Source: Alphaproteobacteria bacterium (GTDB lineage Bacteria; Pseudomonadota; Alphaproteobacteria; GCA-2731375). From it: 64,000 bases of DNA. The notes below the pieces were generated by a model that saw nothing but the letters and a program-made list of their open reading frames with translations, did not search any database and was not told the origin of the DNA. The stretch lies in assembly GCA_965225945.1 (NCBI GenBank), contig CBDDBZ010000033.1, forward strand, positions 64,001 to 128,000, written 5' to 3'. The position numbers and the translations under genes were made by a program. Shown here in pieces: positions 1-64,000 of this stretch. Within the stretch, counting starts at the first letter, position 1; each line of letters begins with the position of its first letter.

Positions 1-2
1 TC

Positions 3-428
3 GAGCAGAACCTGATGAGCGTGGTCCGCTGCATTCGGGCCGCGGTGCCGCACATGAAGGCCCGGGGCGCCGGCAGCATCGTCAATATCACGGCCTTGTC
101 GGCGATCCAGCCTATTCCCGGTTTCGGACTTTCCGTGGCGACCTGGGCCGGCGTGATCGGCCTCGCCAAGACGCTCTCGCGCGAGCTGGCACCGGAGATC
201 ACCATCAACACCCTGGCGCCGGGCCTGATCGACACGCCGCGCCTACGGCTCGTCGCCGAGCAGTCGGAGGAGGCGATGGGCGAGTTGATCCGGGAGATTC
301 CGCTAGGCCGCCTGGGCGACGCCGACGAAATCGCCTCGGTCGTGGCGTTCCTGACCTCGCGCCGCGGCCGCTACGTCACCGGCATCACGCTCGCGGTCGA
401 CGGCGGCCTGTCTCGCGCGACTCTATGA
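3..428 (+). CDS. SDR family oxidoreductase (5' truncated by window edge)
   Basis: GAGSIVNIT, NTLAPGLIDT, GRLGDADEIA, YVTGITLAVDGG are SDR C-terminal motifs; frame is open to the window start. Confidence 0.85.
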   Translation, partial: EQNLMSVVRCIRAAVPHMKARGAGSIVNITALSAIQPIPGFGLSVATWAGVIGLAKTLSRELAPEITINTLAPGLIDTPRLRLVAEQSEEAMGELIREIPLGRLGDADEIASVVAFLTSRRGRYVTGITLAVDGGLSRATL

Positions 429-467
429 ACCAAGGAGCTTTCGCCGGAAATTAAAAGCTAACATATG

Positions 468-2063
468 GTAACTGCCCAGGTAGCTGATTTCGATGAGGCT
501 GCGGATTGGGTCTCTGGGGGCAGATTTTGTGGGTTTGGGGCGCTGACGGCCTAGATTTCGTTTGACATAGGGTGGTTGGTCGATTCTAAGGATTCGATGG
601 ATAGGGATGTTCTTGCCTTTTTGTCGAAAGACGAGCTGATCGATGTGGTGCTGGCCCAAGGGTCGCGGCTCGCCGAGTTCGAACTCCGGCTTGGTGAACT
701 CGAGCGCCGGCTTGGCCTGAACAGCACGAACAGCGGCAAGCCACCGTCGAGCGATGGATTGAACAAGCCACCGGCGGGTAAAAAGAAGCGCACCAGGAGC
801 CTCCGTAAGAAATCGGCCCGCAAGCCGGGCGGGCAAAAGGGCCACAAGGGCGAGACCCTGCGCCAAGTCGCCGATCCCGACGCCACCGTCGACCATTATC
901 CCGAGACGTGCCAGTGGTGTGGTTCGGGATTGACGCCGGATATGGCTACCGGCCATGGGGCCCGCCAGGTTTTCGATCTACCCGAGCCCCGGCCCCTGGT
1001 GGTCACGGAGCATCGGGCGCATCGCTGCCGTTGCGGGCATTGCGGCACGTACACTCGGGCTTCTTTTCCCGTCGCCATCACCGGCCCGGTTCAATACGGC
1101 GCTCGGATCGGAGCCATGGTGGTCTACCTGTCGCACTACCAACTCCTGCCCGAGGACCGCCTGGCTGAATTGATGAAGGATCTGTTCGGGGCGGAACTGT
1201 CTCCGGCGAGCCTCGCGCGGAGGGGCGGGAACAGCGCCGAGTCCGTCCAAGGCGTCGTCGATGTGATCCGCGAACTGGTGAAATCGGCGCCGGTCAAGCA
1301 CATGGACGAGACCGGCTTGCGGATCGCCGGGCGGACCCAATGGTTGCACGTCGCCTCGACCGCGCGGTTGACCTTCTATCGGGTCTCGGAGCGACGCGGC
1401 AGCCTGCTCGGCGGAGTCGGCGGCATCGTCGTCCATGACCACTGGAAGCCGTACTTTACGATGGAGGGCGTACGGCACGCGCTGTGCAACGCCCATCACC
1501 TGCGCGAGTTGCAAGCCCTGATCGAGATCGAGAAGGAGGGCTGGGCACGCAAGATGCAGAGACTATTGCGCCGCGCCTGCCACGCGGTAAATCTCGCCCG
1601 GGAGCGGGGCGTGGCGCTGAAACCAGGCCTCGTCGAGCGCTTCCGAGGGTGTTACGACGCGATCACGGCCGAGGGCATCGCCTTTCACGAGGCACAACCT
1701 CCTCTTGCGCCCAGATCGAGCAAGGCCAAGCGCCGGGGAAGCAAGCCGCGCCGCACCGGGCACAACCTTCTCCGGCGCCTTCAGACACACAAGGAAGACG
1801 CGCTGCGCTTCCTCATCAATTTCGCCGTGCCGTTCACCAACAATCAGGCCGAGCAGGACGGGCGCATGATGAAGGTCAAGCAGAAAATCTCCGGCGGCTT
1901 CCGCAGCCAGAAAGGCGCCGAAGACTTTGCCACCGTCCGCGGCTTCATCTCGACCGCCAGAAAACAGGGCTGGAACATCATCCAGGCGCTCATGGAAAAT
2001 CCCGAAACCCTGATCGAGCGTCTCCACGCCGCCTAAAAGGCCACCATGTACCTGGGCAGTTAC
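468..2063 (+). mobile_element. IS66 family element (single-ORF, ISBst12-like), complete
   Basis: Perfect 15-bp terminal IRs GTAACTGCCCAGGTA (468-482) and TACCTGGGCAGTTAC (2049-2063); 8-bp TSD AACATATG at 460-467 and 2064-2071. Confidence 0.95.
576..2036 (+). CDS. tnpC: IS66 family transposase
   Basis: NSGKPPSSDG, GGQKGHKG, Cys zinc-finger, HMDETG, CNAHHLREL, FTNNQAEQDGRMMKVKQKISGGFRS. Confidence 0.93.
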   Translation: MVDSKDSMDRDVLAFLSKDELIDVVLAQGSRLAEFELRLGELERRLGLNSTNSGKPPSSDGLNKPPAGKKKRTRSLRKKSARKPGGQKGHKGETLRQVADPDATVDHYPETCQWCGSGLTPDMATGHGARQVFDLPEPRPLVVTEHRAHRCRCGHCGTYTRASFPVAITGPVQYGARIGAMVVYLSHYQLLPEDRLAELMKDLFGAELSPASLARRGGNSAESVQGVVDVIRELVKSAPVKHMDETGLRIAGRTQWLHVASTARLTFYRVSERRGSLLGGVGGIVVHDHWKPYFTMEGVRHALCNAHHLRELQALIEIEKEGWARKMQRLLRRACHAVNLARERGVALKPGLVERFRGCYDAITAEGIAFHEAQPPLAPRSSKAKRRGSKPRRTGHNLLRRLQTHKEDALRFLINFAVPFTNNQAEQDGRMMKVKQKISGGFRSQKGAEDFATVRGFISTARKQGWNIIQALMENPETLIERLHAA

Positions 2064-2199
2064 AACATATGTTGTGATTATTTTGTCCCAATCCAACTGT
2101 TTGGCATGATCTTCGGAGTCTTTGGATTGGCACACGAACCTTTGAACTACTGGATACTTGGAATTCTAGGTGCTGCATTGAACATTGCCGAGAGGGCGG

Positions 2200-2350
2200 T
2201 TGTCCTCGTGATCCGTTCATATCTTTGGCAACGGCAATACAGAACCGCAGAAGCGATCGACCTGCTACAACCTGTTTACGATTGGTTCAGCGACGTCTTC
2301 GGCACGCCAGACCTGACAGGCACTAAGGCACTATTGAAGGAGCTGAATAA
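2200..2350 (+). pseudogene. Remnant C-terminal tail of an adenylate/guanylate cyclase-ATPase-TPR type protein
   Basis: LWQRQ..AEAIDLLQPVYDWFSDVFGTPDLTGTKALLKEL resembles the conserved tail LLAPVYGWFTEGFDTxDLxEAKALLxEL; no upstream body of the gene; boundaries approximate. Confidence 0.6.
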
Positions 2351-2420
2351 GAAACTTCGAACTTCAATTCTTGGCTACAAGCGCGCGTGAAGGCCATGTC
2401 CGCTCGACGGCGATTCTACC

Positions 2421-3793
2421 TGTCGTTCCTCAAAACCTATTCCGCGGCGCGGGCGGGTCCGAGACGAACGACCCGGGCGACAGTGTCGGTCGTTGGACTC
2501 GGCGGAAAGATTGCAACGGTCGCATCGACCGATATGCACAAGCTGAATGTTGGCGCTGTGTTCTTTTTCTCAACGGTGTCGGCGCAGCGGAAACGGGCCG
2601 CTCGCTTCTTGCAGCACCTCCTGGGACAGTGCCGTTGTCGGTCCTTAGGCCGCGAGGCGCTCGTACCGGTGATGAAGTCCTCCAACTTGAGGAAACGCAA
2701 CCACCTTTCCGCCGTCGGCCGACTGGACGGGCCGTCCGTCGGGCGTATCCTTCCCGAGCGCCAAGTGCGTGCGAGACCCGTGGTAGTAGGCGAGGTAGGA
2801 GCAAAGAATCTGTCGGAGATGGCGCTCGTTGAGAACAATGACGTGGTTCAGACAATCTCGCCTGATCGAGCCGATTGCCCTTTCGACGAACGGATTGACA
2901 AACTTGTGTCCAAGGAACCGGGTGCGATACACTTGCAGCGGACAGTGCCATGGGCTTCGCGGCGCCGTCACAACCTCCTCGATGCCCATCGCCTTCAACC
3001 GCGCCCGAAACTCCTGACCGTACGCCCCGTCCCGATCACACATGATATACCGTGGTGCCGTGTCCCACGGAAAAACCTCGCGGATCTGCTGCGCCACCCA
3101 CGCCGTGGTCGGGTGTGCTGTAACACCGACGTGCTCGATGCGCCGCCGTTCGTGGCGTAGCACGATGAAGACGAACAGAACGGCGAACGTGGCCGTCGGC
3201 ACCACAAAGAAATCGGCCGAGACGAGGCAGCCGACGTGGTTGTCGAGGAACGTCCGCCACGTCTGCGACGGTGGCTTCCGATGCCGCACCATGTACCTCG
3301 ATACCGTCGCCTCCGATGCCTCGATTCCCAGCTTCATGAGTTCGCCGTGGATGCGAGGAGCGCCCCACAAGGGGTTCTCCCGACACATTCGACGGATGAG
3401 TTCGCGGACATCCTTGGGCACCGGAGGCCGTCCTGGTTTGCCGCGCCTGGATTTCCAGGTCCAGAATGCACGAAATCCCCTGCGGTGCCAGCCGATGACG
3501 GTTTCCGGCCTTACGATCACCAGCACCTCGCGCCAGCGCGGCCAAAGGCGGGAAAGGATGACCCAGAACAAGCGGTCGAGCGTCTGGAGCCGCGGCCGTC
3601 GCCGTTCCCGCTTCAGGATTGCCACCTGCTGGCGGAGGGCGAGGTTTTCCAGGTGTAGCGACGCGCGGCTGAGGAAGCTCTCGCGCAGCGTGGTGGAGAG
3701 AATCATGATGGTCGCTTGCATGCCGACGACGGTAGTCGGCAGTGGCCGGAAACGCTATGATTTCTGCGGCAGATGGGGTTTTGACGAGCCACA
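2421..3793 (-). mobile_element. IS481/IS3-superfamily-like IS with TGT...ACA ends
   Basis: Imperfect IRs TGTCGTTCCTCAAAACC (from 2421) versus TGTGGCTCGTCAAAAACC (reverse complement ending 3793) enclose the transposase; no TSD seen. Confidence 0.65.
2645..3721 (-). CDS. Integrase-core (DDE) transposase with a 16-codon in-frame insert
   Basis: ENPLWGAPRIHGEL, SADFF, CDRDG, NPFVERAIGSIRR, GGLHHRYERLAA. Confidence 0.88.
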   Translation of the reverse strand: MQATIMILSTTLRESFLSRASLHLENLALRQQVAILKRERRRPRLQTLDRLFWVILSRLWPRWREVLVIVRPETVIGWHRRGFRAFWTWKSRRGKPGRPPVPKDVRELIRRMCRENPLWGAPRIHGELMKLGIEASEATVSRYMVRHRKPPSQTWRTFLDNHVGCLVSADFFVVPTATFAVLFVFIVLRHERRRIEHVGVTAHPTTAWVAQQIREVFPWDTAPRYIMCDRDGAYGQEFRARLKAMGIEEVVTAPRSPWHCPLQVYRTRFLGHKFVNPFVERAIGSIRRDCLNHVIVLNERHLRQILCSYLAYYHGSRTHLALGKDTPDGRPVQSADGGKVVAFPQVGGLHHRYERLAA

Positions 3794-4077
3794 ACAAGTT
3801 TACGGCGTCGCGTATCTGTTTGTGAGCATTGCGGGCGTCACGACAATTGAGGTCAACCGCGTTATCACTTCGATACTGCTCTAACGATTTTATGCCGATG
3901 TCCCAAGAGAGCCGCCCCCATGCCATGCCACCACGAACACGGACCCGCCCCCCAGCCATCACACATCCTTTCAGAGAGGCGTGACATTATCGATGTCGGC
4001 GTTGCGAACTGTGCCGCAATAGTCAGCCCAAGCATCCATCATCTTACCGCAGCCGACTAAAGTTGAGAGAAACGGAA

Positions 4078-5322
4078 TCAGTCGGGATCGAGGTTAGCGG
4101 TACGCCGGAATTGCACGACGCCGCCCTCTGGACCGTGGTCGCAGAACGCGGCCCATGCTTCCATAAGCTTGCGCCACTTGTCGAGCAGGTCGCCCCGGCG
4201 ATATGCCGCTTCAACCTTGTTGCCGACAGTATGGGCGAGAGCGGCCTCGGCGACCTCGCCGGGGAAGGCGGTGCGCTCTGCTGCCCAATCCCGGAACGTC
4301 GACCGAAAGCCGTGCGTGGTCAGTCCCGCGTGTCCCATGCGCTCCAAGAGACGGCGCAAGGCATCGCTCCACAATGGCTGGGCGCCACGCTGGCCGGGGA
4401 AAACGAAGTCATTCACCCGCATCGTCTCCATTTCACACAGCACGGCGACCGCCGCCGGAGAAAGCGGAACGCGGTGCATTACACCCGACTTCATGCGCTC
4501 GCCGGAAACGGTCCATTCCTCCTTGTCGAGATCAACCTCGTCCCATCGCGCGCCGGTAACCTCGCCCGGTCGTGCAGCCGTCAGAATCAGGAACTCCAAT
4601 CCACGGGCTGAGACGCCGTCTCGCTCGCGCAGGGCTTTCGTGAAGGTGGCAATGTCCTCGTAGGGAAGGGCGGCGTGGTGCTTCACCTTGCGGACCTTGC
4701 TGGCCTTGGGGAGAAGGTTTTCAAGGTGGCCGCGCCATCGTGCCGGGTTCTCGCCGGTCCGGTATTCCCGCGCCTTGGCCCAGTCGAGGATAGCCTCGAT
4801 GCGACCGCGTAGTCGGGTCGCCGTCTCGGTCTTGGTTGACCAGATTGGCTCTATCACCTCGGTGACCATGGCAGTATCAACAGCGTCCACCGGCACGTCG
4901 CCAAAGACCGGGAAGGCGTAGGTCGCGAGCGTGTTGCGCCACTGTGCCCGGTGCTTCGGGTTGCGCCAGCCTTTCTCGTGACTGGCAATGAACTTCTCGG
5001 CGCATTCCCTAAAGGTTCGGGACGCGACCGCATCGGCAGCATTGCGGGTGCGCTGAGCGCGTCTTTCCTCGACGGGGTCTATCCCCGCCTTGACGAGCCT
5101 TCGCGCTTCCAGCGCCTTCTCGCGGGCTTCGGCGAGCGATACAACGTCGATACCGCCGAGGCCCATGTCCCGCGACCTGCGACGCAGCATGAATCGATAG
5201 ACCCAGGACTTCGAGCCGCCGCGCGCGACCTGCAGATATAGGCCGCCGCCATCTGAATACAGACCGGGCAGCTTCACCGCTGCGACCGCCCTTGCGGTGA
5301 GTTTGTTCGTCTGCCGTGACAT
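4078..5322 (-). CDS. P4-like tyrosine integrase with Arm DNA-binding domain
   Basis: N-terminal DGGGLYLQV..GSKSW; catalytic LTAAR, HGFR, LAH, AYRR; lies just downstream of the tRNA-Ser 3' end. Confidence 0.93.
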   Translation of the reverse strand: MSRQTNKLTARAVAAVKLPGLYSDGGGLYLQVARGGSKSWVYRFMLRRRSRDMGLGGIDVVSLAEAREKALEARRLVKAGIDPVEERRAQRTRNAADAVASRTFRECAEKFIASHEKGWRNPKHRAQWRNTLATYAFPVFGDVPVDAVDTAMVTEVIEPIWSTKTETATRLRGRIEAILDWAKAREYRTGENPARWRGHLENLLPKASKVRKVKHHAALPYEDIATFTKALRERDGVSARGLEFLILTAARPGEVTGARWDEVDLDKEEWTVSGERMKSGVMHRVPLSPAAVAVLCEMETMRVNDFVFPGQRGAQPLWSDALRRLLERMGHAGLTTHGFRSTFRDWAAERTAFPGEVAEAALAHTVGNKVEAAYRRGDLLDKWRKLMEAWAAFCDHGPEGGVVQFRRTANLDPD

Positions 5323-5486
5323 CGGATCACCTCAATTGCCCATAATCCTACCCATAAAGATAAGGCGGCTTGAGGCGAATTGCAATGGACGAGGGCGAAC
5401 AGATACCTTCTGAATTCTCTATAATATCTGGGAGTTCTTGGACGTTGAGAACCGGTACCTGCTGCGACCGGATGCGAACAGAAAGC

Positions 5487-5576
5487 TGGCGGATGGGGTG
5501 GGATTCGAACCCACGGGGAGCGTTGACTCCCGCCGGTTTTCAAGACCGGTGCATTCGACCACTCTGCCACCCATCC
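5487..5576 (-). tRNA. tRNA-Ser(TGA)
   Basis: GGATGGG/CCCATCC acceptor stem, anticodon arm CCGGT-CTTGAAA-ACCGG, long variable arm, GTTCGAATC T-loop, encoded CCA; 90 nt. Confidence 0.96.
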
Positions 5577-5724
5577 CCGCGCCCGCGCGGCACCGCCGGG
5601 GTTTACCGCCCGCCGGCGCCGACGACAAGAGCCGGGCCACCCACAATTATCTGCTTGCCCGCGCGACGCTCGGCGCTTAACCAGTCGTGTCGCGCCGATT
5701 TCCGGGGCGACGGGGTGCGAAACC

Positions 5725-5988
5725 ATGCGTCGTTGGGCCTTGTCGAGTGTCATGCTGTTCGGCCTCGCCGCCTGTGCCTCGGGCGACGAAGTGGCGGGCG
5801 AGCTGAACATGGCGCTCTCGTGCCAGCTCAAACCCTGTATCTGCGCCGCCCGGGACGCGACCTTGTTTTTCGCCCGCAAGACCTCGCCGGTGCGCTGGCG
5901 CCAGAGCGGCGATGCCTATTGCGACGCGGGCTTCCGGCTGGAGTTCGGCGAGGGTGATGAGAAGAGGCGGCGCGGCGGCCGGGGGTAA
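5725..5988 (+). CDS. Small Cys-rich lipoprotein, unknown function
   Basis: Signal peptide with lipobox LAAC, four more Cys; stop 4 nt before the next ATG. Confidence 0.6.
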   Translation: MRRWALSSVMLFGLAACASGDEVAGELNMALSCQLKPCICAARDATLFFARKTSPVRWRQSGDAYCDAGFRLEFGEGDEKRRRGGRG

Positions 5989-5992
5989 AACT

Positions 5993-6574
5993 ATGCGAAG
6001 GCTCATTCATGGCGTGGTGGCGGTGCTTCTATTTCACGGCGGCGCGCTCGCCCAGGACTCCGAGCGCCTGCGGGCCCTCAAGGCCGACAAGGCGTGCGAG
6101 GCATGCGACCTCGCGGGCGTCGATCTCCACAACAGCTTTCTGGCCGGCGCGCGGCTCGCAGGCGCCAACCTCGCCGGCGCCAATCTCAACCGGAGCTTCC
6201 TCAAGGGCGCCGACCTGAGGCGTGCCAATCTCGCCGGCGCCGATCTGCGCAAGGCCTCGCTCGCCGGCGCGGAGCTGGCGGGCGCCGACCTAACCGGGGC
6301 CCGGCTGGACAAGGCGAACCTCCGGGGCGCCGACCTTTCCGGCGCCAAGCTCTCCGCCGCCAATCTCGCCAAGGCCAACCTCGCGGGCGCGAACCTGAGC
6401 AAGGCCGATCTCTCGGGCGCCGTGCTGCGCAAGGCGACGCTCACCGGCGCCGATCTGAAATCGGCCATCCTCGCCGGCGCCGTGCTCGAGGGCGCCGACC
6501 TCACCGGCGCCGACCTCGAAGGGGCCGACCTCACCGACGCCAAGCTCGACGGCGTGATCGGCTACGAGCCATGA
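5993..6574 (+). CDS. Secreted pentapeptide-repeat protein
   Basis: Signal peptide, CEAC motif, about 30 A(D/N)LxG repeats; stop overlaps mltB start. Confidence 0.9.
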   Translation: MRRLIHGVVAVLLFHGGALAQDSERLRALKADKACEACDLAGVDLHNSFLAGARLAGANLAGANLNRSFLKGADLRRANLAGADLRKASLAGAELAGADLTGARLDKANLRGADLSGAKLSAANLAKANLAGANLSKADLSGAVLRKATLTGADLKSAILAGAVLEGADLTGADLEGADLTDAKLDGVIGYEP

Positions 6575-7557
6575 CCCCGTCGTCGATCTTGCCGCGCCTG
6601 GCGGCGCTCGGCGTGCTCTGGGCGCTCGGCGTGGCGACGACCAGCGCGAAGCCCGAGAGCTTCGAGAGCTGGCTCGTGGCGCTCCGGGCCGAGGCCTTGA
6701 AGAAGGGCGTCGGGAGCGAGACGCTGGAGGCCGCGTTTCGAGGCGTGAAACCGCTCGCGCGGGTGATCGAGTTGGATCGTCATCAGCCCGAATTCACCCT
6801 CACCTTCGAGCAATACATCACCCGCGTGGTGTCGCGCTCGCGCATCGAGGCGGGCCGTGCGCGTCTCGCCAAGCACCGCGCGCTGTTGGACAAGGTGGCC
6901 GAGGCCCACCGGGTGCAGCCGCGCTTCATCGTCGCGCTGTGGGGGATCGAGTCCGATTTCGGCCGCGTGACCGGCGGCTTTCGAGTGATTCCCGCGCTGG
7001 CGACCCTGGCCCACGACGGCCGGCGCGGGGCCTATTTTCGGCGCGAACTGCTGGCCGCGCTGAAGATCCTCGATGAAGGCCATATCGGCGTGCGCGAGAT
7101 GGTCGGCTCGTGGGCCGGCGCGATGGGCCAGAGCCAGTTCATGCCGTCGAGCTTCCGTGCCTATGCGCGCGATTTCGATGGCGACGGCCGCCGCGACATT
7201 TGGACGACGCTGCCGGACGTCTTCGCCTCCGCCGCCAACTATCTCTCTCGATCCGGCTGGCGCGCCGACCAGACCTGGGGCCGCCGCGTGCGCCTGCCGA
7301 AGGGCTTCCAGCGATCCCTCGCCGATCTGGGGGTGCGCCGGACGATTCCCAAATGGGCGGCGCTCGGCGTGCGCAAGGCGAACGGCGAGGAACTGCCCAC
7401 CCGCCCGCTACGCGCCTCGATCATCATTCCGAGCAAGAGCGGCGGCGGACCCGCCTTCATCGTCTACGACAACTACCGAACCCTTCTGAAGTGGAACCGT
7501 TCGCACTTTTTCGCCCTCGCGGTCGGACGCCTCTCGGATGCCATCGGCGCGCCTTGA
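6571..7557 (+). CDS. mltB: Lytic murein transglycosylase (MltB/SLT_2)
   Basis: QPEF, WGIESDFG, GSWAGAMGQSQFMPSS, DGDGRRDIW, ASAANYL. Confidence 0.92.
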   Translation: MTPSSILPRLAALGVLWALGVATTSAKPESFESWLVALRAEALKKGVGSETLEAAFRGVKPLARVIELDRHQPEFTLTFEQYITRVVSRSRIEAGRARLAKHRALLDKVAEAHRVQPRFIVALWGIESDFGRVTGGFRVIPALATLAHDGRRGAYFRRELLAALKILDEGHIGVREMVGSWAGAMGQSQFMPSSFRAYARDFDGDGRRDIWTTLPDVFASAANYLSRSGWRADQTWGRRVRLPKGFQRSLADLGVRRTIPKWAALGVRKANGEELPTRPLRASIIIPSKSGGGPAFIVYDNYRTLLKWNRSHFFALAVGRLSDAIGAP

Positions 7558-7633
7558 GCTGGATACGGCGACGCGCGCCTCTCTTGTTCTCATCTCGTTC
7601 TCGCGCTATATGACCAGATCCTGACGGTAGGGA

Positions 7634-8656
7634 ATGCACGGACACGATATCATGTGTCGGGCGAAGCGTTGGCATCGTAATTTCGGGCGATATCATATTT
7701 TGGCGGCGATCGCCGTGCTTCAGCTCGCGGCCTGCGCCGAGACGAAGTTGGTCTTGCACGTGGCCAAGAGGATCGGCGAGGCGGGCGTGGATGCGTCCAG
7801 TGGCGAACCACCGCCCGTCAGCGGCGAAAAGATCAGGGTCGGCAAGCCCTATCAGGTGAAGGAGGTCTGGTACTATCCCAAGCGCCAGCCCGACTACGAC
7901 GAGACCGGCATCGCCTCGTGGTACGGCGAGAAGTTTCACGGCCGCCGGACCGCCAACGGCGAGATCTACGACATGAACGCGCTGACGGCGGCGCACAAGA
8001 CGCTGCCGCTGCCGACCAACGTGCGCGTCACCAACCTCACGAACGGCCGGTCCATGATCCTGAGGGTGAACGACCGGGGCCCCTTCGCGCACGGCCGCAT
8101 CATCGACGTTTCGCGCCGGGCGGCGCAGTTGCTCGGCTTCCAGGGCGCGGGCACGGCCAAGGTCCGCGTCCAGGCGATGGAGCGCGGCGAGGTCAAAGTG
8201 GCGGATCGGGCCGAGACCACGGCGGCGGAACGCAAGGCCTTGCCGGCGCTGCCGAGGAAAGGGGTCCAGTCCCAGCGCCTGGCGCCGCCACCGGGGACCC
8301 GAGAGGCTCGGGCCAGGCTGCGCGATGGCGCCTCGGTCACGCGGGTCGCCGCCGCCCCGCCACGTAGCGATGCCCTCCTCGCCCGGGACGAGCCGTCGGT
8401 GGCGGTCGCCGTCCAGCCGGTGAAGCCGACGCGGATATTCATTCAGGCCGGTTCCTTCATAAAATACGACAACGCCCATCGCCTTCGTGCTCGTCTCGCC
8501 TACCTCGGACCGACGAAGATCAAAGCCGTCTGGGTGCGGGAACGCGAATTCTTCCGGGTCCGGGTCGGACCGGTGCAGACGGTGGAGAGGGCCGACGGCA
8601 TTCTCGATTCGGTCATCGCCAAGGGGATCACGGACGCGCGCATCATCGTCGATTGA
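7634..8656 (+). CDS. rlpA: Septal ring lytic transglycosylase RlpA (DPBB + SPOR); exact start uncertain
   Basis: Lipobox LAAC, GKPYQV, GIASWYG, TANGE, AAHKTLPLP, RVNDRGPF, C-terminal SPOR IQAGSF. Confidence 0.93.
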   Translation: MHGHDIMCRAKRWHRNFGRYHILAAIAVLQLAACAETKLVLHVAKRIGEAGVDASSGEPPPVSGEKIRVGKPYQVKEVWYYPKRQPDYDETGIASWYGEKFHGRRTANGEIYDMNALTAAHKTLPLPTNVRVTNLTNGRSMILRVNDRGPFAHGRIIDVSRRAAQLLGFQGAGTAKVRVQAMERGEVKVADRAETTAAERKALPALPRKGVQSQRLAPPPGTREARARLRDGASVTRVAAAPPRSDALLARDEPSVAVAVQPVKPTRIFIQAGSFIKYDNAHRLRARLAYLGPTKIKAVWVREREFFRVRVGPVQTVERADGILDSVIAKGITDARIIVD

Positions 8657-8712
8657 CGGGCGAGGCACGCCAGCTTGACCCCTACCCACGGGCAAGCGCA
8701 GGATCGGCCCTC

Positions 8713-9879
8713 ATGACGCGGTTTCGAACATCTTTCGGCGCGCTCGCGCTTCTGCTCGGTGGCCTCTGGGGTGGAATTTGGGGCGGCCTCTGGGCGACGC
8801 CGCTCGCCGCCCTCGAGACCCCGGCGCGCCACGCCCTATTGGTCGATTTCGACACCGGCGCGGTGCTGCTGGAAAAGGACGCCGAGGCGCCGATGGCGCC
8901 CGCCTCGATGTCGAAGTTGATGACCGTCTACCTGGTCTTCCAGGCGCTGAAGGAGCAGGGCCTCGGCCTCGACGATACCTTCGTCGTCTCCAAGAAGGCC
9001 TGGAAGATGGGCGGCTCCAGGATGTTCGTCGAGGTCGGCAAGGAGGTTCGCGTCGAGGACCTGCTGAAGGGCGTCATCATCCAGTCGGGCAACGATGCCT
9101 GCATCGTGCTGGCCGAGGGGCTCGCCGGCAGCGAGGAGGCCTTCGTCGAGGAGATGAACGCGGTCGCCGCCAAGATCGGCTTGGAGGACAGCCATTTCAC
9201 CAACTCGAGCGGGTGGCCCGACCCCGAACACGTGATGAGCGCCTGGGATCTCGCGCGCCTGACTGAGCGGCTGATCCGCGACTTTCCCAAGGGCTACGAG
9301 CTCTTCAAGGTCAAGGAGTTCACCTACAACAAGATTCGCCAAGGCAATCGCAATCCGTTGCTTTACAAGAACCTGGGCGCCGACGGCCTGAAGACCGGCC
9401 ACACCAAGGGCTCGGGCTACGGCCTGGTCGCCTCCGCCAGGCGCAAGGAACGCCGCCTGATCCTGGTGCTCAACGGCCTCGAGAGTGTCAATCAGCGATC
9501 CCGCGAGAGCGCCCGCCTGCTGGGCTGGGGATTTCGTCAGTTCCAGAACTACCGGCTGTTCGACGTCGGCGAGGAGGTCGGCCGGGCGGGGGTTTGGTTG
9601 GGGACCGCGGACACGGTTTCCCTCGTGTTGGAGCGACCGCTGAGCGCCACCTTGCCGCGCAAGGCGCGCAAGGAGATGAAGGTCACAATCGTCTACGACG
9701 GCCCGGTGCCGGCGCCGATCACCAAGGGCGCGCGGATCGCGACGTTGCGGGTCGAGGCCAAGGGGATCGACCCGGTTGAGTATCCGCTGCTGGCGGCGGA
9801 CGACGTCGGACGGCGGGGCCCGTTCGGGCGGCTCTGGGGGGCGCTGACCTATCTCGCCCTGGGCGCCGGCGCCAACTAA
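8713..9879 (+). CDS. dacA: D-alanyl-D-alanine carboxypeptidase
   Basis: PASMSKLMT (SxxK), SGNDA (SxN), GLKTGHT (KTG). Confidence 0.93.
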   Translation: MTRFRTSFGALALLLGGLWGGIWGGLWATPLAALETPARHALLVDFDTGAVLLEKDAEAPMAPASMSKLMTVYLVFQALKEQGLGLDDTFVVSKKAWKMGGSRMFVEVGKEVRVEDLLKGVIIQSGNDACIVLAEGLAGSEEAFVEEMNAVAAKIGLEDSHFTNSSGWPDPEHVMSAWDLARLTERLIRDFPKGYELFKVKEFTYNKIRQGNRNPLLYKNLGADGLKTGHTKGSGYGLVASARRKERRLILVLNGLESVNQRSRESARLLGWGFRQFQNYRLFDVGEEVGRAGVWLGTADTVSLVLERPLSATLPRKARKEMKVTIVYDGPVPAPITKGARIATLRVEAKGIDPVEYPLLAADDVGRRGPFGRLWGALTYLALGAGAN

Positions 9880-9888
9880 GCGGGCGCG

Positions 9889-10977
9889 ATGTCCGACGCG
9901 GACGAAGGCGACCGCCACCACCCGCGCAGCACCGAGAAGCTGATCGGGCACGAGGCAGCGGAGGCGACGCTGATCGGGGCCGCGAGCGGCGGTCGCCTGC
10001 CGCCCGGTTGGCTGATCACCGGGCCAGGCGGCATCGGCAAGGCGACGCTGGCCTATCGGTTCGCCCGCTTCATGCTGGCGGAGGGAGGGGCCGAGGCGGA
10101 TCTCTTCGCCGGCGCGCCGACGAGCCTTCATGTCCCGCCCGATCATCCCGTCTTTCGCCGCGTCGCCGCGCGATCGCATGGCGATCTGATTGCCATCGAA
10201 CGCGAGGCGAGTGCCGGAACCGGTCGTCCCTCGGCCTTCGTTCGCGTCGAACAGGCTCGCGCGGTGGTGGATTTCTTTCGTCTCACCGCCGGCGAAGGTA
10301 CCTGGCGGGTCGCGATCGTCGACGGTGCCGATCAGATGAATCCCAATGCCGCCAATGCCTTGTTGAAGATTTTGGAAGAACCGCCGGAACACGCGTTGTT
10401 GCTGTTGACAGCAGCTGCGCCGAGTCGCGTGATCGCCACCGTCCGCTCGCGCTGCCGCCACCTGGGGCTAAGACCGCTCGGCCACGAGGAGGTCGAGATC
10501 CTGCTCAGCCATCGCCACCCCGATGTTGCGGCCGACGATCGCCGCGCGATCTCAGCTCTGGCAGCCGGCAGTCCCGGGCGGGCGCATGACCTGGTGGCGG
10601 CCGGCGGGCTCGACGCCTATCGCGAGCTGCTGGCCGTGCTGGAAGCGGCGCCGGACCTGGACATGGCCCGTCTCCATGCTCTCGGCGATCGTCTCGCGCG
10701 GAAAGAAAGACAAAATGAATTCGATATTTGGATGGAACTCCTCGGAATTTGGATAAATCGAGGAATCCGCGGGCTCGTGGCCCCATCCGAGCCCGAGGTG
10801 GTGGCCGGAGAGGGGGCGCTGGCCGCCCGCCTGCTGTCTCGGGCCGGCCTTGATCGCTGGCTCGACCTATGGGACAAGGTGGCCCGCCTCGCGAGGGCCG
10901 CGGACGTGCCCGGTCTCGATCGCAAGCAAGTGGTCCTGGCCGCCTTCCTGGCGGTGGCGGAAACCGTTCGCGGTTGA
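9889..10977 (+). CDS. holB: DNA polymerase III subunit delta'
   Basis: [31 protein letters not shown]. Confidence 0.93.
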
Positions 10978-11014
10978 TCGGGACCCTCGACGACGACAAC
11001 CGGACGGCGAAGCC

Positions 11015-12595
11015 ATGAGCGGGCAGGAGCCCTTCTACATCACCACGGCGATCAGCTACCCGAACGGGCCGCCGCACATCGGTCACGCCTACGAGTTGAT
11101 CGCGACCGACGTGATCGCGCGCTTCCACCGGCTGGACGGGCGCGATGTCTTTTTCCTGACCGGCACCGACGAGCACGGCATCAAGATGGAGCAGACGGCG
11201 AGTGCCGAGGGGATCGAGCCGCGCGCGCTGGCGGATCGCATCACGCCGCAATTTCGCCGCATGGCGGAACGGCTCAACGCCTCCAACGACGGTTTCATCC
11301 GCACCACCGAGCCGCGGCATCACGCTGCCGTGCAGGAGCTCTGGCGCCGCATGGCCGGGGCCGGCGATATCTATCTCGACAGCTACGCGGGCTGGTATTC
11401 GGTCCGCGACGAGGCCTATTGGGCCGAGGACGAATTGATCCGGGGCGAGGGGGGCGAGAAGGTCTCGCCGCAAGGTTCGCCGGTCGAATGGGTCGAGGAG
11501 CCGAGTTATTTCTTCCGCCTCTCGGCCTATCAGGACCGCCTGCTGGCGCACTACGAGGCCCACCCGGACTTCATCCAGCCGGAATCACGGCGCAACGAGG
11601 TGGTGAGCTTCGTCCGCTCGGGGCTCCGCGATCTCTCGATCTCGCGCACCACCTTCGGCTGGGGCGTGCCGGTGCCGGGGGATCCGGACCACGTCATGTA
11701 TGTCTGGGTCGATGCGCTCACCAATTATCTGACGGCGACGGGTTTCCCCGCCCGGGACTATGGCGAGCGAACCGCCGATAGTCCCCGCTGGCCCGCCGAT
11801 ATCCACGTCATCGGCAAGGATATCGTGCGCTTCCACTCAGTCTACTGGCCGGCCTTCCTGATCTCGGCCGGCGTGGCGGTGCCGGGTCGCGTGTTCGCCC
11901 ACGGGTTTCTCAACGTCAAGGGAGAAAAGATGTCGAAATCGATCGGCAACGTCATCGATCCGTTTGATTTGGCAGATGGATTCGGCGTCGACCAAGTGCG
12001 CTACTTCTTCATGGCCGAGGTCCGCTTCGGGCAGGACGGCAGCTATTCTCCGGAGGCAATGGTGCGCCGGATCAATAGTGATCTGGCCAACGATTTCGGC
12101 AATCTGGCGCAGCGCGTGCTGGCCATGATCAACCGCAATTGCGCCGGCCGGGCGCCGACGCCGGGAGCGCTGGAGGCACGCGATCAGGCGCTGCTGGACG
12201 GCGCGGCCGGAATTCTACCGATAGCCCGAAAAGCGATAACCGAAACGCTTGATATACACGCGATGTTAGCGGCGATCTGGCGCGTGGTGGGCGAGGCCAA
12301 CCGCTATGTCGATGCCGAGGCACCGTGGGAGCTGAGCAAGACCGATGCCGCCCGGATGGCGACGGTGCTCTATGTGCTGGCCGAGACCCTTCGCCGGCTC
12401 GCCATCCTGGCGCAGCCGACGGTGCCGGAAGGGGCGGGGCGGATCCTCGACCAACTGGGGGTAGCGGAGGCGACGACGGAGCGGAACTTTGCCTGCATCG
12501 ACGACGCAGCGCGGCGGCTGGAGCCGGGCCGCGCGCTACCGAAACCCGAGGGTGTTTTCCCGCGCGTGGCGCTGGCGGAGGTCGGGAAATCGTGA
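11015..12595 (+). CDS. metG: Methionine--tRNA ligase
   Basis: [35 protein letters not shown]. Confidence 0.97.
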
Positions 12596-13383
12596 TGCTG
12601 ATCGACAGCCACTGCCATCTCGACATCAAGGGGCTGGACGAGGAGCTCGACGAGGTCATGGCGCGCGCCGAGGCGGCGGGCGTCGGCGCCATGGTCACGA
12701 TCTGCACCCGCGTCGAGGATTTCCCCCGGGTGCTCGAAATCGCGAAGCGGCGCGACAACATCTGGTGTTCGGTCGGCCTGCATCCACACGACGCGGCGCG
12801 AGAGCCCGAACTCGAGACCGAGCATCTGATCCGCCTTTCCGCCCATCCGAAGGTCGTGGGCATCGGCGAATCGGGGCTCGATTTCCACTACGAGAGAAGC
12901 CCGCCCGAGGTCCAGGTCGCACAGTTCCGCAAGCACATCCGGGCGGCGCGCGAGACCGGTTTGCCGCTGATCGTCCACAGCCGCGCGGCCGACGAGGAAA
13001 TGGCGGCAATCCTGCGCGAAGAGAGGGAGGAGGGGCCGTTCAGCGGCGTGATGCACTGCTTCTCCTCGGGCCCGAGCCTGGCCGAAGCCGCCTTGGGGGT
13101 GGGATTGTATCTATCATTTTCGGGTATTCTAACCTTTAAGAACGCCGAGGAGTTGCGTGATATCGCCAAGTCGGTGCCCCGAGAGCGCATTCTGGTGGAG
13201 ACCGACTCGCCCTTCCTGGCGCCGGTGCCGATGCGGGGCAAGCGGTGCGAGCCCGCCTTCCTCGCCCATACCGCGGACGCGCTCGGCCGTCTGCTCGCCA
13301 TCGGGGCCGACGAGGTCGCGCGTCTGACGACGGCCAACTTCCATTCGCTGTTCACCAAGGCGCGGCCGCTGGCGGCGGCGTAG
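12595..13383 (+). CDS. tatD: TatD family hydrolase
   Basis: DSHCH, GLHP, GIGESGLD, HCF, ETDSPFLAP; follows metG. Confidence 0.93.
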   Translation: MLIDSHCHLDIKGLDEELDEVMARAEAAGVGAMVTICTRVEDFPRVLEIAKRRDNIWCSVGLHPHDAAREPELETEHLIRLSAHPKVVGIGESGLDFHYERSPPEVQVAQFRKHIRAARETGLPLIVHSRAADEEMAAILREEREEGPFSGVMHCFSSGPSLAEAALGVGLYLSFSGILTFKNAEELRDIAKSVPRERILVETDSPFLAPVPMRGKRCEPAFLAHTADALGRLLAIGADEVARLTTANFHSLFTKARPLAAA

Positions 13384-13390
13384 GACGGGG

Positions 13391-14149
13391 ATGCGGGTCA
13401 CCGTCCTCGGCTGCGGCACCTCGGGCGGGGTGCCGAGAATCGGGGGGGTCTGGGGTGTCTGCGATCCCCACGAGCCGCGCAACCGGCGCCTCAGGGCCTC
13501 GATCCTGGTCGAATCCGAGAGTAGCGCGATCCTGGTCGACACCTCGCCCGACTTGCGCGCGCAATGCTTGGCGAACGATATCCAACGGCTCGACGCGGTG
13601 CTCTACACCCACGATCACGCCGATCACACCCATGGGATCGACGAACTTCGCGTCTTCGCCATGATGCGGCGCGAACGCGTGCCGATTTATGCCGACGCCG
13701 AGACCTTGGCGACGCTCCGGCAACGCTTCGACTACATCTTCACCTCCCAGACGGGCTATCCGGCGATCTGCGAGGGCCATGAAATCGCGCTCGCGCCGTT
13801 CCGCGTCGCGGGCGTGGACGTGGTCCCGTTCCGCCAGACTCACGGCTTGACGACATCGCTCGGATTTCGTTTTGGATCAATCGCTTATTCGACCGATTTG
13901 AATGAATTGAACGAAGACGCCTTCGCGGCGTTGCAGGGCGTCGACACTTGGATCGTCGACGCCCTTCGCCCCAAGCCGCACCCGACGCACACGCATCTCG
14001 CGCGCACGCTCGAATGGATCGAGCGGGTTCGCCCGCGCCGCGCCTACCTCACCCACATGACTTGGGAGATGGACTACGCCAGCCTTCGCGACTCGCTCCC
14101 CCGAGGCGTCGAGCCCGCCTACGACGGCCTCGTGGTCGAGTCACGCTGA
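13391..14149 (+). CDS. MBL-fold metallo-hydrolase (PhnP-like)
   Basis: LGCGTSGGVP, THDHADHTHG, conserved position after tatD. Confidence 0.9.
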   Translation: MRVTVLGCGTSGGVPRIGGVWGVCDPHEPRNRRLRASILVESESSAILVDTSPDLRAQCLANDIQRLDAVLYTHDHADHTHGIDELRVFAMMRRERVPIYADAETLATLRQRFDYIFTSQTGYPAICEGHEIALAPFRVAGVDVVPFRQTHGLTTSLGFRFGSIAYSTDLNELNEDAFAALQGVDTWIVDALRPKPHPTHTHLARTLEWIERVRPRRAYLTHMTWEMDYASLRDSLPRGVEPAYDGLVVESR

Positions 14150-14617
14150 GGGCGGGTGGTCGAGCAGGTCGAGCACCGGGGCGAGGCTTTCGGGCTCGGC
14201 GGCGATCTCGCGCCGCACGGCCTCGAAGAAGCCCCGGGAGTGGTCGAGCAGGTGCTGGATCGCCGCGCGGTCGGTCTCGGGCGCCAGCTCCAGCATGGCG
14301 ATGAATTGCGACGCCGAGCCGGGTTTGCGGGCATCGTGGATCGCCAGGTTTTCCGCCCACGTCAGGCCGCGCCGCGAGGCGGCCTCGGCCCGGGCTTCCT
14401 CGACCCGCGTCGGCGTCAGGGCATCCTCGCCCGCGATCCGCCGGACGAGTGGGACCAGGCGTTGCTTGGTTTCGCTCTCCAACTGGCCCAGGACCCGCCA
14501 CTTGTAGGCGATCTCCGCATCGCCCGCGTCGGCGGCCAGGGCCGCGAACAGGGCCTCGCCGTACGCCTCGCCCTGATAGGCGGCGAGGACGAGGTCCTCG
14601 TAGTCGTCTCGGGTCAT
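14141..14617 (-). CDS. Hypothetical helical protein (possibly ferritin-like)
   Basis: GC3-biased ORF with RBS GGAGGGAG; AYQGEAYGE / LESET helices. Confidence 0.55.
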   Translation of the reverse strand: MTRDDYEDLVLAAYQGEAYGEALFAALAADAGDAEIAYKWRVLGQLESETKQRLVPLVRRIAGEDALTPTRVEEARAEAASRRGLTWAENLAIHDARKPGSASQFIAMLELAPETDRAAIQHLLDHSRGFFEAVRREIAAEPESLAPVLDLLDHPPSA

Positions 14618-15099
14618 CTCTCCCTCCACCGTTTGCGTGCCGGGATCCCCTCGAAAGGTATCACGAAGTGCTCATCGCTCCGGAGCGCGCTTTACAAGTG
14701 TCGGTGGCGATGAAAAACCGCGCTTAGATGGTGATTTCAGCGACATCGGGCATCGTGGCGCTGTAGCTGCGTGGTTTGCAGGCGGGAGTTGGCTCGGCGC
14801 AGCGGTGGGTAAGTAGCCCGCCGCGGCGACCGCCAAGAGTCTGGCGGCGGCGGGCTGCTTATCCACCGCGGGCGGGCGTCTCGATTCCTGTTTTGGCTGG
14901 CTGGCGGCGGCGGTTCCGCGGACCTGACAAGGGGAGCCGCGGGAGTACACTCGGGCCGCTGAGAACGATGCGGCGCCGGCCCCGTTTGCTTGCTGGCAAC
15001 GACCGGCACCGCACCCCCCGAGCCATGCAAGGCACGACCCATATGCGCAGTATCGTGCGGGTTTGGGCGTGGGTCCACCCCGTTCTCATCGGCTGCGCG

Positions 15100-15561
15100 A
15101 TGAAGAACACCGCCCGCCTGTTCAACTGCGCCTCGTGCCATCAACAGGTGGTTCTCTGCCGGCACTGCGACCACGGCAACATCTACTGTTCACGGAGCTG
15201 CAGCGATCGGGTGCGCCGGCGATCGCAGCGCCATGCCGGGCAGCGCTACCAGAACAGCCGGCGGGGCCGTCACAAGCATGCTGAGCGCCAGCGGCGCTAT
15301 CGCGAACGCCGGCGGCGCCGGACGCCGGTGAATCGGCGCCGCGGGCAGGAAGTGACGCATCACCCTTTGACCGCCGCGCGGCGGCGTCCTGTTGTGGCGC
15401 GGACGCCGGCAGGGCGTCCCGGAACACGGCCCTTCGGGCACGAGCGGCCCGCCAGGGTCTTCCGCGGATGCGATGGGCGCCGCTGCCCGAGGCCGCCAAC
15501 GGCACCAGTTCTGCGGGCAGGCGGTCTATCCGGGGCTGCGCCCGACGGGAAAGGGGGTGAG
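15100..15561 (+). CDS. Cys-rich/Arg-rich ORF, in frame with istA (no stop codon)
   Basis: CASC..CRHC..CSRSC followed by an Arg-rich helix; reads through into the IstA ATG at 15562. Confidence 0.65.
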
Positions 15562-17067
15562 ATGACCATCGACAAGGAGACCCGCGCGGAGATCCTGCGC
15601 CTGTATCACGTCGAGAAGTGGACGGTCGGCACGATCACACGCCAGCTCGGCGTGCATCGCTACACCGTCGAGCGCCTCCTCACCGCGGCCGGCGAGCCCC
15701 GGGACGCGAGGTCGCCCAGGCCGTCGATGATCGATCCATACGTGCCGTTCATCGCCGAGACGCTGGCATCCTGGCCGACGCTGCCCGCCAGCCGGCTCTA
15801 CCAGATGGTGCGCGAACGCGGCTATCCGGGCGGCGGCGACCACTTCCGTCATCTGCTCAGCCACTTCAGGCCCAGGCCCGTGGCCGAGGCCTATCTGCGC
15901 CTCAAGACCCTTCCCGGCGAGCAGGCCCAGGTCGACTGGGGACACTTCGGCAAGGTGACGATCGGCCGCGCGGAGCGCCGCCTGATGGGCTTCGTGATGG
16001 TTCTCAGCTACTCGCGGCGGATCTTCCTGCGCTTCTACCTCGACGCCGGGATGAGCAACTTCCTGCGCGGCCATGTCGAAGCCTTCGAGGCGTGGCAGGG
16101 CGTGCCCCGCGAGCTCTGGTACGACAACCTGAAGAGCGTCGTGCTGGAGCGCCGCGGCGCCGCCATCCGGTTCAATCCCCGGATCCTCGACCTCGCCGGC
16201 CACTACCACTTCCTGCCCAAGCCCGTCGCGGTCGCGCGCGGCAACGAGAAGGGGCGCGTGGAGCGGGCGATTCGCTATGTCCGGACCAGCTTCTTCGCCG
16301 CCCGCCGGTGGCGCGATATCGACGATCTCAACGCCCAGGCCCTGGCCTGGTGCCACGGCATCGCCGCCGACCGCCCCTGGCCCGAAGACCGCTCGATCAC
16401 CGTGCGCGAGGCCTTCGAGCGGGAACGCGGCTCTCTCATCGCGCTGCCCGGCGATCCCTTCCCCGACCACGACCGGGTCGAGGTCGCCATCGGCAAGACC
16501 CCCTACGCCCGCTTCGATCTCAACGATTACAGCGTGCCGCACACCCATGTGCGGCGCACCCTCGTCGTGGTCGCGACGCTCGACGAGGTGCGCATCCTCG
16601 ACGGTGTGGACGTCATCGCCAGCCATCCGCGCAGCTTCGACAAGGCGGCCCGCATCGAGAACCCCGAGCACATCGCCGAGCTGGTCAGGCGCAAGAGCCA
16701 TGCCCGCCGCCTTCGCGGCCAGGACCGGCTGGTCCAGGCCGCGCCCAACAGCGAGCGCCTGCTCGCCGAGGCCGCCCAGCGCGGCGGCTATATAGGCGCC
16801 ACCGTCGCCGCCCTGTTGCGCCTCCTCGACGCCTACGGCGCCGCCGAGCTCGAGGCGGCCATCGACGAGGCCCTGAAGCGGGACGTTCCCCATCCCAACG
16901 CCGTGCGCCTGAGCCTGACCCGGCGGCGCGAGCTGCGGCACCAACCCCCGCCCATCCCCGTCGAACTGCCCGGCGATCCGAGAGTGCGCGACATCACTGT
17001 CCGCGATCACGACCTCGTCGGATACGACGGGCTGGCCGGCGAACCCGAGGAGGACAGCGAGCAATGA
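15562..17067 (+). CDS. istA: IS21 family transposase IstA
   Basis: N-terminal [27 protein letters not shown]; RBS AAGGGGGTG. Confidence 0.95.
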
Positions 17068-17852
17068 ACGATACCCTCATGGGCCGTGCCCGGGCGCTCG
17101 GCCTGCACGGCCTCGCCGCCCACTGGGGCGAGGTCGCCGGGCATGACTGGCCCGCTGCGCTGGTCGCCTGGGAAGAGGAGGAACGGCGAAGCCGCAGCCT
17201 CAAGCGCCGCCTCGGCGACGCCCGCCTCGGACAGTTCAAGCCGCTCGCCGACTTCGACTGGGCATGGCCGCGCCGCTGCGACCGCATGGCCGTCGAGGAT
17301 CTCATGAGCCTCGAGTTCCTCAACGAGGCCGCCAACGTCGTCCTGGTCGGCCCAAACGGCGTCGGCAAGTCGACCATCGCCGCCAATATCGCCCACCGCG
17401 CCGTCCTCGAGGGCCACACCGTGCGCTTCGCCACCGCGGCCAGCATGCTCGGCGAGCTCGCCGCCCTCGACAGCGACACCCTGCTTCAGCGCAGGCTGCG
17501 CTTCTACGCCCGCCAGCACCTGCTGGTGATCGACGAGGTCGGATACCTGTCCTACAGCAACCGCCATGCCGATCTGCTGTTCAACATCGTCTCCAGCCGC
17601 AGCCAGCAGAACTCCACCATAATCACCACCAACCGGCCCTTCGCCGAGTGGGGTGAGGCCTTCCCCAACGCCGCCTGCCTCGTCGCCCTGGTCGACCGCC
17701 TCGTCCACAACGCCGAGATCATCGCCATCGACGCCGAGTCCTGGCGCCGCAAGGAGGCCGAGGAACGCCAGAAGCAGCGCAGCGCCGAGCGCCGCCGGCG
17801 GCGAGCCGGCAAGGCCGGCGCGCAGGACCGCGGGGAACCGCCGCCGGCGTAG
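17064..17852 (+). CDS. istB: IS21 AAA+ helper ATPase IstB
   Basis: Walker A GPNGVGKS, Walker [23 protein letters not shown]; ATGA overlap with istA. Confidence 0.95.
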
Positions 17853-17854
17853 CC

Positions 17855-18751
17855 ATGGATGGTCCCCGCCTCTGGGACCGGCGGGTGCGGGCCGAGGCCC
17901 TGCGAGGCTATCCCCTCGAAGACGTCGTCCGCCGCCTCGGCTACCGCCGCGATCCCACCGATGCCGCGCGCTGGAGGCGTCCCGGATCCGTCGTCAGCAT
18001 CAACGGCTTTATGTTCTACGAACATCTGCGCGGCGAGGGCGGGGGCGGAGCGATCGACCTGGTAATCCATGCCTGCCGGTGCACCGTGCCCGAGGCCCTC
18101 GGCTTCTTCTCGGAACTGCCGTGCCGTGACCGGTTCCCGGCCGATCGCCACCCGAAGCCGCCGTGCCCGGACCGCCACTGGCCCGCCATCCAGAGCTACC
18201 TCGTCGAGCAGCGCGGCCTCGCGGATGTGCTCGTCGCCCTGTGCCGCGACCTCGGCTTGCTCTACGCCGACCGCCACGGCAACGCCGTGTTCGTCCGCCG
18301 AAACGCGGCCGGCGAGGCTCTCGGCGCCGAGATCGTCCCTGCCGCGGCGCCACGCCGCCTCGCGCCGACCGGCGCCGCCGCGCGCGGCGGCTTCTGGATG
18401 TCGTGGGAACCCGACTGGCCGAACTCCGTCATCCTCGCCAAGAACGCAATCGACGCCCTGTCGGTCCTCTCCCTCCACCTCGTCCCGGCCGGGCGCAAGG
18501 GATGCGCCGTGGTCTCAACCGGCGGCGCCACCGCAAGCCTCCCCGAATGGATCGAGGCCTGGAACCCCGGCCGGATCTTCTGCGCCTACGACGCCACCCG
18601 CCAGGGCGATGACGCCGCGGCACGGCTCATCCGAAACGACAGCAGGGTCGTCCGCCTGCGCCCTGCCCTCGACGGCCTGGACTGGAACGACATGCTCATG
18701 CGCGACCGCGCCGGCGAACCGCTCCAGATCGATGACCGGCCCCTCGACTGA
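17855..18751 (+). CDS. DUF3991/Toprim-like (primase-related) protein, catalytic residues degenerate
   Basis: GGGGAIDLV, YLVEQRGL, AIDALS, CAYDA..GD, DWNDML are primase/Toprim-type motifs; starts 2 nt after the istB stop. Confidence 0.75.
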   Translation: MDGPRLWDRRVRAEALRGYPLEDVVRRLGYRRDPTDAARWRRPGSVVSINGFMFYEHLRGEGGGGAIDLVIHACRCTVPEALGFFSELPCRDRFPADRHPKPPCPDRHWPAIQSYLVEQRGLADVLVALCRDLGLLYADRHGNAVFVRRNAAGEALGAEIVPAAAPRRLAPTGAAARGGFWMSWEPDWPNSVILAKNAIDALSVLSLHLVPAGRKGCAVVSTGGATASLPEWIEAWNPGRIFCAYDATRQGDDAAARLIRNDSRVVRLRPALDGLDWNDMLMRDRAGEPLQIDDRPLD

Positions 18752-18908
18752 ATAGCCACAGCGCGAAACAAAATCAGCCAAGCCCAAAAGCATCCCGTCA
18801 GCCAACCGCCACCGACCGCTCAAAAAGAGCACCATATAAGCGCACCCTGGAACCACCGCTAACAACAAGCGGGGCCCGAGCGGCCACCTTGGCGCCGAGA
18901 GGCGAGGG

Positions 18909-19136
18909 ATGACCGAGATGCAAGTCCAAATCGAGTACTGCGTGCCTTGAAACTACCTCCCCCGAGCCCTCCGTGCGAGGGAAAGACTGGAGGAGAAATA
19001 TGGCGCCGAGGTGGAACTGGTGAAGGGCGTGGCCGGCGTCTTCGACATCACCGTCGAGGGTGAACTGCGCTATTCCAAGAAACAGACCGGCCGGTTTCCG
19101 AGCGACGAGGAGGTCGACGCCACCGGCGCGATGTGA
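18909..19136 (+). CDS. Rdx (SelW/SelT/SelH) family selenoprotein, Sec at TGA 18948-18950
   Basis: MTEMQVQIEYCVPUNYLPRA...ELVKGVAGVFDITVEGELRYSKKQTGRFPSDEEV: CxxU plus GxFxI and GRFP motifs; 75 aa on readthrough. Confidence 0.9.
18956..18993 (+). promoter_or_regulatory. Bacterial SECIS-like hairpin
   Basis: CCTCC/GGAGG lower stem, CCCTC/GAGGG upper stem, apical loop CGTGC with G 23 nt after the UGA. Confidence 0.7.
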
Positions 19137-19146
19137 CTAGCGGCGC

Positions 19147-20577
19147 TCAAATCATCGTGCCCTCGATGATCTCCCGCGGGATCTTGCGGGGGAGATAGCG
19201 GCCGTCGTCCAGGGCGGCGTGGAATTCGCCGTTCTCCACCATGATCTTGCCCCTCAGTACCGTCAGCGCCGGCCAGGCCGTCACTTCGTGGCCTTCCCAG
19301 GGGGTGTAGTCGCTTTCGTGTAAGTTCGCTGCCCGGACGGTCCGGCTCTCCGCCGGGTCGAGCACGGTGACGTCGGCGTCCGCACCGACGGCGAGCGCTC
19401 CCTTCCTCGGATAGAGCCCCATGATCTTGGCGGCGTTGCTCGAGACCAAATCGACGAAGCGCTCCAGCGTGTAGCCGCGCTTGCTCACCATCTCGGTGTA
19501 CATGACAGCGACGCGAGGCTCGACGCCCGAATTGCCGCCGGTGGTATCGTCGACTCGGCTGCCCTGCACCTTGACCGAGAGGTTGCAGCAGACCTCGTCC
19601 GTCGCCACGGCGTGGATATTGCCCTCGCGCGCGCCGTCCCAGAGCGCGGCCTGATCCGCCTTGGACTTGAGCGAGGGATAGGTGTGATAGATCTGCCCGT
19701 TCTCGCGTTTGTAGTCCTCCTCGGTGAACAGCATGTACTGGTGCAGGGTCTCGCCGTAGACGGGCACGCCGCGCGCGCGGGCCTCGGCGATCGCCTGGAC
19801 GCCGGTCGCGGCGCTGACGTGCATCATGTAGAGCGCGGTGCCCGGGATATTCTCCGCCAGCCGCATCACCCGGCGGAACGACAGATCCTCCGAGAGCGTG
19901 TTGTGCACCTCGGAGAGGTTGTGGAAGCTCGTGCGCTGCTCCCGGAACAGCTTGTCGTACATGTGCATGACGATGTCGTTGTCCTCGGCGTGGATGACGC
20001 CGAGCCCGCCTTCGGCCGAGAGCACCTTGAAGACCTCCCAAATGTCGCCGAAGTCGACCATCCGGCCGCGCCGGCTGGGGGTGATGTCGGTGGTGAAGAT
20101 CTTCACCGTCGGATAGCCGGCCTGGATCGCCTCGCCGATCTGGCCCGGCAGTTCCGGCGGCGGGTCGCCTTGCAGCATCAGGTGATAGGAATAATCACAG
20201 TGACATTGGCCGATCCAGTCCTCGTCGCGCCGCTCGAAGGTTTGCTGCACCGTCTCGCCCGGCGCCCAGGCGGCGAAGTCGATCATCGTCGTGGTGCCGC
20301 CATGGAGCGCCGCGCGGCTGACCTGCGAGGGCGGGCCGCTCGGCGTCGGCTCGGCGCCATCGAGCGCCGGGATGTACCAGGCGCAGTGGACATGGGGGTC
20401 GATGCCGCCCGGCATGACGATTTTGCCGGTAGCATCGATCACGCGGCCGGCCGCTTCGGCCCCGAAACTCCCCGGCGCGGCGATCGCCTGAATGGTTTCG
20501 CCGGAAATGGCAACCTCGGCCGCCTGCACGCCGTTCGGCGTGACCACGCGGTCGCCCGTGATGACGAGATCGAACAT
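19147..20577 (-). CDS. Dihydropyrimidinase/hydantoinase-like amidohydrolase
   Basis: PGGIDPHVH, GGTTT, IHAED, HVS, GALAVGADAD. Confidence 0.88.
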   Translation of the reverse strand: MFDLVITGDRVVTPNGVQAAEVAISGETIQAIAAPGSFGAEAAGRVIDATGKIVMPGGIDPHVHCAWYIPALDGAEPTPSGPPSQVSRAALHGGTTTMIDFAAWAPGETVQQTFERRDEDWIGQCHCDYSYHLMLQGDPPPELPGQIGEAIQAGYPTVKIFTTDITPSRRGRMVDFGDIWEVFKVLSAEGGLGVIHAEDNDIVMHMYDKLFREQRTSFHNLSEVHNTLSEDLSFRRVMRLAENIPGTALYMMHVSAATGVQAIAEARARGVPVYGETLHQYMLFTEEDYKRENGQIYHTYPSLKSKADQAALWDGAREGNIHAVATDEVCCNLSVKVQGSRVDDTTGGNSGVEPRVAVMYTEMVSKRGYTLERFVDLVSSNAAKIMGLYPRKGALAVGADADVTVLDPAESRTVRAANLHESDYTPWEGHEVTAWPALTVLRGKIMVENGEFHAALDDGRYLPRKIPREIIEGTMI

Positions 20578-20639
20578 GGCACTTCCTCCCGGCGGCAATT
20601 GTTCCCGACCGTCGCGTGGAAGTCGAGTCGTCGGCCGGA

Positions 20640-21515
20640 TCATTCGGGCGCGGCGATCTTGGTGGCGCAGGCGAGCACCGCCGGCATCGGCAGTACCAGC
20701 TCCTCGCCGTGGCGGTAATCTTCCGCCTCCTCGGCGAGGGCCGCCAGCACCGCGGCCAGCACTTCGGGCGGCTGTGCCCTGAGAAGCGCGCCGGCGCGGA
20801 CCGTGCCGCCGGCGACGGCGTCGAGGATCGCCTCGGCGTCGGCGACGCGCCAAAGCTGCTGCACGATGGTGACGCGGGGGGCGTGAAATCCCGCCCGGCG
20901 AAACGCGCCGACCGCTTCGGAGGGTTCGGCGAAAAGGTAAGGCTCGGCGCCCAGGGCGAGGGGCGCGTCGGCCTCGCCGTGGCTCTGGATCGCCCGCTCT
21001 ACCAGGTCGAAGCCGACGACGAGCGGCGGCTTGGCCCAGACCGTGAAAGCAGCCCGCCCGCCCGGCCTGAGCACCCGATAGGCTTCACGAAGCGCGCCCT
21101 CGGGCCGGGCGAAATATTGCAGGCCGAAGTTGATCACCACGACATCGAAGCTGGAATCGAGATAGGGCAGCGCCTCGGCGTCGCCCTCGTCGAAGGCGGC
21201 AGCGGGGAAATTGCGCCCAGCGATTCTGACCTGGGCGGCGGCGAGGTCGATGCCGCGCGCCTCGGCGCCGCGCCGGGCCGCCTCGGCCGCGCCGTAGCCG
21301 GGACCGCTGGCGACGTCGAGCACGCAGGCGTCGCGATTGTCGCCGCCGGCCATGATCCCGACGCTGTCGAGCATCGCCCGAATGGCTTGGGTCGAGACCG
21401 CTTCGGGGTGACGGTGCCAGTCGTCGGCGGCGCGTTCCCAGCCAACCTGCTCGAAACGGCGAGAGGCCAGGGTGTCGAATTCGTGCACGGGGCGGGGCGC
21501 GGTGTTCGGGCTCAT
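20640..21515 (-). CDS. Class I SAM-dependent methyltransferase
   Basis: VLDVASGPG, GDAEALPY, YRVLRPGGR. Confidence 0.88.
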   Translation of the reverse strand: MSPNTAPRPVHEFDTLASRRFEQVGWERAADDWHRHPEAVSTQAIRAMLDSVGIMAGGDNRDACVLDVASGPGYGAAEAARRGAEARGIDLAAAQVRIAGRNFPAAAFDEGDAEALPYLDSSFDVVVINFGLQYFARPEGALREAYRVLRPGGRAAFTVWAKPPLVVGFDLVERAIQSHGEADAPLALGAEPYLFAEPSEAVGAFRRAGFHAPRVTIVQQLWRVADAEAILDAVAGGTVRAGALLRAQPPEVLAAVLAALAEEAEDYRHGEELVLPMPAVLACATKIAAPE

Positions 21516-21830
21516 CGGTGTTTCCTCCCAAGGCAAGACAATCGTCAGGGCGCCAGCGCTCGGCGCGCTTGCGGGAAGGAGAAATCGCGTTGTCGCGGGG
21601 CAAAAAATCAAAGCCGCCGCGGCGCTGCCGGGCGGCGATCAACTCGATCAGGCCACCTCTTTAGCCGCATTTCTAAAGCGCCCGCAAGCTGGTCGATCAA
21701 ATCGGCGCTAGCCACCCTCAGTAGTCCGCCTCGGGTCCCGGCGCAAGTGGAAATTCAGCGCGTCGGCGAAAAACTGGTGCGTGAGGGGGAGCGCGGTCAG
21801 AATGGGGGCCGAAGCATCGGGGCGGGGGCG

Positions 21831-22599
21831 ATGGCGATGGCGACGCGGACGATCTGGGGGATTGGCACCAGCCGGACGATCCGGGCCCATTGGGCGGCGG
21901 CCGAAGTCGGGCTCGAATACGCCGTCGAGGCGATCCGGCCCCGGACCGGTGAGACCAAGACCGCGCGCTTCACCGCCGTCAACCCGCGCCAGAAGATCCC
22001 GGTGCTGGTCGATGGCGATCTGACGCTTTCCGAAAGCCTCGCCATCGTCAACTACTTGGGCGAGAACCATGGCGATCCCGCGAGCGGCCTCGTGCCCCGG
22101 GAGGGGCCTGAGCGCGCGGCCTACGACGAGTGGTGCTTTTTCGCGGCGATGGAGCTGGATGCCACGAGCCTCTACGTGATACGTCGCCATTCCGGCCTGT
22201 CCGAAATCTATGGCCGGGCACCGGTCGCGGTGGACGTGGCGCGGGCCTATTTCGAGCGCCAGATCGCCTCGGTGGTCGCGCACCTGGGCGACGAGCGGCG
22301 CTATCTCATGGGCGATCGCTTCACCGGGGCCGACATCGTCATGACCTCGGTGCTCGGCAACGCCGAGAGCTATGAGTTCGCCCTGGACGAGACGCTCCTG
22401 GCTTATGGCGAACGGACCCGGGCTTATGGCGAACGGACCCGGGCTTATGGCGAACGGACCCGGGCTTATGGCGAACGGACCCGGGCTTATGGCGAACGGA
22501 CCTATGGCGAACGGACCTTATGGCGAACGGACCCGGGCGCGCCCCGCCTTCCAGGCCGCGTGCGCCATCAACAACCCGCCCGATCTCGGGCCCGTATAG
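21831..22599 (+). CDS. Glutathione S-transferase, frameshifted by a tandem repeat near the 3' end
   Basis: NPRQKIPVLVDG, SESLAI, GDRFTGADI; natural end YGERTRARPAFQAA continues in another frame to the stop at 22599. Confidence 0.82.
22400..22537 (+). repeat. 21-bp tandem repeat GGCTTATGGCGAACGGACCCG (4 full + 3 partial)
   Basis: Seen directly; no spacers. Confidence 0.95.
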
Positions 22600-22611
22600 A
22601 GGAGAAGCTTC

Positions 22612-23013
22612 ATGGCCCGCGCCGACCAGGTGTTTCATCTCCGCGCGCACGAGAAGACGCTCGGCTTCGCCTTCGCCGTCAGAGGCGAGACGATGCTGCA
22701 CATTTCGGGGGCCTGCGCGCTCGACGCCGACGGCGAGGCGGCGGCGCCGGGCGACCTGGGGGCGCAAATGTGGATCGTTTACGCCGACATCGCGAAGGCC
22801 TTGGCGGCGCACGGGCTCGGCTTCGCCGAGGTGGTGCGCGAGCGGATCTACCTCACCGACATCCGGGCCTTCCGCACCGCGCTCCCGATACGAGCCGAGA
22901 TCTACCGCGCCGCCGCGCCGCCGGCGGCCACCTGGGTCGAGGTCGCTGGCCTGATGCGTCCCGAATTCATGATCGAGATCGAGGTGACGGCGGAATTCCC
23001 GCGCGAGGAATAG
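22612..23013 (+). CDS. RidA/YjgF family protein
   Basis: LHISG, YLTDI, PAATWVEVAGL...IEIEVTA. Confidence 0.85.
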   Translation: MARADQVFHLRAHEKTLGFAFAVRGETMLHISGACALDADGEAAAPGDLGAQMWIVYADIAKALAAHGLGFAEVVRERIYLTDIRAFRTALPIRAEIYRAAAPPAATWVEVAGLMRPEFMIEIEVTAEFPREE

Positions 23014-23057
23014 GCGAGCTCGGCGCCGAGCCCGAGGCCATGTTTGGAAACGGAAAA

Positions 23058-24059
23058 TCACCCGCTCGGGCGCGCCTCCAGCGCCGCGACCTCGTCCGCC
23101 AGCATGTCGAAGAGGAGGGCGATCCAATGGCCCGGCACGCCCTGGGCGATGAAGACGAGGCGGCTCGAGCGGTCCTCGTCGGGCCAGGCGTCGAGCCAGG
23201 CGAGGGGATGGAGGACGTGCTGCACGCCGTGCACGATCGCCGGCTGCTCCGGGTTCTCGCGGATGTTCAAGATCCCCTTGATGCGTAAAAGATCGCGCCC
23301 GCAATTGTCGCTCAGGGTCTCCAGGAAGAGACTCAGCAGCGCCGCCGGGATCGGCTCGTCTCGGCGCAGGCAAAAACTCGATATGTCGCCGCCGTGGTGG
23401 GCATGACCGTGGGCCTCGGCCGCGAGCCAGCGGGCGAGGTCGCGGTTCGGCCGGGCCGGAGCCTCGAACAGGCGCGAGGCCGCGATATCGCCGCTCACCG
23501 CCTCCAACACGGCCGCCGCCGGATTGAGCGCCCCGAGCCGCGCGGCCAAGTCCGGCAACGCCGCCGGCGCCAGATCTCCCTTGGTCACCACCAACGAATC
23601 GGCGAGCGCCACCTGTCGCACGCTCTCCTCGTGGCATCGAAGCGTCCGGGCACCGTTGAGCGCGTCCACCGTGGCCACGACGGCGGCGATCTCGACCTGG
23701 CCGGAGAGTGCGGCGTCGGTCATCAGCGCGTGCAGGATCGGCGCCGGCTCGGCGAGGCCCGTGGTCTCCACCACCACGCGGCGAAAGGGGGCGATCTCGC
23801 CGGCGCGGCGCCGCGCCAGCAGATCGGCGAGCGTGCGCACCAGATCGCCCCGCACCTCACAGCAGAGGCAGCCGCCGGGAAGTGCCACGATCTCCTCCTC
23901 GCTGGCCTCCAGCAGGTGGTGGTCGAGGGCGATCTCGCCGAATTCGTTCACGATCACCGCCGTGTCGCGAAAGTCGGGGTCGCGCAGCAGCGCGGCCAGC
24001 AGCGTCGTCTTGCCACTGCCGAGAAAGCCGGTGATCACATGAACCGGTATCGCCGTCAT
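23058..24059 (-). CDS. CobW/COG0523 metallochaperone GTPase
   Basis: TGFLGSGKTT, NEFGE, GCLCC, ETTGLA, His-rich linker, LLRIKG. Confidence 0.92.
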   Translation of the reverse strand: MTAIPVHVITGFLGSGKTTLLAALLRDPDFRDTAVIVNEFGEIALDHHLLEASEEEIVALPGGCLCCEVRGDLVRTLADLLARRRAGEIAPFRRVVVETTGLAEPAPILHALMTDAALSGQVEIAAVVATVDALNGARTLRCHEESVRQVALADSLVVTKGDLAPAALPDLAARLGALNPAAAVLEAVSGDIAASRLFEAPARPNRDLARWLAAEAHGHAHHGGDISSFCLRRDEPIPAALLSLFLETLSDNCGRDLLRIKGILNIRENPEQPAIVHGVQHVLHPLAWLDAWPDEDRSSRLVFIAQGVPGHWIALLFDMLADEVAALEARPSG

Positions 24060-24134
24060 GGGCCTATCCATTGCTTCCTCGCGCGTGAAAGCATAGTCAC
24101 CGACCGCTCGAGGGCGCCAGAGCGGACAGGCAGG

Positions 24135-24404
24135 TCAGTTCCGGCCCCGATGTGCCTCGTAGTAGGAGCGCAGAACGGCGTTCATTCGCGCCTGATAGCC
24201 TCGGCCACGGCGCTTGAACCATTTCACCATGTCGGTGTCGAACTTGGCCGTGATCTGGGTCTTTTTTCGGTCTTCCGGCATGACCACACGGGCGCTCGCC
24301 CAAAATCGCTCGTCCAGTTCCGGAATATCCGAGGTATCGATGGCGCTGTCGGGCAGCGCCGCCAACTCTTCAGCCGTCAATTCTCTTTCGTATTTCCTTG
24401 TCAT
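24135..24404 (-). CDS. brnA: BrnA antitoxin
   Basis: IDTSDIPEL..FW, WFKRRGRGYQARMNAVLR. Confidence 0.88.
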   Translation of the reverse strand: MTRKYERELTAEELAALPDSAIDTSDIPELDERFWASARVVMPEDRKKTQITAKFDTDMVKWFKRRGRGYQARMNAVLRSYYEAHRGRN

Positions 24405-24680
24405 ATATCCTCCGTTCGGAGCGTCTGGCCGGCCGCGCCGAGATAATCCGCGTCACGCCATCCCGGTCCGTGTGTACCACGACAAGGATCAGAACGGCCT
24501 CGATCATGCCGAGGCTGATCGTACGTTGCTCGCCGTAGTCGGCTCGCTCATCGGCCCAATCAATCGTGAGACCGTCGAAAATCCGAGCCGCTCGCGCGAA
24601 ACCGATACCGTGCTTCGCGATGTTGCTTCGGTTCTTGTCTTCATCCCATTCGAATTCTCTTCATCCCATTCGAATTCCAT
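24370..24680 (-). pseudogene. brnT: BrnT toxin, frameshifted by a 20-bp tandem duplication
   Basis: Removing one copy of TCTTCATCCCATTCGAATTC (24638-24657 / 24658-24677) restores [21 protein letters not shown]...DYGEQR...RIISARPA, 96 aa. Confidence 0.88.
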
Positions 24681-24704
24681 GCGCACTCCCGAGATCGCCT
24701 GTCC

Positions 24705-24733
24705 AATATAATTATTTTTACAATTATTTGCAA
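24705..24733 (-). promoter_or_regulatory. Sigma70-type promoter of brnTA
   Basis: TTGCAA-17 nt-TATATT on the minus strand in an AT-rich patch. Confidence 0.65.
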
Positions 24734-24799
24734 GAGATCTTCGATACTCCCCCGAAGCCTCGGAAGCGTGCTAAGACCCGGGACAGCGGGGAGGAGCGC

Positions 24800-26332
<1,533 letters not shown>

Positions 26333-26343
26333 GGCCGGCGCCC

Positions 26344-28329
26344 ATGTTTGCCAAGATCCTGATCGCCAACCGGGGCGAGATCGCCTGCCGGATCATCAAG
26401 ACGGCCCGGCGCATGGGGCTCGCCACGGTGGCGGTCTATTCCGAGGCGGACCGGGGCGCATTGCATGTCCGGATGGCGGACGAGGCGATTGCGATCGGCC
26501 CGGCGCCGGCGGCCGAGAGCTACCTTGGAATCGAGAGAATCGTCGAGGCCTGCCGGGAGACGAGCGCGGAGGCGGTGCACCCGGGCTTCGGATTTCTGGC
26601 GGAAAACGCCGCCTTCGCCGCCGCGCTCGCCGCCGCCGGCATTACCTTCATCGGCCCCTCCGCCGGCGCAATCGCGGCGATGGGCGACAAGCTCGAAGCG
26701 AAGCGCCTGGCCGCGGCGGCCGGCCTCAACGTCGTGCCGGGCCACGGCGAAGCGATCGAGGACGCGGACGAAGCGGTCGAAATCGCCGAGAAGATCGGTC
26801 TCCCCGTGATGCTCAAACCCGCGGCCGGCGGCGGTGGCAAGGGGATGCGGATCGCCCGCGATTCGGCCGCCGTGCGCGCGGGGCTGGTCTCGGCCCAGCG
26901 CGAGGCCCGCGCCAGCTTCGGCGACGAGCGGGTCTTCCTCGAGAAATACATCGAGCAGCCGCGCCACATCGAAATCCAGGTGCTGGGCGACGGCCGGGGA
27001 AACTGCATCCACCTGGGGGAGCGCGAGTGCTCCATCCAGCGGCGCCATCAGAAGGTCATCGAGGAGGCGCCGAGCCCCTTCCTCGACGAGGCGACGCGGG
27101 CCCGGATGGGCGGGCAGGCGGTGGCTCTCGCGCGCGCCGTCGACTACGCCTCGGCGGGGACGGTCGAATTTATCGTCGATTCCGACAAAAACTTCTATTT
27201 CCTCGAGATGAATACGCGACTTCAGGTCGAGCATCCGGTGACGGAAATGGTTCTCGGGCTCGATCTGGTGGAAGTGATGATAAGGCTCGCGGCCGGCGAG
27301 CCGCTGCCACTGACGCAGGACGAGGTTCGCGTCGAGGGTTGCGCCATCGAGGCCCGGATCTATGCCGAGGACCCGGCCAAGGGTTTCCTCCCCTCGGTCG
27401 GTCGCCTGGTCCGCTATCGCCCGCCCGAGGAGAGCGGAAACGTGCGCGTCGATAGCGGGGTCGTCGAGGGCTCCGAGATCACCATGTTCTACGATCCCAT
27501 GATCGCCAAGCTGGTGACGCACGGCACCGACCGGGCAGCGGCGATTGAGCGCATGGCCGGCGCGCTCGACAGCTATCGGATCACCGGGATTCGCCACAAC
27601 GTCGATTTTCTCGCCGCGATCGTGGCCAGCCCTCGATTCCGCGAGGGCCGCTTGAGCACCGACTTCATCGCCGAGAGCTTCGGCGAGAACTTCGAGCCGG
27701 CGGTGCCCGAGGGCATGGCCTTGGATAGCCTGATCGCCGCCACCGCGATCATCGCCGAGCGGCGGCGCGCGCGGGACCGCACTATCGCCGGACCCGGCCC
27801 CTGGCCCCACGACGGCGAGGCGGGCCGCGTCGTGGTGCTCGAGGGGACGCCTCATGCGGTGGAGATCACCGCCGGCGAGGGGGGCGCACGCGTGGTGTTG
27901 GGGGGCCGAGAGATCGCCGTCCAGAGCGAGTGGCGCCCCGGCGACGAGATCTTCCGTGGCACCCTCGACGGACGCGAGATCGCCGTCGGCGTCGCCCTCG
28001 ACGGCAGCCGCCTCGTGCTGTCGCACGCCGGCCACGTGGTCAGGGCGCGCCTGATGAGCCGGCGCGCGGACGAGCTCGCGGCCCTGATGCCGGTGAAGGC
28101 GCCAGCGGATCCTTCCAACCTGCTGCTCTCGCCGATGGCGGGGCTGGTGGTGGCGATCCACGTGACGCCCGGCGAACAGGTGAAGGCGGGCCAGCCGCTG
28201 GCGGTGGTCGAGGCCATGAAGATGGAGAACGTGCTGATCGCCGAGCGGGACGGCGAGATCGCCCTGGTCCGGGTCGCCGCCGGCGCGAGCCTGAGCGCCG
28301 AGGAAATCATCCTCGAGTTCGTCGCCTGA
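26344..28329 (+). CDS. pccA: Propionyl-CoA carboxylase alpha subunit (biotin carboxylase + BCCP)
   Basis: [39 protein letters not shown]. Confidence 0.93.
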
Positions 28330-28336
28330 GAGCCGC

Positions 28337-28618
28337 ATGGCCGAGGACGCCGTCCGCCTGGTGATCCGCGGCCGCGTGCAGGGCGTCTGGTTTCGCGCCT
28401 GGACGATGCGGACCGCCCGCGCGCTCGGCCTCGACGGCTGGGTGCGCAACCGGAACGACGGCACCGTCGAGGTGGTGGCGGCCGGCGCACCCGCCGCGCT
28501 GGAGGCCCTGATCGCCGCCTGTCGCCAGGGACCACCGGCGGCCCGCGTCGACGATGTCGAACGCCATGAGACGCACTGGAGCGGGGGTGGCGGATTCCAC
28601 TTGGCCCCGGACGAATAG
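28337..28618 (+). CDS. acyP: Acylphosphatase
   Basis: [19 protein letters not shown]. Confidence 0.92.
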
Positions 28619-28627
28619 GCGCGGGGC

Positions 28628-29269
28628 CTATTCGGCGCTGGGCAAGTTGGCGGCAAAGGTGGCCATGAGTTCGCCGTCGACCTCGGCGAGGGAGACCGGG
28701 ATGCCGAGCGCCACCAGCGAGGTCACGCCAAATTCGGCGATGCCGCAGGGCACGATTCCCTCGTAGTGTGAGAGATCCGGATCGACGTTGAGCGAAATCC
28801 CGTGGTAGCTGACCCAGTGGCGGAGCCGGACGCCGACGGCGGCGATCTTCTCTTCCCGTCCGCCGCCGCGATCGATCCACACGCCGACCCGACCCGGCCG
28901 CCGCTCGCCCCGCACGTGGAAGCGCCACAGCGTGTCGATCACCCACCCTTCGAGTGCCGCGACGTAGGCGCGGAGGTCGCGGCCGTGGGGACGCAAGTCG
29001 CGCATCACGTAGGCCACCCGCTGGCCCGGGCCATGATAGGTGTACTGGCCGCCCCGGCCGCTTTGGTACACGGGCAAGCGCGCGTCCAGCAGATCCTCGG
29101 GCCGCGCGCTGGTGCCGGCGGTGTAGAGCGGGGGATGCTCCAGCAGCCAGACGAGATCCGGCGCCGCGCCCTGGCGAATCGCCGCGACGCGCGACTCCAT
29201 CGCCGCCACCGCCTGGTCGTAGCCGACGGCTGTGTCGCTGATCCGCCATTCAGGCGTGCGGCTCGTCAT
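28628..29269 (-). CDS. lipB: Lipoyl(octanoyl) transferase
   Basis: [33 protein letters not shown]. Confidence 0.95.
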
Positions 29270-29436
29270 CTCTCGACCACCTCCAGCCAGCATTGCCGCT
29301 CCCCTCGCGCGAGCCTAACCGACTTTGCGGCGCGCGCGATCGTGATTTCGCGCTGGACAGCTTCACATTTACGCTTCCCTAACCATGACGGCGCCATAAG
29401 GAACCCGACCTGGAGCAACACCGGAGCGGAAGAGTC

Positions 29437-29688
29437 GTGCCCCGATCGAACGCCGTGGAAACCGTCGATCTGGAGATATCCGTCGTCATCGGGACGGCGG
29501 TGATGCCGATCCAACAATTGTTGAGAATGGGCCGGGGCGCGCTGATCGAGCTCGACGCGCAAGTCGACGATTATGCCTGGATCTATGCTAATAATCGCTT
29601 GATCGCTCGGGGCGAGATCGTCGTCAACGGCGAAACGGTGTCGGTCCAGATCAAGGAAACCCTGGGCGGAAGCGACGGCGAGAGGTGA
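29437..29688 (+). CDS. FliM/FliN C-terminal (SpoA) domain protein
   Basis: SVVIG..MPIQQLLRMGRGALIELD, LIARGEIVV. Confidence 0.8.
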   Translation: MPRSNAVETVDLEISVVIGTAVMPIQQLLRMGRGALIELDAQVDDYAWIYANNRLIARGEIVVNGETVSVQIKETLGGSDGER

Positions 29689-29733
29689 GCCGCCCGACCG
29701 GTCCGACGCCACGGCGAGAGACGGGGGAGCCGC

Positions 29734-31022
29734 ATGGACCACGACGAAACCTTCGAGTCACACTTGGCGGAGTTACGCCGCGAAGGCCGCTATCGTCATT
29801 TCGCCGACCTGACGCGCCATGCCGGCGAGTTTCCCCGCGCCCTCCATCACGGGCCCGGCGGCGCGGACGAGGTGATCGTGTGGTGCTCCAACGACTATTT
29901 GGCGATGGGGCAGCATCCCGACGTGCTGGCGGCGATGCGGGCGGCGTTGGAGCGCTCGGGCGCCGGCTCCGGCGGCACCCGCAACATCTCCGGCACGACG
30001 CATGATCACGTCCTGCTGGAGGCGGAATTGGCGGACCTCCATGGGAAGCCGGCGGCGCTGCTCTTCACCTCCGGCTATGTCGCCAACGAGGCGACGCTCT
30101 CCACCCTCCAGAGCCTGCTTCCCGGCGCCATCGTATTTTCGGACGCGCTGAACCACGCCTCGATGATCGCCGGCATTCGCCACGGTCCCGGCGAGACGCG
30201 GATCTGGCGCCACAACGACGTCGAGCACCTCGACCGTCTGCTCTCGGAGACCCCGCCCGAGACGCCCCGCATCGTCGCCTTCGAAAGCGTCTATTCGATG
30301 GACGGCGACATCGCGCCCTTGGGCGACATCATCGATATCGCGGAGCGTCACGGCGCGCTCAGCTATCTCGACGAAGTGCATGCCGAGGGCCTTTACGGCG
30401 CCAGGGGCGGCGGCATCGCGGAGCGTGACGGCGTGATGGACCGCATCGACGTGATCGAGGGGACCTTGGCCAAGGCCTTCGGCGTGATGGGCGGCTATAT
30501 CGCCGCCTCGCGCCCGTTGGTCGACGCGGTCAGGAGTTTCGCCCCCGGCTTGGACCGCATCGACGTGATCGAGGGGACCTTGGCCAAGGCCTTCGGCGTG
30601 ATGGGCGGCTATATCGCCGCCTCGCGCCCATCTTCACCACTTCGCTGGCGCCGGTGCTGGTGGCCGGCGCGCTCGCCAGCGTGCGATACCTGAAGCGGAC
30701 CGACGAACTGCGCGAGCGCCATCAGGAACGGGCGGCGCGGCTCAAGGCCATGCTGGCCGAGGCCGGACTGCCGGTGATGCCCTCCGAGAGCCATATCGTG
30801 CCGGTGCCGGTGGGCGATCCGGTCCGCTGCAAGGGTATTTCGGACGCACTGATGGCGGAGCATCGGATCTACGTGCAGCCGATCAATTACCCGACGGTGC
30901 CGCGCGGCACGGAACGGCTGCGGTTCACGCCTTCACCGCACCACGACGACGCCATGATGGGGGATCTGGCGCGGGCGCTCGCGGCCGTCTGGCGGCGGGA
31001 CGACCCGCGCCGCGCCGCCTGA
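29734..31022 (+). CDS. hemA: 5-aminolevulinate synthase, frameshifted by an internal duplication
   Basis: [39 protein letters not shown]; 30437-30515 re-copied at 30551-30629. Confidence 0.92.
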
Positions 31023-31288
31023 TGTCAGGCGCGATCTCGCGAGGGCGGCGCCGGCGCCGGGGCGACCGCGCGCTTTCGCGCCGCGATATCCTGATCGAGT
31101 TTCATCGTCTGGGGGCCTTCGTCCGCGTCGTCGCCATCGATCAGGAGAGCGGTACCGAGGTCGTCATCGTCGGGCCCGCCGGCGCCAGCCCCGAACGCCT
31201 CTCGCGATGCGCGGCGGACAAGCTCCGCTATGTGATGGGCAGGCGCGCGAAGAAATCGCCGATCAAGCGGCCCGGCATCGAAGTCTGA
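31022..31288 (+). CDS. Small conserved alphaproteobacterial hypothetical protein
   Basis: IEFHRLGAFVRVVAID..SGTEVVIVGP..KLRYV pattern. Confidence 0.6.
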   Translation: MSGAISRGRRRRRGDRALSRRDILIEFHRLGAFVRVVAIDQESGTEVVIVGPAGASPERLSRCAADKLRYVMGRRAKKSPIKRPGIEV

Positions 31289-31298
31289 AAATGGGGGC

Positions 31299-31319
31299 CT
31301 AGTGGATAGAATCCACTAG
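31299..31319. repeat. CTAG-bounded palindrome CTAGTGGATAGAATCCACTAG
   Basis: Near-identical inverted copy at 33589-33610. Confidence 0.8.
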
Positions 31320-31325
31320 CCGCCG

Positions 31326-31748
31326 CTATTGGCCGCGGCGGCGGCCGAGGCCGATGTTCTTGGCGAAATGCGAGCGTTGGCGTGAGTAGTTGGGCGCGAC
31401 CATGGGGTAGTCGGGCGCCAGACCCCATTTCACGCGGTATTCCTCCGGCGAGAGGCTGAACTTGGTCCGAAGGTAGCGTTTCAGCATCTTCAGCTTCTTG
31501 CCGTCCTCGAGGCAGATCAAATAATCGTCTTGCACCGACTTGCGGATCGACACGGCGGGTTTCGGCGAATTCGCGAGGGTCCGCGGCCCCTCGCCGGTCC
31601 CAACCTCCAGCAGGGCGCGATGGACGGTCTGGATCAAGTCCGGGATCTCGGCCGCGGGGAGCGTGTTGTAGCGCAAATAGGCGGCGACGATTTCCGCCAC
31701 CATCGGCAGCACGTCCTCCCGATCCTCGCGCTCCAAAACGTCATTCAT
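31326..31748 (-). CDS. mucR: MucR/Ros family regulator
   Basis: AEIVAAY, PAVSIRKSV, ICLEDGKKLKMLKRYL, YPMVAPNYS. Confidence 0.94.
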   Translation of the reverse strand: MNDVLEREDREDVLPMVAEIVAAYLRYNTLPAAEIPDLIQTVHRALLEVGTGEGPRTLANSPKPAVSIRKSVQDDYLICLEDGKKLKMLKRYLRTKFSLSPEEYRVKWGLAPDYPMVAPNYSRQRSHFAKNIGLGRRRGQ

Positions 31749-31820
31749 TGGGGGAAATTAACCGTTATTTGAAGGAGCACTGCATTTTTCAAGGTCTATA
31801 CTTGGATGTCAAGAATATAT

Positions 31821-32325
31821 CTTGCCTATCCGGTTAACGCCCATGACCGCTACATGTAGGGTGCCGCCACTCTCCCGAGTAAAGCTCGGCATAGGTTGGA
31901 GCAGAGGTGTCGCCCGCGATGCCGAGCAATGAGCGGAAGGCGTTGAACGGGTAGAACCGCCTGTTGAAGCGGAAGGTGAACTCGTTGAGGTAGGCTTGTA
32001 GGTGCTGGTGGCTAACGCCGTGGTGGATACCGATCAGCCACGTCTTCAGGTTGGCGAAAACCAGATGGATGATCGGCAGGTATTGCTCGGCAACCTCTGG
32101 ATCACCACACTCGGCAACAGCGAAGTGCTCGTAGCCGCGCTTACCGAGGCCAGCATAGCCGCTCCAATCGTCAGTAACGATCAGCGATCCCGGCGCGACG
32201 GTGCTCTCGACGAACCCACAGAGCGACTCGGCGCTACGGTCGAGCACGACGGCGAGCCGAACGCGTCCGGCATAGCGTCCGTCTTTCCGGTTGTCGAGCT
32301 TGGTGCCCGGCTTTCGATGACGCAC
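31821..32325 (-). mobile_element. Inverted partial copy (3' half + right end) of the adjacent IS1595
   Basis: Reverse complement of about 32947-33478, lacking the 27-bp duplication and differing by a TAC/TAT SNP. Confidence 0.9.
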
Positions 32326-32346
32326 TGCGGTGGTCCTGGTTCGTTG

Positions 32347-33478
32347 CTTGCCTATCCGGTTTACACCCACACCCACTAGGGCTAGAATGGGCGCAAACCG
32401 GATATAGGGGAGCGCGCCATGGATGTTCTCGACCGCGCCGATCTCCCATTCCCGCATTCGCTACCCGAGTTCCAGCGACTTTTCCCCGATGATGCGGCCT
32501 GCGCCGCCTACCTGGAGAAAGCCCGCTGGGGAGACGGCTTTGCCTGCCCGCACTGCGGCACGGCGGGAGAGCCGTTCCACTTTGAAAACCGCCCTGGCGT
32601 CCTGCGCTGCCGCAAGTGCCGCCAGAACACCGGGCTGACGGTGGGAACAGTGATGGAGCGTAGCCACACTCCGCTGAACGTCTGGTTCTGGGCCGCTTAT
32701 CTGGTCGCCAGTCAGACGCCCGGCATGTCCGCCGTGCAGTTTCAGCGGCAACTTGGTCTTTCGCGCTACGAGACGGCCTTTCAAATTCTCCACAAGCTCC
32801 GCTCGGGCATGGTGCGGCCCAACCAAGACAGGATCGGTGGACAGCCCAAGAACCATGTTGAGGTGGACGAAACCTGGGTTGGCGGGCGAACGCGTGGGGA
32901 AGGCCGTGGTGTTCACCACAAGGTTCTCGTCTCCTGTGCCATCGAGGTGCGTCATCGAAAGCCGGGCACCAAGCTCGACAACCGGAAAGACGGACGCTAT
33001 GCCGGACGCGTTCGGCTCGCCGTCGTGCTCGACCGTAGCGCCGAGTCGCTCTGTGGGTTCGTCGAGAGCACCGTCGCGCCGGGATCGCTGATCGTTACTG
33101 ACGATTGGAGCGGCTATGCTGGCCTCGGTAAGCGCGGCTATGAGCACTTCGCTGTTGCCGAGTGTGGTGATCCAGAGGTTGTTGCCGAGTGTGGTGATCC
33201 AGAGGTTGCCGAGCAATACCTGCCGATCATCCATCTGGTTTTCGCCAACCTGAAGACGTGGCTGATCGGTATCCACCACGGCGTTAGCCACCAGCACCTA
33301 CAAGCCTACCTCAACGAGTTCACCTTCCGCTTCAACAGGCGGTTCTACCCGTTCAACGCCTTCCGCTCATTGCTCGGCATCGCGGGCGACACCTCTGCTC
33401 CAACCTATGCCGAGCTTTACTCGGGAGAGTGGCGGCACCCTACATGTAGCGGTCATGGGCGTTAACCGGATAGGCAAG
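32347..33478 (+). mobile_element. IS1595 family element
   Basis: IRs CTTGCCTATCCGGTTTAC and GTTAACCGGATAGGCAAG. Confidence 0.9.
32419..33465 (+). CDS. IS1595 family transposase
   Basis: CPHC/CRKC zinc ribbon, VEVDET, TDDW, YLNEFTFRFNRR; in-frame 27-bp duplication 33154-33207. Confidence 0.92.
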   Translation: MDVLDRADLPFPHSLPEFQRLFPDDAACAAYLEKARWGDGFACPHCGTAGEPFHFENRPGVLRCRKCRQNTGLTVGTVMERSHTPLNVWFWAAYLVASQTPGMSAVQFQRQLGLSRYETAFQILHKLRSGMVRPNQDRIGGQPKNHVEVDETWVGGRTRGEGRGVHHKVLVSCAIEVRHRKPGTKLDNRKDGRYAGRVRLAVVLDRSAESLCGFVESTVAPGSLIVTDDWSGYAGLGKRGYEHFAVAECGDPEVVAECGDPEVAEQYLPIIHLVFANLKTWLIGIHHGVSHQHLQAYLNEFTFRFNRRFYPFNAFRSLLGIAGDTSAPTYAELYSGEWRHPTCSGHGR

Positions 33479-33588
33479 AATATATCATCCGGCGAGGCAG
33501 TATTCATAAATGTAGAGATAAATTTGAGAAGATGCACATCGGCCCGTCGGGAACATTCCGACGCCCGGGGGAGCGGGCAGCCCGGCGT

Positions 33589-33610
33589 CTAGTCGGATTC
33601 TATCCACTAG
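33589..33610. repeat. CTAG-bounded palindrome, inverted partner of 31299-31319
   Basis: CTAGTCGGATTCTATCCACTAG. Confidence 0.8.
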
Positions 33611-33628
33611 CTTCGAACCCGCAGCGCT

Positions 33629-34951
33629 TCAGCCGAGCAGAAGGCTGCGGCGAGAGGCCAGGAATTCGTCGACGGCGGCCTCGATCACGTCGAAGTCCGC
33701 GTCATCGAGCGGCAGCATCAGATTGAACATGCCGCGACGACCGATATAGATCCCGCGCGCGATCAGGTCTAGCTGGAAGAGGGGCCTGAGCTCGTTGCGG
33801 CCGGCCTGGACGGCGTCGAAGTCGGCGATCTCTCCGGCGCGAAAATGGACCGTGAACATCGAGCCGCGCCCCCGAAACTGGACCGGCACGCCCTGCGCGC
33901 GGGCGCGGGCGTTCAGCCGCTCGCGCAAGCCGTCGCCGCGGGCGTTGAAGGGTCCGGCCGCCTCGGGCGGGTAGACCTCCTCCAGGCCGGCGAGCCCGGC
34001 GCTCATGGTCATGACGTTGTTGTTGAAGGTGCCGGAATGCGGCACTGCGTCGGCGCGGCGGGGGTCGAAGCGGTCCATGATGTCGGCGCGGCCGCCGAAG
34101 GCGCCGAAGCTCATGCCGCCGCCGACATACTTGCCGAGGGTGGTGAGGTCCGGTGTGATTGCGAGCTCGCCTTGCAGGCCGGCGGGGCCGAGGCGCGACG
34201 TCATCACCTCGTCGAAGATCAACAGCACACCGGCTCGGGCCGTCTCCTCGCGCAACATCGCCACGAATTCGGGCGTCGCCGGAATGCACCCCCCGCCGCC
34301 GAGCATCGGCTCCACGATCAGGCAGGCGAGATCGCCCGCGTGCTCGGCGATCAGGGCGCGACAGCCCGCGACGTCGTTATAGCGGCCGACGACGTAGGGG
34401 AAGGGGGCGTTGATCGGCATCGTCGGGTCGGCGAAGTAGAGCAGCCCGCCGTGATAGCCGCCGAACATCACCATCACATGATCGCGTCCGGTGACCACGC
34501 GGGCGATGGAGATCGCCATCAAGTTGGCCTCGGTGCCGGAATTGGTGAAGCGCACCCGCTCGATGGCGGGAAAGCGGGCGACCACGGCCCGGGCGAGCGC
34601 GCCCTCCTTCGCGTTGGGGCCGCCGAGCAAGATGCCGCCGTCGAGCGCCGCCTTGACCGCGGCCACAATCACCGGGTTCGAGTGGCCGTAGAGACCCGCT
34701 GTGTATTCGCCCAGGACGTCGACGTATTCATGCCCGTCGGCGTCGAGGACGCGGGCGTCCCGGCCCTCCACGAGGGCGAGAGGGAAGGGGTCGTAGTGCA
34801 GCGTGGTGCGCGTATTGCCGCCGGGCATGGCGGCGGCGGCGGCCTCGTTCAAGCGCCGGCTCTCAGGGTTGGCCTCGACGTAGCGGGCCTCGGCCTCGGT
34901 TAGCGCGGAGGCGAGATCGACGTTGGCGCCGGCGAGGCTTGCTTGGCTCAT
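33629..34951 (-). CDS. Class III aminotransferase (GSA aminomutase-like)
   Basis: MPGGNTR, FTNSGTEA, LIFDEVMT, LGKYVGGG, HSGTFN. Confidence 0.9.
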   Translation of the reverse strand: MSQASLAGANVDLASALTEAEARYVEANPESRRLNEAAAAAMPGGNTRTTLHYDPFPLALVEGRDARVLDADGHEYVDVLGEYTAGLYGHSNPVIVAAVKAALDGGILLGGPNAKEGALARAVVARFPAIERVRFTNSGTEANLMAISIARVVTGRDHVMVMFGGYHGGLLYFADPTMPINAPFPYVVGRYNDVAGCRALIAEHAGDLACLIVEPMLGGGGCIPATPEFVAMLREETARAGVLLIFDEVMTSRLGPAGLQGELAITPDLTTLGKYVGGGMSFGAFGGRADIMDRFDPRRADAVPHSGTFNNNVMTMSAGLAGLEEVYPPEAAGPFNARGDGLRERLNARARAQGVPVQFRGRGSMFTVHFRAGEIADFDAVQAGRNELRPLFQLDLIARGIYIGRRGMFNLMLPLDDADFDVIEAAVDEFLASRRSLLLG

Positions 34952-34963
34952 TCCCGTCTCCCG

Positions 34964-35077
34964 TCAGAAAAATGTCTTGAAGGCGATTATCGTGAAGGTG
35001 TCCCTGATCCCGGCCAGGGGCTGAATTTCCTCCGTGACGAAGCGGCCGATGTCGCGCCCCTCGTTCAGGTAGCACTT
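34964..35077 (-). pseudogene. 3' half of an Lrp/AsnC ligand-binding-domain small protein
   Basis: KCYL..DIGRFVTEEIQ..GIRDTFTIIAFKTF; 5' half replaced from TTAGAGCACTTTCCG onward. Confidence 0.65.
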
Positions 35078-35272
35078 AGAGCACTTTCCGACCAGGTTAA
35101 AACGTTTGACCGGGATGATTTTGGGTCGTGGCGGCGTTCCGCTCGCGACGGCGATGCGGGGTATCGGTAGCTGAGCGCAACGCCGCCACGGCGCGAAAGA
35201 ACCCGGCCGTCGGTGGGCCAACTCGACCCCGCGCCCGGCCGCTTGCCCGATGAACCACATCGCGGCGCGGCT

Positions 35273-36661
35273 TCACTCGGGCGGCTTGCGGCGAACGGGA
35301 CGCAGGACGAAAGCGGGCAGGGAATCGACCGAGCCCTGGGCTGGTGTCTCCTTGGCCGCGCGCTGGCGCGGCTTCGAGCTTGGTTTCGCCTTGGCCTCGC
35401 CGTCACGCGGCCGCGCTTTGCGTAACTGTCGAGATTTGGCTTTCGGCGCGCTCGCCTGCGGCGTCGAGGCGCGATCCCGGCGGGGCGCGGGGCGCCGCGC
35501 GCGGCGGCCGCGGCCGTCCTCCTCCGCCAACCGCTCGCCCTCGACGCCATCGATTTCGAAGCGGGGGATCGCGCGGCCGATCAGGCGTTCGATGGCCGTA
35601 ACGAACTTGGTGTCCTCGGGCGCGGCCAGGCTGAACGAGCGCCCGCGCATTCCGGCCCGACCGGTACGCCCGATCCGATGCACATAGTCCTCGGCGTGAT
35701 AGGGCATATCGAACAGGAAAACGTGGCTGAGGCCGACGATATCGAGGCCGCGCGCCGCCACGTCGGAGCAGACGAGGAGACGCAGTTCCTCGTTGCGGAA
35801 GCGTTCCAGGGTCTGGGTGCGGTGGCTCTGCGTCATGTCGCCATGCAGCGCCGCCGCGTCGAAGCCGTGCTTGGCGAGCGAGCGGGCGATGATGTCGACG
35901 TCGCGCTTGCGGTTGCAGAAGATCAGCGCGTTCTTGACCGGCTGCGAGCGCAGCAGCGCGCGAAGCGCCGGGCGCTTGTCGTCCGGGTGGACGATCGAGA
36001 GGCGCTGCTCCACCATTTCCGCCGGCGAGGCCGGCGGCGACACCGAGATCTCGACCGGATTGGTCAGGAACATGTCGGCCAGGCGGCGGATCTCCGCCGG
36101 CATGGTGGCCGAGAAGAACAGCGTCTGGCGCTTCGGATTGACCAGTCGCACGATCCGCTCGACGTCCGGGATGAAGCCCATGTCGAGCATTCGATCCGAC
36201 TCGTCGATCACCAGCGTCTCGACCCCGCGAAGCAGCAGTCCCCCGCGCTCGAAGTGATCCAGCAAGCGGCCGGGCGTGGCGACCAAAACGTCGACGCCGC
36301 GGTCGATTTTGCGGGCCTGGTCGTCGAACGAGGTGCCGCCGATCAGAAGCGCCATGGTGAGGCGGTGGAACTTGCCGTAGATCTCGAAATTCTCGGCCAC
36401 CTGGGCCGCGAGTTCGCGCGTCGGCTCCAGGATCAGCGAGCGCGGCATTCGCGCCCTCGCCCGCCCCTGGGCCAATCGGTCGATCATCGGCAGCACGAAG
36501 GCCGCCGTCTTGCCGGTGCCGGTCTGGGCGCAACCCAGGATGTCGACGCCGGCCACGACGTGTGGGATCGCCTGCGCCTGAATGGGCGTGGGTTCCTTGT
36601 AGCCGGCCTCGTCGACCGCCCGCAGGACGGACTCACTCAGTCCGAGTTCCGAAAATGACAT
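35273..36661 (-). CDS. DEAD/DEAH-box RNA helicase (RhlE-like)
   Basis: Q motif, AQTGTGKT, PTRELA, DESD, SAT, ARGLD, HRIGRTGRAG. Confidence 0.95.
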   Translation of the reverse strand: MSFSELGLSESVLRAVDEAGYKEPTPIQAQAIPHVVAGVDILGCAQTGTGKTAAFVLPMIDRLAQGRARARMPRSLILEPTRELAAQVAENFEIYGKFHRLTMALLIGGTSFDDQARKIDRGVDVLVATPGRLLDHFERGGLLLRGVETLVIDESDRMLDMGFIPDVERIVRLVNPKRQTLFFSATMPAEIRRLADMFLTNPVEISVSPPASPAEMVEQRLSIVHPDDKRPALRALLRSQPVKNALIFCNRKRDVDIIARSLAKHGFDAAALHGDMTQSHRTQTLERFRNEELRLLVCSDVAARGLDIVGLSHVFLFDMPYHAEDYVHRIGRTGRAGMRGRSFSLAAPEDTKFVTAIERLIGRAIPRFEIDGVEGERLAEEDGRGRRARRPAPRRDRASTPQASAPKAKSRQLRKARPRDGEAKAKPSSKPRQRAAKETPAQGSVDSLPAFVLRPVRRKPPE

Positions 36662-37116
36662 AAATTGAAGAGGCGATTCGTTGTTTGTCTTTGGGGTTTG
36701 ACTTCGGCGTTTGTCTTTGGGGCCCGTCGTCGCAAAGGCCGCCAACATGATCGAGGCCGCATGAGGGCGAGATAGTACGCAATAGGGCGCGAGTCAATGT
36801 CGCGCCGCCAAAAGCGGGGCGAGGGGGAATGGCGACGCGGCAATCGCTGGTCTCGGTGCCCGATTTGCCCTGCACCGAGCTTGTGTGGCGCGATCGGCTC
36901 GAGGTGCTGGAGGACCTGGCCGAGACGACGGTGGCGAGCGCGCAACGGGGCCATGATTCGCTCTCCGCCGTCGCCGACCGGCCACCGAAGCGACGGCGAT
37001 CGGCCGACCACGAAATACCGGCACCGCATCGAATTCATGAATAGTATCAATAAACATATTTAAATATCTGAAATGACGATATTATTCGATTTCAGGAATT
37101 CCAGCGGGGAGATCTA

Positions 37117-38253
37117 GTGTTCCGATCCTAACAAAAGTTTCCCAAAGGGCTTGCGTTCTGCGATTCTGGGGGAATGACGAAGACATTGGCATGCATCTGG
37201 CTGTCTCCCGCGGAGCGGGCGACGCTGGAAGGGTTGGTTTCTGGGCGGAACACGCCGCAGAAGCTGGTTTGGCGGGCACGGATCGTGTTGCTGTCGGCTG
37301 ACGGGATCGGCACGATGACGATCGTCCGGTTGGTCGGCAAAAGTAAGGTGACGGTGTGGCGCTGGCAGGAGCGCTACCTTGCCAAAGGCATCGCCGGACT
37401 GCGCCGCGATGCGACGCGACCGGGACGCAAGCCGCCGCTGAGCGCCGAGGTGATCGAGCGGGTTGTGCATAAGACCTTGCACGAGACGCCGGAGGCGGCG
37501 ACGCATTGGAGCATCCGCAAGATGGCCCGTGCCGTCGGCCTCAGCTACACCAGCGTGCAGCGGGTCTGGAAGGCGCACGGCCTCAAGCCGCACCTGGTGA
37601 AGACCTTCAAGCTGTCGAATGACGAACACTTCGTCGAGAAGGTGCGCGATATCGTCGGTCTCTATCTCGATCCGCCGGACAAGGCGCTGGTTCTCTCGGT
37701 CGACGAGAAGAGCCAGATCCAGGCGCTCGACCGCACACAGCCCGGCTTGCCGATCAAGAAGGGCCGAGCCGGCACCATGACGCATGACTACAAGCGCCAC
37801 GGCACGACGACATTGTTCGCCGCGCTCGACGTCGCCACCGGCAAGGTCATCGGCCACTGCATGAAGCGGCACCGCCATCAGGAATGGCTGAAATTCCTGC
37901 GCCGTATCGACGCCGAGACGCCCAAGAAGCTCGACCTGCATCTGATCGCCGACAACTACGCCACCCACAAGCATCCCAAGGTCAAGGCGTGGTTGGCAAA
38001 ACATCCTCGCTTCCATATGCACTTCACTCCGACATCCGCCTCCTGGCTCAGCCAGGTCGAACGCTTCTTCGGCCTGATCACCAGCGATCAAATCCGTTGC
38101 GGCGTGTTCAAGAGCGTCGCCGAACTCGAAACAGCCATTCAGGAATACCTCGAGCACCACAATGCCGATCCAAAACCCTTCGTATGGACCGCTTCCGCCA
38201 CCGCCATACTCGAAAAAGTCGCTCGTGGGCGACAGGCGTTAGAGTCGGGACAC
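37117..38253 (+). mobile_element. IS630 family element, complete
   Basis: IRs GTGTTCCGATCCTAAC and GTTAGAGTCGGGACAC, flanked by TA within CTAG on both sides. Confidence 0.92.
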
Positions 38254-38256
38254 TAG
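37174..38256 (+). CDS. IS630 family transposase
   Basis: SVDEKSQIQAL, HDYKRHGT, IADNYATHK, SWLSQVER. Confidence 0.95.
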   Translation: MTKTLACIWLSPAERATLEGLVSGRNTPQKLVWRARIVLLSADGIGTMTIVRLVGKSKVTVWRWQERYLAKGIAGLRRDATRPGRKPPLSAEVIERVVHKTLHETPEAATHWSIRKMARAVGLSYTSVQRVWKAHGLKPHLVKTFKLSNDEHFVEKVRDIVGLYLDPPDKALVLSVDEKSQIQALDRTQPGLPIKKGRAGTMTHDYKRHGTTTLFAALDVATGKVIGHCMKRHRHQEWLKFLRRIDAETPKKLDLHLIADNYATHKHPKVKAWLAKHPRFHMHFTPTSASWLSQVERFFGLITSDQIRCGVFKSVAELETAIQEYLEHHNADPKPFVWTASATAILEKVARGRQALESGH

Positions 38257-38464
38257 GGCCTGGCCCTGTAGAGCAGGACGTTCGCGGATTGGCGAAATTG
38301 CATTTGTACCGAGCTTGGCGAACGTATGATGTTGATTTCATTGTTGAACGTGATCTGAGCATAATTTGTCATAATATATATTATGCGATATCTCTCACCA
38401 GGCGGGCGGCAACCACCCTGGTTCCCAGTTGCGCCCGGCGACCGCCGCCTTAAGATGCGCCGCC

Positions 38465-39310
38465 ATGACGACTCCCGAGACGAATGGCGCCGAAAGGAAT
38501 GGCGCCGAGGCCATGGTCCGGCTGCTGGAGATCATGCGCCGGCTGCGCGATCCGGAGCACGGCTGCCCCTGGGACGTCGAGCAGGATTTCGCCTCCATCG
38601 CCCCCTATACCATCGAGGAGGCGCACGAGGTCGCCGAGGCGATCGCCCTGGGCGACATGGAGCAGCTCCGGAGCGAGCTGGGCGACCTGCTGTTCCAAGT
38701 GGTGTTCCACGCCCAGATGGCGCGCGAGCGCGACGCCTTCGCCGACGTGGTCGCCGCGATTTCCGACAAGATGATCGCCCGCCACCCCCACGTCTTCGGC
38801 GAGCTGGCGATAGAGGGTGCCCGGGCACAGAGCCGCGCCTGGGAAAGCCACAAGGCCGACGAGCGCGCCCGGCTCGCCGCCGGCGAAGGACGCCGGGCGA
38901 GCGTGCTGGACGGTATCGCGCGCGCGCTGCCCGCCCTGCTGCGCGCGCTCAAACTGCAAGCCCGCGCCGCCCGGGTCGGCTTCGATTGGGCCGAGGCGGC
39001 GCCGATCATCGACAAGATCGCCGAGGAATGCGCCGAGTTGATCGAGGTCGGGGGCGAAGCGGACGCCGGCCTCGATCGGCGTTTGGAGGAGTTCGGCGAC
39101 CTGCTGTTCTCGATCGTCAACCTGGCGCGCCATCTGGATCTCGACCCCGAGGAGGCGCTTCGGCGCGCCAACCGCAAGTTCGAGCGCCGCTTTCGCGCCG
39201 TCGAGGCGCGCTTCGCCGAAGCCGGGCGCGAGCTCGACCAAGCCGACCTCGACGAGATGGAAGCCGCCTGGCGGGCGGTGAAGCGAGCCGAGCGCGAGCC
39301 TCCGGCGTGA
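38465..39310 (+). CDS. mazG: Nucleoside triphosphate pyrophosphohydrolase MazG
   Basis: GCPWD, EELGDLL-type motifs in both domains, RHPHVF, ARVGFDW. Confidence 0.95.
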   Translation: MTTPETNGAERNGAEAMVRLLEIMRRLRDPEHGCPWDVEQDFASIAPYTIEEAHEVAEAIALGDMEQLRSELGDLLFQVVFHAQMARERDAFADVVAAISDKMIARHPHVFGELAIEGARAQSRAWESHKADERARLAAGEGRRASVLDGIARALPALLRALKLQARAARVGFDWAEAAPIIDKIAEECAELIEVGGEADAGLDRRLEEFGDLLFSIVNLARHLDLDPEEALRRANRKFERRFRAVEARFAEAGRELDQADLDEMEAAWRAVKRAEREPPA

Positions 39311-39717
39311 CCGAGGCCGTCCCTCCCCTTCGCGACGACGTCGGGGATCGCCTCGCCGGTGTCGCCGTGTGGGCTCCGTTCGCCCGGTTACCGGACGCTC
39401 GCCTGGTCGAGGCCGCGCCCGACCGCGTCGTCGTCTAGATGCGCATCGAGGCGCATCGCATGAACGGCGCCGGCCGAGTCCACGGCGGCGCCATCGCCGG
39501 CCTGATCGACATCGCCGCCACCGCCTGGGCCACCGACGACGCCGTCTTCGGGACCCCTGGCACCACTCTCGCCGTCACCGCCAACATATTGGCGCCGGGT
39601 TTGGACGGTACGCTCCGCGCCGAGGGCCGGATCATCCGCGTCCACGTCGCCGACCGCGCCGGCAACGGCGTCGCCGAGGGCCAGGTCAGCTACAAGCTCG
39701 ACCTCCGCCGCCCCTGA
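39307..39717 (+). pseudogene. PaaI family thioesterase with in-frame TAG (39436-39438)
   Basis: GTG start overlaps the mazG stop; NGAGRVHGGAIAGLID hotdog motif follows the TAG; C-terminal strands look shortened. Confidence 0.7.
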
Positions 39718-39955
39718 TCGCACCCTCGGCCGCCAACGTCGGCTTTCGGGCCCGGCCCCCGATCGCACCATTTTTTGCAGGATCGCACTTTCGGCGGGAG
39801 GAGATATTGTCGTATTATTTTGGTGCCAAGCCAGTTGGCGGAATGGACATGTTCGCGACCGAAGTCGAGCGAGTTCCAACATTTGACTGGCCTTTCCATC
39901 GCCACACCGGTACGCTGATTTTTGCTCACAACACATCTGTTTTTGGGAGCCCCTC

Positions 39956-40624
39956 ATGCAAAGACCTACGGCCGTGTCACGGCGCAAGCTGCTTGGTGGC
40001 GTCGTTGCTGGTACCGGTGCGCTGATCGCAGGTAAGGCGGCGCAGGCAGCGTGCGCCCTCACTCCGCGTCAAATCAACGGGCCGTTCTTTCCGGTCGCAA
40101 TCAACGATTATGACTGGGATATGACTCACATGCCCGGCCGGCGCGACCGCGCCGTGGGCGACGTGATCGAGATCGTCGGCCGCGTGCTCGACACCGACTG
40201 CAAGCCGCTCCGCGGCCCCATTCTCGACGTGTGGCAGGCTAACGCGGCGGGGCGCTATCTGCATCCACGTGATCCCAATCCGGCACCGCTCGACCCCAAT
40301 TTCGAGGGCTATGCCCGATTATATACCGAAGCGGATGGGGTCTATCGAATTCGAACGATTGTTCCCGGCGCCTATCCAGTGGAACCGGACTGGGTGCGCC
40401 CGCCGCATATTCACTTCAAGGTGCACCCGGCGACCGCGCCGTCTATCACCACGCAAATGTACTTCGCCGGACACGAGTTGAACGACAAAGACGGATTGTA
40501 TGCGCAGACGCCGGAGGCGGCGCGCCCGCTCATAACCGTCGCGTTCGACAATTCCACGGCTGACGGAGTTCGTCTCGGCAATTTCGACCTGCACGTCGAA
40601 ACCGGTCCGGAACTGCCGATCTGA
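39956..40624 (+). CDS. Tat-signal intradiol dioxygenase-like protein (PcaH family)
   Basis: SRRKLL Tat motif, GPFF, VWQANAAGRY, PGAYP, RPPHIHF, TQMYF. Confidence 0.85.
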   Translation: MQRPTAVSRRKLLGGVVAGTGALIAGKAAQAACALTPRQINGPFFPVAINDYDWDMTHMPGRRDRAVGDVIEIVGRVLDTDCKPLRGPILDVWQANAAGRYLHPRDPNPAPLDPNFEGYARLYTEADGVYRIRTIVPGAYPVEPDWVRPPHIHFKVHPATAPSITTQMYFAGHELNDKDGLYAQTPEAARPLITVAFDNSTADGVRLGNFDLHVETGPELPI

Positions 40625-40937
40625 CAAACCGCGAAACCAATATGAGGTCGTCGTCGATACGGTTGTCGCCTCGATGACCCGGAAGGTTACCTGGGCCGAC
40701 GACCGAGGTGGCACTAGCGCGAAGTTGGACGACGTGGACAAGGCCGACTTGGGGTCATCTCCAGCCGGTTAGAATCCGCTAATGTTTTGGAGAGTCTTGT
40801 GGGCACTCCTGACGTCGATTCAGCGAAAGATGGTATATCGCGGCGGCTGTGGCTGATGATATCAGGATGATGGCAGCCCCTTCACGCATGATCGATAAAT
40901 CGGGGTCGCCCTGACCTCGAACATCGAGGAAGGAGCG

Positions 40938-41990
40938 ATGACGATGGCACATTTCGTAGGTCTGGATGTTTCGGTGAAGGAGACGGCGGTATGCGTCGTC
41001 GACGAGGTTGGCGAGGTGGTGTTGGAGCGGAAAGTGCCGACCGAGCCGGACGACATCGTCACGCTGCTGACCTCGATCGGCGTGGCCTATGGCCGGATCG
41101 GGATCGAAGCCGGTCCGCTCTCGCAATGGCTGGTCAACGGTCTTGCCGCCGCCGGGCTGCCGGTTGTCTGCGTCGAGACTCGGCACATGAAAGCACTGCT
41201 CAAGGGGCAGCAGATCAACAAGAGCGACCGCAACGATGCGCGCGGCATCGCCCAGATGATGCGGGTCGGGCTGTTCAAGCCGGTGCATGTGAAGACCCTG
41301 GTTGCCCAGGAGCAGCGGATGCTGCTGACCAGCCGCAAGCTGCTCCAGAGAAAACTGCTCGACGTCGAGAACGATCTACGCGGGACGCTGCGCAACTTCG
41401 GTCTCAAGGTGGGCATGGTCAGCACCCGCGGGTACGAGGCGCGGATCCGCGAGCTGGTCGAAGACTTTCCGAAGCTGGCCGCTATTGTGGAACCGCTGCT
41501 CACCGTCCGGCGAGTGATGCGCCAGCAATTCGCGGTCCTCCACAAAATGGTGCTCGACACGGTCCGCCATGACCCGGTCTGCCGACGGCTCATGACGGCA
41601 CGCGGCGTCGGCGTGGTCGTCGCGCTGACCTACCGGGCTACCATTGATCAGCCGCAGCGCTTCGTTCACTCCAGGGCGGTCGGCGCGCATGTCGGCCTGA
41701 CGCCGAAGCGCTTCCAGTCCGGCGAGATCGACTATGATGGTCGCGTGTCCAAGTGCGGCGACAGCATGCTCCGCACGATGCTGTACGAGGCCGCGCAGTC
41801 GCTCCTCACCCACGGCCGGAAATGGTCCTGGCTGAAGGCGTGGGGCATGCGAGTGGCCCAGCGACGTGGCATGCGCCGTGCCATCGTCGCCGTCGCGAGG
41901 CGCCTGGCCGTAGTTCTGCACCGCATGTGGGTCGACGGCACCGAGTTCCGCTGGAGCAACGGCCCTGCTGACGCCGTCAAGGCGGATTGA
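40938..41990 (+). CDS. IS110 family DEDD recombinase
   Basis: GLDVS, GIEAG, KSDRNDA, GLTP..FQSG, AVARRLA. Confidence 0.95.
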   Translation: MTMAHFVGLDVSVKETAVCVVDEVGEVVLERKVPTEPDDIVTLLTSIGVAYGRIGIEAGPLSQWLVNGLAAAGLPVVCVETRHMKALLKGQQINKSDRNDARGIAQMMRVGLFKPVHVKTLVAQEQRMLLTSRKLLQRKLLDVENDLRGTLRNFGLKVGMVSTRGYEARIRELVEDFPKLAAIVEPLLTVRRVMRQQFAVLHKMVLDTVRHDPVCRRLMTARGVGVVVALTYRATIDQPQRFVHSRAVGAHVGLTPKRFQSGEIDYDGRVSKCGDSMLRTMLYEAAQSLLTHGRKWSWLKAWGMRVAQRRGMRRAIVAVARRLAVVLHRMWVDGTEFRWSNGPADAVKAD

Positions 41991-42040
41991 ACCTTCGACT
42001 GTACTGACAAGGAGATCAACGAGTTCTGCTTAGGCAGAGA

Positions 42041-42209
42041 GATGTCCTCACGGGGACGACGGGTGGGGTGAGTTCGTAATGTCGGTAGACCCTGCCGCTG
42101 ACCGGCGGCAAGGACGCGCGAAAGATTGAACCGCCTCATCCTCTGATCCCATCATGAGGTGGCCACGCGCCAACCTCGAAGAGAAGCAAGAGCCCCGTGC
42201 GGCAACATC
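42041..42209 (+). ncRNA. Putative bridge/seek RNA of the IS110 element
   Basis: Closing stem CACGGGG/CCCCGTG and two internal loops carrying target-matching (AATGTCGG, GCGAAAG) and donor-matching (CCATC, AGAGAAG) segments. Confidence 0.8.
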
Positions 42210-42370
42210 CGCCAGTGCGGAACGACGTGAAGAAGGAATATGGCATGACGTAACCAGAAAGGGCTTGACCGAGGACGCGATAGAGAAGCCGACATTCGGT
42301 CCCGGTCGCACTTGCCCCCCTCCCCGCCAACGGGCAAGCTCGGCGAAACGAACTGGAGGAGGAAAACGCC

Positions 42371-43165
42371 ATGTCGCGCGCGGAGATCAACGGAACCACT
42401 ATTCACTACCACTTCGACGGCTCCGACGACGCGCCCGCCGTCATGCTGTCCAACTCGCTCGCCTCCAACCTTTCGATGTGGGACCACCAGGTGCCGGCGC
42501 TGCTGGAGGCCGGCTACCGGGTGCTGCGCTACGATAGCCGCGGCCACGGCCGCTCTTATGCGCCGGCGGGGCCCTATTCGATCGAGCTGCTGGGCCGCGA
42601 TGCGGTCGGCTTGATGGACGCTTGCGGGCTCGACCGGGTTCGTTTCTGCGGCCTCTCCAAGGGCGGCATGGTCGGCCAGTGGCTCGGCGCCAACGCCGGC
42701 GATCGGCTGATCTCGCTCGCGCTCTGCGATACCGCCTCGCACATGGAAGGCGGCGGCGATGCCTGGCAGCAGCGGATCGAGGCGGTCGAGGCGGGTGGCA
42801 TGGAAGCCGTCGTCGACGGCACCCTCGAGCGCTGGTTCACCAAGCCCGGAATGGCGCGACTGCCAGACGAGGTCGGCGCCGTCAGGGCGATGATCCTGGG
42901 CACGCCCGTCGTCGGCTTCCAGGCCTGCTGCATGGCCATCCGCGACATGGACCTGCGCCCGGGACTCGGGCGGATCACGACGCCGACGCTGGTCATCGTC
43001 GGCGAGGAGGATCCCGGCACTCCGGTCGAGAAGGCGCGGGAGATCCACCAGGGGATCGCCGGCTCGGAACTGGTGATTCTGCCGGACTGCGCGCATCTCT
43101 CGAACCTCGAACAGGCGCCCGCGTTCAACGAGGCCCTGCTCGGCTTCCTCGCCCGCCACGGATAG
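42371..43165 (+). CDS. pcaD: 3-oxoadipate enol-lactonase
   Basis: LSNSLAS...MWD.Q, RYDSRGHG, GLSKGG, AHLSNLEQ. Confidence 0.85.
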   Translation: MSRAEINGTTIHYHFDGSDDAPAVMLSNSLASNLSMWDHQVPALLEAGYRVLRYDSRGHGRSYAPAGPYSIELLGRDAVGLMDACGLDRVRFCGLSKGGMVGQWLGANAGDRLISLALCDTASHMEGGGDAWQQRIEAVEAGGMEAVVDGTLERWFTKPGMARLPDEVGAVRAMILGTPVVGFQACCMAIRDMDLRPGLGRITTPTLVIVGEEDPGTPVEKAREIHQGIAGSELVILPDCAHLSNLEQAPAFNEALLGFLARHG

Positions 43166-43228
43166 TCGCGAGATCGTCGCCGGGTCGCCCCAAGCCGCTC
43201 CGGCTCGCGCGACCTCTCGGGGCGAACC

Positions 43229-44749
43229 TCACGCGGGCGGCACCGGACGGCGCGCCAGGAACACCAGCGGCATCACCAGAAACGCGCAGGCGGCATAGGC
43301 GAGGTAGACGTTGGTATAGCCGATCAGGCTCGCCTGTCGGCCGATTTCGGCGCCGAGGCCGGCGAGGCCCCGGGGGCTGGAGAGGTCCCAGCCGCCGACG
43401 ATGGTCCCGTAAACCAGGTTCTCGTTGAAGGGGTTCAAGCTCTCCACCATCTCGGCATAATTGGTCCGGGCGCCGCGCACCACCAGCGAGGCGCTGATCG
43501 CGATATGGGCGCTGCTGCCGATGTTGCGCAGCAGATGGAAGACCGAGGCCGCCTCCGGTACGTCGCGCGGCGCCAGGGTCGCGAAGGTCACCACGGTGAT
43601 GGGCGACCACATCAGGCCGATACCGAAACCCTGCAACATCGTGGTCCAGGCCACCGCCCAGGTGGTCATGTTGACGTCGAAGCGCGACATCGCGTAGCCC
43701 GCCAAACCTTGCATGAAGAAGCCGATGAAGAGGTTGATCCGGGGGTCCAGCCTGCCCATGCCGAACAGGAGGGCGAAGCAGCCGAGCAGCAGCCCGATCC
43801 CCCGCACGCCCTGCAGGATGCCGATGGCGGAATCCGGATAGCCCCGCAGGTCCTGCAGCATCGGCGGCTGCAACACCAGGGTGGTGAAATAGAGCATGCC
43901 GAAGGCGAGGCCGAGGATGATGCCGACGGCATAGTTTCGGTCGCGGAACAGCCTGGGGTCGAGGAGCGGCCGGTCGGTGGTCAGCAGGTGGACCACGAAG
44001 AGGTAGAAGGCCCCCGCCGCGGCGAGCCCGAGGATCGAGATCGTCATCGAATCGAACCAATCCAGCCGCTCGCCCCAATCCAGCATCAACTGCAACGAGG
44101 AGACCGCGACCGCCAGCAGGATGAAGCCGGTCCAGTCGAACCGGCTGGCCGCCGGCGCCGCCGCTTCGTCCCTCACATGCGCCCAGACCGCAAGGAGGCC
44201 GAGCGCCGCGAGCGGCGAGACCATCAGGAAGACCCAGCGCCAAGAGAAATCCTCCGCCGCGTAGCCACCGACGATCGGCGCGACGATGGTGCCGGAGGTG
44301 ACGCCGATGCTCCAGAGCACGACCACCCGGCCGTGCCGTTCCTTGGGAAAGAGCCCGAGGATGATGGCTTGGCTGAGCGGAATGATCGGCGCCCCGGCGG
44401 CCCCCTGGATGGCTCGGTAGACCACCAGCTCCGGCAGCGAGGCGGCGATGCCGCAGAGCGTCGAGAAGACCCAGAAGACGAACATCGCCCAGAGCATCAC
44501 CCGCCTGCGGCCGAAGCGGCCGGCGAGCCAACCGCTCAAGGGCATCACGATCGCGGTGGCCAGCAGGTTGGCGGTCACCACCCAGGTGATCTGATCCTGG
44601 GTGGCGGCGAAGGTCCCCTGCATCTGTGGCATCGCCACGTTGACCGTGGTGATGGTGAGGACGTAGATCGCGACCGTGAAGGTGAGCGAGACGAGGACGG
44701 CGACCGGCCTCGGTCCGGCGGCCACGTCATCGCCTCGGGGCGCCGTCAT
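43229..44749 (-). CDS. DHA2/EmrB-family MFS efflux transporter
   Basis: NVAMPQMQG, GWLAGRFGRRR, DWGERLDWFDS, many TM helices. Confidence 0.9.
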   Translation of the reverse strand: MTAPRGDDVAAGPRPVAVLVSLTFTVAIYVLTITTVNVAMPQMQGTFAATQDQITWVVTANLLATAIVMPLSGWLAGRFGRRRVMLWAMFVFWVFSTLCGIAASLPELVVYRAIQGAAGAPIIPLSQAIILGLFPKERHGRVVVLWSIGVTSGTIVAPIVGGYAAEDFSWRWVFLMVSPLAALGLLAVWAHVRDEAAAPAASRFDWTGFILLAVAVSSLQLMLDWGERLDWFDSMTISILGLAAAGAFYLFVVHLLTTDRPLLDPRLFRDRNYAVGIILGLAFGMLYFTTLVLQPPMLQDLRGYPDSAIGILQGVRGIGLLLGCFALLFGMGRLDPRINLFIGFFMQGLAGYAMSRFDVNMTTWAVAWTTMLQGFGIGLMWSPITVVTFATLAPRDVPEAASVFHLLRNIGSSAHIAISASLVVRGARTNYAEMVESLNPFNENLVYGTIVGGWDLSSPRGLAGLGAEIGRQASLIGYTNVYLAYAACAFLVMPLVFLARRPVPPA

Positions 44750-44819
44750 GATCCCGTCCCGCGGGCTGGGCCGAAACGCTTCTCCGTCATCAATGCCGAG
44801 GCTCGGAACGCCCCCGAAA

Positions 44820-44931
44820 CGTCATCGCGAGCGAAGCGTCGCGATCCAGGGCGACCTCCCCAGCGTCGACCGTCGCGCGGGCTTGGACGCCGCCTGGATC
44901 GCCACGTTCGTTTCGCTCGCTCGCAATGACG
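44820..44931. repeat. Alphaproteobacterial palindromic intergenic repeat (GTCATxGCGAG...CTCGCAATGAC type)
   Basis: CGTCATCGCGAGCGAAGCG..GCGATCCAG and CTGGATCGC..CGCTCGCAATGACG arms form a long hairpin. Confidence 0.8.
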
Positions 44932-45031
44932 AGACTCTCTCGACGTCGCGAGCTCGGCTCGGAGATTCCGTATGGTCGGACGGTGCCCCAGCTTTCTCGC
45001 CCTCCTCTCACACCCCTGCAGATCCCGCTTG

Positions 45032-45110
45032 TCAGCCTTCGTCGAGGTCCGGGCTCGAATACTCGAGGCCGGAGTCGCACATCAAGGTAACGACGGTCGC
45101 GATCTTGGTG
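45032..45110 (-). pseudogene. C-terminal remnant of a PLP cysteine-synthase-family gene
   Basis: ATVVTLMCDSGLEYSSPDL resembles the VVTxxCDSGxKYLS tail. Confidence 0.55.
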
Positions 45111-45147
45111 TCGAAGCGCATGAACGCGAAGCCTTGTTTTGGTTGCT

Positions 45148-45876
45148 TTAGCTGAAGTGCATCGCGCCGTTGACGTCCAGTACCGCGCCGGAGACGTAGC
45201 TGGCCGCGGGCGAGACGAGGAAGGCGAGCGGGCCCGCCAATTCCTCCGCGCGGGCCATCCGGGCGAGCGGGAAGGCAGCGGGATCGAACGGCTCCCCTTG
45301 CGTCATCGCCGTCGCCACCGGGCCCGGCGCCACCGCGTTCACCAGGATGCCGTGCGGCGCGCCTCGCTTGGCGCCCCAGCGGACGAAGCCGTGAATCCCG
45401 CCCTTGGCCATGACGTAGTGCGGCGCCGCGCGCACCCCGCCGATGCGCCCGGCGATCGAGCCGACAAGCGCGAAGCGCCCGCCGCCGCGTTCCACCATCC
45501 CCGGCCAGAAGGCGCGGACGACGTTGATCGGTCCTTGCAGGTTGACCTCGAAGACCTTGTCGGCGACCGCGTCCCAGCCCTCGTCCCACCAATCGTCGAA
45601 GGGACAGATCGCGGCGCAGTCGACCACCGCGTCGACGGCGCCGGCGGATGCCGCCCAAGCCTCGACGGCGGCGCGATTCGTGATGTCGAGCACCGTCGCC
45701 TCCGCCTCGCCGCCACGCTCGCGCAGAAATTCGGCGAGCGGTGCCGGCGCCTCCAGATCCGCAAGGTGGACGGCGGCCCCCATCTCCGCCAGCAGCCGCG
45801 CCGTGGCCGAGCCGATGCCGCCGGCCGCGCCGGTGATCGCCACCCGAGTGCCCGTCATGTCGAATGCCGTCGCCAT
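45148..45876 (-). CDS. SDR family oxidoreductase
   Basis: TGAAGGIG, YVMAK, NAVAPG, LDVNG; RBS GAGGAG. Confidence 0.9.
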   Translation of the reverse strand: MATAFDMTGTRVAITGAAGGIGSATARLLAEMGAAVHLADLEAPAPLAEFLRERGGEAEATVLDITNRAAVEAWAASAGAVDAVVDCAAICPFDDWWDEGWDAVADKVFEVNLQGPINVVRAFWPGMVERGGGRFALVGSIAGRIGGVRAAPHYVMAKGGIHGFVRWGAKRGAPHGILVNAVAPGPVATAMTQGEPFDPAAFPLARMARAEELAGPLAFLVSPAASYVSGAVLDVNGAMHFS

Positions 45877-45902
45877 CGCTCCTCCTCGCGCGTGAAGCGC
45901 GC

Positions 45903-46050
45903 CTATTGCAGTATCCGCGCTACCTTGCGGGCGAGTTCGTCCGGATCGAACGGTTTGCCGATCAGGATCGCGTCGACCGCCGCGTCGTGTCTCTGTAGCA
46001 TGTCGGCGGCGGTGCCGGACATGTAGGCGATCTTGAGATCGGGTCGGTCG
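45903..46050 (-). pseudogene. Remnant of a response-regulator receiver domain
   Basis: RPDLKIAYMSG...LIGKPFDPDELARKVARIL then stop; no N-terminal half. Confidence 0.6.
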
Positions 46051-46166
46051 AGTTCGCCCCACGCTGCCGGTCCCGCCAGCTGGTCGTTCGGGCTATGACG
46101 GCGTTATGCTCCCTCGCGCGGGGCCGTGTCGAATTGACGGGCGCCCGGGAGCGCGGAGGTGAGACG

Positions 46167-47127
46167 ATGACGACAGCGGCCCCGCCGGCGAGCGCGAACA
46201 TCGCCAATACGGATCAGTTCGAATACTGGAACGGCGAGACGTCCGAAAAGTGGGTCACGCATCGCGACGTCCTCGACGCCAGCTTGGCGGAAATGGCGGA
46301 TTTGCTGTTGCGCGCCGCCGACCCGCGCGTTGCTGAGCGGGTGATCGACATCGGCTGCGGCACCGGCGCCACCAGCCGCCGCCTCGCCGAAAGGGTGGCG
46401 CCCGGCGGCGAGGTCGTGGCGCTCGACCTCTCGGGCCCGATGCTGGAGCTCGCCCGGACAGAGCCCCGGGAGAACCTGAGCTTCCTCCAGGCGGACGCCC
46501 AGAGCTTCGCTTTCGCGCGCGGGGCCGCCGACCTCGGTTTCGCGCGCGGGGCCGCCGACCCGCTTTCGCGCGCGACCTCGCGACCTCGGCGCGACCTCGG
46601 TTTCGCGCGCGGGGCCGCCGACCTCGGTTTCGCGCTTCGGCGTGATGTTCTTCGCCGACGCGATCGCCGCCTTCGCCAACATTCGCGCCGGCCTGCGCGC
46701 CGGCGGGCGTTTCGCCTTCGTCTGCTGGGCGCCGCTCCGGGACAATCCCTGGTTCTTCGAACCGCTCGAAATCGTCGCCCGGCGGCTCGGACAGCCGACG
46801 CCGCCCGAGCCCGGCGCGCCCGGCCCGTTCAGCCTCGCGGAGTGCGACTACGTCGCCGAGCTTCTCTGCGAGGCGGGCTTCGCGAGTGTCGAGGTCGAAG
46901 CCGTCGCGACGCGGATGGGCGGACAAGAGGATGGCGAGACGGCGGCGCGGTTCGCTTGCCGAATGGGGCCGGCCTCGAGGCTGCTTCTGGAACGCGAGCC
47001 GGACGCGGCCACGCTTGCTGCGATCGTCGCCGAGATCGCGGCGAAATTTCGGTCCTATCAAACGGCCGAGGGCATCGTCTTGCCGGCCCTGGTCAACCTC
47101 GCCACGGCGGTCAATCCCGGCGCGTGA
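46167..47127 (+). CDS. Class I SAM methyltransferase, frameshifted by scrambled duplication 46510-46635
   Basis: QFEYWNG, VIDIGCGTG, QADA; FGVMFF..PGPFSL continues in another frame. Confidence 0.82.
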
Positions 47128-47155
47128 GCCTACGTTCACGAGCGCGGCAGCAATT

Positions 47156-48952
47156 CTATTCCGGTACGCCCGCCTTCCGCAGGCCATCGAGCAAGCTCTT
47201 CAAAGGGGTTTCGTGCACGCCGACGAAACGGTCGCGGATGAAGCTGATCGAGAGCGCCGGTTCGAGCTGTATGGCTTTTTCGACCGCCGTCCGCGCCGCG
47301 CTTTTTTGCCCAGCCTCCGCCAACGCGGCGGCGAGATGCATGTAAGGCAAGAAGCCGGCGTCGGGGAACTGACAGGCCTGCTGGCAATGTGCGATGCATC
47401 GTGGCGCCCGAGAGCACGTAGCGCCGAACCTTTGAGCATGAGTGTCATCCAGCGCAAAGGATCGCGCGGGCTGAGCCGAAGCGCGGTATCGTAATGTGGG
47501 AGGGCTTGTTCCGCATGGCCGGCGCCATGATAACGGGCCCAACCGAGGCCAAAAATGTCCCCGGGCGAAGTTGGGATTGATCGCAATCGCGGTCTGCATT
47601 TCGCCAATCGCCATTTCGACTTCACCGGTTAAGACCATTTCGACTTCACCGGTTAAGACATGCACCCGCCCCAAGGCGTAATGCGCCACCGGTTCGTTCG
47701 GATCGAGAGATACCGCCTGTTCGGCCGCCGCTCGCGCTGACGCCGTGGCTTTCGCCCTATCCTCGGCGTAGCCCAACATCACCGAATTCCAGAGAGCAAA
47801 AGCGAGGTGGGCATGGGCCGCCGCGAATTCCGGGTCCAGTGCGATCGCTTCCCGGAATAGGCGTATGGCCTCGGTGTGGTCGGCCTTATTGAAGCGATAT
47901 AAATGCGACAGGCCGCGTTGCAGAAGCTCCCAGGCATCGAGGTTTTCCGGCGGCTTGCGCCGGGCGCGCTCACGCTCTCGCACCCCGATCTCCGGCTCGA
48001 CCGCGACCACGATCTGCTCGGTGATCTGGTCCTGCAAATCGAAGACGTCATCCAGCGCGCCGTCGAAGCGATCGGCCCAGAGGTGGGTGCCGCTGGTCGC
48101 ATCGATCAACTGCGCGGTGATACGCACGCGGTTACCCGCCTTACGTACGCTACCTTCGACGACGTAACGGACTCCCAGTTCGCCGGCCACCTGGGTGATA
48201 TTGATGGCGCTGCCCTTGTAGGTGAAGGAGGAATTGCGGGCGATCACGAACAGCGAGCGGAAGCGCGAGAGCGCGGTGATGACATCCTCGGCGATGCCCT
48301 CGGCAAAATACTCTTGGCCCGGATCATCCGACATGTTGTCGAACGGCAGCACGGCGATCGAGGGCTTGTCGGGCAACGGCAATGCGTCATCGCCGACGGT
48401 TTCCGCCACGGCGGCAGTGGACGTTTGCGTGGGAGACCAACGCCAGACCCGGACCGGCTTGGCGATGTTCTTCACCTCGTGGCTGCCGTCGTCGACGAAT
48501 TGGCTGTCGATCTTGCCCTGCACCTGCTCATGAACGTTGCCCGAGATGGCGATACTGCCGGGCTCGGCAAGCGCCTCCAGACGCGCCGCGACATTGACGC
48601 CATCGCCATGGATGTCGTCGCCGTCGATGATGATGTCGCCGAGGTTGATACCCACTCGAAACAGCATCCGGCGATCCTCGGGCGTCGCGGCGTTTCGTTC
48701 CGCCATGGCCCGTTGGACCTCGACACAGCATCCGACGGCGTCCAGAACACTGGCGAATTCCAACAGGATCCCGTCGCCGGTGGACTTGACGATCCGCCCC
48801 CGGTGCTCGGCGACCTTGGGATCGACCAGTTCGCGCCGATGCGCCTTCAGCGCCGCCAGCGTGCCCTCCTCGTCCGCGCCCATGAGGCGCGAATAGCCTG
48901 CCACGTCGGCGGAGACGATGGCGGCTAATCGGCGTCGTGTGGCCTCGGACAT
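47156..48952 (-). CDS. Class III adenylate/guanylate cyclase with TolB-like and TPR domains; 3' part has compensating indels
   Basis: RRLAAIVSADVAGYSRLM, GDG, GDGVNVAARLE, PDKPSIAVLPF; 24-bp duplication 47611-47658. Confidence 0.9.
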   Translation of the reverse strand: MSEATRRRLAAIVSADVAGYSRLMGADEEGTLAALKAHRRELVDPKVAEHRGRIVKSTGDGILLEFASVLDAVGCCVEVQRAMAERNAATPEDRRMLFRVGINLGDIIIDGDDIHGDGVNVAARLEALAEPGSIAISGNVHEQVQGKIDSQFVDDGSHEVKNIAKPVRVWRWSPTQTSTAAVAETVGDDALPLPDKPSIAVLPFDNMSDDPGQEYFAEGIAEDVITALSRFRSLFVIARNSSFTYKGSAINITQVAGELGVRYVVEGSVRKAGNRVRITAQLIDATSGTHLWADRFDGALDDVFDLQDQITEQIVVAVEPEIGVRERERARRKPPENLDAWELLQRGLSHLYRFNKADHTEAIRLFREAIALDPEFAAAHAHLAFALWNSVMLGYAEDRAKATASARAAAEQAVSLDPNEPVAHYALGRVHVLTGEVEMVLTGEVEMAIGEMQTAIAINPNFARGHFWPRLGPLSWRRPCGTSPPTLRYRASAQPARSFALDDTHAQRFGATCSRAPRCIAHCQQACQFPDAGFLPYMHLAAALAEAGQKSAARTAVEKAIQLEPALSISFIRDRFVGVHETPLKSLLDGLRKAGVPE

Positions 48953-49003
48953 GGCGCCAGTGTAGCCAAGGCGCCGGCGACCGGGAATAGCGGGCGGGCA
49001 CGT

Positions 49004-49468
49004 TCATGCGCCGCCGGCTTCCGCCTTCTTCTCCCAGCCGCCCATTTCGGACTGCTGCCAGTAGGTGAGCGGGTAGCCGGCGTCGCGGTAGTCGCGCCAA
49101 CGTTCCCTGGCCGCCTGGACCGCCGCCTCGTCACGGCCGTCGAACAGGTCGAGCGCGCGGGCGAATGTCTCGACGAAGCCCGGGCGCAGCCCATCGACGA
49201 CGACGAGGACATCCGCCCCGTTCGGGTTTTCTTCCGCAGTCGTCAGGTAGATCGGCTGGCGCTCGGGGCTGCCGGCGCGGGCCGAGCCGTGGGGCAACCA
49301 GGAGCCCGGATCATAGGTCCAGAGCATGGCGTCGAGCGCTTCCAGCCGCTCGGGCGAGCCGGTCAGCAGAACCGTCCTGTGGCCGCGCTCGACGATCTTC
49401 TCCAAGAGCCGCGGCAGCGCCTGCTCCAAGGCCACGCGCCGCAGGTGATAGAAGGCGATCTCGGTCAT
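49004..49468 (-). CDS. holC: DNA polymerase III subunit chi
   Basis: MTEIAFYHL, LWTY..SWLPHG, ARERWR, YWQQ; overlaps the pepA stop. Confidence 0.93.
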   Translation of the reverse strand: MTEIAFYHLRRVALEQALPRLLEKIVERGHRTVLLTGSPERLEALDAMLWTYDPGSWLPHGSARAGSPERQPIYLTTAEENPNGADVLVVVDGLRPGFVETFARALDLFDGRDEAAVQAARERWRDYRDAGYPLTYWQQSEMGGWEKKAEAGGA

Positions 49469-50955
49469 TTGGCCTCGTAGTTGTCGCGGACCAGGCGGTC
49501 GAGGGCGCGCACGCCCCAGCCGGTGCCACCCTTGGGCACGGTGGGCTTTCCGCTCTTTGCCCAGGCGACGCCGGCGATGTCGAGATGGGCCCAGGGCACG
49601 TCGCCGACGAAGCGTTGCAGGAACTGCGCCGCCGTGATGCTGCCCGCCGAGCGGCCGCCGACGTTCATCATGTCGGCGATGTCGGAGTTGATCTGCTTGT
49701 CGTAGGCCTCGCCCAGCGGCAGCCGCCAGATCCCCTCGCCTTCCGCCTTGCCGGCGGCCGTCAGTCGCTCGGCCAGTTCGTCGTCGTTGCCGAAGAGGCC
49801 GGCGTATTCGTGGCCCAGCGCGGTGATCATGGCGCCGGTCAGCGTCGCGAGATCGACCATGAAACGGGGCTTGAAGCGCTCCTTCACGTACCAGAGCGCA
49901 TCGGCGAGGACGAGCCGGCCCTCGGCGTCGGTGTTGATCACCTCGATGGTCTGGCCCGACATGGAAGTAACGACGTCGCCCGGGCGCTGCGCGGTGCCCG
50001 AGGGCATGTTCTCCACCAAGCCGATGACGCCGACGGCGTTGAGCTTGGCCTTGCGGCCGGCGAGCGCGCGCATCAGGCCGGTCACCGTGCCGGCGCCACC
50101 CATGTCCCACTTCATCTGTTCCATGCCGCCCGCGGGCTTGATCGAGATGCCGCCGGTGTCGAAGCAAACCCCCTTGCCGATAAAAGCCACCGGCTTGGCC
50201 TGCCGAGGCCCGCCGTTCCAGCGCATGACCACCAGCCGGCTCGCCCGCTCGCTGCCCTGGCCGACACCCAGTAGCGCGCCCATGGCGAGCTTCTCCATCC
50301 GCGCTTCGCCCAGCACCTCGACCTCGAGCCCGTGATTCCTCAGCTTGCGACATTGGGCGGCGAAGCTCTCGGGATAGAGCACGTTGGCCGGCTCCGAGAC
50401 CAGATCGCGGGTCAGGAACACGCCGTCCGCGACCGCGTCGAGCGGTGCGAAGGCACGCCGGGCCGCCGCCGCGCCCTTGGCGGCGATCACCACGCGCGCG
50501 AGGGTCGGCTTGTCGGTGGGTTTTTGCTTGGTCCGATACTTGTCGAAGCGATAGCCGCCGAGACGGGCGCCATAGCCGATTCGGGCCGCCACCTCCTTGG
50601 CATCGAGGGCGGAATGCCTGAGATCCTCGGCCAGGATCACCAGCGCCTTCTCGCCACTGGTGGCGAGCTTGCCGACGGCGCCGCCACCGACCGCCTCCAC
50701 GGCCAGCGCCTTCACCTCGCTCGGCTTGCCGAGGCCGGCGACCAGGACCCGATTGATGCCGGCCCCCGGGGCCAGCAGCTCGAGCCAACTCCCCTTGCCG
50801 GCCTTGAACGCGACCGCCTTGACGGCGCGAGCGATCGCCCCGCCCAGCGCGGCGTCGAGCGCGCCGCCGTTCGCCAACAGCTTGCCCCCCTCCCCCGCCA
50901 GGACGACGACCGCGCCTCCCTTGACCTGCCTCGGCTCGCTGAACGAGATCTTCAT
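49465..50955 (-). CDS. pepA: Leucyl aminopeptidase
   Basis: GKGVCFDTGG, MKWDMGG, NTDAEGRL, DLATLTGA, HLDIAG. Confidence 0.96.
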   Translation of the reverse strand: MKISFSEPRQVKGGAVVVLAGEGGKLLANGGALDAALGGAIARAVKAVAFKAGKGSWLELLAPGAGINRVLVAGLGKPSEVKALAVEAVGGGAVGKLATSGEKALVILAEDLRHSALDAKEVAARIGYGARLGGYRFDKYRTKQKPTDKPTLARVVIAAKGAAAARRAFAPLDAVADGVFLTRDLVSEPANVLYPESFAAQCRKLRNHGLEVEVLGEARMEKLAMGALLGVGQGSERASRLVVMRWNGGPRQAKPVAFIGKGVCFDTGGISIKPAGGMEQMKWDMGGAGTVTGLMRALAGRKAKLNAVGVIGLVENMPSGTAQRPGDVVTSMSGQTIEVINTDAEGRLVLADALWYVKERFKPRFMVDLATLTGAMITALGHEYAGLFGNDDELAERLTAAGKAEGEGIWRLPLGEAYDKQINSDIADMMNVGGRSAGSITAAQFLQRFVGDVPWAHLDIAGVAWAKSGKPTVPKGGTGWGVRALDRLVRDNYEAK

Positions 50956-51170
50956 CGTCTACCCTCCAAGCCCCGCGTCCCGTCCCCGACCATTAGAGCA
51001 TGACGCCGCGCCATCTTAACCGGGGAGGGCGCGATGGAAATAGTCGGAGGCGAGAGATCCCTGGCCTCGACGCCGCCAGCCTTCTATACGGGGGGCCGAG
51101 CGGCTATTCTCCGCCGTCCCGCCGAGTGGAGGCGGCGGGACGACGCTCGACGCAAGAGCCCGAGGGATCG

Positions 51171-52722
51171 ATGACGCGATATCGCATTGCCTTCGCCGCC
51201 GCGGCTATTTTTCTCCTCTTTCCTCTCTTCGCGCCGAGCGGTGGCGCGCAGGAGGTTCAGCGGATCTTCGCGCCGAGCGGTGGCGCGCAGGAGGTTCAGC
51301 GGATCTTCGCGCCGAGCGGTGGCGCGCAGGAGGTTCAGCGGATCTTCGCGCCCGACGACGGTCATAAGCGGCTTCGCTGGAACGAGGAGGTGATCATCTT
51401 CGCGCCGAGCGGTGGCGCGACGCGGATCTTCGCGCCGAGCGGTCGATTCGGATCCTTCGCGCCGAGCGGTGGCGAGGAGGTTCAGCGGATCTTCGCGCCG
51501 AGCGCGCGCGCAGGAGGTTCAGCGGATCTTCGCGCCGAGCGGTGGCGCGCAGGAGGTTCAGCGGATCGCCGCCATCGTCAACGACGAGGTCATAAGCGGC
51601 TTCGATCTGGAACGACGGGTGGAGCTGATCATCCGCTCGACGCAAGCGGTCGATTCGCTCCAAGCGCGCCAGCGCTTGCGACCCAAGGCCTTGGGTATCC
51701 TGATCGACGAAAAGTTGCGCATTCAAGCCGCGGCCCGCCTCAACCTCAGGGTGAGCGATCGCGACATGGCCCAGGCCGTCCGCCGGCTGGAGCGTCAGAA
51801 CGATGTCCCCGAGGGCGAATTTGACAACTTCATGCAGGCCAATGGCTTCGATCGCGATTCCTTGCTGCAGCAGATGCGCGCGGAGATCGCCTGGGGCAAG
51901 TTTCTCCGCCGCCAGGCCACGCCCGTCTCCGACGACGAGGTGGACGAGGAGCTGTCACGGCTACAGGCCGACATCGGCAAGCCGGAGTATCTGATTTCGG
52001 AGATATTCTTGCCCGTCGCCTCCGCCTCCAACGAGGCGGAGATCCAGCGCTTGGCGCGAGAGCTGGTGGCGCAGCTCGACGGCGGCTCCGCCTTCGGCGC
52101 CATCGCGCGTCAGTATTCCCGGGGCGCCACCGCGCACGACGGTGGCCGCGTCGGCTGGATCAAGGTGGATCAGTTGGCGGACGAACTGGCCAAGGCCGTT
52201 CGCACCCTTCCGCCCGGCGGCCGGAGCGAGCCGATCCGGACCCTCGGCGGTTACTACATCCTTCAACTGCAGCGCCAGCGCCGCTTCCTCGTCGCCGACG
52301 CGAGCCAAGCACGGGTGCGACTGCGCCAAGTCAGCATCACCGTCTCGCGTTCCGGCAAGGCGGGCGCGGCGCGGCGTCTGGCCGAGGAACTCCGCGCCTC
52401 GGTCCGGGGCTGCGCCGCCATCACCGGTGCCGTCCAGGCGCGGGACGACGCGGTCGCGGACGATCTCGGCACGCTGCCGTTGGCGCAACTCTCGCCCCAG
52501 ATCCAGAGCGCGATCAAGCAACTGCCCGTCGGCCGGTTCAGCGCGCCGATCGAGCTCTCCGATTTAGTGTTGCTGCTGATGGTGTGCGAGCGCGAGCAAC
52601 AATCCACCAAGTTGCCGGAACGCGACGACGTTGCCGCGGAACTGGGCCGGCGCCAGCTGCACAAGCTCTCCCAGCGTTTTATTCGCGACCTCCGGCGCGA
52701 CGCCATGGTGGAGTATCGGTGA
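51171..52722 (+). CDS. surA: SurA peptidylprolyl isomerase/chaperone, 5' end broken by repeat
   Basis: Signal peptide MTRYRIAFAAA..AQ; IAAIVNDEVIS, rotamase F..IARQYS..GGRVGW; precedes pdxA-rsmA. Confidence 0.88.
51226..51567 (+). repeat. 39-bp tandem/scrambled repeat TCTTCGCGCCGAGCGGTGGCGCGCAGGAGGTTCAGCGGA
   Basis: Three clean units, then corrupted units mixed with fragments of downstream surA sequence. Confidence 0.9.
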
Positions 52723-53747
52723 GCGCGCGCGGGCCGGAGGCGCCTCCCCTCGCCCTGACCATGGGCGAGCCCGCAGGCATCGGTGGCGAAATCACGCTCC
52801 GGGCCTGGCACGCCCGCGACAAATTCACCCTCCCCCGGTTTTTCGCGATTGACGACCCCGCGCGCCTCGAAGCGGTGGCCGCCGCCATGGGGCTAGCCGT
52901 GCCGATCGCGGTGATCGACGCGCCGGAACAGGCGGGGGCACGCTTTTCCGGCGCGCTGCCGGTTTTGCCCTTGTCACTCGCGATCCCGACGGTCCCGGGC
53001 CGGCCCGACCCGAGGAACGCGCCTGCGACCTGCCGCGCGATCGAACTGGCGGTGGAACTGACCCGGGCCGGCAGGACCACCGGCATGGTCACCAACCCGA
53101 TCCAGAAGGCGACCCTCTACGAGGCCGGTTTCCGCCATCAGGGCCATACCGATTATCTGGCCGCCCTTCTCGGGGCCAAGAGCGAACCGGTGATGATGCT
53201 GGCCGCGCCAGGGCTGAAGGTGGTGCCGGTGACGATCCATCTGTCGCTGGGCCAAGCCGTGGAGAGCTTGACGACGGCGGTGATCCTGCACGCCGCGCGG
53301 GTGAGCGAGGCGGCGCTGCGCGACGATTTTGCCATCGCGCGACCCCGGCTCGCGATCGCCGGGCTCAATCCGCACGCCGGCGAGGCCGGCGCGCTCGGGC
53401 GCGAGGAGATCGAGATCATCGCACCGGCGATCGAGGCGCTGAGACGCGAAGGGATGGACGTCGTCGGCCCCATGGTCCCCGACGCGATGTTCCACGCCGG
53501 CGCCCGAGCCGGCTACGACGCGGCGATCTGCATGTATCACGACCAGGCATTGATTCCGCTGAAGACGCTGGACTTCGAAAATGGCGTCAACCTGACCCTG
53601 GGCCTCGCCATCGTCCGCACCTCGCCCGATCACGGTACCGCGCTCGACATCGCGGGCCAGGGGCGCGCCAGCGCGGCGAGCTTGATCCAGGCCATTCGGC
53701 TCGCGGGCGAGATTGGCGCCCGGCGGCGGGCGGCGGCGGAGCGATGA
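52719..53747 (+). CDS. pdxA: 4-hydroxythreonine-4-phosphate dehydrogenase
   Basis: TMGEPAGIG, GHTDYL, GLNPHAGE, MYHDQ, RTSPDHGTA. Confidence 0.96.
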   Translation: MSARGPEAPPLALTMGEPAGIGGEITLRAWHARDKFTLPRFFAIDDPARLEAVAAAMGLAVPIAVIDAPEQAGARFSGALPVLPLSLAIPTVPGRPDPRNAPATCRAIELAVELTRAGRTTGMVTNPIQKATLYEAGFRHQGHTDYLAALLGAKSEPVMMLAAPGLKVVPVTIHLSLGQAVESLTTAVILHAARVSEAALRDDFAIARPRLAIAGLNPHAGEAGALGREEIEIIAPAIEALRREGMDVVGPMVPDAMFHAGARAGYDAAICMYHDQALIPLKTLDFENGVNLTLGLAIVRTSPDHGTALDIAGQGRASAASLIQAIRLAGEIGARRRAAAER

Positions 53748-54589
53748 GCGAGGCGGTCCCGGCCCTGCCGCCCTTGCGCGAGGTGATCCGCGCGCACGGC
53801 ATAATCGCGCGCCGCGGGCTCGGGCAACATTTCCTGCTCGACGGCAACCTCACCACCAGAATTGCCCGCGCGGCGGCCCCGCTGGATGAACTCGACGTGC
53901 TGGAGGTCGGCCCCGGCCCCGGCGGGCTGACCCGTGCGCTGCTGGACGAGGGCGCGCGCCGCGTGGTCGCCATCGAGCGTGATTCCCGATGCATCGAGGC
54001 CCTCTCGGCGCTCCGCGCGCGATATCCCGAGCGCCTGCATCTGGTCGAGGGCGATGCCTTGGAGGTCGATTCCGCCAGCCTGCTCGGCGACGCGGCCTGC
54101 GTCGTCGCCAACCTTCCCTACAACATCGCGACGCCCTTGCTCTTCGGCTGGCTCGACGGGGGGACGCGCTATCGCCATCTGACGGTGATGGTGCAGAAGG
54201 AGGTGGCCGCCCGGCTGGTCGCGGTACCCGAGACCAAGAGTTACGGTCGCCTCGCGGTTGCGACCCAGTGGCGGGCCGAGGCTCGTGCCCTCTTCGACGT
54301 CCCCGCCCGCGCCTTCACGCCGCCCCCCAAGGTGACCTCGACGGTGGTTCGCCTGACGCCGAGGCAGGCCCCCCTCGCGCCGGCACCGGCGAAAGCGCTG
54401 CACGACGTGGTGAAGGCGGCCTTTGGCCAGCGGCGCAAAATGCTCAGGGCGAGCCTGAAGGCGGTCGCCTCCGATAGCGAGGCGCTGCTGGCGGCGGCCG
54501 GGATCGAGCCCACGCGCCGGGCCGAGTCTCTCGCCATCGAGGAGTTCTGCGCGCTCGCCCGCCAGCTCGCCATCGACCGGGAGGATTGA
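53744..54589 (+). CDS. rsmA: 16S rRNA dimethyltransferase RsmA/KsgA
   Basis: LGQHFL, EVGPGPG, ANLPYNI, QKEVA, FTPPPKV. Confidence 0.96.
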   Translation: MSEAVPALPPLREVIRAHGIIARRGLGQHFLLDGNLTTRIARAAAPLDELDVLEVGPGPGGLTRALLDEGARRVVAIERDSRCIEALSALRARYPERLHLVEGDALEVDSASLLGDAACVVANLPYNIATPLLFGWLDGGTRYRHLTVMVQKEVAARLVAVPETKSYGRLAVATQWRAEARALFDVPARAFTPPPKVTSTVVRLTPRQAPLAPAPAKALHDVVKAAFGQRRKMLRASLKAVASDSEALLAAAGIEPTRRAESLAIEEFCALARQLAIDRED

Positions 54590-54593
54590 GCGC

Positions 54594-55391
54594 TCACCCC
54601 GCGCCGCGCGGGCGCCCGAGCGCCGCCTCGCAGGCGCCGGGCGGGCCGGTGTCGAGCCGCGCCTCGATCTCCCCACGTTGCTGCTTCGAGAGGCGCTCGA
54701 CGAGCCGGCGGCGCTCTTCGTCCAGCACCTCTTCCCCCGCCAACTCGGCCAGACGGAGCCACTTGTAGGCGGCGGCGGGATCGCTTCCCCCGGCCTCGCC
54801 GTCGCCCATGAAAATGCGCGCCAGGCGAAGCCGCGCCTGCCCCTCGCCGGCTCGCGCGGCGCGGCAGAGCTCGATCGATTGGAACGAACGCGTCGGATCG
54901 AGCGGGTGACAGGCGGCCTCGCTCGGCGCCAGTCGGTCGGCCAGGATCTCAGCGTCTTCCCTGCCCCGCCCCCAGCCGAGACAGACGGGCCGTCCGTCGG
55001 AATCGTAGACGATCCCCACCAGCGACTTTCGGCGACGATATTCCTCGTAGAGGCGGAACGGTTGGCTCACCAGATAGAGCGCCACGGCACCGGCAAGCAG
55101 GATCAAGCAGCCCTCGTTCGAACAGCGCAGGCCTGCCGTCAGGCCGCGCGACGAGGCGCCGACGGCTGAGCGCCCGGCGCGATAGACGGCGACCACCCGG
55201 GCGCCCCCGCCGCGAATGGCGAGGGGAGCGCCGAGCCGGCGTTCGATGCCGCTTCGCCCGAGGGCGCCGTCGATGGCGCGGGCCGGTCCCGGCGGCGCGG
55301 CGCTGGAGACGAAGAGGTCGCAGGCGGCGAGCTGGAGGACGAGCCCGGCCGCGACCAGAACGCGCCCGGCACCAGCCGCTCGCTGGCTCAT
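54594..55391 (-). CDS. Hypothetical lipoprotein with C-terminal Sel1-like repeat
   Basis: Lipobox LAAC; AARAGEGQARLRLA..AAAYKWLRLA. Confidence 0.6.
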   Translation of the reverse strand: MSQRAAGAGRVLVAAGLVLQLAACDLFVSSAAPPGPARAIDGALGRSGIERRLGAPLAIRGGGARVVAVYRAGRSAVGASSRGLTAGLRCSNEGCLILLAGAVALYLVSQPFRLYEEYRRRKSLVGIVYDSDGRPVCLGWGRGREDAEILADRLAPSEAACHPLDPTRSFQSIELCRAARAGEGQARLRLARIFMGDGEAGGSDPAAAYKWLRLAELAGEEVLDEERRRLVERLSKQQRGEIEARLDTGPPGACEAALGRPRGAG

Positions 55392-55644
55392 GTGATGCCT
55401 CCTCCAAGAGGGGGCGGGCAGCCCCTAGATAGCTCCATTCGCGGCACTGCGTCCGTTGTACCTGCGCCGAGAACCTGCACCATACCAAGGCCCGAATTTC
55501 CGGGCCTTCGGTCTTTGGTGCATAACTCGCGAATTGTGTACCAGTACGATGATTCAGGGTTCACCAAAAAGCAGGCGTTCAAACCGGTGGACGGATGCGC
55601 ATATGAGTTGGCGATCCACCCAGGATTTATGGTACAATATCAAT

Positions 55645-55848
55645 ATGATGACCAAGGCCGAGAAACATCAGCGCCTGCGTGAGGCGATGCATAGCTCCGC
55701 GATCGAGGGGCTTCCCCTGACAGATGATGAGCGGAAGGTCCTGGAGTACTTCGTTGACAATAACGTGCCCGAGGACGAGCACGATCGCCTGGCACTGATG
55801 TACTTGGCCGGGCAATGGGCACCGCCGCGGCTAGAGGCGGCGGAGTGA
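55645..55848 (+). CDS. VbhA/FicA-like antitoxin
   Basis: Inhibitory motif SSAIEG ((S/T)xxxE(G/N)); stop overlaps a FicT-like start. Confidence 0.75.
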   Translation: MMTKAEKHQRLREAMHSSAIEGLPLTDDERKVLEYFVDNNVPEDEHDRLALMYLAGQWAPPRLEAAE

Positions 55849-56030
55849 GCGAGGGCGAAGACCCTTACGTCTATCCCGGTACGAGACGGAGGAGCTGGCC
55901 GAGGTGGTGCTGGTCGACCATTCCTATGCGGGCCTGCCGATCACCGGCACGGCGGACACGCTGGCCGGCCGAGTGGCGGCGCTGGTCTACCTCGATGCCT
56001 TCACGCCGGAAGATGGTGAATCGGGCATGA
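55845..56030 (+). pseudogene. FicT N-terminal stub joined to an alpha/beta-hydrolase fragment
   Basis: MSEGEDPYVYPGT, then in another frame VVLVDHSYAG..LVYLDAFTPEDGES. Confidence 0.65.
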
Positions 56031-56183
56031 GCATCAGAACCCGCGAACCCGGCGCCGCGATGCCATCCACAACATTTGGATGACGGAACCGGACTGGCTT
56101 CTCGACATTCTGCGCAGCCATGCCCTTTGAGACGGGTTGGCGTATAACAACCACGTGGCGACGAACAACCGGGCGACGGCACC

Positions 56184-57038
56184 ATGAAGCGAAACAGCCA
56201 TATCGAGGTCGCGCCGCTCTCCGGCGCGCTCGGCGCGGAGATCTCCGGCGTCGACCTCTCGGAACCCTTGGAGGACGCGGTCTTCGAGGACATCAGAGAG
56301 GCCCTCCACGAGCACCTGGTGATATGCTTCCGCGAGCAACATTTGACGCCCGAGCAGCACAAGGACTTCGGCCGCCGTTTCGGGCCGCTCAACGTCCACC
56401 CGCACTACCGGCCCGTCGAGGGCCACCCCGAAATCCTGCCGATTCTCAAGCAGCCGGGGGACACCGGCAACATCGGCGGGGCCTGGCATTCGGACGTGAG
56501 CTTCCTGGAACGGCCCTCGCTCGGCTCCCTGCTCTATGCGCTAGAGGTGCCGCGCCACGGCGGCGACACCCTGTTCGCCAACCAGTACCTCGCCTATGAG
56601 ACACTTTCGGAAGGAATGCGTGGGCTGCTGGACGAGTTGTCCGCGGTCCACAGCGACGCCGTGTTGAGCCGGCCGGAGAACAAGACGCGCGCCAACGCCG
56701 AGCGTTCGACCAAGCTCAAGGAAGAAGAGCTCACGGAGGAGGTGGAGAACGTCCACCCGGTGATCCGCGCTCACGGCGACACGGGGCGCCGCTGCCTCTA
56801 CGTCAATAGCGCCTTCACCCGACGCTTCCAGGAGATGACGGTGGCGGAGAGCCGGCCGCTCTTGGAGTTCCTTTACGATCACGCGGTCCGGCCCGAGTTC
56901 ACCTGCCGCGTGGCTTGGGAAAAGGACATGCTGGTGATGTGGGACAATCGCTGCACGCAGCACTATGCGCTGAACGACTATCCGGGCCAGCGCCGCGCCA
57001 TGCACAGGGTGACGGTGGAGGGCGAACGGCCGCGCTGA
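56184..57038 (+). CDS. TauD/TfdA family 2-oxoglutarate dioxygenase
   Basis: GAEISGVDL, WHSD, GGDT, HPV, WDNRCTQH. Confidence 0.93.
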   Translation: MKRNSHIEVAPLSGALGAEISGVDLSEPLEDAVFEDIREALHEHLVICFREQHLTPEQHKDFGRRFGPLNVHPHYRPVEGHPEILPILKQPGDTGNIGGAWHSDVSFLERPSLGSLLYALEVPRHGGDTLFANQYLAYETLSEGMRGLLDELSAVHSDAVLSRPENKTRANAERSTKLKEEELTEEVENVHPVIRAHGDTGRRCLYVNSAFTRRFQEMTVAESRPLLEFLYDHAVRPEFTCRVAWEKDMLVMWDNRCTQHYALNDYPGQRRAMHRVTVEGERPR

Positions 57039-57062
57039 GGCGGCCGGTTCGGACCGCGGGCG

Positions 57063-57893
57063 GTGACCAGCGACGTCGCGATCCTGATTCCCTGTCATCG
57101 CGCCGAGGCCACCATCGCACGCGCGGTCCGGAGCGCGCTGGTTCAGACCCACCGTGCCATCGAGATCGTCTTGGCGCCCGACGACGGCGTCGACTATTTG
57201 GCTCTGTTGGCCGGACTCGGCATTGACGACGAGCGGATCCGCCAAGCGCCGCTCGGCCCGGTTCACTCCGGCCCCTCTCGCGCCCGCAACCGGGCCCTCG
57301 CCGAGACTTGCACCGCCTTCGTGGCGCCACTCGACGCCGACGACACGTTGGCGCCGAGCTATATCGGCGAACTCCTGAGCGCGGCCCAAAAAGACGGTGC
57401 CGCCGCCGCGTTGTTGGAGGCGCGATTGGCCGACGGGCGCCGTATCACCAATCCGGCGGAGAGCGACGAAAACCCGACGCTCGAGTGGCGCGATATCGTG
57501 CTTTCGGACTTTCCGATCTTCTTTCTGGCGCGCCGAGAACTCCTGTCCCGGGGCTGGCCCGAGGAGCTGCGCTTCGCCGAGGATCTGGTGGTGAACCTGG
57601 AGCTCAAGGGGCGGGCGCCGCGTTACCGGCTCGCGCCGCTTGCGCGCTACCTCTACACCATCGGCGACGATACGCTGACCACCGCCTCGACAGCGGGGAG
57701 CGATGCCGATTCGGACTACGAGCGCATAATCGCGCTGGTCGAGGCCGGCGCGCTGCCGCTTCGCGAGGACGCGCGGAGCCGTGTCGTCGGCTGGATTGCC
57801 GAGAAGCGCGCGCGCAACGCTGCCTACCAGGCCGCGCGTCGCAACGGCTTCGAGGGCACGTTCTACGATTTCAGGCTATCGGCGGGGCGCTAG
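57063..57893 (+). CDS. Glycosyltransferase family 2
   Basis: ILIPC, RAVRSAL.Q, GPSRARN, LDADD, FAED. Confidence 0.85.
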   Translation: MTSDVAILIPCHRAEATIARAVRSALVQTHRAIEIVLAPDDGVDYLALLAGLGIDDERIRQAPLGPVHSGPSRARNRALAETCTAFVAPLDADDTLAPSYIGELLSAAQKDGAAAALLEARLADGRRITNPAESDENPTLEWRDIVLSDFPIFFLARRELLSRGWPEELRFAEDLVVNLELKGRAPRYRLAPLARYLYTIGDDTLTTASTAGSDADSDYERIIALVEAGALPLREDARSRVVGWIAEKRARNAAYQAARRNGFEGTFYDFRLSAGR

Positions 57894-57905
57894 CGCGCCG
57901 AGCGC

Positions 57906-58433
57906 TCAACGCAGCAGCAGACGGATGTTCTCGGCGAACTCGCCTTGCTCGTCGAGGACGTTGATGATCTCGCCCTCGTTTTCGGTCTCGTAGACCTGTC
58001 CGACGAGCGCGGTCGTCACCGTCTCGCCATCATCGGATAGCGGCAGGAGGAGACGCACGGTGGTGTGCCACTTGCGCACGGCGTCGCCGTGCTCGCATTC
58101 ACAAAACAGACCACAGCCCTCGTTCACCATTTCCTTGTAGAGGCCGGTGACGTAATCCTTGAAGGTTCCGTCCGGCAGGACATCGCCGAGCAGTTTGCCG
58201 CGACTATCATGGCCGAGCGCGCTGGTCAGCGCGGCCCCCACCATGCGCAACCGGTAGGCGGTCCCGTCGGCCTCGACGTCGACCAGCATGATGTTGGGAA
58301 GCAGCTCGGTGATTTCCATGACGTCGATGTCCGCCATCGACGGCATCTCTCGTCCCTGCCGCTTCGAAAGCCAATAGTCATAAAGCTGCAACAAAATCTC
58401 GTCATCGATGATCTTGCTTATTCGGTCAAACAC
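57906..58433 (-). CDS. PAS-domain (PAS_5-like) protein; start uncertain
   Basis: LYDYWLSKR...PS..DID, LPNIMLVDV, YRLRMVG, RLLLPL. Confidence 0.8.
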   Translation of the reverse strand: MFDRISKIIDDEILLQLYDYWLSKRQGREMPSMADIDVMEITELLPNIMLVDVEADGTAYRLRMVGAALTSALGHDSRGKLLGDVLPDGTFKDYVTGLYKEMVNEGCGLFCECEHGDAVRKWHTTVRLLLPLSDDGETVTTALVGQVYETENEGEIINVLDEQGEFAENIRLLLR

Positions 58434-58727
58434 GACGCAAATCCAGCCTAATTCCGGTTCTCTATGATTCTTCGCCGTCGAACGTCGCCCGTCAAGGAGA
58501 TCCCGGCAGCGTGATCCCCTCCCGCCGTCGTCATATTTGTAGACCGAGAGAAACACAGTCGCGTCCCTCTGTCAAAACCGAGAAGCAGGATTGGCCGCGC
58601 TCGGCCTGTGCCATTCGCCCGGCGGCGTAATCACCACGGGCCATGGTCTCTACTTGCCTTTCGATCGGGGAATGCATAATCCTGGGAACCGGGCGGTCCC
58701 GGCGCGAGCCGGCGACGAGGCTAGGGG

Positions 58728-60002
58728 ATGAAGTCGACGATGCCGATCGCGAATTGCTCGGACCCACACCGGCGAACATTCGCGCCGGGCGAGGTCGTTT
58801 TCGAGCAGAATGCGCCCGGCGACGTCGCCTACATCATCGAGCGTGGTCACGTGACGGTGACCCGGCGGCGGGGCGGGCGGGCGATCGACATCGCCAGCCT
58901 CGGCATCGGCGAAATCGTCGGCGAATCGGCCCTGATCGACGATCATCCCCGGACCGCGACGGCGACGGCGACCGTGGAGACCGAGGTCTTCATCGTCGAG
59001 CGCGATCTCTTGCAGCGCCACTTGGGAAAGGCCGATCCGCTGATCGCCATGCTGGTCCGCGTGCTGATCGACCGGCTGCGAACGGTGCAGCATCGTCTGA
59101 TTCCCTTCGAGGAGGACGAGTCGTCCTACCCGCCGGACGAGCGACGCCGCGCGCGTCGCCTGGCCGCGCCGGAAGCTTTGGCGCTGGGAGATTTCAAGCG
59201 CGAGCATGAATTGAAGCGCGGCATCGCCAGGGGTGAATTCGATCTGACGTTGCAACCGATCTTGCGCCTCGCGGACCGGCGCCTAGCGGGCTTCGAGGCC
59301 CTGATGGTGTGGCGACATCCGTCTCTGGGGCGGCTTACGCCGGCGGACTTCATCGATATCGCGGAACGCTCGGGCCTGGTCCGCGAGCTGGACGAATTGG
59401 CGCTCCGCTCGGCGATTTCGGCGCTGCACGAGATCGGGCGAGCCGTGGGCGCGCGCGCGCGCGAGTTGTCGTTCAGCGTCAATCTCTCCGGCGTCCATGC
59501 GGGTCAGGCGGCGACGGTGACGTGGATCGGCGACGTTTTGGCCGAGACCGGAACGCCGCCCGATCGCTTGACCCTCGAGATCACCGAGAGTTGGCTGGTC
59601 GGCGACCCCGAGGCGGCGGTCCAGACCCTGAGGGCGCTGAAGGACCTGGGCCTCCGTCTTGCCCTCGACGACTTCGGCACCGGATATTCCGGTCTCGCCT
59701 ATCTCCACAGCTTTCCCCTCGACTTCTTGAAGGTCGACCGTGGCTTCATCAGCGGGTTGCCGGGCGATGCCGGCGGCGCGCGGATCGCCGAGGCGATCAT
59801 CCGCCTCGCCGACACCTTCGGGCTCGCCGCGGTCGCCGAGGGGATCGACGATCCCCGCCAGCTGGAGGCACTGGACGCGATGGGCTGCGCCTTTGGACAA
59901 GGCTTCCTGTTCTCCCGGCCGCTCGACCTGAGCGACGCCATCGACTACGCCAGGCGGGGCGCATCCTCGCCAGCGGCCTCCACCGTGCTCGAAGGCGGTT
60001 GA
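58728..60002 (+). CDS. cNMP-binding + EAL domain c-di-GMP phosphodiesterase
   Basis: GEIVGE...PRTATA cNMP pocket; QPI, FEAL, SVNLS, EITE, DDFGTGYS, KVD, EG, QG. Confidence 0.9.
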   Translation: MKSTMPIANCSDPHRRTFAPGEVVFEQNAPGDVAYIIERGHVTVTRRRGGRAIDIASLGIGEIVGESALIDDHPRTATATATVETEVFIVERDLLQRHLGKADPLIAMLVRVLIDRLRTVQHRLIPFEEDESSYPPDERRRARRLAAPEALALGDFKREHELKRGIARGEFDLTLQPILRLADRRLAGFEALMVWRHPSLGRLTPADFIDIAERSGLVRELDELALRSAISALHEIGRAVGARARELSFSVNLSGVHAGQAATVTWIGDVLAETGTPPDRLTLEITESWLVGDPEAAVQTLRALKDLGLRLALDDFGTGYSGLAYLHSFPLDFLKVDRGFISGLPGDAGGARIAEAIIRLADTFGLAAVAEGIDDPRQLEALDAMGCAFGQGFLFSRPLDLSDAIDYARRGASSPAASTVLEGG

Positions 60003-60194
60003 CACCTCGCCGCGCGCCAAATAGACGACATGGCGGAGGCTCGCCCAAGCTGGAAATTCCGGCCTCGTTTGCCGTGGCATCTCGGTCAGGGCCATCGACA
60101 TAATGGTGAAGATTGGGCTAAACTCCTTCGGATATTTTTGGTTGACGGTCGTGGCCATCGCGGAATCGAGGCGGCGACCGGGGTGGGAGAGTGC

Positions 60195-60617
60195 ATGTTC
60201 GAAAAATTGAAGAAACTCGACCACATCCTGCAGACGACGCCGGAGGAACGGCGCCGCGAAGCGCGGGAGGGGGTCGAGGGTGGACTGGTCGTCGTCGACG
60301 GTGACGCCTACGCCCTCGCGGATTGGAGCGCGCATGGTTTTTGCGTCGCGGATTACACCGCCGAGCGGAAGCCCGGGGATCGTGTGGAAATGTACTTCTC
60401 AATCCCGATGGGGGATGAAACGCTGGAGTTCAAGTGCCGAACGGTGATCGCGCGCTATGATGCCAAAAAGAAAGAACTCGGCGGCATGTTCTCCAATCTG
60501 GACGATGAAATGCAGGATTTGATCGACGAGCATTTCAACGTCTTTTCCGCCAAGCGCTACAGCAAGCGGCGGCCTGATGCAAGGGTTGAAGTCGACGCTG
60601 AAACGCTCGGGCGATAA
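60195..60617 (+). CDS. PilZ-like domain protein
   Basis: ERRREAR (RxxxR) and DWSAHG (DxSxxG). Confidence 0.7.
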   Translation: MFEKLKKLDHILQTTPEERRREAREGVEGGLVVVDGDAYALADWSAHGFCVADYTAERKPGDRVEMYFSIPMGDETLEFKCRTVIARYDAKKKELGGMFSNLDDEMQDLIDEHFNVFSAKRYSKRRPDARVEVDAETLGR

Positions 60618-60819
60618 TGAGGATTAGCCTGATCGGCTGGCCATCTCCGCGATCGCGAATTCGGAGAATAGACCTCCGAAGGTTATCTGCGTAGGTCGTG
60701 CGAGTGTCGGGTGAATTCCCCGTGAAAATGTCCCTCGCTTCGCGTCACGTGTAGTTTTTCACACACTGGAATCGGCGAGAATGAGGCCCCGGGGCGACAA
60801 GCACCTCGACGAAACCGGC

Positions 60820-61170
60820 CTTCGCCGAGCTCGAGCGGAGCGCGGCGCTTGACAGCACCACCAGCAGCAAGCCGCCCGCCAGCGACGGCCTGCGCAAGAA
60901 GAGCGGAACCCAGAGGCGCACCCGAAGCCAGCGCGGCAAGTCCGGCAGGCCAAGCGGCGGCCAGCCGGGCCACAAGGGAACGACGCTGACCATGTTGTGG
61001 GGTTCGGGCTGCGGCGCACCGCTGTCGGACGCCGACCGTCGCCCGTCTGTCGACAGGTCTTCGATTGCCCGAGCCACGCCCCCTGGAGGTCACCGAACAC
61101 CGCGCCCATCGCTGCCTCTGCGGCGCCTGCGCCACCGTGACAGGAGCCGTCTTCCCGGACGGCTCGCCGC
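60820..61170 (+). pseudogene. Degenerate IS66 transposase fragment
   Basis: SSKPPASDG, GGQPGHKG, RQVFD, PEPRPLEVTEHRAHRC across shifting frames; paralogous to 576-2036; boundaries approximate. Confidence 0.8.
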
Positions 61171-61282
61171 CTCGAGGGTGGATTTGGCCGAATCAAACCG
61201 GGGAAAAGCACACCGACGAATCGAAGGAATTTAGTCACGATCAACGAATTCGATCTTTCGCCGCGCCTCGGGCGGTGCGGGT

Positions 61283-62185
61283 TCAGCCCGACAACAGCAG
61301 GAGGATGCCGCCGACGATGAGGAGGATGCCGATCACCTCGCCTGGATTGGTGCGCTCGCGGAAGAAGACGATCGAGGCGATGAAGGTGAAGACCAGTTCC
61401 ACCTGGCCGACGGCGCGGACATAGGCGACATTCTGCAGCGTCATCGCGGTGAACCACCCGACCGATCCGATCATGCCGGTGATTCCGACCCAGACGGCGA
61501 GCTTCCAGGCGCGCAACAGTCGCGTGAGCTCTCCCGGCACCCTGAGGCGCATGTAGAGGCCCATGACGATCGTTTGCAGCACCAGCACGCAGGCCAGCGT
61601 GAAGGCGGCGCGCATCACCACTTCGCCGCCATCGAGGGCCAGCGCCGCGCCCCGGTAGGCGATGCCCGACAGGCCGAAGAGAGCGCCCGAGGCGATGCCG
61701 ATCCAGGCCGCGCGGTCGGCCAAGCTCGCCACCAACGACGCGACCTCGGCGTTCGAGCGCGCGATGGTGATCGCGACGACGCCGACGAGGCTTATGAGGA
61801 TCGCTAAAGTGGCCCCGGCGGTCAGCGGATCGCCCAAGATGATGATGCCGAAGACCGCCGTCTGGATCGTCTCGGTCTTGGAATAGGCGGTGCCGGCGGC
61901 GAAATTGCGCAGGGAAAATAGCGCCACCAGCAGCGCCGTCGCGCAAATCTGACTGACCGCCCCGAGCACCGCCCAAAAGGCGAACGTCCAGGTCGGCGCC
62001 GGCCAGGCGAAGCCACCGATCCAGGCCAAGCCCACGACATAGGCAATCGCGAAGGGAAAGGCATAGGCGAAGCGCGCCATGGTGGCGCCGGAGGTGTCGA
62101 GCCGCCCCTTCAGATGGCGTTGCAGCGCCGAACGCAGGTTCTGCATGAACGCCGCCGCGATCGTGATCGGTATCCAGGCTTCCAT
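61283..62185 (-). CDS. DMT/EamA family transporter
   Basis: About 10 TM helices, QNLRSALQRHL, RNFAAGTAYSKTE, GQVEL. Confidence 0.85.
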   Translation of the reverse strand: MEAWIPITIAAAFMQNLRSALQRHLKGRLDTSGATMARFAYAFPFAIAYVVGLAWIGGFAWPAPTWTFAFWAVLGAVSQICATALLVALFSLRNFAAGTAYSKTETIQTAVFGIIILGDPLTAGATLAILISLVGVVAITIARSNAEVASLVASLADRAAWIGIASGALFGLSGIAYRGAALALDGGEVVMRAAFTLACVLVLQTIVMGLYMRLRVPGELTRLLRAWKLAVWVGITGMIGSVGWFTAMTLQNVAYVRAVGQVELVFTFIASIVFFRERTNPGEVIGILLIVGGILLLLSG

Positions 62186-62238
62186 GGCCGGTTGCGCCCT
62201 CCCCTGCCCTCGCGCCGCGACTTCACGGCTTCACGGCT

Positions 62239-63261
62239 TCACGGCTTCACGCCCACGCCCTCGGCCGCCGCCACGATATCCGCCCAAACGCCGTCGCCGA
62301 TCCGGATACCGCCAGCCGCCGCCTCCCGCGCCAGCGTGGTCTCGCGCTCGCCGGGCATCATCACGGAATCGACGCCCACCGCCGGCTTCGAAGCGCGCAC
62401 TTCCGCGACGAACGCCTCGGCGCGCCTCTCGTATTCCGCCATCGGCTGGAAGGCATCGGCGCCGAGCAGGATCATGAGCCAATTGTATTCCACGGGGTCC
62501 CCCAGCATGGCGTCGCCGACCAGTTCGGCGATGATCCCGAGCCCGCTGCCCTTGGGCCCCGCCGCCGCCAGCAAAGCCCCGCCGTCGTAATAGGCCTCGG
62601 GGTCTCGGGTCGGTTCGCCATGGCGGTCGATGGCGGCATCTGGTGGCAGGGTCTCGCCATTGGCGCGGGCCACCGCCACCTTACCCGTGGCAACGGTCGA
62701 AATGGCGAAATCGCAGATCACGGCTTCGCCGCGCGGGCCGGGCAGGGCGAGCGTGTAGGGATTGGTGCTCATCACCGCCTCGACGCCGCCGAACGGGACC
62801 ACATTGCCCCAACGTCGCCGGCCACCGCCGCCGAAACTGATCGCCAGGAAGCCGGCGGCCGCGGCCTGTTCGCCGTAAGCGCCCATCCGTCCCGTGTGCC
62901 CGCAATTGACGATTCCCGCGGCGGCCAGACCTCGCTTGCGCGCCTCCACGATCAGCGCCTCGGTCGCCCTGGCCATGGCGACGATGCCGATGCCGCGCGC
63001 GCCGTCCACCTGCAGCAGCCCCTCGCGCAACCTGCGCACGAGCGGTTCGGCCTCGGGGTCGATGACGCCCTCGCCGGCCTCGCTAAGATACTGCCCGAGG
63101 CGGTTGACGCCATGCGACGACACGCCCTTCATCTCGGCATCGACGAGATGGCGAGCCACGATATCGGCGTTGGCCGGGGTGAAACCGCCGGCGGCGAGGC
63201 ACTCGCGGATCAGCGCGGTCAGCCGCGCGGGCTGCATGGGCTCGGTGGGCATCGCTTCCAT
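62239..63261 (-). CDS. Ldh_2 family oxidoreductase (malate/L-lactate/ureidoglycolate DH-like)
   Basis: GVSSHG, HTGRMG, STNP, GPKGSGL, MPGE. Confidence 0.88.
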   Translation of the reverse strand: MEAMPTEPMQPARLTALIRECLAAGGFTPANADIVARHLVDAEMKGVSSHGVNRLGQYLSEAGEGVIDPEAEPLVRRLREGLLQVDGARGIGIVAMARATEALIVEARKRGLAAAGIVNCGHTGRMGAYGEQAAAAGFLAISFGGGGRRRWGNVVPFGGVEAVMSTNPYTLALPGPRGEAVICDFAISTVATGKVAVARANGETLPPDAAIDRHGEPTRDPEAYYDGGALLAAAGPKGSGLGIIAELVGDAMLGDPVEYNWLMILLGADAFQPMAEYERRAEAFVAEVRASKPAVGVDSVMMPGERETTLAREAAAGGIRIGDGVWADIVAAAEGVGVKP

Positions 63262-63416
63262 TCCCGGTAATTCGGCACGCTCGTGGCGCGCCCCGCTCGA
63301 TTATCGCCTCCGCCCCCGACTGTCGCTACCCTTCGGTTCACCGGTTGGATCGCGTCGCGCGGTCGTTGGAGGTCGTGGCGGCGCTCGCGGGGCAATCGCC
63401 GGTTGTCGCCGTCCCG

Positions 63417-63444
63417 TTGACATGAGACATATTCGTCCTATATT
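63417..63444 (+). promoter_or_regulatory. Sigma70 promoter of hicAB
   Basis: TTGACA-16 nt-TATATT, with a small GAC-N6-GTC inverted repeat in the spacer. Confidence 0.7.
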
Positions 63445-63449
63445 ACTCC

Positions 63450-63665
63450 ATGACCGGGAACAAATTGATCAAGAAACTCAAGAAACTGGGCAAGAGCCTC
63501 GGGGTTGAAGTCCGCTACGATCCGAGGCACGGCAAAGGCAGTCACGGGAAGCTTCACTTCGGCGCTCGCTCCACGACGATCAAGGATCCGAAGAAGGAAA
63601 TCGGCGCCGGCCTGCTCAAGGGGATGCTCGACAACCTCGGCCTCGAAAAGGAGGATCTTTCATGA
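63450..63665 (+). CDS. hicA: HicA toxin
   Basis: GKGSH, KEIGAGLLKGML..LGL. Confidence 0.88.
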   Translation: MTGNKLIKKLKKLGKSLGVEVRYDPRHGKGSHGKLHFGARSTTIKDPKKEIGAGLLKGMLDNLGLEKEDLS

Positions 63666-64000
63666 GAATGGCTTATCCGGCGAGCTTCGCCACCGACGAA
63701 GATGGCCGCGTGCTCGTGACCTTCCGCGACTTCCCGGAAGCGATCACTGACGGCGCGGACCAGGCAGAGGCGGAGAGCGAGGCGCTCGATCTTCTACATT
63801 CCGTCTTGGAGTTCCGCATGCGCGACCGAGACACGATTCCGCCACCTTCGCGCGCTCGTAAGGGCGAGAAGGTGATCACACCGGACTTGGACATCGCGCT
63901 CAAGGCCTCGCTTCACATGGCGATGCAGCAGAATGGTGTGACGATCGCCGAACTCACCCGCCGCCTCCAGGTCGACAATCGCGAGGCCCAGCGGATCGTG
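63662..64000 (+). CDS. hicB: HicB antitoxin (3' truncated by window edge)
   Basis: YPA...VLVTFRDFPEAITDG, IPPPS, start of a C-terminal HTH; ATGA overlap. Confidence 0.88.
   Translation, partial: MRMAYPASFATDEDGRVLVTFRDFPEAITDGADQAEAESEALDLLHSVLEFRMRDRDTIPPPSRARKGEKVITPDLDIALKASLHMAMQQNGVTIAELTRRLQVDNREAQRIV

Follow-up and report, generated by a model that had tools for sequence, protein, structure and literature searches.

Members of the IS21 family of insertion sequences (e.g. IS21, IS5376 and IS100) are typically described in ISfinder as two-gene elements of about 2-2.6 kb, and their target duplications measure 4-8 bp. IS21 is generally regarded as a two-gene element, and its IstA/IstB pair serves as the model system for target capture under ATP control. 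IstB corresponds to TnsC and MuB, and transposons of the Tn7/Tn5053 type combine TnsB/TniA and TnsC/TniB with selector proteins. With respect to the mechanism, passages of a preprint (bioRxiv 10.1101/2023.06.07.543989) describe circular intermediates for IS21 and a presumed copy-out-paste-in route, of which the copy-out step requires replication; they also describe IEE, a PrimPol-type IS-excision enhancer that acts on the intermediates of copy-out-paste-in insertion sequences.

The locus discussed here lies in a stretch of 64,000 nucleotides that was analysed as a whole (the window), and its features are listed in Table 1. It resembles the IS21 family in its IstA and IstB proteins (both above the NCBIfam cut-offs), in the overlap of their genes, in its TG..CA-type ends and in target-site duplications (TSDs) of 5-7 bp, but it adds a gene upstream (orf1) and a Toprim gene downstream (the cargo), has a conserved left non-coding region of 400 nt, and measures 4.14 kb instead of roughly 2-2.6 kb. 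With four conserved genes it therefore falls outside the two-gene description of the family. Its general plan, i.e. a DDE transposase, an AAA+ regulator and dedicated extra proteins within the ends, is also that of Tn7/Tn5053-type transposons, from which it differs in that no site or orientation specificity was seen.

Table 1. Positions of the element and its parts in the window
Feature	Positions	Strand	Remarks
Left target-site duplication ACAAG	14694-14698	.	read directly
Complete IS21-family element	14699-18864		4166 bp; TGT start, ACA end
Left terminal inverted repeat (TGT...)	14699-14733	+	motif GCGCTTAGATGGTG at 14720-14733
Hairpin, 26-bp stem	14802-14869	+	inverted repeat I3, 88% complementary
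Sigma-70-like promoter CTGACA-16 nt-TACACT	14924-14951	+	consensus match, predicted only
5' untranslated leader, ~140 nt, nearly invariant	14955-15099	+	conservation in 9 related elements
orf1, Cys- and Arg-rich protein	15100-15561	+	continues into istA in the window copy
Copy-specific 25-nt insertion (3 + 22 nt, substitutions nearby)	15466-15504	+	1/21 copies
istA, IS21-family DDE transposase, 501 aa	15562-17067	+	NF033546, rve, Mu-transpos_C_2, HTH
istB, AAA+ helper ATPase, 262 aa	17064-17852	+	PF01695, NF038214
Cargo, DnaG-like DUF3991/Toprim protein, 298 aa	17855-18751	+	degenerate active site
Right terminal inverted repeat (...ACA)	18830-18864	-	24/40 vs left end
Right target-site duplication ACAAG	18865-18869	.	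read directly

The element and its copies in the source genome

The source genome holds 19 full-length and two interrupted copies of the element, which match at 99% identity (0-15 SNPs relative to the consensus), the complete form measuring 4141 to 4166 bp, and it is this agreement that establishes the boundaries as real. The left terminus is TGTCGGTGGCGA in all 21 copies and the right terminus CCACCGCTAACA in 20, the remaining copy (C34:305477) ending in CCACCGCTAGCC. Direct repeats of differing sequence flank 17 of the 21 copies (5 bp in eight, 6 bp in six, 7 bp in three, none in four), sizes that are in line with the IS21 family. When the right end is reverse-complemented, it matches the left end at 24 of the first 40 positions; both ends carry the 14-nt motif GCGCTTA(G/T)ATGGTG at positions 22-35, and TCGGTGGCG, found at the left tip, recurs 49-57 nt inside the right end. 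Such imperfect TG..CA-type repeats with subterminal motifs also place the element in the IS21 family.

Since near-identical copies possess TSDs of their own, the four modules transpose as a single unit, and orf1-istA-istB-cargo has been inserted about 20 times in the source genome in this form. Direct reading and comparison of the 21 copies therefore bear out much of the preliminary description of this DNA, which had proposed the ACAAG duplication, the TGT/ACA ends with their shared motif, the length of 4166 bp, the position of the cargo inside the ends directly behind istB, and transposition as one four-module unit. All four reading frames are unbroken in 15 of the 21 copies; the cargo is broken in three, and orf1 (in the window copy), istA and istB in one each.

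IstA scores 249.1 bits against NF033546 (cut-off 160), as expected of an IS21 transposase, and IstB scores 182 bits against PF01695 and 204.3 bits against NF038214 (cut-off 200), as expected of the IS21 helper. The two genes overlap in the ATGA at 17064-17067, the cargo starts 2 nt past the istB stop, and the spacing between the genes of the element varies from -4 to +16 nt, which suggests that the four genes form one translationally coupled operon behind the conserved promoter-like site and leader. Contigs from RNA libraries (four runs from two studies) match the element, with one run spanning all of it, but such contigs cannot show transcription, start or strand and may stem from DNA carry-over, and are therefore not taken as evidence of expression.

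The region upstream of istA

The structured leader of the preliminary description resolves into two parts. The first is a hairpin with compensatory changes upstream of the promoter-like site, in whose main helix 6 of 13 pairs are kept via two-sided changes among nine related elements. The promoter-like site itself was observed once against 0.1 expected in shuffles, and both of its hexamers fall in conserved columns of the alignment (A4); the start it predicts lies near 14958. The second part is the 5' untranslated leader, which is predicted to be closed by a helix of GAGAACG (14961-14967) with CGTTCTC (15081-15087), and which folds only marginally better than shuffled sequences (z-score -1.8). 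Helices 8, 9 and 12 of the leader show almost no variation among the nine elements, the genes of which differ by 20-40%; covariation cannot be shown here because the helices are too conserved. A search of Rfam gave no family for the leader, the single match being at chance level (E 0.99). RNA-guided targeting by the leader was considered and ruled out, given a single leader in all copies and 16 unique targets without a common sequence.

The product of orf1 has the N-terminal pattern CxxC-x6-CxxC-x6-YCSxxC. In the window copy, the 25-nt insertion removes its C-terminal CxxCGRFC and joins orf1 in frame to istA, and this copy is atypical, being the only one of 21 with such a fusion; in the other 20, orf1 is a separate gene of 146 aa, and the insertion is also absent from the element contig of RNA library X4. 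The separate Cys-rich reading frame proposed earlier thus holds for 20 copies, but not for the one from which it was described. Against Pfam and NCBIfam, orf1 gave no match above threshold, only weak zf-MYND-like matches (best E 0.043, in 6 of 9 members); all 308 homologues are unnamed, and the AF2 model (pLDDT 57) is too poor for a fold search. Homology to the DUF6431 reading frame of type II elements, one of the other architectures discussed below, was ruled out (hhalign probability 0.1%). Most likely, orf1 encodes a zinc-finger, Arg-rich nucleic-acid binder that would control expression or the assembly of the transpososome.

The cargo gene

The cargo scores 36.6 bits against PF13154 (cut-off 24.5) and 22.9 bits against PF13155 (cut-off 22.1), and is therefore a DUF3991 plus Toprim_2 protein. 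The best Foldseek match of its AF2 model (pLDDT 80) is the ZBD+RPD of Aquifex DnaG (2au3, E 1.2e-5), further matches (5vaz, 5w33, 1nui, 6n9x) being additional DnaG cores as well as the T7 gp4 primase, and its profile aligns with the core of E. coli DnaG with matching motifs. The modelled fold is of the DnaG/T7-primase type, with a zinc-binding-like domain and an RNA-polymerase/Toprim core. Beyond this common fold, the cargo differs from these primases in several respects: no conserved N-terminal Cys corresponding to the CHC2 zinc ligands is present in any architecture (alignment A1), and the protein stops after Toprim, without a helicase-binding C-terminal domain. In addition, the invariant Toprim Glu (E265 in E. 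coli DnaG) is replaced by K196 in the window copy, and the DxD motif by D246-A-T248. Among the IS21-linked (type I) cargo proteins, Glu is replaced by K, G, A or N in 18 of 18, at a position that varies freely, and the second Asp of DxD is T in 18 of 18. In the other architectures, on the other hand, Glu is kept in 25 of 28 sequences and the second Asp is kept as well. With both residues replaced, the IS21-linked cargo is probably a pseudo-enzyme that is unlikely to prime, an argument that uses residues known from other Toprim enzymes. The earlier designation of the cargo as primase-like therefore applies to its fold, but not to its active site.

The closest annotated relatives are the MobV-relaxase/primase modules of plasmids. 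Both as C-terminal domains of MobV and as stand-alone proteins, the plasmid DUF3991/Toprim modules share the Pfam domains of the cargo and near full-length homology (27-32% identity over 88-97% coverage), but they keep the Toprim Glu (3/3) and occur in a mobilisation or replication context, whereas the IS21-linked clade has lost Glu and resides inside a transposon. At E<=0.001 the wider family comprises 4184 cluster representatives, and many of these lie within large conjugation-type proteins. In a quick tree search (in which placement of the outgroup is unreliable because of long branches), the type I cargo proteins form a single clade with an SH-aLRT of 100 that is set apart by a long stem, and the cargo appears to have been captured once in the IS21 lineage.

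Proposed role of the cargo and alternative explanations

The element is a complete copy of a recently amplified four-gene subgroup of the IS21 family, and on balance it seems more likely than not that the cargo is a non-catalytic helper acting where transposition meets replication. As elsewhere in the IS21 family, IstA and IstB would carry out the chemical steps and capture the target. The orf1 gene would be an older addition, encoding a nucleic-acid binder that tunes expression or transpososome assembly. The cargo, a DnaG-type primase module presumably taken from plasmid mobilisation or replication genes, would have lost Glu and the second Asp of its active site within the IS21 lineage, and could bind DNA or the replisome without catalysis, either at copy-out replication or at target capture, thereby boosting the efficiency of transposition without being essential to it. 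The link to replication is drawn because IS21, in the passages of the preprint cited above, is presumed to follow the copy-out-paste-in route. IEE, as described in the same passages, is likewise a primase-family protein tied to IS transposition intermediates, but it is an archaeo-eukaryotic-type primase-helicase, unrelated to Toprim, and is not shown there to be IS-encoded.

The strongest alternative, which has a substantial but lesser chance of being correct, treats the Toprim gene as a mere passenger that was captured between istB and the right end and takes no part in transposition. Its constraint would then reflect some advantage for the host or for plasmids, or the gene would be slowly decaying. 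Relatives with the same ends and with orf1 do exist without the cargo (repeat contigs of 3.4-3.5 kb), which implies that the cargo joined the element after orf1 and is not essential to it. Loss of the catalytic residues, breakage in three of 21 local copies and solo cargo-like genes remote from any istB (G000 C30, C38) would also fit a passenger, as would the median dN/dS of the cargo, which at 0.57 is the highest of the four genes (orf1 0.39, istA 0.34, istB 0.28) and corresponds to about twice the evolution rate of istB. However, all 21 pairs compared give a ratio below 1 for the cargo at a dS of ~0.5 (binomial p from 5e-5 to 6e-3 for three separate pairs), and its reading frame is kept in seven of the eight type I elements compared, the start of the eighth (L059) being mis-set. 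Judging by these ratios, purifying selection acts on each of the four genes. Furthermore, in each lineage the cargo follows istB at a distance of 2-16 nt, and the same Toprim family adjoins the ATPase gene in three other types of element with a DDE transposase and an ATPase, once in inverted orientation, with which chance hitch-hiking is hard to reconcile.

Neither of the two outcomes that the preliminary description had set against itself, a decaying cargo or a cargo found only here, was encountered: besides the constraint described above, the order orf1-istA-istB-cargo occurs at 28 of 78 related loci in at least 10 other MAGs, with 19 four-gene copies in a single MAG. The suggestion that the class was possibly undescribed also stands, in that full-text searches of the main texts of articles gave no description of a four-gene IS21 layout, and the homologues are all unnamed.

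It is improbable that the cargo is instead a working primase, which would prime the lagging strand on the replication intermediate of the element (copy-out or Shapiro-type) and thereby bypass the restart primosomes of the host. Its DnaG/T7 gp4 fold would suit this role, as would the occurrence of a homologue fused to a MobV relaxase as the sole protein of a 2.9-kb mobilisable plasmid, the AAA_25 (RepA/DnaB-like) protein that adjoins the homologue of type III elements, and the retention of the Glu and DxD residues in types II-IV; the type I proteins, however, have uniformly lost both residues, and neither the zinc-finger cysteines nor a domain for binding a helicase are there to support priming.

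Somewhat less probable still is that orf1 and/or the cargo, by analogy with TnsD, TnsE or TniQ of Tn7, are selectors steering IstB to replication forks or conjugating plasmids. The likeness of IstB to TnsC/MuB would allow this, and a primase fold that binds single-stranded template and stems from conjugation-linked genes could be put to such use. Yet no consensus emerges from the 16 unique insertion sites, the TSDs are of variable length (5-7 bp), and orientation agrees with local GC skew in 10 of 21 copies (a weak test, as the genome skew is ~0.01). On one complete MAG chromosome, orientation switches four times among 10 copies, and on a second, also complete, six times among 10 type II copies. 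The target bias considered in the preliminary description was thus not seen, which, weak as these tests are, speaks against a selector of the Tn7 kind that recognises a sequence or is directed to forks; neither orf1 nor the cargo has a Pfam or NCBIfam match to TnsA, TnsD, TnsE, TniQ or TniR. It is hardly credible that the 4.1-kb unit is nested, composite or a product of misassembly, a reading for which nothing speaks beyond a length unusual for IS21. The 21 copies share both ends but differ in their flanks and have TSDs of their own, neither a second pair of ends inside the element nor abutted-end junctions (circle or tandem) in the assembly were found, and the 4141-bp form was recovered whole on a single contig of an independent library.

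Occurrence and significance

That a widespread and currently active lineage retains two additional genes together with an invariant leader suggests layers of control or replication coupling beyond the textbook IS21. Of the four architectures of transposon that carry the primase-like family, three have kept the catalytic residues and one has lost them, which offers a natural comparison for the role of a transposon-encoded primase module and for its takeover as a pseudo-enzyme. A broader proposal, which is tentative and for the moment rather doubtful, is that stand-alone DUF3991/Toprim proteins form an unrecognised class of dedicated transposition helpers linking strand transfer to replication in at least two unrelated DDE plus AAA+ machines (IS21 IstAB and IS481-like/AAA_22). 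In the IS21 branch the helper would then be a pseudo-enzyme acting only by binding DNA, IstB or the replisome, and would, together with orf1 and the leader, make up a regulated four-part transposon instead of an insertion sequence with a passenger.

Among the related loci, some carry titles of Chloroflexota, Gemmatimonadota and Acidobacteriota, but these are short repeat contigs in MAGs that may have been mis-binned, and transfer across phyla is therefore not claimed. Many of the genomes that hold such elements are from sponge metagenomes, and with multiple copies in uncultured bacteria the elements may matter for genome plasticity there.

Ends, genes and copies of the element

The window stretch 14694-18869 carries, as the preliminary description stated, an IS21-type unit with a target-site duplication, TGT/ACA ends and a common GCGCTTA(G/T)ATGGTG. 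Between the ACAAG repeats lie 4166 bp, starting with TGT and ending with ACA; 24 of the first 40 nucleotides match between the left and right ends, with the shared motif at positions 22-35. By its core features the element is filed under the IS21 family, and its gene content makes it an apparently new variant: in the full-text literature searched, neither an IS21 with such accessory genes nor the type II-IV elements treated below are described.

Features of the four-gene element in the window
Feature	Position	Strand	Basis
Target-site duplication ACAAG, two copies	14694-14698 and 18865-18869		read directly
Hairpin with 26-bp stem	14802-14869		pairing kept through two-sided changes at 6 of 13 main-helix pairs
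Promoter-like site	14924-14951		downstream of hairpin
Cys-rich ORF (orf1)	from 15100	+	
istA	15562-17067	+	NCBIfam IS21 transposase, 249 bits (cut-off 160)
istB	17064-17852	+	PF01695, 182 bits; NF038214, 204.3 bits (cut-off 200)
Cargo	17855-18751	+	DUF3991 + Toprim_2 protein, 298 aa

The protein encoded by orf1 combines an N-terminal CxxC-x6-CxxC-x6-YCSxxC, a basic helical middle part and a C-terminal CxxC..C motif; its 308 homologues are all unnamed, and no Pfam domain was found in any of them. The window copy is an atypical member of its family: through a 25-nt insertion at 15466-15504, present in none of the other copies, it has lost the CxxCGRFC motif at the C terminus of orf1, whose reading frame now continues into istA as a fusion. 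Elsewhere, in all 20 remaining copies, orf1 encodes 146 aa and stops 4 nt into istA, and the insertion-free form of 4141 bp also occurs as a contig in an independent library.

In the genome of the window (39 contigs, 6.27 Mb) the element is present 19 times at full length (99% identity) and twice in interrupted form, besides a few fragments. Both interruptions lie within the cargo gene (C27:62269-62602, ~ 330 bp; C39:307811-308064, ~ 250 bp), and the inserts are unrelated. The first 12 nt are identical in all 21 copies and the last 12 nt in 20, and direct repeats, all different in sequence, flank 17 of them (5 bp in eight, 6 bp in six and 7 bp in three). Since the copies on C18 and at C37:79541 have the same flanks, this amounts to 16 unique sites with a duplication; the four copies lacking one are expected after recombination between copies. 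That the modules moved together, as had been proposed, is thus borne out by 21 copies with common ends, 17 of which have 5-7 bp duplications: the four genes form an operon-like unit whose transposition shows the hallmarks of IS21. Copies differ from their consensus by only 0-15 substitutions, so the burst must be recent, and 15 of the 21 have no broken reading frame among the four. A congener (G002) holds decayed fragments only, at 80-88% identity.

The 21 copies form two subfamilies (14 with, 7 without) set apart by a 6-nt indel at window 18032-18037, through which the GEGGGG stretch of the cargo loses two glycines. Another member of the IS21 family, of the ordinary kind (IstA 31% and IstB 35% identical to those of the window), is even commoner in this genome, at about 45-55 places (e.g. 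C38:9132-11352), and its copies enclose or adjoin the four-gene copies at C34:305477 and C39:328627.

Left non-coding region

In an alignment of the left region of nine type I elements (i.e. those with the gene order of the window), the observed count of two-sided-change pairs over the whole structure was reached in 1 of 500 shuffles and the observed covariation score in none of 500. The ~ 140-nt stretch from the promoter-like site to the orf1 start is conserved above gene level, has no Rfam family match and folds marginally better than shuffled sequences (z -1.8); its predicted helices are nearly invariant, too uniform to show covariation. We read the stretch as a putative constrained 5' leader.

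Architectures carrying the cargo family

Of 8000 candidates scored against the cargo, 167 are homologues at E<=0.001, and many of these lie on ~ 4-kb contigs; scanning one genome per species gave 78 loci, comprising four architectures and 4 loci too short for classification. Type I (orf1-istA-istB-Toprim, in one orientation) is complete at 28 of the 78, which answers the proposed search for istAB loci with the same flanking genes; another two are cut by contig ends and four are remnant or rearranged. At least 10 MAG records contribute these loci (the MAG taxonomy of short repeat contigs being unreliable), one of which holds 19 complete copies, and identity to the window is 75-80% for IstA, 80-90% for IstB, 62-79% for orf1 and 55-69% for the cargo.

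In type II (24 complete, 8 partial) a Cys-rich ORF with DUF6431 is followed by a rve/Mu-transpos_C transposase resembling IS481, an ATPase of the AAA_22 kind and then Toprim. Its units of 4.0-4.3 kb are identical within genomes, with up to 10 copies per MAG chromosome; in examples such as L080:2857-7163, L088:2948-7105 and L100:2345-6350, with the transposase at 195.8 bits (below the 224 required for IS481), the E/DxD of the Toprim protein is intact. Type III (5 loci) has a distant transposase/ATPase pair, the transposase being detected in three, and its Toprim gene lies ~ 1.2 kb from that of the ATPase. At L065 (1667-6591), the single locus examined for this, the gap encodes an AAA_25 (RepA/DnaB-like) + GntR-type protein, which looks like a helicase-primase pair within a transposon-like unit. 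The three type IV loci (L069:1833-5077, L071 and L107) belong to another IS21 lineage, with IstA about 30% identical to that of the window; here the Toprim gene is convergent on istB, an arrangement conserved among loci that are 69-79% identical in nucleotide sequence.

IS21 relatives without cargo (one locus in G136 and two in G262, a genome not published; IstA 50-63% identical to that of the window) reside on repeat contigs of 3.4-3.5 kb, with the ACA end of the window element in two of the three. As they do carry an orf1 homologue, orf1 is taken to be the older component within this branch of IS21, with Toprim captured later.

Fold, active site and origin of the cargo

The AlphaFold model of the cargo (19 sequences, pLDDT 80) best matches the zinc-binding and polymerase domains of Aquifex DnaG (E 1.2e-5), followed by other DnaG cores and T7 gp4 primase, and the motifs of its profile align with the E. 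coli DnaG core; zinc cysteines were found in no family member examined. The wider family comprises 4184 cluster representatives at E<=0.001, and among annotated proteins the cargo is closest, at 27-32% identity, to the C-terminal part of MobV relaxases and to plasmid proteins named 'DUF3991 and TOPRIM'. A Paracoccus plasmid of 2926 bp (L113, NZ_CP067178.1), whose sole annotated gene is a MobV relaxase-DUF3991/Toprim fusion, points to the module being able by itself to serve in plasmid replication or priming.

The residues at the Toprim Glu and DxD sites follow the architecture: each of the 18 type I sequences has K, G, A or N at the first and D-x-T at the second. Glu is present in 3 of 3 plasmid homologues and, among the 28 sequences of types II-IV or unclassified loci, in 25; the remaining three (L089, L091 and L102, type II, from one Paracoccaceae MAG) have G with the DxD kept, which means that Glu loss extends beyond the IS21-linked clade. 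The type I proteins group as a single clade with a long stem (SH-aLRT 100) in a quick tree, where types II-IV interleave. Judging from these sequences, the simplest reading would be a single capture by the IS21 lineage, after which catalysis was lost and the gene retained under weaker constraint.

Two solo cargo-like genes in the genome of the window (C30:9007-10146 and C38:251-1156; 64% identical) share the K...D-A-T state of its cargo; no istAB or element ends are nearby, and trypsin-like peptidase and UPF0236 ORFs adjoin.

Possible role of the accessory genes

Transposition itself would be carried out by IstA and IstB, with orf1 possibly acting as a regulator or assembly factor and the cargo as a non-catalytic helper where transposition meets replication. 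For IS21, circular intermediates and presumably a copy-out-paste-in pathway that includes a replication step are described in a preprint (bioRxiv 10.1101/2023.06.07.543989).

As the main alternative, the cargo could be no more than a passenger, in line with the existence of cargo-less relatives and with its faster evolution: median dN/dS (Nei-Gojobori, eight diverged type I elements; seven for the cargo, one start being mis-set) is 0.57 for the cargo, compared to 0.39 for orf1, 0.34 for istA and 0.28 for istB. Against this, the family recurs in four transposon backbones, each time beside the ATPase gene. Cargo dN/dS is below 1 in all 21 pairs (0.32-0.67), with a significant result for three separate ones (p 5e-5, 6e-3 and 5e-5), and a 13-residue linker alone is at 1.0; with homologues in other genomes as well, the gene is neither unique to this locus nor neutral. 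The preliminary description had named the opposite, a cargo confined to this place or decaying, as part of what would refute it. An accessory role as a Tn7-like target selector finds no support, as the collected insertion sites gave no sign of bias in sequence or orientation (in weak tests).

Elsewhere in the window, a perfect tandem repeat at 22400-22533 (21 nt x 4.9, then 16 nt x 3.1) translates as AYGERTR repeats in a long reading frame (20616-23288), which also holds a glutathione-S-transferase-like stretch.

Follow-up and report, generated by a model that had tools for sequence, protein, structure and literature searches.

What raises a question at this locus is the claim that an insertion sequence and the RNA that would guide it can both be read from the same short piece of DNA. 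The locus lies in a 64,000-nucleotide stretch of an alphaproteobacterial contig (hereafter the window, in whose coordinates all positions are given), and the initial annotation had described it as an IS110 element with a guide RNA encoded downstream of its transposase. We consider it highly probable that positions 40830–42288 are an intact member of the IS1111 group of the IS110 family, comprising a gene for a DEDD RNA-guided recombinase and, downstream of it, a bridge/seekRNA of about 160 nt. The family label given earlier was therefore correct and can be made more precise: we place the element in the IS1111 group because of its sub-terminal inverted repeats, its downstream RNA and the order of its guides, following Siddiquee 2024 and Durrant 2024. 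By direct reading, all the short motifs singled out earlier sit where they had been placed, including CCATC at 42149–42153 and TTGACC at 42265–42270.

The transposase gene (40938–41990, + strand) encodes 350 aa, with a RuvC-like DEDD domain at the N-terminus and a C-terminal domain carrying a GL-P----SG motif. The former matches Pfam PF01548 over residues 7–153 (68.9 bits against a cut-off of 29) and the latter matches PF02371 over residues 215–294 (69.7 bits), where the translation reads GLTPKRFQSG; the motif is defined as G(L)-P----S(T)G in the portion of PMC11187229 on which we draw. Together with a match of 247 bits to NCBIfam NF033542, "IS110 family RNA-guided transposase" (cut-off 140), these domains bear out the identification of an IS110-family element with an open transposase frame. 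The best sequence match in the PDB is the ISCro4 transposase (9t56, E 1.5e-12), with GIDVS/GLDVS, KTDAVDA/KSDRNDA and ESG/QSG at corresponding positions and IEAG also aligned; the IS621 transposase is related as well. In a plasmid collection, the closest matches are 81% identical and annotated just as 'IS110 family transposase'.

Where does the element begin and end? The same genome holds 10 full-length copies (query 1–1459) at 98–100% identity, and because all share identical ends, these fix the element at 40830–42288 on the + strand, or 1459 bp with the core AG written at the right end. Exactly the same two ends are implied by the guide and flank matches described below. The gene is bordered by non-coding ends of 108 bp (left) and 298 bp (right). 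Proceeding inwards from the left, a terminal extension, ATGGTA (40830–40835), would form the right donor half in the predicted circle junction and keeps its ATGG in relatives; it is followed by the sub-terminal inverted repeat TATCGCG (40836–40842), which pairs with CGCGATA at 42276–42282. The right terminal extension, GAGAAG (42283–42288), ends in the core AG. The extensions thus measure 6 + 6 bp with the core counted right, or 8 + 4 with the core counted left (sum 12). In relatives the sub-terminal repeats are 9–10 bp long and differ by subgroup on both arms together (TATCGCGGC vs TAATCGGCCG).

The 10 copies share one orientation, each with a left flank resembling GAAAG and a right flank resembling CCGACATT, and the target is a small REP-like repeat family. 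At the window copy the left target half is GCGAAAG (40823–40829), whose last two bases (AG, 40828–40829) are the core common with the donor, and the right half is CCGACATT (42289–42296). The left 7-mer is exact in 5 of the 10 copies, with one or two mismatches in the other 5, and the right half is exact in 7 with one mismatch in 3. The only letters repeated at both sides of the 10 copies are AG (AAG at the window copy). Within the 3' non-coding end, two segments on the + strand correspond to these flanks: AATGTCGG (42078–42085), the reverse complement of the right flank, and GCGAAAG (42118–42124), which has the same sense as the left flank, is complementary to the bottom strand and includes the core AG. 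Direct reading therefore agrees with the proposal that the guides of the first loop match the two target flanks on opposite strands.

Has the element moved recently? The kind of element could be right and the window copy, or the whole genomic set, could still be a recently silenced relic that is inherited passively and no longer transposes. Several observations would suit such a relic: the genome contains no unoccupied exact 15-mer target (left 7 plus right 8); a sigma-70-like promoter scan of 40700–42400 in the integrated copy returned no sites; one copy of the 10 (L008) has a frame broken at 211 aa; a copy interrupted by other insertions is present; and three copies belong to a larger segment that was duplicated, and were therefore passively copied. 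However, the other nine copies keep an open frame of 348–350 aa, eight, the exceptions being L008 and L009, have the same guide islands at 98–100% identity, and the 10 copies occupy nine distinct genomic contexts. Near-target 15-mers number 7 with one mismatch and 31 with up to two, and three unoccupied sites retain the left 7-mer and the core, with one distal mismatch on the right side. Four empty sites read AC where the core AG would lie, which suggests that such a change would prevent insertion. The open frames, identical guides, distinct contexts and near-exact empty sites fit recent activity, and we regard silencing as unlikely. The guides of copy L009 are altered, and fit its own flanks no better. 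A single solo 3' fragment of 262 bp (L013) is also present in the genome, with no evidence of modular transposition.

Given that no internal sigma-70-like promoter was found in 40700–42400, expression would depend on read-through or on a promoter formed where the ends of a circle meet, as had been suggested earlier. The −35-like hexamer TTGACC (42265–42270, + strand), at the right end of the element, is the candidate for one half of such a promoter. In a scan that carried no chance control, TTGAC was found at 61 of the 62 loci, and the distance from it to the junction-spanning hexamer was 17 nt, likewise in 61 of 62; that hexamer, GATGGT, makes a weak −10. We thus retain the −35 and the spacing of that suggestion, and consider the putative junction promoter plausible. 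Two terminator-like sites were found in 40700–42400; both are minus-strand sites within the gene, and they do not usefully exceed shuffle expectation. We compared the element with four metatranscriptome runs, all as contigs, which cannot show RNA ends, strand or level. Contigs from two runs cover the 3' non-coding region (41993–42264 and 42042–42358), the second extending into the window copy's own flank. This is a weak hint of transcription, because such libraries can contain DNA. No joint of the circle junction is listed among the contigs of the four runs, in which uncovered parts of the element are uninformative.

We then turn to the fold of the 3' non-coding end. The segment 42030–42215 folds at −79 kcal/mol (z = −3.40), and 1 of 200 shuffles folds as well. 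An outer stem between 42049–42055 and 42193–42199, first proposed in the initial annotation, appears in both the minimum free energy (MFE) and the centroid fold of this segment and is retained, as an unbroken run of 6 or more pairs, in 59 of 60 aligned sequences, with compensatory variants such as CACGGGG/CCCCGTG, CGCAGGG/CCCTGCG and CTCGCGGG/CCCGCGAG. The 60-sequence alignment and its covariation delimit a conserved scaffold at about 42041–42199 (+ strand, up to the 3' strand of the outer stem), which we predict to be the bridge/seekRNA. The basal helix of the target arm (42058–42076, partner 42127–42143) has 15 pairs, of which 7 changed on both sides, with 97.3% of cells paired; the distal hairpin of the same arm (42091–42113; 42091–42099 with 42104–42113) has 7 pairs, 6 of them changed on both sides; and a hairpin that separates the two donor guides (42156–42177; 42156–42163 with 42169–42177) has 7 pairs, 4 changed on both sides and 99.8% of cells paired. 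Overall, 17 of 29 pairs show changes in both partners, and the proportion of paired cells is 97.4%, compared to 29–53% with slid partners; none of 500 shuffles reached any of the five measures. An RNA encoded downstream of the transposase, as originally claimed, is thus supported by a conserved and covarying scaffold. A scan of 40600–42500 against the 4227 families of Rfam 15 gave no match at E <= 1.

The placement of the donor guides differs from what had been described as a second internal loop. RNAalifold shows no basal helix around the two donor guides, and we therefore place them in a multiloop closed by the outer stem. RNAalifold also prefers a local 5' hairpin (alignment columns 5–19) over the long-range outer stem; we rejected this hairpin as a replacement, its pairs being invariant or changed on one side. 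The letters of its loop change together with the outer stem's 3' strand, and the two structures may both form, at different times.

The 5' donor guide, ATCCCATC (42146–42153), is complementary at 7 of 8 positions to the core G plus the first seven bases of the left end, and the 3' donor guide, AGAGAAG (42180–42186), is identical to the right end at 42282–42288 (7 of 7), both on the + strand. The earlier reading had rightly matched the donor guides to the element's ends, and its CCATC is the 3' part of the longer guide ATCCCATC. AGAGAAG is invariant in all 60 aligned sequences and both donor guides are nearly invariant in relatives, and being invariant they give almost no covariation evidence. 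For the core, AAG had been proposed. AG is invariant at the end of the left flank, at the right end of the element and at the end of the left guide. Position −3 of the left flank, in contrast, varies (A, T, C or G) and follows the left guide of the RNA in 52 of 56 loci, that is, it follows the target and not the donor; the element's right end always has A at this position. The core common to donor and target is the dinucleotide AG.

In one relative, L067, the element ends exactly at the DNA of the 3' donor guide, beside a normal target half, which suggests that this DNA can behave like an end. This observation, and the identity of that guide's DNA with the right end, would also suit an account in which the target-like and end-like segments of the 3' region act as DNA, for example as decoys or binding sites for the transposase, and not by way of a transcribed guide RNA. 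Yet the helices around these segments keep their pairing by compensatory changes, which points to selection on a single-stranded fold, and the two guides differ in orientation relative to the target, one being sense and the other antisense, an arrangement that suits an RNA pairing with both DNA strands. IS1111 members characterized in PMC11187229 need the RNA and co-purify with it. We therefore consider action at the DNA level very improbable, and continue with the reading in which a guide RNA specifies both sites.

If that reading holds, guides and flanks should change together, and covariation of the first-loop guides with the flanks across homologous elements was the check proposed at the outset. 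We collected relatives at 80 loci (65–95% aa identity), giving 81 elements with the window. For the right guide, the 63 elements in which it was present together with 8 nt or more of right flank collapsed to 50 distinct guide-flank pairs; for the left guide, the 67 elements in which it was present together with 10 nt or more of left flank collapsed to 64. The elements dropped from these counts were cut by contig ends, were without the anchor motifs or, for L054, had a disrupted RNA region. Two short islands vary within the conserved RNA scaffold, and both follow the flanks. Right guide and right flank form on average 6.88 of 8 pairs (at least 7 in 38 of 50), against permuted means of 5.23 across all pairs and 5.72 within subgroups; left guide and left flank reach 5.05 of 7, against 3.48 and 3.56. 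For each guide, none of 5000 permutations attained the observed value, and the outcome is positive. Per-position covariation is limited to +1 to +8 and −3 to −7 and is gone at −8. Over about 1512 bp, sister copies in one MAG (L043 and L044) are separated by 14 substitutions, 4 of which fall in the two guide islands and follow their differing flanks.

The fit is not uniform. The right-guide score is 5 of 8 or lower in 6 of the 50 pairs; those of L051, L058 and L077 are explained by a shift of register or end, and L056, L060 and L068 are without an explanation. L058 and L077 follow the register of the other subgroup and were misplaced by the fixed rule that we applied, and this lowers the observed score and not the null. 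The left-guide match is loose, both here, where half of the genomic copies have the exact 7-mer, and by its mean in relatives. Nevertheless, at least 28 distinct right guides and at least 33 distinct left guides occur on one conserved scaffold. The description of the recombinase as reprogrammable stands to this extent alone: natural reprogramming among relatives, and published work on other family members. The last alternative, that the matches are chance 5–8-mers in GC-rich sequence, draws on the shortness of the individual motifs and on CCATC alone being expected by chance, but four motifs stand in a symmetric arrangement at exact ends that the 10 copies set independently, and with the permutation results above we treat this reading as refuted, its residual probability being negligible.

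Taken together with what is established for the family, the intact IS1111-group reading suggests how the system would work. The outer stem encloses an arm for target binding and a junction for donor binding. Within the target arm's internal loop, AATGTCGG on the 5' strand is complementary to the top strand to the right of the insertion point, and GCGAAAG on the 3' strand is identical to the top strand to its left and would pair with the bottom strand there, both loop strands reaching the core AG; the left and right ends of the element are matched in like manner by ATCCCATC and AGAGAAG. By analogy with other members, the element would be excised as a circle, in which its two ends, brought together, would make up the donor site and probably also a promoter, with the −35 in the right end and the −10 across the junction. 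The RNA would be transcribed together with the recombinase mRNA. A recombinase-RNA complex would then use the four pairings to align donor and target, and strand exchange would take place at the AG core. The expected outcome is insertion in one orientation into the host's REP-like repeat, without target duplication beyond the core.

The locus does not reveal a new kind of system, and its importance is modest: RNA-guided IS110/IS1111 recombinases are under development as programmable DNA-insertion tools, and less is understood about RNAs of the IS1111 type than about those of the IS621 type. The locus and its relatives supply clean cognate triples of guide, target and donor, from which guide lengths, core and scaffold are readable, and among them are sister copies from a single genome whose differences lie almost entirely in the guides. 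For annotation, the target of such an element, here a REP-like repeat, can be predicted by direct reading of its 3' non-coding end. A broader proposal, which we offer tentatively and regard as possible but doubtful, is that this clade is a natural reprogramming panel that fixes yet-unpublished rules of IS1111-type RNAs (AG as the core dinucleotide, 5 specific nt plus AG in the left guide, and 7–8 nt plus 1–2 core nt in the right guide). Multiloop donor guides that flank a hairpin and are closed by a long-range stem would, with the reversed guide order, imply a synapse geometry unlike that of the solved IS621 and ISCro4 complexes, and the DNA of the 3' donor guide would be an alternative right end (L067), a built-in route to self-truncation.

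How does the element compare with known systems? According to the sections of Durrant et al. 2024 (PMC11208160; structures 8wt6–8wt9) used here, it shares with IS621 four pairings, in which left guides bind the bottom strand and right guides the top strand of both target and donor, a common core dinucleotide in each pairing, a target loop that precedes the donor part, and a promoter reconstituted across the junction, which here is putative. The differences, judged from the same sections, are that IS621 encodes its RNA upstream of the gene, in the left end, whereas the RNA is encoded downstream here; that the left target guide of IS621 is on the 5' side of the loop, an order reversed here; that the core of IS621 is CT, whereas here it is AG on the transposase-sense strand, or CT on the other strand; and that the donor guides here lie in a multiloop, unlike those of IS621, as those sections report for many IS1111s. 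The similarity of the proteins is low (phmmer E 1.5e-11, C-terminal part only), and the ISCro4 transposase (9t56) is likewise a distant relative, with confident alignment only over the C-terminal 140 residues. ISPpu9 of Pseudomonas putida, likened here by description only, is also an IS110-family element inserted in REP sequences with a small RNA gene downstream of its transposase, and extra solo copies of its RNA are present in the genome, in the excerpt of PMC12288879 that we consulted.

The closest likeness is to the IS1111 seekRNA elements ISEc11, ISPa11, ISKpn4 and ISPst6 of Siddiquee et al. 2024 (PMC11187229). As far as the cited portion of that paper describes them, these share with the present element a DEDD transposase of 330–350 aa with the GL-P----S(t)G motif, sub-terminal inverted repeats, a long RNA-encoding non-coding region downstream of tnp, a segment complementary to the top strand that lies 5' of one complementary to the bottom strand, and the lack of an internal promoter, a promoter being expected only at the circle junction. 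ISPa11 likewise targets REP sequences, and natural reprogramming among relatives is described there too. Unlike these elements, ours belongs to a separate clade, in Alphaproteobacteria. Its inverted repeats are 7 bp long (9–10 in relatives) against the usual 11–13 bp given in that portion, at the short end of the 7–17 bp range that the sections of PMC11208160 give for IS1111, and its terminal extensions as we place them are 6 + 6 bp against published values of 7 (or 6) + 3, with a sum of 9–10 (PMC11187229, same portion). We conclude that the system is of a known kind and that this element, which may already be named in ISfinder, is a well-supported further example of it.

The motifs noted in the initial annotation were all recovered by direct reading: GCGAAAG on the forward strand as the left flank (40823-40829) and again at 42118-42124, the right flank CCGACATT at 42289-42296 with its reverse complement at 42078-42085, CCATC at 42149-42153, AGAGAAG at both 42180-42186 and 42282-42288, and TTGACC at 42265-42270. 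With 40830-42288 as query, the element's own genome (39 contigs totalling 6.27 Mb) gave 10 full-length matches of 98-100% identity. Because all 10 share query positions 1-1459, the ends deduced from the motifs are the real ends. These copies have identical orientation and similar flanks: the right 8-mer CCGACATT is present in seven, with one mismatch in the remaining three, and the left 7-mer GCGAAAG in five, with one or two mismatches in the other five. A frame of 348-350 aa is open in nine of them; in the tenth (L008) it is broken, at 211 aa.

To compare guides with flanks among homologous elements, as had been proposed, we scanned one genome per prokaryote species, which yielded 559 relatives, and took the best 80 of the 559 (65-95% amino acid identity). 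These come mostly from Alphaproteobacteria (Sphingomonas, Devosia, Novosphingobium and Bradyrhizobium among others), together with many MAGs. Their left and right ends are conserved, so that junctions could be placed, and the region 3' of the gene is highly conserved outside two short islands. Each island was located by an invariant neighbour, a GAGTTCG-like sequence preceding the first and ATTG following the second, and then set against the flanks. For the first island, the right guide, 50 distinct guide-flank pairs could be drawn from 63 of the 81 elements; on average 6.88 of 8 positions paired with the right flank (22 pairs score 8 and 16 score 7), compared with permuted means of 5.23 over all pairs and 5.72 within subgroups. 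For the second island, the left guide, 67 elements gave 64 distinct pairs matching the left flank at 5.05 of 7 positions, compared with 3.48 and 3.56 after permutation. Neither observed value was reached in any of 5000 permutations. By position, the signal runs from +1 to +8 on the right and from -3 to -7 on the left and is gone beyond, which coincides exactly with the guide segments originally proposed. The original observation is thus confirmed.

Some of the low scores for the right guide have an explanation. Two relatives (L058, L077) use the register of the other subgroup, and L051, which at first seemed a guide-flank misfit, has an extra AAG at its right end; neither feature accounts for the low scores of L056, L060 and L068. 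Two elements from one MAG, L043 and L044, are separated by 14 substitutions in some 1512 bp and by a duplication of 42 bp at one terminus; the two guide islands contain four of these substitutions, and the flanks differ to match, the right guide of L044 fitting its right flank at 8 of 8 positions. The duplication is in tandem at the right terminus of L044, giving two ends in tandem, and this locus too was at first taken for a misfit.

The RNA region itself (42030-42215) folds more stably than shuffled sequences (z = -3.40; 1 of 200 shuffles as good). The outer stem of the initial annotation appears in both the MFE and the centroid fold and is kept in 59 of the 60 distinct sequences that we aligned. 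The RNAalifold consensus adds three features: in the target arm, a basal helix (42058-42076 / 42127-42143) and a distal hairpin (42091-42099 / 42104-42113), and, separating the donor guides, a further hairpin (42156-42163 / 42169-42177). Partners change on both sides in 17 of 29 pairs, 97.4% of cells are paired compared with 29-53% when partners are slid, and none of 500 shuffles reached any of the five measures. Compensatory variants of the outer stem are CACGGGG/CCCCGTG, CGCAGGG/CCCTGCG and CTCGCGGG/CCCGCGAG. The single exception, L067, is without the 3' strand entirely. In this relative (locus positions about 3597-3776 and beyond), the element stops precisely at the internal AGAGAAG, where the 3' donor guide is encoded, and a normal right target half, CGGACATCG, comes immediately after it; about 100 bp are missing, including the outer-stem 3' strand and the -35 box. 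Either a deletion via an 8-bp direct repeat or use of the guide-coding DNA as an alternative right end could account for this truncation.

The target guides are opposed across an internal loop of the target arm. The donor guides, which had been assigned to a second internal loop, instead lie on either side of their hairpin in a multiloop closed by the outer stem, as they do in many IS1111 orthologues according to Durrant et al. (PMC11208160). CCATC does match the left end, as first read, but is too short: the full 5' donor guide is ATCCCATC (42146-42153), which pairs with the core G and the first seven left-end bases at 7 of 8 positions. Because donor guides and element ends are nearly invariant among relatives, the donor side offers little covariation evidence.

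The sequence common to donor and target is the dinucleotide AG rather than the AAG initially read. AG is invariant both at the end of the left flank and at the right end of the element. At position -3 the left flank can have any of the four bases, and in 52 of 56 loci this base is the one in the left guide (in 17 of them a base other than A); the corresponding position of the element's right end is A throughout. Since -3 varies with the guide and the element end does not, the AAG of the window is a chance feature of its own target.

A promoter scan found no internal promoter in the element; ISEc11 is likewise without one (PMC11187229). When the circle junctions of 62 loci were computed and scanned, without a chance control, the top-scoring sigma-70-like site took its -35 from the right end in every case (TTGAC in 61) and had a 17-nt spacer in 61. 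In one subgroup the -35 lies 3 nt farther from the junction, yet the spacing is kept. These features fit the proposed junction promoter, but the -10 hexamer, which spans the junction (GATGGT or GAAGAT), is weak. Contigs from four metatranscriptome runs match parts of the element. One contig (41993-42264) takes in the full 3' non-coding region behind the stop codon, and one from a second run (42042-42358) begins where the conserved scaffold does and reaches the window copy's own flank, although it is not distinguishable from DNA carry-over or assembly breaks. Such contigs show neither ends nor strand, and the libraries may hold DNA, so they give a weak hint that the 3' region is transcribed.

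The element occupies the spacer between a Dioxygenase_C-domain gene (39956-40624) and an alpha/beta-fold hydrolase gene (42371-43165), inside a REP-like repeat. The exact unoccupied target (left 7 plus right 8) was found nowhere in the own genome, where composition predicts 0.007. Allowing one mismatch gives seven target-like 15-mers, and allowing two gives 31; of these 31, 13 lie within two small families of repeats that have palindromic, REP-like features, and one of these families also contains the window insertion. In four of the seven one-mismatch sites (C25:157323, C29:100456, C29:102710 and C36:267677), the sole difference is C for the core G. All four are unoccupied, which suggests, and fits without proving, that the core G is required for insertion.

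Besides the full copies, the genome has a 3' fragment of 262 bp and one copy that two other insertions have cut into three pieces. The split copy (L011/L014), L003 and L009 have at least 400 bp of flank in common on both sides (99.8-100% identical), identity over the first 800 bp dropping to about 0.82, and they are therefore part of a larger duplicated unit. Counting this unit once, the full and split copies represent 9 distinct genomic contexts. In the split copy (G000:C37:368927-374285; L011, L012, L014), the pieces have 7 and 10 query bases in common, and these overlaps resemble target duplications made by the two intruders. In L009 (C29:43159-44614), changes cluster between window-equivalent 41967 and 42120 and affect both target guides, with T for G at 42084 and A for G at 42120, without improving the match to the flanks; gene conversion from another variant may have produced this patch. 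The solo fragment (L013, C37:60701-60962; query 1198-1459) covers the RNA from inside the conserved scaffold onward, without the gene, and adjoins a normal right flank. Five further IS110-family genes (L015-L019, on C13, C30, C16 and C11) share 65-71% DNA identity over part of the transposase gene, four with equal score, and probably represent a second multi-copy element of this family.

The single long ORF between the motifs (40938-41990, forward strand, 350 aa) contains both DEDD_Tnp_IS110 (PF01548) and Transposase_20 (PF02371), scores 247 bits against a cut-off of 140 for NF033542, "IS110 family RNA-guided transposase", and has only the ISCro4 and IS621 transposases as sequence relatives in the PDB. 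The IS110 assignment thus stands and can be narrowed to the IS1111 group, as defined in PMC11187229 and PMC11208160, because of the sub-terminal inverted repeats of 7 bp (9-10 bp among relatives, with both arms changing together), the end lengths (108 bp left, 298 bp right), the transposase with its GL-P----SG motif, the RNA region downstream of the gene, and the guide order, with the top-strand-complementary guide 5' of the bottom-strand-complementary one. With the AG core, the multiloop donor site and this placement as corrections, the original interpretation is supported. What the sequences themselves show is where the element ends, how many copies exist, that the frame is open, how the RNA folds and that guides covary with flanks. 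By analogy with the family, the RNA would be transcribed and bound by the transposase, a circle would form, strands would exchange at AG, and the element would be reprogrammable.

IS621 also has a core dinucleotide, CT in place of AG, which is part of all four pairings (PMC11208160). The terminal extensions are 6 + 6 bp as we place the ends, which does not agree with the 7 (or 6) + 3 bp published for the IS1111 group (PMC11187229). The kind of system is already known, and the element is a new example of the RNA-guided insertion sequences of the IS1111 group.
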